DNA from: Raja brachyura
Lineage: Eukaryota
DNA: 64,000 nucleotides
Assembly: GCA_963514005.1 (NCBI GenBank)
Contig: OY740796.1
Location: 14,260,001-14,324,000, forward strand
Reading direction: 5' to 3'
Part shown: one piece after another, positions 1-64,000 of the stretch
Layout: every line of letters begins with the position of its first letter
Position numbering within the stretch: the stretch's first letter is position 1
Translations under genes and position numbers: made by a program
Notes under the pieces: model-generated
Told to the model about the DNA's origin: nothing
Databases searched by the model: none
Seen by the model: the letters and a program-made list of their open reading frames with translations, nothing else

Positions 1-2252
1 GTATCTTTGTGTCTTAATCGTATTTAACACGATCTGGCATCCCTCGGATTTCAACCAAAAGTGAGAATAAACTAACCGACAGAAAAAACAGCTTACAGTT
101 TGTAATTGTTTAACAGGTGACATTAACACATTCCATCCAACATAATGTCATGTACAAACTAGGCATAACATTGATAAAACTTTTATCTAACTGTTGAATC
201 ACATACACTTCTATTTTTTGACAACAATTGTATTTTTATTAGCATTTAATCAGTACAATAATACTGTGATATTTAAATGGCAACTTTTTTTAAATCTCCC
301 TTCCACCCACTTTAGCTCCCCCTGCAGGCTTCAAAATCCTTATTTTTGTTTAATTTCTCTCACTAGTCTGAATTTGCAAATGTACATGCAATTAGGAAGC
401 TGAGTTGTCACTTGGCAGTCATAGGATTAGAGAATTACAGTAAGATGGCAGCCATTAGCAATTCAACAGTGTGATGGTGCATCACAGTTGTTAGTCCCAA
501 GGAACAATTATTCTCCCTCAAAGGAAAATATCGAACCGGTGCATTTTATTTGTGTATAAGAAAACCTCTTATTTTCAAGCCTCAAAGAAGCATAAATTGC
601 AAGTGAATGCATTGCAAAACTTGGCTATGTAAAATCACATCTTGCCATCTTACAATTTCTTGCGGACATTTTCTTGTGATCTTCAAGAGCATGCTCCGTG
701 ATTTTTCAGTGGAAGGAAAGTAAGATTGGTTGAGTGCTGGCAAAGGATAGTAATATATACATCTGCTGGTAGACGGTTGCAGAATGGGATGTGTTACATC
801 CCCTTTTCATTGGATTATATTTGATCTTTTGGAGAAGCAAAAACTTCACCGAATATTTTCCATAAGAACTTGCTAGAACAACTAAAGTTAATTTTGAAAT
901 GAGCTAACTAGATAGTGCGTGAGGAAAAGAAAAAAAAATCTATGCTTTCTTAAAGCATAGGAGAAGTAATCATAAGGAGCCATGTGAATGTGATTTTGTT
1001 TCAATCTGCAAAACAAACCACTGTTGAAGTGATTGTCAATGGCAATTTTCAAATAATAACGTTCAGAATGTAATCTCTCTTCATGAATTATAGACCCTTA
1101 AATAGAACGCTTATGCAATATTGACTAACAAGCATTGGTTGTTGCTTCTTCGTGTTCCTAAAGAAAATATTAAGGGAACTCTGGTGGTACACAAAAGAAC
1201 CTCAAAGAAATATGCTTAATTTGCAATACTGGCATAAACCAGAAAGGATAATTGGAGAGCATGGGTGAGACATGAATCATGCCATTTAGAATCAAATGAC
1301 TGAGAATTTTAACTGAGGGTGTTCTCATCAGGTTTTATAGGCATGCTTGTGTATATAATGCCAACTGACTGGTTCAGTTGAACACTTTGAGATTATCTGG
1401 CAAACGGGTCAACGGGAACGGACTGATCTTAAATTTGTATTTGTGTACCAATGAAGACCAGAAATGTAGGAAGACATTCTTGACAGTTTGTCTCCAGTTC
1501 AGTATTTTTATACACTAAATATAATTGGGGAGAATTAACTTGATTTTTACAAAGGGATGATCAAAGGATCAATCCCAGTGGTCCATTTGTTACTTAACCG
1601 TTAAAAGAGGTTTAAAATAATTGAAGATTGTATCCTCAAATTCTTCCGAACGAGAGATGTTCAGAAGTAACCGATCGTGTCCATCTCTTATTATCTGATC
1701 ACAGATATTTCTTCCCATTATGTATCTGTTGCCTTTTGAACATGATAGTACTTTAAATTAATAGGATTTGTGCATGCATGCAGGCGAGGTTAAGATATGC
1801 ATATATCTTTCTTAATCAAATTTAACTCTGCGGTGCGGAAATCTGAATTCCAGAAGTTACTATTTTCTGGTGGACGTACAGGACACTATCTTTCAGCAGT
1901 ATAGCAAAGTGCATTGAAACTTCTGGGACAAAAACTTAATTTCCCCAATCTTTATGTGTTTCTGACTTGATGCACTGAAGTAAGAAATCGGGTAACTTTA
2001 CAGTACTGCCCTTCATTAAAGAATGTGCGTAATATAAGGAAAAGCAATCAAAGGAAGAAAACAGAGAGGCCAATTCTCATTTCTTGGTTTTTGTTTGGTC
2101 TGATTATCACTTGGCCATATTCTCCTATTTTTCAATGTGCCTTCTGTCTGTATTTGACAAAACATATACTGTATATGTTAACTTTTAACTTTTGGAATGC
2201 ATTTACTTGAAGATGATTTATTGTGGTTAATTACCTTACATCTTTAAAATAG

Positions 2253-2561
2253 GAGCAAGTTCAAGAGAAGCCTGCTAAGCCTCCTGCATCCAAACCAACC
2301 AAGCCCCGACCCAAAAATCGTTTCTCGCGCTATCGCTCTAGTTCAGCTCAGCGGCTACGTAGACAGCGACAAGCCAGCTGTCAGTCAGAGCCAGCACCGG
2401 TGGTAGCAGTGGATGAGGGAGCAGCAGGGACTGTGGTGACAGAAACCACAGCTACAGAAGGTGTACCCAGTGTCGGAGCCCCAGGAGTGGAGACCATATC
2501 AGAAAGTACAATTGTCTCCCAACCAAACCGAACCAATGTCAAGTATCCTAAAACCAAAAGA
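2253..2561 (+). CDS. SETD5: SETD5 internal coding exon (first exon in window; upstream exons incl. SET domain lie outside)
   Basis: AG acceptor 2251-2252, GTAAGT donor 2562, phase 0/0. Translates EQVQEKPAKPPASKPTKPRPKNRFSRYRSSSAQRLRRQRQA...KYPKTKR, matching recalled SETD5 motifs [23 protein letters not shown] and KYPKTKK. Confidence 0.93.
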
Positions 2562-3439
2562 GTAAGTGGATGTGTGAATGTATCTGTCTCATTTGTCGAT
2601 TGAGGAACAACTTAATTATCTGACTGTTTCCTAAACAATTTTTGTACAAATTGATCAATTTGAGTAAATATTAAATACATTTATAAAACCTGGTGTATGA
2701 TTCGACCTGTATCATATGATCTTGGCTGATCTATGCTGTTCTCAACAACTCTTCTGGCCATTTTTCCGTACCCCTCTTCTTCAATATGTATCCCCTCCAC
2801 TTGAATGATCTAGCTCACCACCTGCCAGGGCAAAGAATTCTAATGAATCACCATCCTCTGTGAGAAGAAGTTTCTATGCAATTCAGTTGCCCCTTACCTT
2901 GTAGTTATGTTGTGTGAGACTCTTCCACTGCCCCTACCATCTACTCTGTAAAGCCCCCTTCAGGTCTAGTATGTTTGAATGAGGTTATGTCTCAATACTC
3001 TAAACTAAATTAAAAGTTGTTTTATTTGATCTTCCCTTGGATAATTGATGGACTCCATCGAATACCAGATAATTCAAGTACCAGAACTCCGGCAAGGGCG
3101 TTTGTGCAGAGCTCTCTGACATAGCACTGCAGCCATCTAGCTTTATTGCAATGATACACAATTCATTGCCGGGTGGTCCTTGGCCTTTGTTGTTCTTTGT
3201 TTCACTTCCTTGTTCAAAAAGAACATTGATGTCACATTTTTGTCTTTAAATGGAGTGGCCTTCAACTAGGGCCTTCATATTTGTACGTTTCAACAGCCGT
3301 TACAGAGCCCTGCCAATTCAGTCACTTGGATATTTTACTGTTTCTCTTAAATGGAATGAAACAGAAAGAGTAAAAATAGCGATTGGATTCATTCCCATTT
3401 GGAAAATCTTGTACTTATTCGGGATAGTCAGCGTCACTT

Positions 3440-4615
3440 AATTCAAGGGAACTTTATTCAGTTTGTTGAGGAGGTGACAAAGTTTATTGATGAAGGTAGA
3501 GCAGTGACTTGTCTATGTGGGTTTTGGTAAAGCATTTGACAAGGTCCCTCATGGTAGCCTGAACCACAGGATAAAGACACGTTGATCCATGGGGACTTGG
3601 TAGATTGGATTTTAAATTGGCTTAGCCATAGAAGACAAAGAGTAGTGCTAGAGGGATGTTATTCTGACTGAGTCTGTGACCAATGGTCTGCAGGGATCAG
3701 TGGTGGGACCTCTGTTTGCAATATGTATAATGAATTTGGACAAAAATGTGGTCTGATTAGTAAATTGGCAGATGACAGAAGTGGAGTGTTTGTATAGGGA
3801 AGAAGGTCATCAAACAGAACAAATAGATAATCAAACGATACAAATAGATCTGTTGGAAACATGGGCAGAGAAACGACAGCTGGCGTTTAATCCAGTCAAG
3901 TGTGAGCTTTGCACTTTGGGAGGTCAAATTTAAGAGGAAAGTATGCAGTAAATGGGTCTTAGGAATATTTGTGTACAGATGGATCGTGGAGTGCAAGCCC
4001 ATAGATTCCCGAAAGTAGCAATAGAAATGGATAGTGATAAAGGCGGCATTTGGCATGCCTGCCTTCATCGGCCGATGTATTGAATATAAAAGTTGGCAAG
4101 TCACTTTGCATCTTATGAAGCTTTAGTTAGGCCACATTTTGAGTACTGTGTACAGTTTTGGTTTCTGCATTACAGGAAGTTTGTGGAGATATTGGAGAGG
4201 GCACATAAGATGTTCACCAGGATATTGTCCGGAATAGAGAGTATTAGCTAGAAAGAGAGGTTGGACAAACCTGAATTGTTTTGGCTGGAGCATCGTAGGT
4301 TGTGAAGCGACCGAATAGAAATTTATAAAACTGAGATATTGAAATTAATGCATAGCTTTAAGGTGAAAGGCAATGGCAATTTACAAGCCATGGTTTTTTT
4401 TAAATATACAGAAAGTGGTTGGTGCCTGGAACATGTTGCCATGGGAGGAGATGGAAGCAGATACGATAGTAATATTTCAGAGGCATTTAGACTAGTCCCA
4501 AGCAGGCAGGGACCTCAGGGTTAAAGACCATTTGCAGGCAGATGGGATTAGTGTAATTTAGCATAATGGTTGGCACAGACATGGCAGGACGAAGGACCTG
4601 TTTCTACATCTTCTA
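3440..4615 (+). mobile_element. Degenerate CR1/HER1 LINE 3' fragment
   Basis: Decayed RT-coding similarity (KAFDKVPH, RPHxEYCVQFW) and CR1-type 3' tail. Confidence 0.85.
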
Positions 4616-5199
4616 TGTTTTCTGTGGATGTAACAAATAATATAGTTAAAGGGGGCTCTAATGGATGAAGTGTGTTTGAATTTCCAAAAGTGCCACACAT
4701 AGGATTGTTGCACAAAATAAGTGGGTTGTGGGTTATAATAATAACAACATGGATGTGAGATTAGCTAACAGAAAACAGTGATGAGGTAAATGTGTCATTT
4801 TCATATTGGCAGTCATTCACTCGTAGGATGCCAAAGGGTTCATTGCTGAGGTCTCAATTGGTGGGCCGATGGGCCGGTGATGAGGACTTTTGTTTTATTT
4901 CACCGAGTTGCAAAAGTTTGGAATTCTGTAGCCCAGAGAGCTGTGGAGACAATCATTGCATATTTTCAAGGTAGAGACTGACTGCCAGCTACAAAAATCA
5001 ATGGGAGCCGGAGTGAATAGGAAAGTGACGTTGAGGCCAGGATTAATTGGCAAGGAGGGAGCGGATGACCTGCAAGTGTTTCTTCTTAAAATCCTAGATT
5101 CTTATTTTGTGATAGCTCACTGAATCAATTGGGAGCGGGCCTTTTAGTTATACCGAATGACTATATCATTTTTTTTTTTTTAACCACTTTTTGTTTTAG

Positions 5200-5442
5200 T
5201 ATTTGGTTACGGAATGGTTGAACGACAAGATAGAGCGACCTGACTGTCCATATGACCGTCCATTACGCATCACAACGGATCCCACGGTATTGGCAACAAC
5301 ACTGAACATGCTGCCAGGTCTGAGCCATAGTCCTCATATTTGCACAACCCCTAAACACTACATCCGCTTTGGCTCCCCCTTCACTCCTGAAAGAAGGAGG
5401 CAGAGAGTTGTGTGTGATGGCAGTTACGGATCCTGCAAGAAG
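5200..5442 (+). CDS. SETD5: SETD5 coding exon, conserved SETD5/KMT2E block
   Basis: Poly-T tract + TAG acceptor, GTAAGC donor at 5443. Encodes [10 protein letters not shown]...[47 protein letters not shown]...[20 protein letters not shown] and RFGSPF are SETD5-type rather than KMT2E-type (DPEVLATQLNSLPGL, RFTSPF). Confidence 0.97.
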
Positions 5443-5716
5443 GTAAGCACGTACTTTATCTCTACAACAATTTGTGTTGCATAATATAGCCTCATGAATT
5501 TGGATTTGTTGAAATAACAGATAAAGGATATTTGAAAGTGATGATTTACAGCTAGTGTTATCTGCTATATTCATGAGCAAGGATGCTCATCAAACCCTCT
5601 TGGCAGAGAATGCTTGATATGATATTGATGTATGATATGGCTGTAAATGTATCTGTGATAGTTTTCGTAACATTCTTCAAACTTAGATGAAATTAAACCA
5701 TGACTAAATTTAATTA

Positions 5717-6495
5717 CCGTATTACCCGGCAATGAAGACGCTATTTTTCACCCAAAAATAAGGCACGAAAATTTACCTTAGGTTGTTAGCCAAGAAAGAT
5801 AGACTTGGCTATCCCTCAGTACAACAATATCAAGAACGATGTTGCTGCACTGAGGGATAGCCAAATCTATCCCTCATTGCCTGCAGCTGATGGGAAGTGG
5901 CTGTAAAGTGGGAAGCCTCTGTAAAAGGACAGTGCCTCTGGGGCGGGGGGGGGGAAGAGTTCCTTCCATGTGTGTGGGGAGCCTGGCCCGGATCAGCACG
6001 GCCTGGGTTGCACAAATTGGCTGGGCCGCCAGAGGTAAAGTTGCGGGGAGGGCAGTAGTGTTGTGAAGGAGGGGGTTAAGGATCATGCCAGCAGCGCACT
6101 TACCGCTGCCGCGGCACTCCAGGCGTGGAGCGACCGCATTGTGGCCGGGGAGGGAAGCAGCTCGGGTGGCTGTGAGCGGCCGCCTGGACTGGACAGCGGA
6201 ACCTGCTGCCACTTCAGATCCTTCTGCCGACCTGGACCTGCCAGCCAGCCACAGTGTCCTTCCGCACAGGCGCAACCGGCGGAGGTCTCAGTCTCTCTCA
6301 CTTTTTTCTCTTTTCTCTTTCTTTTTCTCTTTCTCTCTTTCTCTCTCTTTCCCCCTATCTTTACCTCCCCCCCTCCCCCCCCCCGGGACTAAACCAAACA
6401 CTTGATCCTGTCCCGCCATCCGTTTGTCAAAATTTAGCGACTTAACTTGGGGTGGGTCTTTGATGCAGGTGCGTGTTCATTGCCGGGAAATACGG
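5717..6495. mobile_element. Non-autonomous Tc1/mariner-superfamily (Tc2/Kanga-like) DNA transposon, 779 bp
   Basis: TIRs CCGTATTACCCGGCAATGAAGACGC and its near-exact reverse complement, flanked by TA on both sides. GC-rich interior without a transposase. Confidence 0.85.
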
Positions 6496-6910
6496 TAATC
6501 AAGTTGGACAAAATAAATAATGCATTTGTTAGCATCTGCATGTGCAGTAATTGAGTTTAGTGATCTCCCTTCAGACTCCTTTGCTTTAAAATGGCTTAAA
6601 AACTCCTTCCAGCAGATAGCTGATTAGAACTAGGAATGTGGTCTACAGTAATTCTTAAGTTGTTGGTATCTCCAGTGGCCATTTTTGATTGTTATCACTA
6701 GGTAAGATTTGTGCATTGACCACTATAATCATTACCTTTTTCCATTGTGCTCTTTTCAACAGGTGTTTAGGCTGATCCAATTAAATCAAAAGAGCTTGTA
6801 TGTCATTTTACTGTTGACAGTTTGGATTTGCAAAGAATTAGGCAGTTTCATTACATTTTTGACTTTTTGGGGAAATTATTTTTTGGTGATGCCTGGCTAG
6901 ACTGAGAATA

Positions 6911-7161
6911 GACACAAAAAGCTATAGTAAGTCAGTGGATCAGACAGCATCTCTATGAAAAGAAATAGGTGGCGTTTTAGGTCGAGACCCTTCTTCAGAA
7001 GAAGGGTCTCGACCTGAAACGTCACCTACGGTATTCCTTTTTTTCTTCTGAAGGGTCTCGATCCGAAACATCACCTACTTCTTTTCTCCAGAGATGCTGC
7101 CTGACCCGGTGAGGTATCTATCTTCGGTGTAAACCAGCATCTGCAGTTCCTTCCTACACAC
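6911..7161. mobile_element. Short fold-back Penelope-derived element with 14-bp TSD
   Basis: Inverted copies of the pLTR-like sequence. Flanked by ctagactgagaata (6897-6910) and ctagattgagaata (7162-7175). Confidence 0.8.
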
Positions 7162-8287
7162 CTAGATTGAGAATATTTTGTTTGAAAGGGAAGGCTTGAT
7201 AAACAACTAAACGCAATTTCAAGAGGAGTACTGTTTTTTTTTCCCCCCTGCTGCACCAGATGCTTCACATTTAATAGTAGGTTACTTTTAATATGCTCCT
7301 CTTTTTCTCGGATAAATCAGTTGACAGTACTTTTGGTTCTTTTTTACCATGGATTCCACAGGTTTAATTACTTTACAGCAACAAAATCAAACGTTGAATA
7401 AATTAGTTTTTTTTCCCTTTGTACTCAAATGTGCATCAGTGTAAATGATATTTTGAAAGAATGCATTTCTTGTTTCAAGCAGCTTAATAATCTTATTTGT
7501 TTGGTTACTAAGTCAACATGGGAGTTACTTCTCTTGAGTTTTATGTTATTGAACAATCCTTTGTGTGTTTAATCCAGTGTTACAATTAATTGTTTTAAGG
7601 AATTAATTTAGTCATAGTATTATGTAAATGATGAGGTGAATGAGATTCCATAATTCTGACTACAATCTTGAAGAAATTGTATTTTGTTCCATGATAGCGT
7701 TGCAAAATGCACTGTGTTCAGTTTTGAATTAACATGGCTTGGGTGTTGGCTACAATGAATAAAAATCCACTGGAGCTTGAGAACTTCATAGATTTTGCTA
7801 CCATCTGGTATTAAGTATGTCAGACTGTTATTGTTAATTTGACTTGAATTCTTATCACACAGGCATTCCATCTGGAACATCTTAGTGAAAATTACGTATT
7901 TGAATCTGGCTCGATATTTAAATGGGAACATTTCCTAGGATGCTGTTACAAATTAGATACAAATTCATGAGGCTGTGGAGTTAATGGAAATATCAAGATT
8001 CATGGTTCGTAGTAGACATTCTTGGTCTAGCTTAAATCCAAATTTGGCTCGATATCTTGCTTCAAAAGAAAACTTAACATTATCAAATTTTAAAATATGA
8101 GACTCGTGCATTTGTCACATAACATCTTTGATAGTCATTGGCTTTAGAGTCAAATGTTTTACATTTATTTATAGTTCTGTGCACTGCATTTTCCTCAATG
8201 ATGCCACTTTCACACAGATGTTAGACTGGTAGAAGTCTGCAGAATTGTGCTTAAACCATTTTGGATAATTAACCTGGTACTTTTCAG

Positions 8288-8429
8288 CGATGGATGAAAC
8301 AGGCAATGGATGAGGCCATGGTGCAACTTCCGCTCACACCAGAGATAGGACAAGAAACACCACCTATATACCACAGCAATGACAGCAGCAATGTGCCTGA
8401 CGAACTGGATGACACCAATACCTCAACAG
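8288..8429 (+). CDS. SETD5: SETD5 coding exon (not in ORF track)
   Basis: ttttcag acceptor, G|GTAAGT donor (phase 1). RWMKQAMDEAMVQ... completes the conserved CKK|RWxKQA motif. Confidence 0.93.
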
Positions 8430-8919
8430 GTAAGTTTAAAAAATAAAATGTTTCATTATTATATGCAGTCAGCCTATCACTGCAGGCCGAGTTCCTGGTA
8501 GCCATTCGGCAAAATAAACAGCAATCTGAGGCAGACAGTTTAATGGTTGTTCCCTCAGCAAGTGGGTGAGATTAAGAACTGACTACAAGTGAAAGGTGTC
8601 ATTGCATAGCCTTCCCACACCCAGCCAAGGAGTCATTCTTCATAAGCGAGCAAAATAATTAATATTTTCAAGGCCATATTATTGACCATAAGATGCAACA
8701 AAGCAAAGATGTTCTCATTACACATTAATCATAACAGTATTTCAAATATAGTAGTACATTTCTGCTCATTGCAACAGCATCAGACAGGACTTTTGCAATG
8801 TATATTGGACGCAGCTGTTACTGGGTAACTCTGCATTTAAAGTGGGAGTTGTTTGAAGGCCAGCTGCTCAAAATTCAAGACTGATGGTCTTCCTGTCAGG
8901 GAGGAAGACGGGTTCAGAA

Positions 8920-10200
8920 TTCTTGATTGATGATATATGTTGAAATTGTAGTCAAAAAGAGAAAGGAAGCACGTGCAAGGTTTAGGAAAGTGGACCAGAC
9001 CTTTGAGAGGTGTAAAGGAAGCAGGAAAGAACTCAAGCAGGGAATCAGGAGAACTAAATGGGACCACAAAATATCCTTGAGTAGGATTAAGGAAAATTCC
9101 AAGGCAATTTGTGCATACATTAAAGTAAGAGGGTAGTTACGGAAAGGATATCTAGCCAAAGACAATGGAGGGAATTTATGCCTGGAAATATAGGAATTGG
9201 CCGAGGTACTAAATAAGTACATTGTGTTGGTATTTGCCAAGGAGAAAGACAAGGAGAATATTTAAATTGGGATGGGGATATGTTGACATTTTAAGGCATT
9301 CTAATGTTATAAAGGAGGGGTTAGACACAAAAAGCTGGAGTAACTGAGAAGGACCCATTCTTTCCTTACAGAGATGCTGCCTGTCCCGCTGAGTTACTCC
9401 AGCTTTTTTGTGTCTATCTGCAGTTTAAACCAGCATCTGCTGTTCCTTCCAGCACATTATAAAGGAGGCTGTTGGGTCTCTTGAACTTCTCAAGAGAGGA
9501 GTTTGCTGGAGCCTCCATTGAGATCTCTCTATCCTCTCGAGACACAGGGAAGGATCCAGTGATCTGGAAGATAGCCAGTGCAATTTATTTTTTTAAGAAG
9601 GGCACTTGGGATAATACAACAAATAATACCCCAGTGAGCCTTCCATCAGTGGGAGAGAAATTATTGAAGATTTTTAGTAATAGAATTTGCTCAAATTAGG
9701 AAAAGCATGGGAATATCAATGTAGCTGTGCGGGGGAGGTCAAGTCTTCAGAACATGATTGTTCAAGGAGGTGTCAGAGATGATTGATAAGAGTAGGATCG
9801 TGGATGCTGTCCACATTATCCATAAAACCTCTAAATGATTTGGACAAAAATGTTGGTAGGCTGAGTGATAACTTTGCAGATGATGCATAGCAGCTTAAGG
9901 CATATGGCATGTTTGTCTTCATCGGTCAAGGATTTGAGTATAAAAGTTGGTATGTTGCAGCTGTATAAAACTTGGCTTGGGCCACATCTGGAGTACTGCC
10001 TATGGTTCTGATTGCCACATCATAGTATGATGTGGAAGCATTAGAGAAGATGCAAGGGAAATTCTCTGGGATATTGTCTGTTTTAGAGTATTTTAGATAT
10101 AAGAAAAAGTTAAGCTAACTTGGATTGTTTTTTCTGGGCAACCGAACGGATGTGTATAAAATTATGTAAAGCTTTGTTGATAGGGTAGACAGTCAGCGAC
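8920..10200 (+). mobile_element. Fragmented CR1 LINE ORF2 with nested Penelope-derived insert (9319-9456)
   Basis: RIKENSKAxxAYIK and PVSLxSVxxKLL CR1 ORF2 motifs. The insert is flanked by a ttataaaggagg duplication. Confidence 0.8.
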
Positions 10201-10221
10201 TATTTCCCAGGTGGAAATGTC

Positions 10222-10440
10222 TGCTGCCTCATAGCGCCAGAAACCAGGGTTCGACTCTGACCGTGGGACTTTATGTGTGGAACGTTCTCCAGCATCCCAA
10301 AGACGTGGGTTTGTAGGTTAATGGGTCTCCGTAAATTGCCCCTAGTGCGTATGGAGTGGATGAAAAAGTGGGATAGCAGAGAATGGTTGGCATGAGCTTG
10401 GTGGGCCAAAGCACCTGTTTCCATGCTGTATCTCTAAAAC
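10222..10440 (+). mobile_element. HE1-like tRNA-derived V-SINE (internally deleted)
   Basis: B-box GGTTCGACTC, ccaaagacgt..gtaggttaat core, CR1-like tail. Confidence 0.8.
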
Positions 10441-10851
10441 TAAAAAACTTGACATCATGGTTGGCAGAGATGCCAAAGGCCTATTTAATGCTGCACTGGT
10501 CTGCGTGTATGTTCTATAAGACATATTTATTTGCAGTGGGAATTACAACACGTATCAGGACAAGGGATCCAGATTTTCTTTCATTAGTATTTTATTCCAA
10601 CAATTGGCTGTTATGGCCTTTTTACTTTTGAGTGTTTACATGGTTGCTTAGCAGATCATCATGATCCACCAGAGATCCGAGATATTGACCTGCAAAGTCG
10701 GTCTTGGAAATGGGACAAGCTTAGATGGAGCATCTTGGTCGGCATGGTCAGGTTGAGCCAATAGGTCAATTTCTGTGCTGTGTTACTCTATGTCTCTAAA
10801 ATGTACCTGTGTTCATTCAGTAATGGATTTGATAATTTCTCTATTTTCTAG

Positions 10852-11102
10852 AGTTGATTGCACCTCTGAAGAAACGAAAGGCACGGTATCTGTCAGACGT
10901 GAGTTTGACCGATTTGCCCGGAACTTGTAGTCCTCTGTCAGCACCAGCATCTGTCACGGATACGGCCATGTCCAGCCCAACAATAATGACGCCTTGCACC
11001 TTGTTTCCAGGAGAAGAGGACAAGAAAAATGGATATAATACAGTTTACTCACCCCTTCATTCCCTTGCTGCTAGCCGATGTAATACTCCACTACAGTTTG
11101 AG
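10852..11102 (+). CDS. SETD5: SETD5 coding exon
   Basis: ttttctag acceptor (phase 1), GAG|GTAAAT donor. Encodes ELIAPLKKRKARY...SRCNTPLQFE, the conserved SETD5/KMT2E motif. Confidence 0.94.
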
Positions 11103-11964
11103 GTAAATATATCTTCAGCAGCAGGAATGCCAATTTCATTCATGAGGAAAGTTAATCTTTTGTTCTCTCTCAGTAAATATAACTCTTCTAATAGTGTTCT
11201 TTGTGAGACAAAATTAATTTTCTTTATAATTTAAATGTGATCAAATGGATGAAATATTTATGCTAGGTGATTTAAAGTGCACTGCAATGACTCATTCTGA
11301 TATCAGCAGTCTTTACCTCTTGGCTATCTAAATGTATGTGGCATTAAGAGTTTTTGTTTTTACTGATTGCTTTGGTCAGTGGGTTTCAAGCTTGCCTGTT
11401 GGTTTCTTGATACCCAAAATATCAAATATGTTTACCTCTGTTTCCATACGTTGTTTATTTTCTCCTTTAAATATAGGCTAAAAATGCAGATCAGAGAATG
11501 ATCTTCTTGAAGTTGCACCGCACTTTGTAAATCATTTTGTAATACTACCAAATTCATTTTGAAAGGTGCAACTTTCAGAATTCAGATTCCCCATAATCTA
11601 GGTAATACTTAAAAAAGACAAGAATATTTAAACTTTAAAAAAAAAAGATAAACTTTGATCTTAAAAAAAAAGATAAACGATGAAATATAACAGGGTGGAA
11701 AATAGTATATTTTGCATACAATTAGAGTAGTTCTTCCCAGTGCATTTTCTATAATGATAGAAAATAGAATTATTGTATATAACATAATTTAACTGTATTC
11801 TCACTTTTAAAAATAGAAATAGCTACAGTTGTTGCTACTGAGAGTAAAGTCTGGATAATTCTGATCATTTCATTATCCTGCATATTTGTTTAAAATTATA
11901 TTTAGCTCGGTTTATTTTTTCTCCTCCTGACCAGTACTTTCACAAAAGTGTTTTTTTTTTAAAG

Positions 11965-12490
11965 AGGTGAGACCACACTTGGGGTTTTTGTGCAGGTTTG
12001 GTCACCCAGCTGCAGGGAGGATGTTTTTAAGCTGAAACGAGTATGGAAACGATTCAGAAGGATATTCCCAGGACTGGAATGCTTGTTGGATAAGGAGAAA
12101 CTGGATATGGTGGGGGAGTTTTCTCTGCAGCTTTGAAGGCTGAGGTGACCTTATAAAAGTATACAAAATCATGAAGGTCAAGATGATCAGTCATCTTCCC
12201 AGCATGGGTGAGTCTACAATATGAGGGCATAGATTTTGACAGAGGGAAAACATTAAAGAAGACCTCAGGGGCATCTCTTTCACTCAGCGGGTATTTGGAA
12301 TGAGTTGCCTGTGGAAGTTGTGGAGGCGGGTACAATTAGAGTATTTAAAATGCATTAAGACAGATGCGTAGATAGGAAATAGTTAGAATCATATGGGACA
12401 ATTGGGTAAAAAGGAGAAGCTCAGGTAGGCGACTTGATTGCCTTTGATGAGATTGTCCAAAGGTCCTGATACAATGTTGTGTAACTCTAA
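11965..12490 (+). mobile_element. Old CR1 LINE 3' fragment
   Basis: Decayed RPHL..VQxWSP and 3' tail similar to other copies in the window. Confidence 0.7.
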
Positions 12491-14589
12491 TGTGTAGAGG
12501 TTTGAGGAGACTTAGGCAGAGTTGGAACAGAATTAGTTGTTTGCATTGTGCAAATCACCAACAGTATTAAAACAATAATTAAAATAAGGGAAACGGAGAA
12601 AATCAACAATATTTTCAAGCATGTCTGTCCCTTATTTTTTAATGCCGATAAACCTATCAACATCTCACAATCAGACAAGTTTTGTTAAAAAAAAAAACCT
12701 ATAAGGTGAACAAGAAGTATTTGAAGTACAAGGCTGCATAAAGTGTACTTTCAAAGCTTTAAAATGCATCGGGGAAAGCTTTTAATTGTTTTTACACAAG
12801 TTTGCAGTGTTGTGACAAACATAAATCATTTACCTGTTCACATGGTGAATACAGTGGTTGGCTTAGACTTACCCACTTCCAAACAGTCGCTTTGTCTGAA
12901 AATGTGTGGAGGTGAAAAAAGCCAGTGTCTAAAGAATTCCATATTTTCTGTAGCATGTTTCAAAGATCTTTTTTTTAATACTATAGCTTCCGATCCAATA
13001 GCATCACCTATCCAATGGTTTTGTCCATGTGGCTTCCTTTACCACTTCCTTACTTCAATGGAAGGTAATAATTTGTTGCTCAGCCAAGTGTAAAGCTTTC
13101 TTTTTTTTTATCTGGTAGGACTTTAGAGGAAAGATTTCTGTGGTTTGGATTCTAAATGGCATCAGAACAGAAGATGTGGCACTTTTAAAACCTCCTTGCA
13201 CTTCAATATCAAAAACTATATACTGTGAGCATTGGCATTAATCTCTCGCATTCGGATATTGATACCTGTGTAATATTTTTATTACTTTCTAGTGTATTTA
13301 TTATGCTTGTGCTTCACACATCCTGATTTTTTTTTTGAGTCGTACAAGAAATAAGGATTGAAGATACTTAGAAGTCACTTGACAAAACCGTGTTTGTCAG
13401 CCTGCAATGTTTCATTTAGGTTTAACTAATGTTTCAACATTTTCTTCTCCCCAGTCTGAGTCCTGGCGACATAGTTTCTAACATTGTTTTCATCCCAAAT
13501 TGCCTTTAAATCAATTCTAATTTTAGGAGGTGGACAAGGGTATCTGATTGATTTATTTGATTAGCTTCAGTGTTTCCATGTGAGAGCGATCTAAGAACCT
13601 CATTTGATTCCTTCCTGGTTGATTGCTGAAGATCTAGAATGTGTGTACAGTCTTAGTGAAGTGATGTTATCGCTTTAGGAGTTGCTTCAAATCATTTGGA
13701 CCACCTGAAGTACTGAAGATCTTTTGATCTGACGTAAGATTTTGACTTGAAGGCAAGAATGCTACTACTGTCATTTGGGCTGAAGGTTATCTCAACGTTT
13801 GTTAATTATGTTTTTTCTTTCGTTACCTTTAAGTCCTTTGTGGCGCACTACAAAATATTTTTTCACACCAAAATTTTCGCGGCATTATTTGCAAAGCAGG
13901 CCTAAAAGAAATATATACAAAATGAATTGGAAATTATTTGGATATGTTCCAAAATCTGGTTCAGAGCCTTAGTTTGTAAAACGGACAAAAAATTGGCATC
14001 AAATGTTCTCAAAGACTAGGAACTGTGAACAAATAACTTCTACTGTGATCCCAACTTAACCCAGAATTAAGCGGAGATTCAATTTTCTCCTTTTCATCTC
14101 ATGAAGTTGTCGGTATCTTGCCAAAATATATATTTTTGCGTGTAGCAACAGTTCATTATTCATATTCACATGTTGATGACAATTTGACAGTAGGTTTAGC
14201 AGCATAGCTTCTTATTTGAGCACAGGCAATACACAAAGCACTTCCTTAAATGGTCAGTTGATAATGATCACAAGTGGGTAGCCGACAATCCCATCAGATA
14301 AGGCTAATGGTAACCAAATCAGTCCAATGAAAGCTATAATGAAATTTGTTTCAGCATTTTCTGTTTGTGCTTCCTAGCTGTCCAAGTGGGATGAGCACTA
14401 TTGATGTACACGTTTCTATAATTAAACTGGTCCAAGTTTATGATGATTTTAGTAACAATTAAAGGGTGTAAAATGTATGTCAGAAAGCAGAAAATGCAAT
14501 GGGATTCTTCACTTCTACTATTTGATGAGCTGATAAGTCGGCTAACACCACATGGTTTCATAAAGAAGTAACATACACTGGTTTAAAAT

Positions 14590-14810
14590 GATAGATACAA
14601 TGTGCTGGAGTAACTCAGTGAGTCAGGCAGCATCTCTGGAGGAAAAAAGATAGGTGATGTTTTGGGTTGGATCCTTTCTTCACTCTGAAGAAGGTTTCCG
14701 ATCCAAAACCTTACCTATTCCTTTTCTCTAAAGATGCTGCCCGATCTGCTGTTACTCCAGTATTTTGTGTCTTTCTTCAATAAACTAGCATCTGCAGTTC
14801 CTTCCTGCGC
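14590..14810. mobile_element. Fold-back Penelope-derived element
   Basis: gctggagtaactcag..gcagcatctctgga arm and its inverse around ctgaagaagg. Confidence 0.78.
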
Positions 14811-17800
14811 ATTTTGACTATTGGTTTGGAAAGAAATGTACTGCACAATGCATTGTACTGGTAACATTTAATTTACTTTAAAATCTAAAGCAAACATTTA
14901 CAGATGCTGGAAATCTGAGCCGAAGTAGAAAGTATGGAAATTCTCAGTAGGTTGGGCAGTATCTGTGGAACCAAAAAAAAAGTGAATGTTGTGAGACACT
15001 AAAATGTTAACTCGGTGTCTCTACCCAGTGATTGTACCCAATGTACTGAGTATTTTTGTTCTATTATTAAATTATTGTGGTAAGAGAATTTTAATTTATA
15101 TAATAGTACAAGTATTAGATCCAATTCATTGTTCAATTTCAATAGATGTGACTGAGAACCGTCATGTCTCCATCCATCGACTCATGAAAAACAAAATTAT
15201 TTCAAATGTAATCCCAACAGAGAGAAAGTTATTTAACAAGATATTCCCAATAATAAATGTAATTTTAACATTTATTAAAATGTTAAATAAAGGAATACCT
15301 TTTATAATTTTAAGGATGTTAAAATTGCAGTCATGTTGACACTAATCTTGTTGACACTCATCTTCATTGTTAATGTCACAGTTTTTTAAACTGTTTATAA
15401 TGAAGAAAGGAAGAACAGCAAGTCCCTTCTTCCTTAGGAGTAATTATCCATTCTAAATTCGAAAGCAAAACTAATGTGCTCATTTCTCCACAAATGTCTT
15501 TTTATTTCTAGTCAGTCAAATCAGAAGTAATTTCTGACAAGAAGCAACTGGAATGATTTTTCTTCAGCTTCCTCCTAAAGTTTATGCAGAATAGTTCAAT
15601 GTTTGCATTAACCTGTATAATTTTAATGAGAAACATACAGATCTATGATTGCTATGCATGCATACACTTAATAAAAACCTTTTTGATGTTTTGCAGAGTA
15701 AGGTCTTAGATCATATTTGCCACAATTGCCCCCTAGAAAATTCAAATATATCTGGATCAGCTAAAACTCTTGCAGGTTTTGCATCACAGCTGATGCACAA
15801 TGTGTGTTCATATCAGAGACTTTTGTTTCAATCTGGCCATGACAAATTATGTTCTATGACATAAATTCTTAATCCTGATGTTTGGTTTTAAAAATTATCC
15901 CTTGTGAAGTGTGTTCTTAATTTTTTTTTTCCTGAACAGAGCAAAATGTATTTAGCTAACCTTATATTCTTCCAACATGTGGGTTCATGGTCCAATTCGG
16001 TTTATTGTGTCAGAAAATTATTATATTATAAATCCACATTTCTTTCAAGATAACCTTTTGTATAAGTCTTACAGGTTATAATAAAATAGGACCTAAATAA
16101 ATCTGTTTACCAATGTTATTGTTTGGTTTGTATATATTGGTGTTCAAGGAGAATTGTCACATCACCACCTTTGTTCTGCAAGTTATGTGTAAAAAAGCTG
16201 AAGGGGCGTGTTCGGATCTAAGAAATGCTGGCAGGATAGAGTTCAATTTATGCCTGAAGTATAGAGTGGGCAATATTTTAGTATACTAATAAAGCTCATT
16301 GAGAAAATATAATAATCTCTTTTATCTGAAACCATTCCAAGTTTACCAGGGGAAAATGCCAAAGGAAAGATGTTTCTCTGAGCTGTGTCTCCTTAATTGT
16401 GTTGTCTCAAAGATGATCTCAATGTCAATATGTTGCAGCCCTTGTCTTTACAATATTGCTCTTTGAATTTTATTTGTTACTGTTTTGTTTCATTGCAAAT
16501 ATTATGATTATCAATATGAACTAGTTATGGATGGATGGACAAAGAGTATGTTAATAAGGCTGGATAATTTTTAACAGCTATTTTGTAATTGCATTCCACA
16601 GTCAATCAACCCATGCATATTGCTGATAATATAAAGGACTGTATCACTGATAACCTAACCAGTCATATTTCACAGAATAATTTTTAACTGCCTCAACCAG
16701 CTTTAAGGCCGAGGGGCATTGTGGATGGAGCCTGTTTCCTGAGAGAGATTTTTGACATTGGCTTTCCCAGTCCCAGTGAGCCTGGAACATATGACTTTAA
16801 TCTGGCAATTGTGCACATCCAGCTTCTGACATGCTTGCCACAGCAGACTCCAAGCAGTCTGAACTTTGACACATTGCCCTTTTTAATCTTCTAATGCTTC
16901 TTCATAGATCAAGAAACACTTCAGATTAGTTTTGCATTGTCATTTTATTTTAATAAAGCCTAACATTAAGCCACAGGTTATTGTTTTATTCTCGTTGTGC
17001 TTTGGTTTACAAACAAACACTGCAAAAGGGGATTTTGAATTGGTATCTACCTCGTCTAATTCAACGAAAAAGGTGGACATGGCAGAGTAAAACTTGATTG
17101 TCAATGACAGTTTCGTTTTCCATGTTGCCACATTGGCTAATTGCCCATTTTATTGGTGGGTTCATTTTCTCCATGCTTCAAATTTTATCTTTAAATACCA
17201 TTGTTTTTGTGTTTAGTACTTCTTTAGCCAACTCTCACCACCTTTTTAGTTCCTCCATTGTAGCAAGATGCTGCTTTTAAACCATATCTAACAGTCCCTG
17301 GATCTGTCAGCTGTTGGTGTAAAGGGCAGAGGGTGCAGAACAAACCCCTTCATTTGGTAACACCAGTTCAACCTTTCATGAGACATAACCGTTGAACATT
17401 TATTTCATTTTCAGTTTTGGTCCTCAACCAAATTGTGGTCCAACTAAGTAAAACTGATTACATTTCTCTTCTTTGCAAGGGTTGGGATTTTTTTTAAAAA
17501 TACATTTATACCAATGTTATTAAAAAAGGCACTGAAAATTAAGCAAGCATTCCTAATAATAAAATGGAAATGGTTTTATTTCCATAGACAAATCCCTTTT
17601 TAGAACAATGTCATGTTGCACAATGGCAAGTTGTGTAATTACATCCATTCTTATTTGGGCATGTAAGTTCCTAGATGATTGTCTTTGTGTTAAAGAAAAT
17701 ACATTTTCACCCTTGAGTTTGTTTGTAACTAAATCAGTTTACAATAAAAGACTGTGGCTTTCTCTTGCTTTTGCTTACTCAACTTGTGAGTAGAGTTCTA

Positions 17801-17825
17801 ATAACATGCTTTTCCCTTCTCTTAG

Positions 17826-17882
17826 AACATTTCCTCTCCTGAGAGTTCCCCAGTGCATAGGCCTGAGCCGTTTTCACCAGAG
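17826..17882 (+). CDS. SETD5: SETD5 57-nt symmetric (phase 0/0) exon, NISSPESSPVHRPEPFSPE, probably alternatively spliced
   Basis: Pyrimidine tract tgcttttcccttctcttag, donor GAG|GTAGTT. The peptide matches the NISSPESSP motif that follows PLQFE in KMT2E and long SETD5 isoforms (recalled). Confidence 0.88.
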
Positions 17883-20800
17883 GTAGTTATCCCAGTATCT
17901 CATTTAAACTCGCAAGGCTGAAATAGGTTCTTGCGGCATCTCTCCCTCTCTCTCTTGCTCTGTGATTCCAACACTATCTTTTTACAACATGATTCTTATA
18001 TTTTATTCATCTGGTTGAATTTGTGCATGTCTGACTCAAGTCATTAATTATTGCCAAACTGTGATTTAAGGTTGGGAACAAAATAGTAATAATAACCTGG
18101 AGAGAGAGAGAGAGAGTGAAAGGCAGGGGATAGGACCGAGGATCTGTCTGTGTATCTGATGAGATAACAAAGCAATAAATGGCATACAAGTCTAGTGGAA
18201 CTTAAATTATAACTCCAGAGCATTAAATGATAACTGGCATAATTACTATTATTTCCCTCATTGTCATGTTTGTTAGGAGTCTACTATTGTGTCAGTTCAC
18301 TAATTTGGTCGATCATTTGTTTAAATCTGGATCATGTTAACCCATCCAATTCATTGGGAGTTGCTTATAAAAATATCCCAATTTATACCAATTGTGCAGA
18401 ACTCGACCACTTTATTGTCCCAGCTGCTTTTACTCCACAGTAGGTTTCCTGGTGGAAATTGCTGTGGTACAGGTTTCCTATTGTCATATAGTTGTTTGCC
18501 AGCTCAACATGGCTCTTGTGAATTATGCTTGTTGCTGTCATTCTGCAGGCAGTAACAAGTGAAAGCAGCTATACGTGCTGCAGCTGATTCTGATGCAGCT
18601 CACATGCATGCAGAAGGTGGTGATTGGGGCCCATCAAGTCCACGCTGGTTCCAATCTTGCCTTCATTCCATCTTGTCTTAGACATAAGGGAGGAAACTAT
18701 GAACCCAGAGGAAAGCACTTGAGGTCAGGATTGAGCTTTGCTCAGTGCTGTGGTCCTCACTATTTGTAGAAAGATATACCAGTTCCAAACAACAAGCCTT
18801 CAACTACAGTGACATGAAAACATATCAAGTTGAATCCTGTAATTTTTCTTATAGCTGATCAATATGAATAAATTAAAATGAACACATTTAAATTTCTACA
18901 GAATGGATATATTTTAAGGATTTAATGAGGCATTTTAAGGATTTAGTAGCAATCTCACTAAGCATCGAAGCAGGTTAACTAAATATCATCTTCCCTCCCA
19001 AAGAAATGGATGGTTATATTAAAATTTCCACTTAGAAGATGAATTTATATTTTTTAAAGGAAGATTTCCACAGTCTGTTCAGACTAAAAGCCTGCTGGTC
19101 TTGTATGTCTGAGGTAAATGTGGTAGTTAATCTTTGTTGATTCGCAGACAGATCTTCTGACGGTGAGATAGATTTAGTTAATTAACATGTTGCTTTGTGA
19201 AGAATTGGACTCCAATTCACAACTGTCACCTACATGAATTGATCTTTTTGTGAGTGTGTGAGATGCAACCGTTCTGATTGTGCAGCCAATCCAACTGCCT
19301 GCCTAACATTCAAAACGTTAACCTTCACCTTGAGGATGCAGTGCATACTGTAGACCATTCACCTTCACAGATGAGGCATAAGGAGTTTGTTGTAGAGACA
19401 ACATTGCTTAAACTATAAGTTTTTGCAAGCGGATGAATTTAAGCTACTGTTAATAAAGTTTTTGCAATTCAGAATATCAGAATTGAAAATCTGAATAAAA
19501 ATATTTTGTCTGGAGGTTGAAGACTTGATTTAGAATATTTGATTTGCAGCTACTTTCCGACTCTGCAATTGGCTTTTGCAGTATAATTTCCTCATCGAGC
19601 CAATTTGATTTTGTTTAGGCACCTTCCGATTTATCACCTGTACAATTTCACCTTTATTTGGCTCAACTTTATCTCTCACAGCAGGCAGTTTGCTGGCTGT
19701 GTTCTTGGATAAAAAAAATATAAATTGATGTGGTAAAGATGATTAACCAACTGAAATAGTTTGTAGCCAGCTTCAGTCATCCGATGCTTAAAGAATTTCT
19801 GTGACAGTTGTATATCAATCTGTTCCCTTAGATTTCATAAAGGTGTGATCATGGATATTCCTAATACCTAAATTCCTTAATTAAAGCATGTTGGAAAGTG
19901 TTTTGAAATTTTTGCAAAAGTATTTTGATAGTGCCCTCCAATAACATTACTCAGTAAGCCCAAGTTTTTCATCAAAAATAGATTTATATTTCAGTTATAC
20001 CCTTTTCAAAAATATTTAAGCAATTTCCTTGCTCTCTCAGCCCGTGACGGTAAAATATATGGTAGGTGTACAGTTGGCTGATCTTCCTCTCTTTGGCTTT
20101 TCACTTCAAGAATGTGAAGCAGTCAATATTAAATACTAATAATTTGACCATGGCTATACTTAGCTTGAGACCAGACAACCAAATAAAACCCTGTAGAGCA
20201 GGCAGTTAGAAACCCTGCATCCTGATTGGGAGAGTCAGAGCTGCCAAGTCCTCAAATTACCCATGCATACTCTGCAGTTAGCTTTGGCAACTGTGGTGAA
20301 CAGGACCGATGAAGACTTAGATATTTGGAAGTTTTTGTAGTTGGCTCGCCTTTGTTTGTATGGGAAGATGATTATGTTAAAAGTATAAAAATGAGGCCTC
20401 CAGAAGAAAAGTAAAGAATTTTTGTTCTTTTAAGTCCATATGTTTTGGCACATATTAAATACAGGTGTTGGTAGTTTTAATTATAAATCTATTTCTTTCC
20501 AATGAACTGAGCTAACTAGTTAAGTCAAAAGTAATTCACCTCGATGGGAAAATTAACTTTCAGCAGTTTTGACTATTTAAGAAATAATTTAAGTCTTAAT
20601 CTTATTTTTGGTTTATTGCAGAGACAATTATTTTAAATTAATGTCTGTTAAATTCATTGGTGGAAAGGCATAGATGCTCCAAAACAAAATTAAAATAATT
20701 GTTTTGGTGTTTTGTAATCTAATGCCCTTAACAGTGATTTAAAGAAAATGCCAAATATGTTGATAACAAATGACAGGCTTAAAAGATCCACTGCAGTAGA

Positions 20801-21179
20801 CGTACAATGTTTATTTTGATGGGATTACTTCTCAACAACATCTAGAAACTCCTTGTGCCTGAATCTGTGAAAAGACATCTATTAAAACTGCCATTACACT
20901 AACCTAATGGAGGTGACTAGCAAAGCATCAAGTTACTTATTGTGTGAATAAGGAATGTACTGAAGCATTTGTATAATTGTAGTGTGATGCTCTTTATCAA
21001 TAAAGCACTGACGCCTGTAAGATATATTGTACACCTACAGTTTTTAATCAAATATTCCAGGTTTTGGGAAGATGAGGTAAAGATCCGAGCCTGACGACGG
21101 GAGGAGTTGACTGATTTGTTGATAATTATGCTTCTGTTAGACTCCAGACATCTAAATTTATTTCAGTGCAGATCCAGCA

Positions 21180-21540
21180 CCAGGCTACAACCCGTGTATC
21201 TTGGGGAAAATAAGCTGGAACGGGCCATTCAACTCCTTGTACCCGCTCCATCATTCAATAAGATCATAGCCGATCTGATCTTGGCCTCAACTCCACTGTC
21301 CTCGTCTTTACCAATAGGAGGAGTGCTATAGAGGAGCCCTCGACTCCTCTATAGTCCAAACATCTGTCAGTCTCCGCTTGATGCATTCAGTAATTTAACC
21401 TCCACAGCTTTCCAGAGAGTTCCAAAGTTTCATGAGTGACTGGGAAGAAATGTCAACCCATTATTCTGAAACGTTGCAACGTAATTCCATATTCCACAAA
21501 GGAAAACATTCTCTCAGCATCAACCAAGCCCCTCGGTGTA
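21180..21540 (-). mobile_element. Old CR1 3' tail fragment
   Basis: ccattcaac..ccatcattcaataagatcatagccgatctgat is the reverse complement of the CR1 tail. Confidence 0.6.
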
Positions 21541-23100
21541 AATCATTGGGAATATTGAAGATTTGGGATTCTAATACTGTAATTGGTGCATAAAATTGTA
21601 ACATTTATGGGGGGGGGGGGGGGGTTTAGCTGGAAGTTGTGAAATTCCATTGATTAAAATAGACCAATGGAAACCTTTTAACATTTTAAATTTTATGTAT
21701 TTGCCATTTGGGGATAGCTTTTTTGTTGCAGATTTGCACTGCCATTTGTCACCTTTGTTAGACAAGTATAATTAAAATAGGTATTAGTTTAGATTCCCTG
21801 ACTGGAGGTCCACTGGAGGTGACAGTCTCATAAGGAAAAAATCTACACCCCAAAGGTACTTAGAGTTTTTTATTATCTCATTGTGCCACCAGGTTATCAC
21901 AGCAAAACGAGGGCCTGGTAGCAAGTTTTTATCATTTATTCACAGAATATGGACATCGCTGTGTGGGACAGAATTAATTGTCCATTCCCATTTGCTAGGT
22001 CATTTTATAGATAGTCGAAAATCAACTGCTTCCACTGCAGCCAAAGCAGCCATGGAAGATGTATTTCTGACAAACAAAACAGTATTTTACAAAAATTCTG
22101 TTAATTTCAAGGCCAGCAATAGTTAATTTTTAAAAAAATTATCGCCCCGGTGGGATTTGAACTCATGCTTCTAGATTGTTGGTCCAGGTTCTTAATGGCA
22201 ATCCTGGTATTTTAGCCTGCCCTGCATCAATTATTTTTTTTAATGTTTACATTTGAGTAGGCTACAATTTCAAAGGGCAGCAGTTTTTATTAGCCTACCT
22301 TTGATCCACAAGAGCAGGTCTGACATTGTCAAATAGCTCGCATACACATTAGCGGCAAGGATTCTAGGGACATAATGGTTTTTTCCTTAATGTGATCAGA
22401 GGGTGTAACTGGCAGTAGTGCTGGAAATGGGTGCACTTGAGAGAGCTTGTGGATTTTAGGGAGCTAAAAGATGATATCTCCTGCTGAATGCTTCCGGCTC
22501 CAGCATTGGAGACCTAAGAACTATCATCCCAGCACCCAGTGCACTGCTGAGCTGCTATTTGTAACTTCAACTGAAAACTACATTTCAGCCTCCTTAGAGG
22601 AGAATCTTTCATTCACCTTTTATGCTATCCGTGCATCTGACTGGATGTCAAACAAAATGGATGCTGAGCAGATTTTTTAATATAAGATGCACATGGAGAA
22701 AGGGTTAGCTGAAAGTAGAAACCTGGTTCCTTGAGCTAAAGTTACCAGAACATTGTGGAGGCATCTTGTAGAACGCTCTTTAAAATTATGCATATGTTTG
22801 CATCAAAAATACCAGTGTTGGTGAAAGGAGTCATCATAAATGCACTATAAATCTACCAGAAATATTCTTTGGGAAATGTTCTCAAGATTCTGGGTTAAAT
22901 ACATATGTTAAAGATTTGATATGTATTTAAGGTATTTATAATTTAATGATCAGAAAAGTTTTTAATTGCTGTGCTGGTGTTTAAACAGAAGCAGAGTTCA
23001 GTCAACCGCCTCACTTGAAATAGTTTCTTTTGATTCCCCTCGTCAGGCTCATTTATTTTAATTTATCACTAACAAATAGTTCCTCCTTCTGTCATTTCAG

Positions 23101-23658
23101 CCGCCCCTGAGAGCGGATAATGACCAGTCCAGGACTGGTTTTTCAGATCTTTCTCTTCAAGCTGACCCAGATGCCACTACTCTTGCGGTCACCGCAGTAA
23201 CTGAGGGGCCACTGTCAGACTGTGCTGCTCAACTTCCATGTCCTACATTAACATTCCCCAGTGAATCTGAAACTGGGTTTACAGGAAGGAACAGCGATGG
23301 TCCCTTGTCCCTGAAAAACGCAGAACAAGCATTCAGGACAGAGTTTAACTTAATCTATGCCTGTTCGCCTTTGAACTCCAACCTCCGAGACCTCACTCCG
23401 ACACACAGGCTGGAGGGCCCTTACAGAGGACTCGAGAACAGAACCAATTACATCAGTGACAGGAAATCTTCACAATCGGAGCGAGGGTTTGGTGACGCTG
23501 TGTACATGAGTCCTTCTGGAGACTCCAGCTTTAACAGACAAGGCCAAGGATTCTTACCTGAGACTCTGCCAGGATCCATGTCTCCTCAAGCAGATCGGCA
23601 ACCTATGTTTTCTGAAGGAAGTACAACACCTCAGCAAAATCCACCACAGAAGAAAAAG
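23101..23658 (+). CDS. SETD5: SETD5 coding exon ending at a GC donor
   Basis: tcatttcag acceptor. Open frame PPLRADNDQ...SETGF...EQAFRTEFNLIYACSPLN...QNPPQKKK. The only phase-compatible donor is AAG|GCAAGT. Confidence 0.92.
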
Positions 23659-24420
23659 GCAAGTAACCAAATTTATGATAGCTCTGGGTATTATGCAGAA
23701 ATACAACAATTTATGAGTAGTAGCTCGCCTTAAGATACTTAATTTTTCCAAAGGTTAAATGTGGAGGCTGCATACATAGAAAAGTAATTATATGATAAAA
23801 TATAATCTTTTCACTTTAAAAGCTAAATACTTTTTAGGGAAAGAAGATCCAACTCTTGAGGTCATGACCAAAATTTAATAAAGTAACTTTTCACATGTTT
23901 ACCAACTTTCACTTTATCTACCATGATATTTGTTTCTTTCTATGCCGAGTAGGAGATTATAGGTTGACAAGCACAGGAGCTGCAAACAGAGCTTAATGTT
24001 AAGAAGAAAATATTTGTAGTTTTAAATCAAAACGTAAAGTTCAAAACAACATATTAATGTATAATTTGATAAAGAACCTAAAGGCGTTAGATTAAGTGGT
24101 TCTTTACTGCTAATTTAAATGTTGTTTGGAAAGTGATACTTTCAATCATTTCAAGTCAAAGCCTTCCAAGTCCTGAATTTTTCTTATTTTACATCAGAGC
24201 AACTGACAGTTTTGCCAAACAATGTAACCGACATCACTTTAATTGCTTAACCTTTGATGAATATGATTTTATGGATTACGTTGGAAACTTGAATTCCCTT
24301 CCTAATATTATCCATTTCTTCCATTTGGAGCTGCTTAAGATCCACACTTCAAACAAGATTAGACTACGGAAGCAGAAAATTGCAATTAAATCAGTGCTGC
24401 TCTCAGCCTACAGGGATCAT

Positions 24421-25454
24421 GCAGTGACTAGTGGGGTACCGCAAGGCTCAGTGCTGGGACCCCAGCTATTTACAATGTATATTAATGATTTGGACGAGGG
24501 AATTGAATGCAACATCTCCAAGTTTGCGGATGACACGAAGCTGGGGGGCAGTGTTAGCTGTGAGGAGGATGCTAGGAGGCTGCAAGGTGACTTGGATAGG
24601 TTGGGTGAGTGGGCAAATGCATGGAAGATGCAGTATAATGTGGATAAATGTGAGGTTATCCACTTTGGTGGCAAAAACAGGAAAGTAGACTACTATCTGA
24701 ATGGTGGCCAATTAGGAAAAGGGGAGATGCAACGAGACCTGGGTGTCATGGTACACCAGTCATTGAAAGTAGGCATGCAGGTGCAGCAGGCTGTGAAGAA
24801 AGCGAATGGTATGTTGGCATTCATTGCAAAAGGATTTGAGTATAGGAGCAGGGTTGTTCTACTGCAGTTGTACAGGGTCTTGGTGAAACCACACCTGGAG
24901 TATCGCATGCAGTTTTGGGCTCCTAATCTGAGGAAAGACATTATTGCCTTAGAGGGGGTACAGAGAAGGTTCACTAGACGGATTCCTGGGATGTCAGGAC
25001 TTTCATATGAAGAAAGACAGGATAGACTCGGCTTGTACTCGCTAGAATTTAGAAGATTGGGGGGGGGATCTTATAGAAACTTACAAAATTCCTAAGGGGT
25101 TGGACAGGCTAGATGCAGGAACATTATTCCCGATGTTGCGGAAGTCCAGAACAAGGGGTCACAGTGTAAGGATAAGGGGGAAGTCTTTCAGGACCAAGAT
25201 GAGAAAAACATTTTTCACACAGAGAGTGGTGAATCTGTGGAATTATCTGCCACAGAAGATAGTTGAGGGCAGTTCATTGGCTATATTTAAGAGGGAGTTA
25301 GATGTGGCCCTTGTGGCTAAGGGGTTCAGGGGGTATGGAGAGAAGGCAGGTACGGGATACTGAGTTGGATGATCAGCCATGATCATATTGAATGGCGGTG
25401 CAGGCTCGAAGGGCCAAATGGCCTACTCCTGCACATATTTTCTATGTTTCTATG
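24421..25454 (+). mobile_element. Young 5'-truncated CR1/HER1 LINE (RT C-terminus)
   Basis: VTSGVPQGSVLGPQLFTMYINDLD...KFADDTKL RT motifs. Open except for one frameshift at the G-run ~25059-25067. Ends in TTTCTATG tail repeats. Confidence 0.96.
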
Positions 25455-25579
25455 GCTGAGACTTGAACACAACACCCCAATCCCGCTCTCTCCCCCTCCA
25501 ACTTGATACCTTTTGTGCATGGAAATCTACCCATCTGCTCCTTAAATATGTGCAGTGAGGGCTCTGAAGGATGTGAAGG

Positions 25580-26035
25580 CTTTGAAGAGGATGTAGAAGT
25601 GCTTTGCCTGGATTAGAGGCCATAGGGGCAACAAAAAGAAGTAGGACAAACTTGGATTGTTTTCTCCCGAGCTTCGGAGGCTGAGGGGAGACCTGATGGG
25701 TTTATAACATTATGAGGGGCACAGATAGTGCACACAGTCAGAATCTTTTTTCCAGGGTATCAAAGACTAGAGGGGATAGCTTTAAGCTTGTAGGGAGGAA
25801 ATGTAAATAAGATGAGTGGAGCCAGTTTTTTTTTGTACAGAGAGGGTGTTAGGTGCCTGGGATATGCTGCTAGGGGTGGTGGTGGAAGCAGATTGGATAG
25901 TGGCTTTTAGATGGTTAGTTAAATATGCAGGGAATGGGGGGGATAGCTATCACGTGCAGGCAGAGAGATTGATATAAATTGGCATCGTTCAGCACACATT
26001 ATGGGCTGAGAGCCTGTTCCTGTGTGATATTGCCC
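25580..26035 (+). mobile_element. CR1 3' fragment
   Basis: ggaggctgaggggagacctgat and tail motifs. Confidence 0.75.
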
Positions 26036-26199
26036 ATGCTGAAACTGACTATGTGCCCCGCTTTCTGCTCTTTACATGTTTTGGTTCCAATTTTTTTTTT
26101 ATTATACTTCTACGAGGCACCTTGAGATTAGAGGCAGTATACAAGTCATTATCAGATGATATAAGATGGCCTTCTGCTGCAATTATACCCAATAATTGT

Positions 26200-26525
26200 C
26201 CTTTAGTATTGGTTTAGGTTTATTAATGTCACGTACTGTGGTACAATGGAAAGTTTTGGTCTGCATGCAATCCAATCAGAACAGATAATACTATACATTT
26301 CAGTCAAACTAAAGTAAAATAAGTAGAGGAAAGGAGAAGATGCAAAGTGAAGAATATAGTTCTCAGCATTGTAGCAAATCATTTCCACAGATAAGATCCA
26401 ATATCCACAATGGGGTAGAAGTGAATTAGACTATACCCTAGCTTATGGAAGGACTGTTCAGAAGCCTGATAACAAAGGAAGAAGCTGTTTCTGAGTCTGC
26501 TGGTGCGCGCTTTCAACCTTCTGCA
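26200..26525 (-). mobile_element. Rex1/Babar-type LINE 3' end
   Basis: Reverse strand reads ARTSRLRNSFF..IRLLN followed by a 3'UTR ending aataaacc. Confidence 0.7.
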
Positions 26526-27928
26526 AGCCATGATTTTCTTCCCTTTCTACTATTTGGTAGAGAATCATAGTTAGCGAGCACAGGAGCAGAAAACCTAATC
26601 TTGAGTTTTAATATTAGGAACAATTTGCTTGCAGTTGAAGAAGAAAAGGAAAGCAAAGGCCAATGTTGCATGGTTAATGCACAGTTTTAGCAGAGGGAGA
26701 AGGACTGGACATGCTCAAGATGCAAGATCACAATCGTGCTAATAGCGACATAGTCCACGGACGATTTGTAAAATTAGTAACAATTTGGTAATGGTGTAGT
26801 GCACGTTCCCCCAAAGAGGAGGTACACTTAGTATGTTTATAGCATTGAGTATTTTGTCTGGGAATGGTAGTGAATGTTGTGTCTCGAAAAACATGAAGTT
26901 GCTAGTTATCCATTTATCTGTCAGGAACTGCTCACCATTCCAGTGGCTGAGCTACTATTTTCAAATGTACCCAGTAAAGTAGCAGGGGAAAATGTGGAAT
27001 GCTTCTGGAACTAAATCCTTCCCTGGCCATCTGAGATGAATATGTTGTCTGTACTGGTTTTGGCTCTTTCTAGGAGAGGAAATTGTCAGGCTGTATGATG
27101 TATGAAATGCCTTCCTATCCACACAGTCCAAACAGTAATGTAAATTCCCATTGGAAATAGCTCGAATTCTCCTTACATTTTTTTGTAACTGTCTAGATAT
27201 GCTTGTGTATGCTGGACCTCGTACACATACCTTCTCCAGCGAATGTTGGCATGAGCAGAAAAAAATGCAGACATACCAACAAACCATAGCCAAACTTAAA
27301 AGGGATTTACTAAGTGGAAACATCAGCCGAGTTTGAGTTTGGCAGGAATGTCTTGGAGTGGGGGGTGTGGAGGGGGTGGAAGAGGAAGAGGTGGAGGTGA
27401 TGCAGGGAGGATGGGGGGTGGCGATTGCCAAATCTATGCTCCAAGTTGGCCTCCAACCCAGCAGATCGACCATTCCTTTGCCATTCAGGCATGTTGATTT
27501 TTCTTTTGTACCCTCACAGCCAAGTCTCCCTCTTCCCCCTTTTGCGTCTGGTCTCCTGATATTTTTCCGCCCTGTCCAAGAGGCAACATAATAAAGAGCC
27601 AGTGAATGGATATTGAAGGTGTGTTGAAGGTCAATAAGAACTCTTTGACATCTACCTGAAGCACCAACAAGGACAGTTGAGACCAAAATATAGAATTTCA
27701 GCATCAGACTGTGCCTCTTTCAATGCAACAATGAACTGTTAGTTTGCACTATGGGCTCGGTTCCTGAGTATTATCCAGCAGATAAGGCTTTAGTTCCCTG
27801 ATGTTTTAGAATATCTGCTTGGTTGCCCAAGTAAATTATTTGTACTTCCCAGAACATTTTCACACGATTGAAATGTCATGGAAGTAGTAACAGATATTCT
27901 TAGGACTCATGTTGTGGTTGTTTTCAAG

Positions 27929-28272
27929 GTATCTTTGCTGGAATATAGAAAACGTCAACAAGAAGCGAGAGGAAGTAGTTCCAAATCAGACTGCCTCGGC
28001 TCAGATCTTTCCAAAACACCCAGCAACATGGGCACTCCAACCAGACGAAATAGCGACGGCACTTGTGCACAGTCAGCAACCAATGGTGATTCCACCGCCA
28101 TATCTAGGTCGTCACGTAGATCATCGTCACCCCCAAGTGGTTTTTCATCACCAGTGCACGCTTCAGTGCCTCAAGTTGAGGAGGTCAGTCCATCGGATCC
28201 GACCAGCAGCAAGAATGCAACTCTCTCTGCAGCAGCCAGCATTAAAAGTCGGAACAGCATGAGCACGAGGTG
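27929..28272 (+). CDS. SETD5: SETD5 coding exon
   Basis: ttttcaag acceptor, TG|GTGAGT donor (phase 2). Encodes VSLLEYRKRQQEAR...EEVSPSD...STR(W). Confidence 0.94.
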
Positions 28273-28352
28273 GTGAGTATACTAACCAATTCAAGGCAAC
28301 ATTTTTATCTGAGAGTAGAATTGGGGATTACATTTTTGCTCAATTGAAGTCC

Positions 28353-28640
28353 AAGCTGCTGCCTCCCAGCGTCAGAGACCCAAGTGCGATGCGCAGATGG
28401 TATAGTTGCTGCCTCAGCATCAGAGACCCAAATGCAATCCTGACCTCGGGTGTTGTCTGTGAAGTTCCCTATGACCCTATGGGTTTCTTCCCACTTCCCA
28501 AAGACGTCCAGGTTTATATGTTAATTGACCTCTATAATTTAACTTTGGTGTGTAGGGAGTAGATGTGAAAGTGGGATAAGGTAGAACTAGTGTAATAGCT
28601 GATTGGTGGACTTTATACTCTATTTCCATACTCTATTTTT
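28353..28640 (+). mobile_element. HE1-like SINE with duplicated head
   Basis: gctgcctc..cagagaccca occurs twice, followed by the V-SINE core. Confidence 0.7.
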
Positions 28641-29698
28641 CAATTGACCAATCAATGCTAGTTTACGGCTTGTGTTGTACTAACTTGCTGTAGCAACTAC
28701 TTGTGTTGCAGTAGTTACTCTGTTGAGGTTCTGTTTCGTGATCGTGAGCCTCTAGTTATGGTAACTGATTTCATTCATTTTTGAGCTTCACAAAATTACC
28801 ATTCTAACTCCATTGTTATATTCTTTCCTGAAGTCAATGAGCCAGCATAGTTTAATTGTCCCTTTCTTAGCCAAGCACTGTGAGGCCAGTTAATGATTTC
28901 CCCGAAATGTAATACTGCTTAGTCTGAGAAAACTAGCTCAGCACAGACTTGGAACCTTTAGGCAGCCATTTGGCTAAAAGGCATTGTACAATATCTGGCT
29001 GTCTTTCTAATAATGCTTGCTTGGCCAGGGTGGAGAAATTAAGGATGAAACATACCTTGGGGAGCAGATGTCATGTATAATCATTCACCAAGTGTTTCTT
29101 AGAGCAGTGAACCATCCACTTCTGCAGATAATGTACCTGCAAACTGCGCTCTTAAAATAAGGCCCATTGTGACCACACACCTTCCACCATGCAAGGACAT
29201 TGCTATTAGAGGGCAGAGCAAGCCTTGCCCAATAAAGAACTGGAAAAATGTTGACCGTTGGCTAAACTATGTGTAGGCTTTACAGGTGGTCAAGTTTTTC
29301 AAATTTGTATACACTAATCAAAATCATTTGGACATGTTTTAAACAATTATTAAAAATGTTAAACGTAATAGGACGTAATATTTTTAAGCAGTTAAGACAT
29401 AAAACAAATCTATAACATATCAATTATTATAGCTTTTTTATTTTAATATATCTCCAATTATCAATGACATTACAAAGCAGTGTTCTTTGATAACAACAGA
29501 ATGTAAAAGGACCATCAGGGCTGTCTTAGAATGAAGCTTCAGGACCTGAGTCCTGCATACAGCTTTTGGATTGCTATGGATTGGCTCAAGCATTAACCAA
29601 GTTCATGTCATAGCAAGCCCTGCAAGAATGGAGGGATAAACAAAGAGAAGAAAGCTATTTTGGGGAAAAAAATGGGTGTGGTTGTGTGTTTATTTTAG

Positions 29699-29874
29699 GA
29701 TGGTCCCTACATCAGTAGAACGATTGCGAGAAGATCGGGGAATGTTGGAACGTGTTCTTAGGAGGGTGGAAATTGGAAGTATGAAGCGAACAGGAGAAGA
29801 GCGAAGCACATTGGACCGTGTTCTGAGGAGAATAGAAACCAGTGCAGTGGACTCTGCGAGGGAGAAGGATGCAG
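29699..29874 (+). CDS. SETD5: SETD5 coding exon
   Basis: ttttag acceptor completes the W codon. Encodes MVPTSVERLRE...EKDA. G|GTAATG donor (phase 1). Confidence 0.93.
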
Positions 29875-30894
29875 GTAATGAACATTATTAACTGATCTGG
29901 AGTTTTTTTGTGAAGTTTGTATTTTGACCATGCAAAATGGATTTTGAATGGTCTAAATCTTTTGTGTTCTGTTGAACCTTTTTCCTCTGCAAAGTTATGG
30001 CTGTTTGTTTCTTTTAAATAAAGGACTTAATACAGCTTCAATATAATACACTCGTTATATCGCAGTTTGAAGGCACCACTAGTATTATCATGTCGACAGA
30101 GATGAAAATTAAGTGAATATTAATTTCATTTATGATGTAGGTGTTTAAACCTGTGTTGTATCTAGGTGTGCTGATACATCTTTAGCACCAAATGTTATTT
30201 TGACAGATTGTTGGAGTAGATCAGATGCTAGTCACGCTGGTACCGCACATGGCACTAATCCACAATGCTGATTCACTACAGTGCTCTTGGTCTTCCAGTC
30301 CAACCACTCACCAGCATGTACTCCTTCCACACCATCTTCCCTGCGCCCCTCCTCATCCCATCGTACCTCAAATAAGACATCCCCTGGTGCTGCACATTTC
30401 TGTGCCCAAAACCCAACATGGCCTAGCAATAAATCACCCACAGTTAGTGTGAAGAGTTTGCCTATGAGATCAAGTGTGGGACAGGCCAGGACAAGTGGTG
30501 TAAACACTCAGTGGTGAGATGAGCGGCTCGCTCAGGCCGCATTCAGACCAGCACGGTAAATGTAGACCATTACTGGGATTTGGCTGCAGTAGCAACACTG
30601 GTAGACAGATCATCTAGATCCAGTGGTCTCTCTCACCACCTTTAGCTGAATATGATGGATACTGCTGTCCTGTCCTCTTGGTCGAACCTGTTCCCACAGA
30701 GCAATCACCAGTCTTTTGCAACCAAAAACTGAGAGAGACACTTACTTGCATCTCAATCCCATAGGAGGTGATGAGAGAGAGATAGCAGACCATGGGTAGT
30801 GCATATGGAGCACGTGCTGCCAGTCCCTGGCAATGGACGAATGCTCAGCAGGTGATTGTGATGCACCTTTGGGTCACACATCCTACAGCAGGCT

Positions 30895-31885
30895 CTCAAT
30901 CAGCTGGGCAACTGGGCTAAGGAATGGCTAATGGAGTTTAATGCAGATAAGTGTGAGATTAGGCATTTTGAGAAGTAAAACCAGGGCAGACCCTTGACAG
31001 TGAATAGCAGGGCTCTGGAGAAAGCTATTGAGCAGAGGGATCTTGGAGTACAGGTACACAGTTCCCTGAAAGTGCCATCACAGGTAGATTGGAAGATGAA
31101 GAAGGCTTTTGGTACATTGTCCTTCATTAGTCAGGGTATTGAGGAGAGAAGTTGGGACGTTATGTTACTGTGGACAAGATGTAGGTGAGGCCAAATTTGG
31201 AGTACCGTATAATAACAAGGAACTGCAGATGCTGGTTTATACCAAAGATACACACAAAATGCTGGAGTAACTCAGCGGGTCAGGCAGCATCTCTGGAGAA
31301 CGTGGATAGGTGACATTTCAGACAGACGGGTTCCAGCCCAAAACGTTGCCAATCCATGTTTTTTGCCTGACCTGCTGAGTTACTTCAGCGTTTTGGGTCT
31401 ATCTTTGGAGTACTGCTGCTATAGGAAGGATGTCATTGAGCTGGAAGGAGTGCAGAGTAGATTTAAGAGGATGTGGCCAGGACCTGAGAGGCTGAACTGT
31501 AGAGGGCAGGCTAGGACTTTATACCTTGGAACGCAGGAGGCTGAGGGGTGCTCTTATAGGGGTATATAAAATCATGATAATGCACAGAATCTTTTGCCTA
31601 GGGCAGGGAAACCAAAAACAAAAGGACATGTGGTTAGGTTGACATGGGAAAAATGTAATATGATCCTGAGGGTCAACTTTTTCTTTGAGAGGGTGGGCAT
31701 TGGCATGAACTGCCAGAGGAGGTAGTTGAGGCAGGTACTATAATAGCATTTAAAATACACTTGGACACGTGCATGGATTGGAAAGATTTAAAGATAAATG
31801 GTTAAATGGGACCAACTTAAATGGGGAATCTTGGTCGGCATGGAGAAGATTGGCTGAAGGACAAATTTCCGTGCTGTATGACGAT
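30895..31885 (+). mobile_element. CR1 3' fragment with nested Penelope-derived insert (31206-31403)
   Basis: EQRDLGVQVHSSLK motif. The insert is flanked by a tttggagtac duplication. Confidence 0.85.
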
Positions 31886-32169
31886 TGATATCTGTAGTCC
31901 CATAGTCCAGCCAACAACAGTCCTCAAAGGCAGTCACCACACTGAGTCCTGGGGCAATTCATCATTCGATTAATGACATATTCCTTGCTTTGTTGGGAAA
32001 GCTAATTACACATCTTTCAATATATAATTTTATAATGATCCCATGTAGCGATTTTGTGCTGCTTTCTTGTGAAAGCATCCTCAGCATTAAGTGTGGTATC
32101 ACAGCTACCACTACTCTATACTGTAATTAATATCAATTGCCCTCATATCAGATAGCACAGAAGCCAAAG

Positions 32170-32815
32170 GTAAAAGCAATGCAAGTGTTTCTTTCCAGAG
32201 AGCTAGAATGCAAATACAGGGATGTAATACGGAGGCTCTATAAGGCCCTGGTCAAGCCGCATTTGGAGTATTGGGCAATTTTGGGCACCATATCTGAGGA
32301 AGGATGTGCTGGCCTTGGAGAGGGTCCGGAGGGTTACAAGAATGATCCCAGGAATGAGTGAGTTAACTTACGATGAGTGCTTGACGGCACAGGGGCTGTA
32401 CTCGCTGTAGTTTAGAGGGTGGGGGGGCGGGGCGAACGGGGACGACGACACACCTCATTGAAATCTACCAAATAGTGAAAGGCTTGGATAGAGTGGATGT
32501 GGAGAGGATGTTTCCTCTAGTGGGCGAGTCTCGGACTAGAGGTCATGGCCTCAGAATTAAAGGATGACCTTAAGGAAGGAGATGAGAATTTATTTAGTCC
32601 GAGGGTGATGTTTCTGTGGAATTCTTTGCCACAGAAGGCTATGGAGGCCGTCAATGACTATTTTTAAGGCAGAGATAGATAGATTCTTGATTAGTATGGA
32701 TATCTGGGGAGAAGGCAGGAGAATGGGGTTAGGAGGGAGAGAAAGATCAGCCATGATTGAATGGCGGAGTAGACTTGATGGGCCGAATGGTCTAATTTTG
32801 CTTCTATTATGACAT
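32170..32815 (+). mobile_element. CR1 3' fragment
   Basis: LYKALVKPHLEY motif and gatcagccatgattgaatggcgg tail. Confidence 0.85.
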
Positions 32816-33360
32816 GACATCCTCCCATGCATACCTTCCAATTCACCGCCCTTGTCGATAAAATCCATAAGCAATTACAATAATTTTGACTTGTCCTGTA
32901 GTATTTGCATTCTAAATCAGCAACCCCAGAGGTTCAGGGTAAATTAAATCTACATTTAAAGCAATCCGATGTTTTTTACTCCACTTTTATGGTTTAACTG
33001 CAGACCATACTGTACGTTGCTGTGCACAGCCATGATGAATGAAAGTTGGAAACCAGCTGTAGAGCTTCATTAGAGATAGCGTTAGAATTTATAGGTTGCG
33101 TTTTTTAAAACCAGCGGCTTACAACACGGCACATTCAAAGGCCTTAATCTGAAGGTAATCTCTCCTCCACCACCTCACCAACCCACCATCTACTCAGTAG
33201 CATAACATTCAAAGTGCTGAAAAGAAAACAATGATTGCCTTTATATTGGAATAGTTAAATTTTGGTTGCAGTCTATATTTAATCTTCGCAGTTTCTATTG
33301 GGACAGGTGTTATTTTGTTTCTTGCTGCCAGTGACATCGCTCTTACTGCTGCGTTTTCAG

Positions 33361-33470
33361 ATTCCACAGACGGTGAAGGATCAGAGACGCATGGCCTTGC
33401 ACGCATCAAGGGTTCCCCAATTCAGAGTCCGCAGAGATATAGCCACAGTCCTTCCAGATATAATCACCAG
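33361..33470 (+). CDS. SETD5: SETD5 penultimate coding exon
   Basis: ttttcag acceptor (phase 1), CAG|GTAAAG donor. DSTDGEGSET...SPSRYNHQ resembles recalled DPADGEGPET...SPSRYSYQ. Confidence 0.9.
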
Positions 33471-34379
33471 GTAAAGATGCCTTCCCACACCAAGACGGTT
33501 CCAGTTTGTTAAGCAAAAAAATTATAAAACAATAGAGACTTTTCTTCTGTGCTGGCTTGGTCTTAATCACAAACCTCTTCTTCCCATATCCCTTTATCAT
33601 CTACTTAAGACATTGGGATCCTAGATTGGTAAAATTTACCAATAAACCATTTGTTGATATGAGTGAAATTCCCATTATTTCTTTCTCCGTGTGGAGTTCC
33701 TCTGTCTCTTAAGCCCTGATGATTCCTTGTTTCACAACATAGGTCTTGATCAATTTCCATTGAGTCCTGTTCTCAGGTGTCCAATGTACGTACAAAGGTG
33801 CAAGGAAGTCCTTAATACTGTTAAACGCCAGTCATTTTGGGCTTGCTGCACCTTTGACTGGCATTTTCTGTGGACCTTACAGACAGTCATGTACTTCACA
33901 CTCCCTCACCAGGATTATTGGCCGATCAGGTTCACAAGACTATCCAGATACTTTGTTTCATACTAAGAGACTGAGATCAGTTGCTTTCAACCTTACATTT
34001 TTGTTGTTAATTTAGCTTCCTAGCACGTACCAGAATGCCTTTGATCTACGATTGGCCACGTAATGAATTTAAACACATTACAGCAATCCCCTTTGTAACT
34101 AACTGAATAAGATTGTGGATGATCTCCCATTCGCTGCAAATTAGTGTAAGATTCATGCTCTTTATTATTTTGCAAAATTGGGATGTTACATAGTTGTGAT
34201 TGCACTATTTGTACCTCCATCATTTTCTGTTTTTACATTAGTGTAAACAAAGAGCATGGGATTTCACTTTAATGTTTCATCTGGAAATACGAGTTAATAT
34301 GGTGTTTTATTATATTTTTAATAGATGCATTATATAAGTGTGGTTTTGTACATTAATTAACTTTAATCAACTTCTGCAG

Positions 34380-35012
34380 ACACAATCTGACGGAGTCGTC
34401 CCTGAATCTCACGTACTTCCACAACAAAGTATGTCTCCCTACAGAACGCACAGCTCCTCGAGTGTTCCCTCGGCTCACACTCAAGGACATGTCTACAGAT
34501 CTTCATCCCATTCGATGGGGCAGAGTGGATCCCAACATACGATAGACTCCAGCTCAACAGCAACTCCTGTCTCTACTCTCTACTTGAGCCCAGTTCATTC
34601 AACGTCTGTTGATACCTCTGTGGTCCAGTATGTTGGGAATTCTGGATACTACAGTGGTCAGCAGCATTCTGGGAGTGTCTTGCATACACTGAGTAGCACT
34701 CAACAAAAGACTACTTCTGGATCTACTCCTTCTATTGCTGCTAGCCCACTACAGAGCACCACAAAAAACATAACTGACTCAACTTTGACCCCAACTCCAA
34801 GCACCATAAACTCTACAGTTTCACAGACTGCAAAGCCATCACAATCAGGCTCATGGACCTTAAGCCCAGCAGGTTCAGGGCAAGCGCTTCACTCTGGAGC
34901 TAAGATTGGCACAGCATCAAGTTCTCAGCACTACCGAAGAACTGGGGTAACCCAGTACCAACCTCCACAGGTCCAAGGTGCAAATGTAAGAACGCAATCA
35001 AGCACATATTAG
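34380..35012 (+). CDS. SETD5: SETD5 terminal coding exon (Ser/Thr-rich), TAG stop 35010-35012
   Basis: cttctgcag acceptor in phase 0. QQSMSPYRTH, LSPVHSTSVD, GYYSGQQHSG, SQHY..GVTQYQ..VQG..VRTQ match the recalled SETD5 C-terminus. The ten exons total 2823 nt = 941 codons with no internal stop. Confidence 0.9.
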   Translation, partial: TQSDGVVPESHVLPQQSMSPYRTHSSSSVPSAHTQGHVYRSSSHSMGQSGSQHTIDSSSTATPVSTLYLSPVHSTSVDTSVVQYVGNSGYYSGQQHSGSVLHTLSSTQQKTTSGSTPSIAASPLQSTTKNITDSTLTPTPSTINSTVSQTAKPSQSGSWTLSPAGSGQALHSGAKIGTASSSQHYRRTGVTQYQPPQVQGANVRTQSSTY

Positions 35013-36200
35013 ACGATGGACACAGCTATGACCATGTTGGAGATGTTTGCCTGGGTATATAACTCTTATGTGTCCATATATGCCATGGGCATATGGATCT
35101 AGTGTGGCGTAAACAACTTTATGGACCTCGAGTTCTGGTTATTGTTGGGCCTATATCAGCATTTACTAGAACATCTTCATACTGTACAAATTCCTGTACA
35201 AAAACAAAATTAAGAGTTAAGAATTGTGTACCTATTGGTAAGGTACATTTTAAGCTTATAATTCAGATAAATATTGTTTAGGCTTTTTTCCTCCAGTTTA
35301 TTTTAAATAAACTAGTCATGTGCAGTAAGACTTTTTTTTAAAAAAGCAAAACGAAAGCGTTTGTAGCGTCAAAAAATAAGGACACGGAGGAAGGGGTGTT
35401 GATAGGGTGGGGAGAATTTGTTCAGGCACACATTCCACGTGCCCGCTTCTCACATGTATACTGTAATATCCTGGAGTAGAAAATTTTATTTATCTAATTT
35501 TATATATAACCATTCTAGGCTAGCTATTATCTTACCCACACAGCGGAGTTTAATCCACGGTGCTGCAGAGTTTTTATTTTACACTTGATGCTGTGAGTTC
35601 CCCAACGTTGAGGCGCAAGAGTGGAAGAGAAGTGTATTTCAGTGACTGTTACAATCTCAAGTTTTTTTTAATTTGAAATCTTAAATTCAGGTCTGTGTTC
35701 AAACTGAAGGGAGACGGTGATCTCCATTTTGAAAGATGTAACATGTGACAAATACAAGTTTAAAAAAAAGTGATGCAGCTTTGCTGCATATTGTATAATG
35801 GGAGTTTAATACTGTTCTTTTATTCAGAACACTGTATATACCACAGCTACTTGTTATCCTCAGAGGATTTAGTTGCCTGACTTTGCATAATGTACATTGG
35901 TAATTTTTTTTTTTGTGTATAATTTCCCTCGTGCACCTTTTTTCCTCTATTTTCTTTTTGACAACAGCTTTCAATCTACCATTGGGCGTCTCCATGTGCA
36001 GTCTTTTTTTTCGATGTGCGATGTGCATGAGGCGAGTTTGTTCCTGAATGTAGCTGTTGACTGAGTTGCACATCATTTACAATCAAGGAGAATTTAAAAA
36101 AAAAATAAAAAATGAAACGGTAGCCTTGCTTTCTAAACATGTACAGTCAACCCCTCCTGTGGAGTGTACAAAAATAAAACAGTTCATTTCTGCAACCTTC
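35013..36200 (+). other. SETD5: SETD5 3'UTR (end approximate)
   Basis: Repeat-free AT-rich stretch after the stop codon, with many TGTA motifs, a Pumilio element TGTATATA (35833-35840) and terminal AATAAA signals. Confidence 0.7.
36173..36178 (+). terminator. Probable SETD5 polyadenylation signal AATAAA
   Basis: AATAAA with upstream TGTA elements and a downstream U-rich tract (36205-36225). A second AATAAA lies ~70 nt upstream. Confidence 0.65.
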
Positions 36201-36489
36201 TTCATATTTTCATTTTTTGTATTTTAAGATTGCAATGTAAAATGTACAATTTAAATTTGAATGTTTGCTATCCCAGTGATCTTTATCTTTTGTTGCAAGC
36301 TGCATTGTACTTTGTCTCAAACCGTCTTCAGTTTTGTTATGCCGGGTCAGATGTGCAGGCTCAGGATGCGGAGAAATCACCTGCTACCTGCTCTCTCACA
36401 ATTCCTCAGTCTGTTTTACTCTGTAATTATCCTGATGCAACTTCTCCTGCGAAAGCACAATTGCACTGAGAGCTAAACACACTCAGAAG

Positions 36490-36795
36490 ATGGTGGGTAT
36501 GTGGAACGAGCTGCCAGGGAAAGTAGTTGAGGCAGGTACAGTATCATTTTAAAATACATTTGGATAGGTACATGGATAAGAAAGGTTCAGAGGGATTTGG
36601 CCAAATGCAGGCAAATGGGACTGGCTTAGATTGGGCATCTTGCTCAGCATGGACAGGTTGGACCAAAGGGCCTGTTTCTGTGTGTATGATTGTTCAGAAT
36701 ATTTTCTCTCCAGAGATGCTGCCTGTTCCACTGAGTTACTCCAGCATTTTGTGTCTACCTTTGATTTAAACTAACACTTGCAGTTCTTTCCTACA
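36490..36795 (+). mobile_element. CR1 tail plus Penelope-derived half element
   Basis: Similarity to other copies in the window. Confidence 0.75.
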
Positions 36796-37422
36796 CTATT
36801 CAGAATATTATTGATACAAATATTATTCCCAGTGCTGCTTTCACTGATTTTTCCCCAAGCTTCTTACACTTGTACAACTTACCATAGTACTGTTCGTAAA
36901 GCAGCTGCTTCTACAGATTAAGTAATTTTACCTACTTAACTTAAGAAGATGGTGAGGTCTTATGATAAAATAAAAATTATTTATCCACAGATCAGCTAAA
37001 TGCTTAATTTGTAACTCTTAATTGAAAAGGCACACCAACAGTGTGTCTTAGATTGGATACAAATATGCTTCTTTAACAGCTTTGATTTCCCACTCCTTGG
37101 ACCTAATAAACCCACCAATTGATAGTTCCCTTGTGGGTTACACGCCATCCTGATTTACTGCCATTCCTATTGCACAATACTGTAACTTAGTCAAATCAAT
37201 GAAATACTGTGAAAGTGACTCACCACCACCTATAATGCAGGGAAAAAAACTGGTCCTCACCAACAATGTCGACATCTCAATAATGAAGTTTAAAAGCTCT
37301 GAGTGTTTTTCAGTAGTGGTATTTACATTGCTTGTTATAGTCCAGCCTCCTTTGTGGGCTTAACATCTAACTTGTAACTTGTGTTTCTTTGCCTTTGACT
37401 TACCCGTGCTTGAAAGTAATTA

Positions 37423-37740
37423 CGGGTCCACCACTGATTTTTCCGGCACCCTTGGTTCCAGAGCCTTTCTGGATTATCTATTTTGCCAGACCAATAAAGA
37501 TCACGACCTCCGAGGGGAATCGAACAGGACTCTCCGGGCCTGAGATACAGGCCCACAAAGTCGACTGTGCGAACGGATCTGCCAGCTGTGGCCGGGTCGG
37601 AGTTCCAGAGTTCAGGGCTGCACGGGGAAAAATCGACTCACCAATTGGCCGCAGAAGTCCACTACGGGAGTGCGTTCTTGTCATTTTCTTCGGATTAAAG
37701 GAAATGCCAGATCACCAGTTGCTGTCAATAGATCAGTATT
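37423..37740. mobile_element. Probable Tigger/pogo-like DNA transposon remnant (CpG-rich)
   Basis: TA|CGGGTCCACCACTGATTTTTCCGGCACCCTTGG resembles TcMar-Tigger termini. No intact second TIR seen. Confidence 0.4.
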
Positions 37741-38268
37741 AATATGTGATCAGCCACATGATCACTTCCAACCTGCCTTTACATCATAACTTCATTAGTA
37801 TTCAGGCTTTTGGGTATTTGAGAGTTTGGGGGTAGACAAATAACGGGAAATCTAATGTTTTTCCTTATTGCATCTTTTCGTGAAATTGCTTGAACAAACC
37901 AGTAGTGATGGTATACTTTGTATGTTGTAAATATGGAATAATGTTGGCAAAATTACATTTCTTATGAATTTGTTAAAATATCAGATGATAAAGGTTTTTT
38001 CTCCTAGAGTAAAATCTTGCTGCCGTGCTTTGAATCTATGATGCCATTGCAACGCTCATGTAATCTATCAGTGAATACATACAAACCTGTAATAATCCTT
38101 TTTGACACTTAACTGGGAATATTTTATGAATCTCAGCATTGACGTACTGTTGTAACCCTTGGTTAAATCCGTTTCATTTTCAATTAATTGCATCTACCAA
38201 GTATTAAGTTTGAATGAGAATGTGCATGAGCTGTTTCTGGTGACTAATATCCTTTGAACAATATATTT

Positions 38269-38540
38269 GGGGCGGCACAGCAGCCCACCAGTAGAGTTGC
38301 TGCCTTACAGAGCCAGAGACCCATGTTTGATCCTGATTATGGATAGTCTTTGTGTGGATTTTACCCAGGTTCTCCAGTTTCCTCACACACTCCAGAGACA
38401 TACAGGTTTGTAGATTATTTGGCTTTGGTAAAAATTGTAAATTGTCTCTAGTGTGTGTGATAGTGATAGTATTCGGGGTGATCTCTGGTTGGACTGGACT
38501 GAATGGACCGAAGTGCTTGTTTCCACGCTGTATCTCTAAA
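38269..38540 (+). mobile_element. HE1-like SINE
   Basis: ggggcggcacag head, V-domain remnant, CR1-like tail. Confidence 0.85.
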
Positions 38541-38785
38541 GTTAAAAAAGTAAATATCTGTGGCATTGCTTAAACTGATACCTAACTTTAAAAAAGTGTG
38601 TAAGATTTTTATGCATAGGATTTATAATGGCTTTCATTAATCCTGTTCTATGTTGCAGTCATTAATATGTCTTTCAGAGGAATGTATCAGCTGAGAAATT
38701 CTCTTCCATAAGAAAGACCACAGATAAGGTAATAAAGGCTTTTGGCATGAATAACTGATAAACCACAAACCTATTGCAGACTTCA

Positions 38786-39720
38786 TCTTCCACACCAGGG
38801 CATCAGAGATGTCCTCCTTCAGGGATCGGGGATTCCCCTCTTCTACTATAGATGAGGCTCTCACCAGGATCTCTTCTATACCCCATAACTCTGCTCTTAC
38901 TCCCCACCACCCCTCCCCTCCCCCCCCCCCCCCCCCACTCGTAACAAGGGCAGAGTCCCCCTTGTCCTCACCTTCCACCTTACCAGCCATCACATACAAC
39001 AAATAATCCTCCAACATTTTCGCCACCTCCAACGGGATACCACCACTGGACACATCTTCCCATCTCCTCCTCTGTCTGCTTTCCGCAGAGACTGCTCCCT
39101 CTGTAACTCCCTGGTTAATTCGTCCCTTCCCACCCAAACCACCCCCTCTCCTGGCACTTTCCCTTGCAACCGCAGGAAATGCTACACTTGTCACTTTACC
39201 TTCCCCCTTGACTCCATTCAAGGCCCAAGCAGTCTTTCCAGGTGCGGCAGAGGTTCACCTGCACGTCCTCCAACCTCATCTATTGCATCTGCTGCTCTAG
39301 GTGTCAGCTCTCTACATCGGTGAGACCAAGCGTAGGCTTGGCGATCGCTTCACCCAACACCTCGGCCAACCTGATCTCCCAGTGGCTCAGCACTTCAACT
39401 CCCCCTACCATTCCGAATCCGACCATTCTGTCCTGGGCCTCCTCCATGGCCAGAATGTGGACCACCGTAAATTGGAGGAGCAGCACCTCATATTTTGCTT
39501 GGGCAGTTTACACCCCAGCAGTATGAACATTGACTCCGATTTCAGGTAGTCCCTGTTTTCTCCTCCCCTTCCCAGCTCTCCCTCAGCCCAACTGTCTCCG
39601 CCACTTCCTTTCTTCTTCCCCCACCCTTGCATCAGTTGGAAGAAGGGTATCGACCCAAAACGTCGCCTAATTCCTTCGCTCTATAGATGCTGCCTCACCC
39701 ACTGAGTTATTCCAGCAACT
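38786..39720 (+). mobile_element. 5'-truncated Penelope-like element (Neptune-type), RT thumb/linker + GIY-YIG endonuclease + pLTR
   Basis: FRDRGFPSSTIDEAL, FPCNRRKCYTC Cys-linker, FTCTSSNLIYCICCSRC..YIGETKRRLGDRF..H, PVAQHFN, RKLEEQHLIF.LG.L.P..MN. Frameshifted. Confidence 0.93.
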
Positions 39721-39759
39721 CCCACTCGCACTCACTCCTCCACTCCTCCAAAACTGCTG

Positions 39760-40040
39760 CATTGGCCAAGTATGTACACATACAAGGAATTTATCTTGGT
39801 GCTCCGCTCGAAAGTAACAACACGACATACAGTAAACCATTAAGAATAAAACATAAAACATTAAGAAAAAAACATAGTTTAAACGTGAATGAAATAAAAT
39901 ACCAGAGCAAAAGGAGGCTACAGACTTTTGGTTATTGAGTAGAGCTACTGCTCGTGGAAAAAAAGCTGTTTTATGTCTGGCTGAGGCGGCTTTGACAGAC
40001 CAGAGTGGCCTTCCAGAGGGAAGTGAGTCAAAGAGTTTGA
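39760..40040 (-). mobile_element. Rex1/Babar-type LINE 3' end
   Basis: Reverse strand SLPSGRPLWSVKAASARHKTAFFP resembles the Rex/Babar ORF end. Confidence 0.65.
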
Positions 40041-41594
40041 ATCATTTCATGTTCCCTTTATCCTGTATCTGCACACTGAATGGCTTGATTGTAGTCATGT
40101 ATTATCTTTCCAGTGGCTGTTTAGCACGCAGCAACAAAAGCTTTGCATTGCACCCCGGCAAATGTGACAATAAACTAACGTTGAAACGTAAAAAAATCTG
40201 AAGCAACGTGGCAGACTTCAGAGGATCAACTTATGGAAAAAGGTTAACAAAAACTTGCACATTTAATAGAGTTGAAATATTGGAAAAACAGTGACTAAAA
40301 AATGAGATTGATGTTTAGAGATTCTTTAGAATAATCTGTATGGAATTGCTTTCCTGTAGAGAAAAGAGCTGGAGGTACTGAATTCTGCAGTGAAGAATGG
40401 ATGAGTGGAAGGACCTCTCTTTTACTGAGTGAGGCCCCATGACATTTGAATGACCCTTTCTTATAATAATTATGTCCATGTGCGTTATCAGTCTTGCCAA
40501 CTACAATCTCATTTTGTTGCTTTGCCGTCTTTATAAATCCCAGATGACTGTCTTTAGTTATTTCCCGTTTAAAACCTGATGGTCACAGCTTCTGGAAAAT
40601 GGCGTATGGCGGCTCCTTCTCTCTGACATCAAAGTGTGTAGTTGATTTGTTTCAGCCCGTGCTAGTTCTTCAGATCATGAAATTGTTACATACTATTAGT
40701 TGATTCCAGTTGTTTCTGTAGATGAGGTAAAGGAACAAAGAGTCCAGGGATTGCGAAAGCAGGCAGAAAGAAGATATCTCTCCTCCTCTTACCTACCCTG
40801 TTAAATGTTTACCATTTGTATAAGCACTGAAATTGTACAGGATTCTTGTTAATTAACTGCCATTTCTCTGCCTTTTTTTTTTCAATCATCTCCTTCAAAT
40901 TTTCAAATGCCCTTTAACCTTCTCAGGGGTCTTTTAGAGTCATCTAATCCATGGCAAGTAAGTTTAAATATATATTTGTCCATTTTTCACTTTCCCAATC
41001 ATAAACAGTAATGATCAGTGTGCCAATGGGATTATCCAGTATATTTATGCCAAGTACATTTGTATACTTTTATATGAATGAACTCATAATTCTTCATTTA
41101 TTCCCCCACATTTTAGAACATCCAAACTAAGATCAGAGGTGAAGACAAAGCTCAGGTTTGTGATATTAATGTGTTATCAAAGAATGCGAAACTTTTGATG
41201 CTCAGTGCAAAGATATGCGACAGTTGATCAAAATTTGGATCATGTTTTATTTGATGGCCACTGAATTGCAATGTTAAAAATCAATGCGGAAGCTCTGTTG
41301 GAAAAAGAAATCCGTTTTAAAGATCAAAATTCAAAGTTAACAAATTGCTTTATATCAGTGACAGGAAACCAGCAATTAGGGTCCAGTGTATGTTTATATG
41401 AAACAATGAACCTTGTTACTGAGCTATAATGAATAAAAGACTGCTAGCTGTAGTGGTTTCCAAGGCAATCAAAATTCTAAAGCAACTCAGAATACCATCT
41501 TTCATAAATGTAGGATAACCTAAGAACTTCATAACTATTGAGGAATGTTCTAATGTATGTGAGCAAACAGTGCTGCCAACTAAGTGTACTGTTG

Positions 41595-43370
41595 ACGATG
41601 CATGGATAGGTGGAAAAGCAGATTGTGAGGAGGTCCCAGGGACTCTTCAAGGGAACGCAGATACATGAAGCTGGTGGGCAAAAGATTCCCCCTCAACCCC
41701 ATTCTCCTGGAGTCTAACATGGGGATGAAGCAACACCATCCACTTTGCAAATGCAGAATATCATTTAAAGTGAGAGAAGCTGCAGAACAAAAGTTACATG
41801 CACAGACGTCGAGTAATTAGGGAGGCAAGTGGAAATACAAAGGGGATTGAGGGTAAAAGTGGAAAAATCGTGCTCACACTGTAGAGAACTTTGGTGAGAT
41901 GAGAACTAAAGTACTATTTATAGTTTTGGTCGTATCTGAGAAATATATTCGTATTTCAGGGAAGGTTCACTGGTTTGATTCTTGGATTGAAGAGGTCTTG
42001 TTACGAGGAAAGGTTGGGCTGATGCTCATCAGAGTTCACAAAACTAAGACCAACATTGAATCATACAAGGTTATTAAGCAGATGTTAACAAGGTAAATGT
42101 GTTGTCCTTTGTAAGCAAGTCTAGATCCTATAACTAACTTCAGAATAAAGATGGATATGAATCTCTCATGAATCTGTAATTCTCTACCCCAGAGAGCTGT
42201 GCACATAGCATTGTTAACTAGCGGTGTTCCGCAGGGGTCGGTGCTGGGGCCGCTACTCTTCACAGTGTTTATCAATAATTTGGATTTAAAGAATTGAAAG
42301 ATTTGTGGCCAAGTTTGTAGATGATACAAAGATAAGTGGAGGGGCTGGTAGTGTAGAGAAACTGGGAATTTGCAGAAGGACTTGGACAGGTTGGGAGAGA
42401 AAGATGAGAAGTGGAATACAGCATAGCAAATTGTGGAGTCATGCATTTTGGTAATAGGAATAAAGACGTAGACTATTTTCTAAATGCGGAGAGAATTCAG
42501 AAGTCGGAGGTGCAAAGGGACTTGGGAGTGCTGGTACAGGATTTCCAAAAATTCATTTGAAAGTTGAATTGGTAGTAAGGCGAATGCAATACTTACATGT
42601 ATTTAGAGAGGGCTAGATTACAAAAAAACAGGGATATCATGCTAAGGCTTTATAAGTTACTGGTCAGACTGCATTTGCAGTACTGGGCCCCATATCTGAG
42701 AAAGCGTGTGCTGAGAATGGAGAGAGTCCAGATGAGGTTTACGAGAAAGATTCCATGAATGTGTGGGTTAACATATGGTGAGCATTTGAAGTCACTGGGC
42801 CTGTACTCATTGGAGTTTAGAAGGATGAGGGAGGACCTCATTGAAACTTACCGAATAGTGAAAGGCCTGGATAGAGAGGATGGTTCCACTAGTGGAAGAG
42901 CCCAGGACCAGAGGTCATAGCCTCAGAATAAATGGATATGCCTTTAGAAAGGAGATGAGGAGGAATTTATTTAGTCAGAGGGTGGTGAATCTGTGGAATT
43001 CATTGCTACACATGGCTGTGGGGCCAAGTCGATGGATATTTTTCAGGTGGAGATTGACAGATACGTGATTAGTACGGGTGTCGGGGCTAATGGGGCGAAG
43101 GGAGGAGAATGGGGTTGAGAGGGAAAGATAGATCAACCATGATTGATTAGTGCAGTAGACTTGATGGGTCAAATGGCCTAATTCTGCTCTGAGAACTTAT
43201 GAATTGGCTCAACTCAAGGGACTATATTCATGAGTTCATAAGACATACAGTAGGAGCAGATTTAGGCGATTTGGCTCATCATCATTCAACCATTGCTGAT
43301 CTATTTTCCTCTCAACCCCATTATACTACCTTCTTCCCATAACCTTAGCCAGACACCCTTACAAATCAAT
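41595..43370 (+). mobile_element. Cluster of CR1 fragments (best preserved 42210-43200; inverted tail 43230-43370)
   Basis: VTSGVPQGSVLGPLLF, PRTRGHSLRI, FSQRVVNLWNSL motifs. Confidence 0.88.
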
Positions 43371-44121
43371 ACTGTATATAACCTATTTTTTTTTAATTAT
43401 ACACAGCAATAATCTGGCAAATGGCAGCGAGAAAAATGGTTGGATCATATTTTCAGTCTTGACCAAGGGACAAATGCTGAATAAATCCCCAATATATTTC
43501 AGACAGTACATGTAATGTATTTGATTGTTAGATTTATTGAAAAACAGTATTCATTTTTTCATACAAAATATTTTGGTAAATACATTTCACTCCACATTCA
43601 GTGAGGAGTTTGTCACAGTACTCAAACAATACAAAAGGATACAATAACTTGCATAAATATAGGAATATGTAAAATAGGCCATAATACATAACTAGATTAA
43701 TTACAGTATCAAAGTCAAAGATCTTGTATTGGAAAAAACGGAGACCAAAGTAAACTTCTGCTTGAGCTGCAATTGGGATGAAGTAGTTAGTCTATTGACT
43801 TCTGATAACTTTATCAAATTCAGTTTAAAATGTGATCTAATAAACTCGCTAAGCCGCCAGACCACTGATTAGCCTGCTGCAAATTGAGCACAATTCACAA
43901 CACGTACGGTCTCGTGCCCCTCAATGTAAATGTTTGCAGTTCTGGGAAAAAGTATTTTTTCAAATTTTAATTATTTAAAAAATCTGCTACAAATCAACCA
44001 AATATTACAGTATGCGGCAGATTCCGTTGTACACAGACCAGCATTTGAGCCGCTCAACCTTGTTTCAGTGTTACACCTAGTTATTGCTTTGATTGCTAGC
44101 AAAGACAAATAGTTCAGAGTT

Positions 44122-44127
44122 TTTATT
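44122..44127 (-). terminator. Candidate poly(A) signal AATAAA of microseminoprotein-like gene
   Basis: First AATAAA I found on the - strand after the stop (~710 nt). An alternative lies at 43533-43538. Confidence 0.45.
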
Positions 44128-44833
44128 GTGTCAGTCACTGGATTGGTGGCTGCAGTAAAAATATTTAGTGGGGTTCATTATCTTCAAAAGCAAATAACAT
44201 TTTTTTGCTTCTTAAAAACATTCAGTATTTTGTAAACGAACTAAGACTAGAATTGCTATTTTTGGGTCTGTAAATGAATTCCAAAGTATTAGTCTTTGAA
44301 AAAACAATGGATTTTTAAAAACCATATAATAGATTATCTAATATTCTATTTACCCTAAGTCCACCTATGCAGACTTTAGGCAGGCAGAAATAGATAATCT
44401 ATCATGCAACAGTTTTCAAAACCTGGACATCGATCGTTTTTTTTTGTCATGTACTCATATTCTGGAACCATCGCACAAAATAATTGACCTAATGCGTTTT
44501 CAACCGTCTAAACTCAACCGTGTCTAACTCTTCAGTTAATCGAACCAGAGACGATTATCGAGGCCTCATCGTAACTAAACATTTTCCCCGTGTTTAGCTG
44601 AAACTCGGTCATAGTCAAATGAACTAAAGCAATCCAGTTGGCTTGCATGTGTTGTAAAGATAGAGATTTGAATATTCATTTTAACAATAGCTGTGTAATG
44701 CATTCAGGTATTGTCCTCGACAAATCTATTTTTAACTCTTCTGGATTCTATAAAGAATCTTGTCATTTCTCTAATAGTGCACAGTGAGGGAATGGGAGTG
44801 CGGAGATGAAATGATCGCCTTAAGCAGTCAGAT

Positions 44834-44954
44834 TCAGCCAACCCAGCTGTAGGCGCGGCAGTCTTTGTCTGGATGAGAGCGATACACTATCCGGTAGCTA
44901 CAATCCATGTAGATAGGTTTGCACTTCTTAGGCCATGAGGTTGGTCTCATTGGT
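44834..44954 (-). CDS. Microseminoprotein-like gene, exon 3 (terminal, TGA)
   Basis: tttttcttccatgtgcag acceptor (phase 2). Encodes TPMRPTSWPKKCKPIYMDCSYRIVYRSHPDKDCRAYSWVG*, aligning to the MSMB C-domain P..Y..C....C.Y.VV...P.K.C...W. Confidence 0.92.
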
Positions 44955-45429
44955 CTGCACATGGAAGAAAAATGAATACAGAATCAAGACATGTGACTTT
45001 AAAATAAAAGAGATAGATAATAAAAACAAAATATACTTTGTTCATTTGATTGTAGTTCCACTGAACAAAAATAACAACCACCTCAATGCTAGCAACTAAT
45101 TTGGGCCATTTGGTAGTACCTTTAAGGTGGAGTTGGAGATGGTGAGGGTGGGTTTGGTTCAGGATTTGGTTTTAGGGAATGAAGCTGGACAGGCGTATGG
45201 AGTATTAGTGAGCAAACTTTCTATGTGGGCCTGATATATTTATGCCGTTGCTGTGGAAATTTTCAAGAATATAGGAGCCATTGCTGTAAATTGGGACAAA
45301 GCCAATTTTGCCAAACCAAGACGTGATGTAGGAAACAGAGGCCTGGTACAGGACTACTCACATTGTACTACTTACTGTTCAATAGGGAAGGAAGGAAGGA
45401 ACTAATGAACGAATGAACCAAGTATAGAC

Positions 45430-46110
45430 GGCTGTGGAGGCCAAGTCATTGGGCATTTCTAAAGCGGAGATTGACACTATTCTTGATTAGTAGGGCATGG
45501 GGAGAAGGCAGGAGATTGGGGTTGAGAGGGAAGGATGTATCAGCCATGACTGAATGGCAGAGTAGACTTGATGGGCCGCAAGGCCTCATTCTACTGCTAT
45601 GACATGGATCTTATGAATAAAATGACGCAAAGGAGATCTTATAAATATAGCTTTTTTAGGGGTTAGAGAGGGAGTGTAGTAATAAAGTAAGAGGGTGGTG
45701 GTTCAACGGGATTAGGATGTGAGAGAGTTTTTAATCAGTTTGAGTGTTGGGTGAAGGAAGACATTTCAAACAGGGCCAGCAGGTGTACTGGAATCAGGTC
45801 ACTGATAATCTACTTATTTTATTTTCCAGGAGCTTGCTGGTTTCTTTGCAGGGATTCAATTATCAAAAAGCCATTCTCAGGACTCTGGATTTCTGGTTTG
45901 GGAATACTGGTGCACTCCTTTGCAAATTAACAAATTTATGCATGTTGTTCTTCATTCGACCTTTCAAAGACATTTGGAAAGGTAGTGGACAGGAAAGGTT
46001 TAGAGGGTTCTGTGCCAAACTCGGGCATGTGGTACTTGCGTAGATGGAGCAGCTTGGTCAGCATGGGCAAGATGGACTGAAGGACCTGTTTCCATGTTAT
46101 ATGACTCTAA
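45430..46110 (+). mobile_element. CR1 tail fragments in intron 2 of the microseminoprotein-like gene (45430-45605, 45960-46110)
   Basis: Tail motifs ggagaaggcagg..atcagccatg..gaatggc and gaaggacctgtttcc. Confidence 0.7.
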
Positions 46111-46321
46111 TGCAAATGGTCACTCTGACCACCTGAAGATTACTGGACTCCAGACGAGCACCAACATATAGAGCTTCCAGGGAATTTGGAAAACCGAAGT
46201 AGGGGAAGGATTAAAAAAAAAGAATATCTTCTAACTACTGTGTATTGCACGCTAGGCAGTTGAAGATGGAAATTAAGCAATATTAGTGACTGTTTAATAA
46301 TGCAAAACAGAAATTACTCAC

Positions 46322-46421
46322 GTGATACAGAAGAAGCCTTCCTCTTCACAGTAACACTTGTCACAGCCTCTTTGAAACTTCTGGCCTGGTTTGAAAATCT
46401 TGTCATTGTATTTGCATTTCC
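46322..46421 (-). CDS. Microseminoprotein-like gene, exon 2
   Basis: ttctattttcag acceptor, AC|GTGAGT donor (phase 1 to 2). Encodes GKCKYNDKIFKPGQKFQRGCDKCYCEEEGFFCI with the C-x2-C-x-C-x6-C pattern. Confidence 0.92.
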
Positions 46422-48969
46422 CTGAAAATAGAACGCGTCAAACGTTGATCAATCCAGTTACTGCCGCCAGGATTAAGTTAATTGGAGATAAATGACATGG
46501 CATTCCCCATGCTGAGAATGGGATCATTTGGCCAGGCCATTGGGCTGGCCATGTGAGCACAATTCATTTGCCTTTATGGAATAACTTCAAATCAAAGAAA
46601 AAGACAGAGAAGCATCACCCACACAATTGTCTACTTGTTATTGATTGTTCCAAGATAAGTGAGGCTCGAAGACCTTATTAAACTTTATTACCTTTTTGAA
46701 AAGGTGATTAACAGTTTCCATTGGTGTCAATGTGAGACGGTAAGGAACAATTCCTTCAGTGTGGATACAACATGAATTATTTGGTCTGCACACTGTGAAG
46801 TTTGGCATCTGCCAGCCTTGACTTCCCATTATCCTTCTGAACACATGTAGTGCTAATGCTGCCTTATCCACCAGAGAGGGCTTTGTTGATGAAGAAATGT
46901 GTGATAAATCAGATGGAATAATCAAGTTATGGATTACATCATGACACTCAATAAACAAATTTACTTCAACTAAATCCAGAATTTTGTTGCCATTTCTTAA
47001 GTTGCTCCAAATTCCTTTAACCCGACAAACTTATGCTTGCTGACTTACATTGATTCCCAGTCCGGCAACACTTCAATTTTACATTTCTCATCCTCGTGTT
47101 CAAAACTCTCCATTGCACGTTCCGGACTGAGTAACACAATCAGGCATTCCTCCAGTACCTTTATGACAGCCCTGATCTCAATTGAGAACATGCTGTGACG
47201 TGGAATTTGAAATGGTCCTTAAAACCCATCTAAATGCCATCTTAGCGTCATATAGCACGGAAACAGGCCCTTCGGCTTTCCTTGTCCACGACCACCCTTC
47301 TACACTAGTCCTCCCTGCCTGTGTTTGGCCCATATCCCTCTAAATCTCCAATCGCTTGTCAGTTTGACTTAAAACTGTATGTGAGCTCAAAACTGGGACA
47401 GAAAGCATTTACACCCTTGGTTAGCTGCAGTCACTGTGAATCATCCAGCTATCAGACCAAAAGCTGACAGCAAGGCTTTCAAATTGTAACTCGCCAAAAT
47501 TCACAATGATTTCGTGCCTTTACTATTGCGGCGCACTTTATAGACACAAAAGACACACAAAGCTGCAGCAACTCAGCGGGTCAGACAGCATCTCTGGAGA
47601 GAAGGAATAAGTGACTCCTTCAAACAGCACCCCCAATGTGGGATGCTCTCGTTCCACTCTCTCTGCTGAAGTTCTCTGTCCGACGAGAGTTCTGCAACAT
47701 CTCGCTGCAGCCCCTCTGCGAGATCCTTCGCACTTTATTCATATTTGCAACTTGTCCGTGGTTTCAATTAGCCGGGCCATTATTCCCCACCCCGAGTGAA
47801 ACGCAATTCTTCCCAGGAGGACTCGCTTTCCAGTTGCTACTCTCTAGCAGTTAATGTTGGATGCTTCCCAACATCCACAGCGAACTTGGTCATTCCGATT
47901 TGGCGCAAGTCAGAAAGGAATAATATTCTCAGCCTCCCGCTTACAACCTGTGCAATGGTTGGATTTTTGTTATAAAGTCTTGCCATTCTGTCCAGCCCCC
48001 TCCAGTCCTGCACCCTTCTCCTCCCACGCACTCAGCCAAGACATTCGTCTAAAACAGAGTAATTAGGCCATTGCTCGACCCTGCCTACACTAATGTTTGC
48101 TCCCCACCCAGCTCCGTTGGTAACGGCGGGCTGCTAACCTTGCCACTGGCTGCGCTTTGGCATGTTTAAGAAGGCATGTATTAAATGAGCTCGAGTGTCG
48201 GGTGAAATAGTTCACCGCAGGTCTGGAAAAAGTTAAACCGACTTATGCCATGTTTGCAATTTTTAACATCGGGGACTGATTTAATACATTTTCGTTCTCC
48301 TACTTAATTAGGGAAAGAAAGAGGTTTGCGTCGATAATCTCATTCTTTGCCAGCGCTCGTCCGTGATAAACTCTTGATTTTATTCCCCAAATGTGCACGG
48401 TCAATGTCACGGAATAAGTTCTGTATAATTGTGTGTAACGTCGCTTATAACTCGGTGTCGACGCTGCACGTTGGTTGCTGCTCGTAAAGCGCCTGGTTAG
48501 AGCCTCCCTCCAGTTGCAACCGGGTATCGGAGATGAAGCGATCGAATACCAAGTTCCAACGCCTTTTCACGAAGGGAGCCGATCTGCCCATCCTTGTCCT
48601 CCACAGATGCTGCCTGGCCCGCTGAGTTACTCCAGCACCCGCTGTGTGTTGCTCAAACCTGCAGCATCTGCTGTTCCCTGTGTCTCCAAACCCGCAATAT
48701 GGCCATTCCCAACTCCTTTGGGAACTACGGGCTGCTAACTCTTCCACCGACCGCGCCTTAGGAAGCTTAAGAAGGTGTTACCATGTGTTAGATTACATCC
48801 TTGCAAAAGTCTCTACTGTGAACATGATGAAAAGTGACGGTCCGAGATTCACATTATTGAGACAGCATGGAAATAGAACATTCGGCCCAACCTGCCTATG
48901 CAGACCAAATTGCCCCATCTACATTAGTCCCACCTGCCAAAGTTTGGCCCGTATCCCTCAAAACCTTGA

Positions 48970-49063
48970 AGCTGGAAACAAAATGCTAGAGTCACTCAGT
49001 GGGTCGGGCAGCATCTCTGGAGAAGAGGAATAGGTGACGTTTCGGGTCGAGACCCTTCTTCAG
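48970..49063 (-). mobile_element. Penelope-derived half element with intact hammerhead core motif
   Basis: Minus strand reads CTGAAGA-A-GGGTC-TC-GACCC-GAAA-CGTC at 49063-49036. Confidence 0.8.
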
Positions 49064-49284
49064 TTTATGTTTCAGACAATTCTTCGAAGAGAGCGTGTGT
49101 CTGATCACTGTGGCTGTTGGGCAATGGATGGGAGTGATCTGTAAGAGTGATGGGGAGTGAAAGAATGACCCTGCTCCCATTGCAGCCACTTTAGGGCCAT
49201 TCCCCTCCCATCCCGCCTCATTCACGCCGTTATGCCCCAACCCACACACCGACCCAGCTCGGCTCCCAGCTGCCCTTTGCTCAC

Positions 49285-49396
49285 CTTGACCGAAATAGAG
49301 CCCCGCTTCGGAAGGACTCGCCACCCAGAGAAGGACCAAAGCAAGACAGAGCACGGCATACACAGACAGCCGACTCCAGGACGCGCCGGGCTCCAT
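49285..49396 (-). CDS. Microseminoprotein (PSP94/MSMP/MSMB)-like gene, coding exon 1 (signal peptide)
   Basis: gagATGG start. MEPGASWSRLSVYAVLCLALVLLWVASPSEA|GLYFGQ has a hydrophobic core and an S-E-A cleavage site. Donor AAG|GTGAGC (phase 1). TATA box ~80 nt upstream. Confidence 0.88.
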
Positions 49397-49474
49397 CTCA
49401 ATGCACAAGGAGGTAGCTTCAAACCGGAGAACAGGAGCGGCTAGCGTTGTGATGGGGACCCCGGCGCTCAGGGC

Positions 49475-49481
49475 TTTTATA
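49475..49481 (-). promoter_or_regulatory. TATA box (TATAAAAG) of microseminoprotein-like gene
   Basis: Consensus TATAAAAG followed by a GC-rich spacer. Predicted TSS ~49450 and 5'UTR ~55 nt. Confidence 0.75.
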
Positions 49482-49864
49482 CAGAAGCAGCGTCCAGCAC
49501 CTGGAGCCCACAGGTACTTGCATCATTTATTGCACGGAGCGCTGCCAGGAAACTCATTTCCTCCCTGGCGTGTTTTGCAGGACTTGGAGTTGGCCGCTTT
49601 GATGATTGCAGATCACGCCCAACCTGCGGCTGTCTCCCCCAAACCAGAGCCAGCTCGTCCCTCTCCCACCCTCCAAAAATAACACCGCCTCAAATATTGA
49701 TTCACTTACTTGGCGTGTGGACGAGCCGGGAATCTCTGACATTTCCTCCCCGCAACCCAGTGCCAAGAGCGTCAACGCCTCCATGACAACCGGCGCTGGG
49801 TCTGTGTTTCATGTCAACATTGCAAGCCCTGCCCTCAGTCTCTGCAGCGGGACTCAACACAGGG

Positions 49865-50190
49865 TCACAAACAAAAAGCTGGAGTACAAACACCACGGGC
49901 CAGGCAGCATCTCTGGGGAAAGGGGATAGGTGACGTTTCGTGTCGAGACTGGGAGTCAGGGGAGAGGGGAGCGAGAGATGTAAAGGATGATATGGCGAGA
50001 TGAATAACACATGAATGAAAGATGTGCAAAAACAAGTAACGGTCCATGCATGGTTGGCTGTGGGCCAGGTGCTAAGGAGTTCTGCAGACAATGAAACTCA
50101 TCAGGACGACAGTGAAACTAGTGTAACGACTAGGGTAGGGGAGGCAGGGGTTATGTGAAGTTAGAGAAGTCAATATTCACTGCGCTGGGT
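49865..50190. mobile_element. Penelope-derived fragment
   Basis: gctggagta..ggcagcatctctgg..taggtgacgtttcg arm, followed by the inverted GIY-YIG C-terminal remnant (caatattcac..gggttggaggc). Confidence 0.65.
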
Positions 50191-50199
50191 TGGAGGCAG

Positions 50200-51180
50200 T
50201 CAAGTGTTTTATTGTCGTATGTCCTGAGAAGAAACAATGATATTCTTACTTGCAGCAGCACAACAGATGTGTAAACATAGTACGTTGGAACCGCTATAAT
50301 AAAAAAAAGAGTTCAGTTCAGAGATACAGCGCGGAAACAGGCCATTCGGGCCACCTAGTCCGTGCCAACCAATGATCTCCACTCACTAACACCATTCTAC
50401 GCATACTAGGGACAATTTATAATTTTACCAAGCCAATTGGTAAAGCTGTGGAATTCTCTGCCTCAGAGGGCGGTGGAGGCAGGTTCTCTGGATGCTTTCA
50501 AGGGAGAGCTAGATAAGGCACTTAAAAATAGTGGAGTCGGGGGATATGGGGAGAAGGCAGGAACGGGGTACTGATTGGGGATGATCAGCCATGATCACAT
50601 TGAATGGCGGTGCTGGCTCAATGGGCCGAATGGCCTACTCCTGCACCTATTGTCTATTGTCAATTAGCCTGCAAACCTGTACGTCATTGGTGTGTAGGAG
50701 GAAATGAAGCACCCAGAAAAAACCACCACAGATCACGGGAGAGAAGGTACAAACTCCGTGCAGGCAGCAAGCCTGGTCAGGATCAAACCCGTGCCTCTGG
50801 TGCTGTAAGGCAGCAATTCTACCGCTGTGCCACCCCATTCACTATATTTACTATATTAAAAACCAATAATTGTGCAAAGACGTAAACAATGCATCAAGTC
50901 TATGGAGCTCGGAGCAAATGTGCAGGTTGTAGAGTTTAATCAACTGAAGGTTGTTGGGAAGAAGCAGCTCGTGAACCTGGAGGTTACAGTTTTCAAGCTT
51001 CCATACCTTCTTCTTGATGGCAGGATCAAAACGCGAGTGTGATCAGGGTGGTCTGGGTCTCCAATGATGCTGGCTGGCACTTGAAGAGCGCTTTGATGTT
51101 AGGAACGTCCGTGCCCGTGATGGACAGTGCAGTGCTCACCACCTTTTTGTAATCATTGTCGTTCCTGGGTGTTTGAACCT
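50200..51180 (-). mobile_element. Nested Rex/Babar LINE > HE1 SINE (50323-50835) > CR1 tail (+, ~50445-50660)
   Basis: Each host sequence resumes after its insert. caatt is duplicated around the CR1 tail. Confidence 0.75.
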
Positions 51181-51362
51181 GTAGAAGTTCAAGAGAATAT
51201 CCATTGACGTAACGAATATCCTCGCAACAAACACTGCTGGAGGAACTCAATGGGTCAGGCAGCATCTGTGGATGGAAATGGGCAGATGTGTTTCAACTCT
51301 GGATTCCTCTCATGATCTCCCGACCCGAAACATCGACTGTCTACTTCCTCCCACATGTGTTG

Positions 51363-51649
51363 TACGAACTCCTACGACCTTCCACGAGTATGTTCACGAG
51401 CTCCTACGAGTAAAAAGTAACAATTTTCTTTCATCACCAGTATTTTTTTACTCGTGAAGTTTTTGCAACACAGTGAAAAATGTCCACGAGTAAAAAAATA
51501 CTTGTGATGAAAGAATTGTTACTTTTTACTCGTAGGAGCTCGTGAACATACTCGTGGAAGGTCATAGGAGTTTGTAGAATACCACGAGTTTGATTTATTT
51601 TTAAACTCGGGAGAGCCCTGGGGTAAACTCGCATCGTGGGACAGGGGCT
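51363..51649. mobile_element. Palindromic MITE, probably PIF/Harbinger-related, left end truncated
   Basis: ~93-bp inverted arms (51363-51456 and 51485-51576). Right terminus GTGGGACAGGGGCT followed by TAA. Confidence 0.7.
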
Positions 51650-52408
51650 TAAGAGAGAAAATACTTAAAAAAACATGTTTTTAGACAAGGCTGTAGAAGA
51701 AAATGGCGACAATTCAATGCCAGATAGAACATAGAACAGCACAGGACGAGGCGCTTCTGCCAACAATGTCTGTGCTAATCCCTCTGTTCCCTGCATATCC
51801 CTGTGCCTACCTAAAATCCCCTTCAATACCACTATTATATCTGCCTCCAGCACTGTTCCAGGCACCCTCTGTGTAAAGAACATTGCCTTTAAACTTTACC
51901 CCTCTCACCTTAAAACTATGCCCTCTGCAATATCATATGTCTCTGATTCTGTGCTGGGGATGTCACAAGGTGGCTATGTTACTTAGGTACTACAACAAGA
52001 TGACTGAGCCTTTATGTGTCCTTTGCGTTGAGCTAATCAGAAAAAGAAATCTGCAATTAATAAAAGCTAATATTAATGTTACTATTCATGATTTAGTGGG
52101 AGTGGGGAGTGGCATAGGGGGCAGAGCCCTCGTGCCAAAGACCGGGGTTCAATTGTGGCTTTGGCTGCTGTCTACTGGCTGCGGTGCTGGCTCGAAGGGC
52201 CGAATGGCCTACTCCGCACCTATTGTCTATTGTGTGGAATTTGCACGTTCTCCTTGTTCGTTCGCCTGTGTGCCAGACGACGTGTAGCTCGCTGTTGGCT
52301 TCCGGCGTCGTCCAACATGTTGACAGAATTGGTCACCTGACGCGTCTCTGAGAACATCGTGTCGTCGTTTCCGGGGGTCGCCATGAGGAGGCTTCTGTCA
52401 TGATCCCC

Positions 52409-52980
52409 GTTCTCCTTTGGACCATGTGGGTTTCCTCCAAGTGCTCCGGTTTCTTCCCACCTCCCAAAGACATGCAGATTTGTAGGTTAATTGGCCTCTA
52501 TAAATTGCCCCCAGTGTGTAGGGAACGGATGCGTAAGTGGGATAACACAGAACTAGTGTGAACAGGTGATCGATGGTTGGTGCGGATTCGATGGGCCGAT
52601 AGGCCAGTTTTCATGCTGTATCTCTCTATATCTCTAAACCCATTTGGTTCCATCAGTGTGGGAAGTCTGCATTCTGGTCTGTGTAAGATGCAAATGGTCG
52701 GCATAATGGCAGAGCAGTAGAGTTGCTGCCTTGCAGCGCTAGAGACTCGGGTTCAATCCTCAGTTTTGTACAGAGTTTGTACGTTCTCCTTGTGACCGCA
52801 TGGGTTTTCTCCAGATGCTCCTGTTTCCTCCCACACTCCACAGACATGCATGTTTGTAGGTTAATCGGCTTCGGTAAAAATTGTAACTTGTCCCTATTGT
52901 GTTGGATAGTGTTAATGTTCGGGTGATCACTGGTTGGCGCAGTGGGCTGAATGACCTGTTTCCACGCTGTATCTCTTAAA
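52409..52980 (+). mobile_element. Two tandem HE1-like SINEs (52409-52640, 52699-52980)
   Basis: V-domain GGGTTTCCTCC..GCTCCGGTTTC.TCCCAC in both. tRNA head in the second. Confidence 0.85.
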
Positions 52981-53289
52981 TCAGTATCTCGAAAGTAAAG
53001 TCATTAGCGACCCTCTAACTTTCTGATAGCTCACCAGCAGTTATGAATGATACCAATATCTCTGCCAAGAGCCCCACAATTTCTTCCCTAACATCCTAGC
53101 ATACACTTGATCAGGTCCCAGGGATTTATCCACCATTATACATTTGAGACCTCCAGTACCTCCTCTTCTGTCGACTCACTTCAAGACAACACTATTAACT
53201 TTTCCAAGTTCACAGTAAATATAGACCACACCTGCTTCAAGTAAAAGGTGAGTTACGTAAACCATCAAAATTGGCCCTGATTAAGAAAG

Positions 53290-53400
53290 AAGTGCAGTTG
53301 CTGGAAAAATCAAAGGTAGACAAAAAAGCTGGAGAGGCAGCATCTATGGAGTGAAGGAATAGGCGACGTTTCGGGTCGAGACCCTTCTTCAGACTGATGT
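53290..53400 (-). mobile_element. Penelope-derived half element with intact hammerhead core motif
   Basis: Minus strand acatcagtCTGAAGAAGGGTCTCGACCCGAAACGTC, core at 53392-53365. Confidence 0.8.
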
Positions 53401-53479
53401 CGGGCCCTGTGATACTTCTGCACCAGTCCTATCTTTTTTCATAATTTTAAAAAAAACTAAGAGTTATGTTCCCTGATCC

Positions 53480-53900
53480 CAATGTGCTTCCTCACTAAGA
53501 CTTCAGGCACCTACTCTGCCTTATTTCCCAAGAAGAGGTTGAGTTTTGCCCCCTCTCTAGAAGGGCCATCTACATATTGATTGAGAACATTTTCCTGAAC
53601 ACACAAAACAAGTCCACCCCACCCAGACCTGTAGCATTTTGGCCGTCCCCGTGGATTTTTGGAAAGTTAAAATCACCAACTAACGCAACCCTGTATTCCA
53701 TGCAGCGCTCTGTGATTTCCCCATATTTCCTCCTCTAACTCCCATTGATTATTGGGGACCGTATAATACAATACAATACAATCTCATCACATGTATCACC
53801 CCCTTCCTTTTTCTCTGTTCCATTTATACAGCCGCACTGGACAGGTCCCTGGCAATATCCTCCCTAAATACCACCACGATTTGCTCCGTAAACAACAAAA
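53480..53900 (-). mobile_element. CR1 ORF2 APE-endonuclease remnant
   Basis: Reverse strand encodes RVALVGDFNFP. Confidence 0.7.
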
Positions 53901-54294
53901 AACAACGACATCATTCTTAGCTCTATCCTTCCCGTAGCATTTTCCACATCTGTGCCCGCAAATGGAGCCACTTCATCTAATCTTATGTTATTTACTTCCT
54001 TGACCTTGTCTCTAATCCTCTTTCCCAATGCATATTCAATTGGGTTTTAAATAATGTCAAAAAAATAATCCCTTGCGGTAAAAGATTACACGTTCTAATA
54101 AACCTAAAACAAGCTTTACACATGTGCTGAAAAGGTCTTCTAATTCGTCTCATTATCCTTCTGGTGGTAATGTCCTTGGTTATTGATTTGCAAACTAAAT
54201 ATTGTAACTGCTAACAGAATATGAAAATAAAAAGAAGGCAGATCTGAATTGAAAGAAGGCCAGTCAGCATCTGTGGAGAGGTAAACTCAGTTTA

Positions 54295-54510
54295 AGTCAT
54301 AGTCGTACAGCACGGAAACGGACCCTTCGGCCCAACTTGCCCATGCCGAAAATAATGCCCCATTTACACATGTGCCACCTGCCTTCATTTGGCCCATAAC
54401 CCACTAAACCTTTCCTATCCATGTACTTGTCCAATTGCCTTTTAAATGCTGTTATAATCCCTGCCTCACCCATCTCCTCTGGCAGCTCATTCTGTACACC
54501 CACCACCCTC
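54295..54510 (-). mobile_element. CR1 3' tail
   Basis: QRVVGVQNELPEE..EAGIITAFKRQLDKYM. Confidence 0.85.
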
Positions 54511-55037
54511 TGTGTCTGGGATCCTTTATCAGAACGGGGAAAGGGAGAAGAACAAGTTTGTTTTAATTTGCAGAGAATGGGAGATATATAGGAAAGGGGA
54601 ATATCTGTGATGGGGTGAGACCAGGTGAAATGGATAAAGCAGGACAATCTATAGGGTGATTGTCTGTATTATATGCTGCTGATAGCAGGGTGTGGAATGT
54701 GTCCAGCAAGTCAGGCTGTACTTGTGGAAAGAGAACAACCAAGGCAATGTCACAGATGGATGACTTACTGCAGAAATGACCCAGTTCTAATATAAGCAGG
54801 AAGAAAGAAGAATGAAGTTGGAGAATTTCATATTGAGTGTGGAAGACTGCAACGTGCCCAGACAGTAGATGAGGTGCTCCTCACTGAGCTTGTATTGTGT
54901 CTCAGTATAACAGGGCTGGGGGCCACAGACTGATAGGTCGGAGTGGGATGCGGAATGACAGAGGCAGGCAGTAGTACTCAGAGTCGTCACTGTGGATTGA
55001 TTTAAGTGCTTCACAAAGCCATCACCCGCCACCCAAT

Positions 55038-55330
55038 TCGGGGCGGCACGGTGGTGCAGCAGTAGTGTTGCTGCCTCACAGCGCCAGAGACCCTGGTTCG
55101 ATCCTGACCACGGGTGATGTCTGTACGGAGTTTGTACATTCTCCCTGTGCCCTGCGTGAGTTTTCACCGGGTGCTCTGGTTTCCTCCCACCCTCCAAAGA
55201 CGTACGGGTTTATAGGTTAATTGGTTTCGGTAAAATTGTAAATTGTTCCTAGTGTAAAGGATAGTGTTCATGTGCGGGGTTCGCTAGTTGGCGCGGATTC
55301 GGTGGGCCGAAGGGCCTGTTACCGCGCTGC
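55038..55330 (+). mobile_element. Near full-length HE1-like V-SINE
   Basis: GGGGCGGCACGGTGGTGCAGCAGTAG A-box, GGTTCGATCC B-box, V-domain and CR1-derived tail. Confidence 0.92.
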
Positions 55331-55454
55331 TGAACTGCATCACTGAACTAAACAGGGTTTGATTTCTCTAATGTTGTGGTGACTAGACTTTGAGCATTAA
55401 ACTGTAAAAAGTGCACGGTGGTTAATTGTTTCACCTGGAAAACTCTTTGGATGT

Positions 55455-55665
55455 AGACGCAAGGAACTGCAGATGCTGGAATCTTACATTGGACACAAAG
55501 TGCTAGATAACTCAGCGGGTGAGCCAGCATCTTTGGAGGACATGGATCGGCAATGTTTTGGGTTGTGGCCCTTCTACAGAAGAGGGTTCCGGCCCAAATT
55601 GTCACCTTTCCATGTCCTCCAGAGTTACAGCCTGACCTGCAGAGATAGTCCAGCACTTAGTGTTC
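55455..55665. mobile_element. Fold-back Penelope-derived element
   Basis: aaggaactgcagatgctgg arm with an inverted partial copy. Confidence 0.72.
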
Positions 55666-55879
55666 TACATGTATTGAAATATGTTACTTGAGAAAGACAG
55701 TGGTAGTGAGGATGAAAAAATAGACAAAGGAATTGGAAAGGTATCTTCGAAATACTACAGGGAGGGGAATATGTGTTGGTGGTGAATTCCTGTTGGACTT
55801 GGTCCCAGCTATGAAGGATGATATGTTGAATACACAGACTGGTGGGATGGAACTAATAATTATTGTTTGTTGCAAGTGC

Positions 55880-57010
55880 AACTGAATGCAAAAGTAGCAA
55901 GATTCTACATTATAAAGACCTCATCTGGATTGCTGTGTTGTGTTGGATAACTTACTGGATGGAGTAAGATAACAAATATGTGGGAAACATTTCAGAAGAG
56001 GTTTACCAGACTAATACCAGGAATGGGCAAGTTGACTTATGAGGAATGGCTGTCCTATGAGGCTAGGTGTGTATTTAGTTTATTTAGTTTAGTTTTTGGA
56101 GATACAGTGTAGAAAAGTGCCCTTTGGCCCACTGAGTCTGTGCAGACCAGCGATCACCCATACACAAGTTCTATCCAACATACTAGGGACAATTTACAGA
56201 GGCAAATTAACCTACAAACCTACACGTCTTTGGAATGCAGGAGGAAACCAGAGTACCCAGAGAAAACCCACAAATCAAAGGGAGAACATACAAAGTCTAT
56301 ATAGACAGCTGGACAGCACCCACAGTCAGGATCAAACCTAGTCTCCAGCGTGTAAGGTTACCCCTGTACCACTGTGTCACCCTTGTATCTGCTGGAGTTT
56401 AGAAGAGTGAGAGGGACTTATTTGAATCATATAATATCTTACGAGCAAGAAGACAAAATGCGCTGGAGTAACTCAAAGGATCAGGCAGCATTTCTGGAAG
56501 ACATGGATAGGCGACATTTCGGATTGGGACCCTTCTTCAGACCTGAAACGTTCCTATCCATGTCCTCCAGAGATGCAACTTAACACGTTGAGTTATTTCA
56601 GCACTTTGTGGTCTTTTTTATAAACTAGCATCTGCAATAATTTGTGTCTGCAATATCTTGAGGGATCTTGAGATTCCTTTTATGGGAAAAATAAGAACTT
56701 GGGCCGGCTGGGTGGGGTGGGGGGTGGGAGGAGCAGGGACACTGTTGGGAAATAACATATTACCCATTTAAGACAGAGATGAGGTGAGATCTTTACTCTA
56801 AGAGGATCATAAACGTTTGGAGATCTCCTCCTTTAAGTGTGGTGGAAAAAGGGTTTTTGAATATTTGTAAAGCACATAGTTACATAGTGTGGTGCATAGA
56901 TTTATGGTAAGCAAACAGTGGAAGTGACTGCAGGAAGACTGGAATGCACAGTTGTGTTTGCAGTTATTTAAGCAATGATCCAAAGGACTGCTCCTGTTCC
57001 TAATGCCTAT
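55880..57010. mobile_element. CR1 fragment (+) interrupted by HE1 SINE (-, 56098-56375) and fold-back Penelope derivative (56450-56650)
   Basis: Motif similarity to other copies in the window. Confidence 0.72.
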
Positions 57011-57229
57011 GTTTATACCTAATGTCATATTGAAAAGATCATCTTCAGGGCACATAAACAGAGATATTCGTTACAGTGGAATACAGTGATTTTTCAGAAT
57101 CGCAAATTCCCCACTCTTGACCCAATCCTTACCTTTGCTCAGATTTGTTATTCACCCCAAAAGCAATGATCTGAATGGTGTGCAATTAATCCTGCCATGA
57201 CTCAACCAGTAGCTTGAACAAATTCAGAA

Positions 57230-57590
57230 GTCCATAAATTCATGTGATAGGAGCAGAATTAGGCCGTTTGGCCCATCAACTCTCCTCCGCCATTCAATCA
57301 TGGCTGATCTTATCTCTCCCTCCTAACACCATTCTCCTGCCTTCTCCCCGCCACCCCTGACAACCATACTAATCAAAAATCTATCAATCTCTGCCTTAAA
57401 AATATCCATCGACTTGGCCTCCACAGCCATCTGTGGCAATGAATTCCACAGATTTACCACCATCAGACGACAGAAATTCCTTCTCATCGCCTTCCTAAAG
57501 GAACGTCCTTTAATTCTGAGGCTCTGACTCCGGTCCTAGACTTTCCCACTAGTGGAAACATCCTCTCCACATCTACTCTATCCAGACCTT
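57230..57590 (-). mobile_element. CR1 3' end
   Basis: Reverse complement of the tail seen at 32480-32815. Confidence 0.85.
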
Positions 57591-58149
57591 TGAACATTTG
57601 TTTTTCTTTGTAGTGTTATTTTCAGCGTTGCATTTTCTTTGCATACCTGAGAGAGCCCACAGCTTCATTGAGGCTGTCTGCCACTGATCTTCTCAGAACT
57701 ATTCAAAAAGTGCAGCTCAAATACTATTCATATACCCCTACTTAACAGCGGTCATTCTTCACAAACTAGTTGCAATGCTTCCTGTTAATTGTCGTGGATT
57801 GGATTGTACCAGTATCAGACTGGAGATTAGTTTGGGAAGAATGGGCAAATAAGGATGGTTCTCGCCTGAATTAACAGATCAGAGCCTATTGGCAAACAAA
57901 CAGAGTTACTTTGCACACTTGACAAAAAATACTTGTGTGGATGAGTCTGAGGACATGTTGATGAAGATGATCTCAGTGGTGTGTCATGGTGAAGATTGAT
58001 ATTCACCTGGTTAAACTCACAATGTCATTTCCTGATTCCACAACCGCAACTCTTGTGAATTCTCTATATTTTAAAACGTGAGAGGGTAAGATCTAGGAGC
58101 AGGAGTAGGACAGGTGGCCCCACAAATCTGCTCTGCAGATGATGCAGCC

Positions 58150-58900
58150 ACAGGGAACTGCAGATGCTGATATATTGTGTAGAACACAAAGTGCTGGAGT
58201 AACTCAGATGGTCAGGCAGCATCTCTGGAGGATATGGATAGGTGACATTTTGAGTTGAGTCTGAAGAAGGGTCCCAATCCAAAATGTCGCCTTTCCATGT
58301 CCTATTGAATAAGATGATGGAACATAGCACATAGAACAGTACGCCACAGGAACAAGCCCCTCGACCCACAATGTTTGTGCCAAACATGATGCCTTGATCT
58401 CATCTGCCTGTACGATCTAAATCCCTCTATTCCCTGCATTCCCATCTAAAAGCCTGTTAAACACCACTGTTGTATATTGCTTCAACCACCACCCCTGGCA
58501 GTGCGTTCTAGGCCCCCGCCACTCACTGTGTTAAAAAACCCTGCACATCTCTATTAAACCTTCGCCCTGATATGTTGTCAGTCTCAGCCCCACTCCCAGT
58601 CATAAACCTTGACTCCTTTGCAGCCCAAAATCAGTATCTTAAATATCTTCTGACTCAGTCTCAACAGCACCCTGAGGTTCACACTCCTAATGGTTCACAA
58701 CTCTGGCAAAGGAAGTGTCATCTCCACTTTATGTAGGTGACTTCTGACTCTGACACCACGCTAGATTATACCACGAGGGTAAACTACATCTCGGCATTTC
58801 CCTTGTCAGAGTTATGTCCATACGACCCCCATAGCTTCCAAATTCTAATGAGTATGGGCACTAATCTGCTCAACCTTTCATCGTGCAACGACCTCTCCAT
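58150..58900. mobile_element. Fold-back Penelope derivative (58150-58300) followed by CR1 tails (-)
   Basis: gagtctgaagaagggtcc centre and CR1 tail motifs. Confidence 0.7.
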
Positions 58901-59055
58901 TTCAGAAAACAACCCGGTGAACTTTTGTGAACTGCCTCCTTAAATAAGGAGACCCGGCCCGTCTCATCCCCGCTTGCGTCAGGGAGAAGATCCGAAAGTT
59001 TAGAAGATGTACCACCGGATTGAGGAACAGCTTCTTGCCCTCTGTTATCAGAATT

Positions 59056-59337
59056 TGGCGGTAGAGTTGCTGCCTTACGGCGCCAGGGACCCGGGTTCGA
59101 TCCTGACCACAGGTGCTGTTTGTACGGAGTTTGTACGTTCTCCCTGTGACCGCATGCGTTTTCTCTGGGTGCTCCGGTTTCCTCCCACACTCCAAAGATG
59201 TACGGCTTTGTAGGTTAATTGGCTTCAGTAAAGATGGTGAATTGTCCCTGGGGTGTAGGATTGTGCTAGTGTATGGCGATCACTGGTCGGTGCTGACTCG
59301 GTGGGGCGAAGGGCCTGTTTCCGTGTTGTTACTCTAA
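59056..59337 (+). mobile_element. HE1-like SINE
   Basis: B-box GGGTTCGATCC, V-domain and tail. Confidence 0.9.
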
Positions 59338-59468
59338 AATAAACACAACTAATTTCTAATTGAAATCCAAGTACTCAACGTTTACTAGTTCCCTCTAACC
59401 AATTTGCTCGTTGTACTCTGGATTCTCATAAACTTGTAAAATGCGATTTCACTTTCATAACCCACACT

Positions 59469-60240
59469 GGGCAGAACAGTTGTGCAGCAGTAGAGCTGTT
59501 GCCTCACAGCGCCAGAGATCCAGGTTCCATCCTGACTGGATCAGTTTATTATTGTTATGTGTGCCGAGGTACAATGAAAAGCTTTTTGTTGCGTCCTATC
59601 CAGTCAGCAAAAAGACTACACACGATTACAATCATGTCGTCCACAGTGTACAGATACAGGATAAAGGGAATAACGTTCAGTGCAAGATTAAGTCTAGTAA
59701 AATCCAATTTATAATAGTCCGAAGGCCTGTAATGAGGTAGATGGCAGGTCAGGACCGCTCTCTAGTTGATGATAGTTGCCTGATACCAGCTGGAAAGAAA
59801 TTGTACCTGAATTTGGAGGTATGTGTTTTCACACTTCTGTAACTCTTGTCTGATGGGAGGGGAGACCAGGGTGAGACTCGATTAGTGGCCTTGCTGAGGC
59901 AGTGTGATGTGTCGATGGAGTCAATAGAAGGGAGTTCTGTTTGCGTGATGGCCTGGGCTATGCCCACACACTCTGCAATTTCATACGCTCTTGGATGGAG
60001 CTGTCTGTGCGGAGTTTGCACGTTCTCCCTGTGTCCGCGTGGGTTTCCTCCGGGTGCACCGGTTTCCTCCCACATTCCAAAGACGTGCAGGTTTGTAGAT
60101 TAATTGGCCTCTGTAAATTGCCTCTAATGTGTATGTATTATGCAAAAAGTGGAATGGCATAGAATTAGTGAACGTGTGATCGATGGTCGGTGTGGACTCG
60201 ATGGACCTGTTTCCTTGCTGTATCCTGAAACTAAACTAAA
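59469..60240 (+). mobile_element. HE1-like SINE split by a Rex1/Babar LINE 3' end (-, ~59546-59990)
   Basis: SINE head at 59469-59537 and body resuming ~60000. The insert encodes AQAITQTELPSIDSIDTSHCLSKA...PLPSDKSYRSVKTHTSKFRYNFFPAGIRQL. Confidence 0.82.
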
Positions 60241-60349
60241 CACTCACTTTACACGATTGCATTACGATGTTCCAACTGATATGATGCTATTTCCTTTTGA
60301 TTGAACTGCACCATTTCCAATTGATAGATGTCAAGCTCTCTGACCTATA

Positions 60350-60920
60350 GCTTCCTTGCTTGAATCAGGACATTATAGTTTTCCAATCCACTGGGACCTT
60401 TCCAGAACCTCAAGAATTTTGGATGATCACAACCATCACATCCATCAGCTTTGAAGCTCTTTTTATACACCCTGGGACGCAGGCCATCAGTTTAGGGCAA
60501 CTCGCCAGCCTTTATTCCCCATTATTTTGACTGGTTTTTCAGAGCGATCATGATTCCTCGCTCGTGTTTTCCCTCAGACTTTCTACTCTTATTGGGATTT
60601 TTAATGTTATCATTGCACACCGCCGCAAAATATTTGTTCAATGTCTTTGCCATTTCCTCGTTTCCCATTATTAACTCCCCAATCTCATCCTCTCCGGCAC
60701 TAATGTTTACCTTGGCCATTCTCTTCCTAGTAGAAGCTCTCACTATGTGTTTTTATATTTCTTGCTTGCTTCCTCCCATAATCTATTTTTGCTCTTTTTT
60801 TCAGTCACCTTTTGCAAGGTTTCTAAACGTTTCACTTTCTTTCAGCTCACCGCTAATCTTTGAGGCCTCGTGTGATTTTACCGCCAACTTGTCAATGCCC
60901 TGAGCTGACTTTCTGGACCA
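60350..60920 (-). mobile_element. CR1 ORF2 mid-region fragment
   Basis: GELIMGNEEMAKTLNKYFAAV motif. Confidence 0.8.
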
Positions 60921-61284
60921 CAGATGGATCGTCCTCTTTATACTGTGTTTATTACCCAGGAGCATGTATGTAGAGCATTACATAGAACACAGAATGATAC
61001 AGCGAAATTGCAACTGAAAATCCTGATGTAAGTGCATCAAACTGAAATGTTAGCTCTGCTTCTTTGTGCACAGTTGTAGCCGGGTCTGCTGAGTATTTCT
61101 GGCCTTTTCTGGTTTTATTTCAGATTTTCTGCTTCTGCAGGTTTTTGCTTGTTAATGACAATGTATGCTGCTGTGATCCCTCTTCCATAGATGATCTTTT
61201 AATGTGAGATCATTAATTAATTAATCCTGACTCGTTGCACATGACTAGATCTAAAATAATATTCTCCCTATTTACTTTAATTTA

Positions 61285-61585
61285 GAGTTTAGTTTATTTC
61301 AGCGTGGAAACAGTCCCTTCTTCCCACCGGGTGCTGGCCGAACAGCGATCACCCGTACGAACCTAGCTCTATCCCATAATCAAGGGACAATTTACAGAAC
61401 CCAATTAACATACAAATCTACATGTCTTTGGGATATGGGAGGAAACCGGAGCACCCAGGGAAAACCCGCGCAGTCACAGGGAGAACGTACAAACTCAGTA
61501 CAGACAGCACCCATGGTCAGGATCGAACCCAGGTCTCTGGCACAGTAAGACAGCAACTCTACCTCTGTGCCACAGTGCTGCCCTC
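61285..61585 (-). mobile_element. HE1-like SINE
   Basis: Reverse-complement head, V-domain and tail. Confidence 0.88.
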
Positions 61586-62019
61586 TGTTCTAAGAAAGAT
61601 TCCTAAATGCATTACATGAGCATGTCTCGAAGGCCATCTTTGCTGATTTGATTTGCCAATTTTGTTAAACTTAAAATGCATGTATGATCTTTTCTCTGCC
61701 TGGATAGCATGCAAACAAAAGATTTACACTGTACTTCGGTGCACATGACAATAAACTGAACTATACTAAACTAAACAATTATTGCGGTACATATCCTTTA
61801 GGAACCCACTATTTCTTGATATATATTCTGTCCTTCAATGTAGCAACTAGTTGGGAGACTATAACACTCCCACAACTAATTTCTGCGCTTAATTTTCCTT
61901 TTTGTCTATCCTTATGAAATGTCAAGTCATCTGCAACATTTTTTACACATTTATTTACAATTGACTTTATTTTGTGAATGCGATATGCATTCAAAACAGC
62001 CATCCATTTTCCTCTTGAC

Positions 62020-62670
62020 TTGGGTCATACATAGCACAGTTCAACACAGAAACAGGCCCTTCGGCCCACAATGCCTATGCCAAACAAGATACCAAAATAA
62101 ACTAATCTCGTCTGCCTGTACATGATCCATATCCCTACATTCTCTGCATATCCACGTGCCTGTCTAAAAAGCCTCTTAAATGCCACTTTTGTATCTGCCT
62201 CCACCCCTGGCAGTGTGTTCCAGGCATATACTACCCTCTGTGGGGAAAAAAAAATTGCCTCGCACATCTTTAAACTTTGCCCATCTCACCTTAAAGCAAC
62301 ATTCTCGATTTATTGACAATTCCACTCTGGGCAAAAGGTTCTGACTGTCTTCTCTATCTATGCCACTCATCATTTTATACTCTTCTATCAAGTCTTCCCT
62401 CAACCTCCGGTGCTCCAGAGAAAGCAATCCAAGTTTGTCCAACATCTCTGGGCAGCTAATATTCCCTAATCAAGGCAACATTCAGGTAAACCTCTTCTGC
62501 ACCCTCTCCAGAGTCCCAAGATTCTTCCTGTAATGGGGTGACCAGAACTGCATGCAATATTCCAGATGCAGCCTAGCCAGTTTTATAAAGCTACAAGATG
62601 ATTTTCTTGCTCTGATAAACTCAATGGCCTGGCCGATGAAAGCAAGCATACCATATGCCTTGGGGTCTCG
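62020..62670 (-). mobile_element. CR1 3' fragment
   Basis: KAYGMLAFIGQAIEF, HLEYCMQFWSPHYRK, LGLLSLEHRRLREDLIE. Confidence 0.9.
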
Positions 62671-62717
62671 ACTACTCCGTCTAATGATTTTTGACTTTAA
62701 AGGAGCTATGTGGACCC

Positions 62718-63005
62718 CAGGGGTGGCACAGTTGTTGCCTTTCAGCGCCAGAGACCCGGGTTCGATCCTGACTCTGGGTGCTGTTTTATGGAGCTTGTAC
62801 ATTCTCCCTATGACCGCGAGAGTTTTCTCCGGGTGCTCTGGTTTCCTCTCGCATCCCAAAGACGTGCCGGTTTGTAGGTTAAATGCCCCCTGGAAATTGT
62901 AAATTGTCCCTAGTGTGTAGGATAGTGCCAGTGTACGGTGTGATCGCTGGTTCTCGCGGCTCGGTGGGCCGAAGGGCTTGTTTGCACGCTGTATATCTAA
63001 AAGTC
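62718..63005 (+). mobile_element. HE1-like SINE
   Basis: GGGTTCGATCC B-box, V-domain and tail. Confidence 0.9.
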
Positions 63006-63899
63006 TAAAATGATAACCTTCAATACAATTGTTCCAGAATTCTGCATGTTCAAACGTAGTAAATGTTATCCTGTGGTGGACAATGAATGAAGAGCACAAA
63101 CAGGGAAGTGTTAAAAATGGCCTGCATTCCTCTGCAGTTCAAACTGGTGAAAAGCATGTCTTAATCCTTGATGGAAGCACTCAGACATCCTCCTACCGGC
63201 CACAGGATGAGAGAACAGGAACAGTCTGTGCTGTTTCACACACAGACAAAACAAACAGGAGCAGAGAAAAAGTGGTGCCACAAAAATCCCAACTATTTCT
63301 CCTTGCAGAGGTCATCTCACTTTCCAAGAAGTTGTTTTGCAAAGGTATAAATCTCCAAACCTTTCCATTGGCTCCAGTCAGCTGTCTTACATAGGGCCGA
63401 TTCTTCCTACTAAGAGACGTTCTGTCACTGGGAATAGTCAAGCCTGTGTTAGGGTGGTGCGTTTGACCGGGTCCCGTGTGAAGCCTTTTATTCCATCATA
63501 CTGCCGTTGCAGTCACTGTGCGTCAGGGAGAGGGGACAGCGGGGAAGATTGCGGGACGCTGCGAGTCACACTCCTGAGTCAGATTTCCAACACACCTTTG
63601 TTATTTTGCCCCGCAGCTTGTGAGCTCGGGAAGAAATGTGCCTTCTCGCACTGACGTGAGTGAAAAGGGCGGCTGCCAACCAAGATGATCTCACAGCTGA
63701 TGCGATGCACAAATCGGGTGAGGATCTCTTGGTCTGTTGGTATTTCCACCAACAACAGAATATAAAGGGAGCATTCAACAAACATTGTGAACGGAAAAAA
63801 GTACCACGCAGCAATTATAGGAGAGAATGTTGGAACAGATCTAATTCAAAAAAATTATACTTAAATAGTCAAACCCAAGGGATTAATCAAGAGTGACTT

Positions 63900-64000
63900 C
63901 TATGTTCATAAATGATAGGAGCAGAATTAGACCATTTGGCCCATCGAGTCTACACCGCTATTCAATCATGGCTGATTTATCTTTCCTTCTCATCCCCATT
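63900..64000 (-). mobile_element. CR1 tail (runs off window)
   Basis: Same sequence as 57230-57330. Confidence 0.75.

Follow-up and report, generated by a model that had tools for sequence, protein, structure and literature searches.

The window, the whole 64-kb stretch of Raja brachyura DNA analysed here, carries the 3' part of a probable SETD5 orthologue and, on the opposite strand, a three-exon gene for a small, predicted secreted protein (Table 1). The gene model of an earlier note, three minus-strand exons joined by GT-AG introns in phases 1 and 2, was reproduced with the same translation: the joined exons give 333 nt, or 110 aa and TGA, and both acceptors consist of a pyrimidine tract and CAG. 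Exons 2 and 3 are too short to enter a 90-aa ORF list. No ATG lies between the TATAAA and the start codon, and a non-coding exon may precede the signal-peptide exon.

Table 1. Features of the microseminoprotein gene and its neighbour, in window positions
Feature	Position	Strand	Remarks
Coding exon 1	49396-49285	-	112 nt; signal peptide and first mature residues; phase-1 donor GTGAGC
Predicted signal peptide, 31 aa	49396-49304	-	within exon 1; best 15-residue hydropathy 2.77
Intron 1	49284-46422	-	2863 nt; GT-AG; contains interspersed repeats
Coding exon 2	46421-46322	-	100 nt; N-terminal Greek-key domain; mature Cys 9, 26, 29, 31, 38; phase-2 donor GTGAGT
Intron 2	46321-44955	-	1367 nt; GT-AG
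Coding exon 3	44954-44834	-	121 nt including TGA; conserved linker, C-terminal domain, near-invariant terminal strand; mature Cys 51, 58, 72
Putative TATA box TATAAA	49481-49476	-	85 nt upstream of ATG
First AATAAA 3' of stop	44127-44122	-	predicted 3' UTR of about 0.7 kb; use inferred
SETD5 orthologue, 3' part	2253-35012	+	neighbouring gene, tail-to-tail with the microseminoprotein gene

Proteins from shark, coelacanth and paddlefish match exons 2 and 3 by tblastn against the window (E 4e-21 to 8e-11), and exon 1 is matched by the shark protein P0001 (E 1.6e-4). A profile of 20 orthologues, run against all six frames of the window, finds exons 2 and 3 only (E 9e-21 and 2e-16; next best 0.21), and the same search finds no tandem paralogue in the 64 kb. 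Because the tblastn and profile matches fall specifically on exons 2 and 3, and because no exon overlaps a repeat that recurs elsewhere in the window, a chance ORF or repeat-derived exons can be ruled out. Teleost genomic ORFs are interrupted at the same two intron positions, and an Rfam scan of the window gave no match. The sequence evidence makes it virtually certain that the gene is real, and it is probably a functional gene of a cartilaginous fish, present in the window as a single copy.

Peptides from the exons along 2.3-35 kb are, we presume, those of a SETD5-like protein. Atlas and PDB searches using one of these exons did not confirm the SETD5 identity; a cattle SETD5 primer (PMC9704577) matches positions 5287-5306 with three mismatches (chance mean 0.01). 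An LHFPL gene adjoins the whitefish orthologue. No LHFPL exon was found in the 64-kb window with the whitefish model P0013 as query, and this neighbour is therefore claimed for whitefish only. Within the 64 kb, the immediate neighbourhood is that of SETD5, rather than the published loci of MSMB (FAM21C/ANUBL1/ARID5B) or USM (ARID5A).

Orthologues and the mature chain

A word-limited search gave 31 matches from 1554 candidates, 24 members were aligned, and 21 full-length members were compared over the mature chain. Orthologues are found in two sharks, coelacanth, paddlefish, reedfish and 19 teleost records; none of the 24 named protein matches in the protein-record search is from a tetrapod. 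The mature chain of the window protein is 80-82% identical to those of the sharks; identity is 66% with both paddlefish and coelacanth, and for exon 3 it is 87% with catshark and 67% with coelacanth. A gene tree restricted to members of the new lineage groups the window protein with sharks (support 100/98) and also recovers eel with Aldrovandia, whitefish with Dallia, the characiforms and the percomorphs. As judged from these sequences, the lineage is at least as old as the jawed vertebrates. The gene had been called hidden, which does not hold, given that NCBI already has orthologous models, such as scyTo_0003938, LOC122558875 and LOC106704471. Most are labelled 'uncharacterized' and two are auto-named 'beta-microseminoprotein-like', and two UniRef entries are labelled 'VWFC domain-containing'.

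The mature chain is 79 aa long, indel-free and identical in its cysteine positions in all 21 full-length members, with eight cysteines rather than the ten usual for the family. Positions 2 and 39 hold no cysteine in any member and are hydrophobic in every one, such that a hydrophobic residue stands in place of each cysteine of the MSMB C2-C50 disulfide. The cysteine spacing, which had been said to fit the PSP94 family, therefore does so for eight of the ten cysteines and not for this pair. Of the 79 columns, 26 are conserved in 20 or more of the 21 members. The last nine residues and the linker are the most conserved segments (87% and 72% mean pairwise identity) and residues 1-8 the least (43%), and Tyr3 is retained in 20/21. 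The chain ends in Gly in 17/21 members, and in Trp or Arg in the other four. A hydrophobic core and a small-x-Ala cleavage motif (SEA, SDA, TEA, TQA or AQA) in the same place in 21/21 members support the predicted secretion. The mature chain from the window has a pI of 9.1 and a net charge of +7; the charge is +4 to +11 in 19/21 members, and Aldrovandia has +1 and Anguilla +2. Basic residues recur at R24, K50, K/R65 and R73 (20-21/21), and aromatic residues, Gly, Pro, Ser and Thr, rather than basic residues, make up most of the invariant positions.

Placement among the microseminoproteins

The protein can be placed in the PSP94 superfamily with very high confidence, because of the Pfam PSP94 matches, the AlphaFold model and the intron phases. 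The membership that had been proposed is borne out by Pfam PF05825, whose gathering score of 22 bits is passed by five of the six full-length relatives shown (22.3, 24.1, 27.2, 27.5 and 30.6 bits), with the bamboo shark orthologue below the cut-off at 20.8 bits. Exon 3 of the window alone scores 19.2 bits (E 0.0019), also below the cut-off, and PSP94 matches 24/24 alignment members at E<=0.1. The AlphaFold model was made for the catshark orthologue, which is 82% identical to the window protein, with the 24-sequence alignment. It has a pLDDT of 83.8 and a pTM of only 0.53, and supersedes a first model from five sequences (pLDDT 60.8, best Foldseek E 1.3e-3). The closest Foldseek match of the predicted catshark structure is human PSP94 (E 3.1e-5), followed by chicken MSMB3 (E 2e-4), and VIA aligns all 79 residues from 32-110 onto residues 1-94 of PSP94 (Z 8.7, rmsd 3.2). 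The top Foldseek and VIA matches are all MSMB structures, over the full length of the Greek-key N-terminal and C-terminal beta domains. Intron phases 1 and 2 are those of MSMB, USMH and MSMP in five published gene structures (PMC3268785, file 2). Weak arenavirus glycoprotein and PA2G4 matches were set aside as chance.

The new protein shares with MSMB/PSP94 (PDB 3IX0, 2IZ3) the signal peptide, the two-domain all-beta fold, the intron phases, the eight cysteines in register, Tyr3, the linker Pro and the terminal Trp. It differs in lacking the C2-C50 pair and in having 79 rather than 94 residues, at about 23-26% identity, and its gene has no separate ATG exon, is single-copy and slowly evolving, and appears to lie at another locus. 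Chicken MSMB3 (PDB 6RWC), which ties for best structural match (Z 8.2-8.7, rmsd 2.5-2.8), is also short, cationic (pI about 9) and conserved within its own lineage, and ends in Val/Ile-Gly, but it has five disulfides and four exons, is only 18-20% identical, is encoded in the avian MSMB cluster, and is restricted to birds and to the oviduct. MSMP/PSMP (prostate-associated microseminoprotein) has the same three coding exons, the same phases and strong vertebrate conservation, whereas by published description it has ten cysteines and 103 mature residues and is found in tetrapods. USM/USMH and snake SSP-2 (PDB 6IMF) share the fold (Z 5.2), but the USMH/SSP genes have four exons, lie in tandem near ARID5A and diversify fast. 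Marsupial USM is a precedent for an eight-cysteine member, although it loses C-terminal cysteines by truncation, whereas the new lineage retains its C-terminal domain and is missing the N-terminal pair.

On the basis of the cysteines, the locus and a gap in profile scores, the lineage is probably separate from MSMB, MSMP and USMH. The earlier note had set the gene apart from MSMB and MSMP, as the cysteine pattern and locus also suggest, but counted it as a possible third paralogue; because three vertebrate subfamilies (MSMB, MSMP and USM/USMH) are already named, it would instead be a fourth lineage. The ten cysteines and five disulfides of the MSMB, MSMP and USMH/SSP subfamilies are absent from all 21 members. 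The gene in the window also departs from the four-exon layout of MSMB and USM/USMH, whose first exon ends with the ATG, given that the ATG here is inside the signal-peptide exon; three coding exons are the layout of the MSMP subfamily. That the gene is a divergent orthologue of a named subfamily (MSMP, or a fish MSMB or USMH copy) or a stand-alone VWC-domain protein is very unlikely. The database labels given above would agree with such an assignment, as would weak VWC scores in 21/24 members and an unnamed little-skate EST (GD274048) listed in the source table of PMC3268785. However, a profile of the new lineage matches MSMB structures at E 2e-5 to 2e-4, as opposed to 1e-28 or better for full-length members, no canonical MSMB, MSMP or SSP occurs among the 31 matches of the word-limited search, and the eight cysteines and the SETD5/LHFPL neighbourhood also count against a named subfamily. 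In Atlas, an MSMP cluster ranked third (0.84). VWC (PF00093) scores 14-18 bits in the six proteins shown, against a cut-off of 27.6 bits, and VWC structures reach a Z of at most 4.3 against the model. Exon 2 has weak VWC/pacifastin-like Pfam scores, below the cut-off, and with structural matches that are only partial, neither identity was accepted. The name of zebrafish msmp2 was considered, and nothing found ties it to the gene.

Possible function

The best explanation as a whole, with a probability of about 0.42, is that the gene encodes a small, high-affinity binder that would act like PSP94 and snake SSP-2. From what is known of the family, the signal peptide would be cleaved after Ala31, and the secreted protein would form four disulfides (mature C9-C31, C26-C58, C29-C38 and C51-C72), with the fifth MSMB bond, by which the first strand is held to the sheet, giving way to a hydrophobic contact of residues 2 and 39. 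The exposed edge of the N- and C-terminal strands would then pair with a conserved protein outside the cell, most likely of the CAP/CRISP family, such that the partner is dampened or sequestered at mucosal, reproductive or plasma sites. Passages of PMC7150914 and PMC8857485 describe binding of CRISPs by PSP94 via the edge of its first and last strands. A conserved partner is suggested by the coelacanth identity of 66%, given that avian MSMB1/2 orthologues are 53-60% identical within birds. A partner of the CAP type, proposed by analogy, is tentative and falls short of even odds. The poorly conserved residues 1-8 cover the first strand, with which PSP94 contacts CRISP2, and this argues against the binder. 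The CRISP2 docking model of PMC8857485 implicates a PSP94 Phe (precursor F24), and at its equivalent, taken to be mature position 4, just 1/21 members has an aromatic residue.

The strong single-copy conservation would fit equally well a receptor ligand such as MSMP. It is rather unlikely that the protein is a signalling ligand of a cell-surface receptor, perhaps C-terminally amidated at the terminal Gly; PSMP is a CCR2 ligand according to passages of PMC8913720, and the ATG inside the first of three coding exons, the slow evolution of a single copy, as reported for MSMP, the net positive charge and the frequent terminal Gly are all consistent with this role. Amidation has a possible parallel in chicken MSMB3, which loses its terminal Gly and whose reported mass, by our calculation, differs by 0.25 Da from that of the amide and by 0.73 Da from that of the free acid, although in the same spectrum the intact form deviates by 3.4 Da and the evidence is hence weak. 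On the other hand, the same passages of PMC8913720 give MSMP ten cysteines and 103 mature residues, against eight and 79 here, the Gly is replaced in four members, and no receptor is indicated. The earlier suggestion of an antimicrobial role has a cationic precedent in chicken MSMB3, which ties with PSP94 as the best structural match and, in the portions of PMC4904793 that treat it, is conserved across birds and antibacterial at 100 ug/mL. A cationic, heparin-binding antimicrobial of mucus, egg coats or reproductive fluids would also suit the pI, the charge of most members and the four recurrent basic positions, but is decidedly unlikely given the charges of Aldrovandia and Anguilla, the lack of a tandem copy in the window, as opposed to the MSMB/USMH clusters, and invariant residues that are mostly not basic. 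Antimicrobial peptides usually diversify fast, whereas this chain is indel-free and slowly evolving.

The gene belongs to an undescribed, unusually conserved branch of the microseminoproteins and is not a new kind of system. The physiological role of the microseminoproteins has been hard to settle, in part owing to the fast evolution and duplication of MSMB. A paralogue with eight cysteines, no indels and a single gene copy, conserved from sharks to teleosts, offers a clean handle on family function. Its invariant surface marks a putative binding site, it indicates that the fold can do without the C2-C50 bond, and the gene is amenable to knockout in fish. The history of the family would be extended from three vertebrate lineages to four, and the gene is a candidate for loss when vertebrates moved onto land. 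A broader and doubtful proposal is that an ancestral jawed-vertebrate microseminoprotein at a SETD5-LHFPL4 locus stayed single-copy and indel-free in sharks, rays, coelacanth and ray-finned fishes for more than 400 million years and disappeared from the line that led to tetrapods, as a secreted ligand, perhaps C-terminally amidated, with a conserved partner and a function tied to aquatic life, in gill, skin, lateral line or external fertilisation. If this were true, the conserved partner could be found by pull-down and the role tested by knockout in a model fish.

Gene structure and orthologues

Judged from its sequence, the gene is real and conserved. The three coding exons proposed in the earlier note are borne out in position, GT-AG sites, phases (1 and 2) and 110-aa frame. 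The joined exons comprise 110 codons and a TGA, the introns measure 2863 and 1367 nt, and both acceptors are pyrimidine-rich and end in CAG. A TATAAA lies 85 nt 5' of the ATG, with no ATG in between, and the nearest AATAAA 3' of the stop is about 0.7 kb away. Repeats common to the gene region and the rest of the window are confined to introns and flanks, with no exon hit. On the minus strand, a strong donor (CAA/GTAAGT) at 49709 precedes the TATA box, and pyrimidine tracts run into an AG at about 49417 and at 49397, before the ATG; by sequence, these could delimit a further, untranslated first exon. The bamboo-shark orthologue record carries the label 'isoform X1'. Exon 2 alone (46324-46419, minus strand) shows Pfam similarity to VWC/VWF and pacifastin modules (E 0.004-0.011), as would fit a common ancestry of these small disulfide modules and the N-terminal domain of PSP94.

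Coordinates of the gene and its plus-strand neighbour in the window
Feature	Position	Strand	Remarks
SETD5 orthologue, 3' two-thirds	2253-35012	plus	tail-to-tail with the gene; primer match and exon peptides
Coding exon 1	49396-49285 (112 nt)	minus	donor GTGAGC, phase 1
Coding exon 2	46421-46322 (100 nt)	minus	donor GTGAGT, phase 2
Coding exon 3	44954-44834 (121 nt)	minus	ends in TGA

With exon 3 as sole query, the catshark and bamboo-shark proteins were retrieved (both of two candidates; 87% and 85% identical), and the catshark protein as query retrieved coelacanth, paddlefish and one further record. A five-sequence profile gave 31 matches among 1554 candidates, seven without a species name and 24 with one: two sharks, one coelacanth, paddlefish, reedfish and 19 teleost records. 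No tetrapod, lungfish, jawless fish or invertebrate is among the 24, and no canonical MSMB, MSMP or SSP among the 31. An exhaustive exon 3 search of 1.84 billion cluster representatives returned 14 matches, of which 11 are lineage members (54-62% identity) and three are long proteins partly matching exon 3. Unspliced teleost ORFs are interrupted at both intron positions of the window gene, and a 995-nt contig (P0032) holds all three exons contiguously, suggesting that it derives from the spliced mRNA of an orthologous teleost gene. The first exons of four teleost models (P0009, P0011, P0012, P0035) are wrong. The gene had been called hidden, but orthologous models are already in databases, mostly as 'hypothetical' or 'uncharacterized' and as 'beta-microseminoprotein-like' for paddlefish and reedfish; it is therefore unstudied rather than hidden. 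The lineage is annotated by pipelines and apparently undescribed in the literature, given that no paper describing it is among the full-text matches listed, from a coverage outside which most subscription journals fall, and that the locus identifiers scyTo_0003938, LOC122558875 and LOC106704471 occur in no paper of the full-text literature searched. One unnamed little-skate EST is listed in the source table of PMC3268785.

A constrained, eight-cysteine branch of the PSP94 superfamily

The gene encodes a secreted-type precursor with a predicted PSP94 fold under strong constraint. Conservation was measured over 21 sequences, the window protein and 20 named orthologues with a complete mature region; 11 of the 31 matches were left out (seven without species name, four mis-predicted or partial). 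In every member the mature chain follows a small-x-Ala site, is exactly 79 residues long without indels, and has cysteines at mature positions 9, 26, 29, 31, 38, 51, 58 and 72. Identity to the window protein is 82% and 80% in sharks, 66% in coelacanth and paddlefish, 58% in reedfish and 48-57% in teleosts, across a shark/bony fish split of about 420 million years (reported in PMC7293782); within birds, orthologues of MSMB1 and MSMB2 are reportedly 53-60% identical and those of MSMB3 81-82% (PMC3268785). At least 20 members share 26 of the 79 columns. Pairwise identity averages 87% over the last nine residues, against 72% for the linker and 43% for residues 1-8. In the gene tree the window protein clusters with the sharks (100/98), which marks its host as a cartilaginous fish, and several expected fish clades are recovered, as would be so for single-copy orthologues; the deeper branching order has no resolution. 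Searched with a profile built from the 20 orthologues, the window shows no second copy. A terminal Gly (window codon 44837-44839) ends 17 of 21 chains; chicken MSMB3 was found minus its terminal Gly (PMC8167871), and by calculation its reported mass is closer to the amide than the free acid.

The family call of the earlier note holds at superfamily level, by profile, model and intron phases. Pfam PSP94 (PF05825) matches 24 of 24 alignment members (E<=0.1), and five of six full-length relatives with displayed scores pass its 22-bit cut-off; window exon 3 alone scores 19.2 bits. The lineage profile finds porcine and human MSMB as best PDB sequences (E 2e-5 to 2e-4). The catshark orthologue was modelled with AlphaFold2 from 24 sequences (pTM 0.53; pLDDT 83.8, about 90 across the mature chain). 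Two structures outrank all others as matches to this model: human PSP94 (VIA Z 8.7, rmsd 3.2, 79 aligned; Foldseek E 3.1e-5) and chicken MSMB3 (Z 8.2-8.7; E 2e-4). SSP-2 reaches Z about 5 and VWC domains at most 4.3. The best Atlas cluster is beta-microseminoprotein (0.90). The same intron phases, 1 and 2, were calculated for zebra finch MSMB1, chicken MSMB3, lizard USMH1 and two marsupial MSMP genes. The tick complement inhibitor CirpT1 (PDB 6RPT/6RQJ) comes next after the MSMB structures (Z about 5, about 70 residues), and SCRG1 is among the Atlas look-alikes (0.77, a lead only).

Nearly all family members are reported to have ten cysteines (PMC3268785). The claimed fit to the family spacing holds for the eight present here, but both cysteines of the first/sixth-strand bond are absent in 21 of 21 members, with I/L/V/M/A at mature position 2 and F/L/I/V/Y at 39. 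This bond is C2-C43 in chicken MSMB3 and C2-C50 in human numbering, with the adjacent C49 and C50 visible in the PDB sequence comparison. By homology, the remaining four bonds would be C9-C31, C26-C58, C29-C38 and C51-C72. Since the first strand still forms in the catshark model, the place of the disulfide is probably taken by a hydrophobic contact. Marsupial USM likewise has eight cysteines, having lost C-terminal ones (PMC3268785), whereas the lineage has no cysteine at positions 2 and 39. The gene has its ATG within the first of three coding exons, which is the layout of MSMP; that of MSMB/USM differs. The supposed 'third paralog' probably does stand apart from the named subfamilies, but PMC3268785 already defines three in vertebrates, and the lineage is best regarded as a fourth microseminoprotein lineage, one of jawed fishes and with eight cysteines.

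The SETD5 locus and tetrapods

The plus-strand neighbour, which ends near 35012, is SETD5, and its exon peptides look SETD5-like. A cattle SETD5 primer (PMC9704577) aligns at 5287-5306 with three mismatches, where shuffled sequence gives a mean of 0.01 matches (a match in 1 of 100 shuffles). Several AATAAA signals lie 3' of SETD5, from 35306 on. In whitefish (Coregonus) model P0013, the C-terminal part of an LHFPL domain protein (domain E 2.5e-25) is joined to the gene's exon 3; the chimera is an annotation error that reveals synteny, and in whitefish an LHFPL gene thus lies upstream on the same strand. None was found within the 64-kb window. Human 3p25.3 gene lists, in the available text of PMC7902511, give SETD5 then LHFPL4 and name no microseminoprotein. 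From two species, we infer a SETD5-this gene-LHFPL4 block whose middle gene is missing in humans. MSMB flanks FAM21C/ANUBL1 and USM/USMH flanks ARID5A; the available text of PMC3268785 mentions neither SETD5 nor LHFPL.

True loss in tetrapods is somewhat favoured, the absence being one from protein databases, which were searched either by word matching or with relatives of more than 50% identity collapsed into one. These databases under-annotate the gene, with about 20 teleost clusters and zebrafish without a match. The window also holds reverse-transcriptase LINE fragments, CR1-like in type, and abundant SINE-like repeats, at 24091-25363 and in many copies at 50-64 kb; no further gene was recognised at 49.5-64 kb.

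Candidate functions

The lineage protein would bind a conserved extracellular protein, and by analogy a CAP-type partner is the leading candidate, at a probability of about 0.4. PSP94 is reported to bind CRISP3 with picomolar affinity by the edge that its first and last strands make, and triflin, a snake CRISP, to be blocked by SSP-2 in a related manner (PMC7150914); sterol binding by CRISP2 is blocked by the PSP94 first strand (PMC8857485). The near-invariant terminal strand and the kept Tyr3 fit such binding, but the first strand is otherwise variable, and where the docking model with CRISP2 implicates a Phe, only 1 of 21 members has an aromatic residue. A receptor ligand, as reported for MSMP and CCR2 (PMC8913720), is a less probable role.

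The suggested antimicrobial role, as described for chicken MSMB3 (PMC4904793), is unlikely: 19 of the 21 members do have a net charge of +4 to +11, but two elopomorph fishes have only +1 and +2, and this weakens the case for killing driven by charge. Least probable is that the lineage merely belongs to a named subfamily, since it lacks the ten cysteines of MSMB, MSMP and USMH. The lineage is a clean, testable addition to the family and does not amount to a new system.
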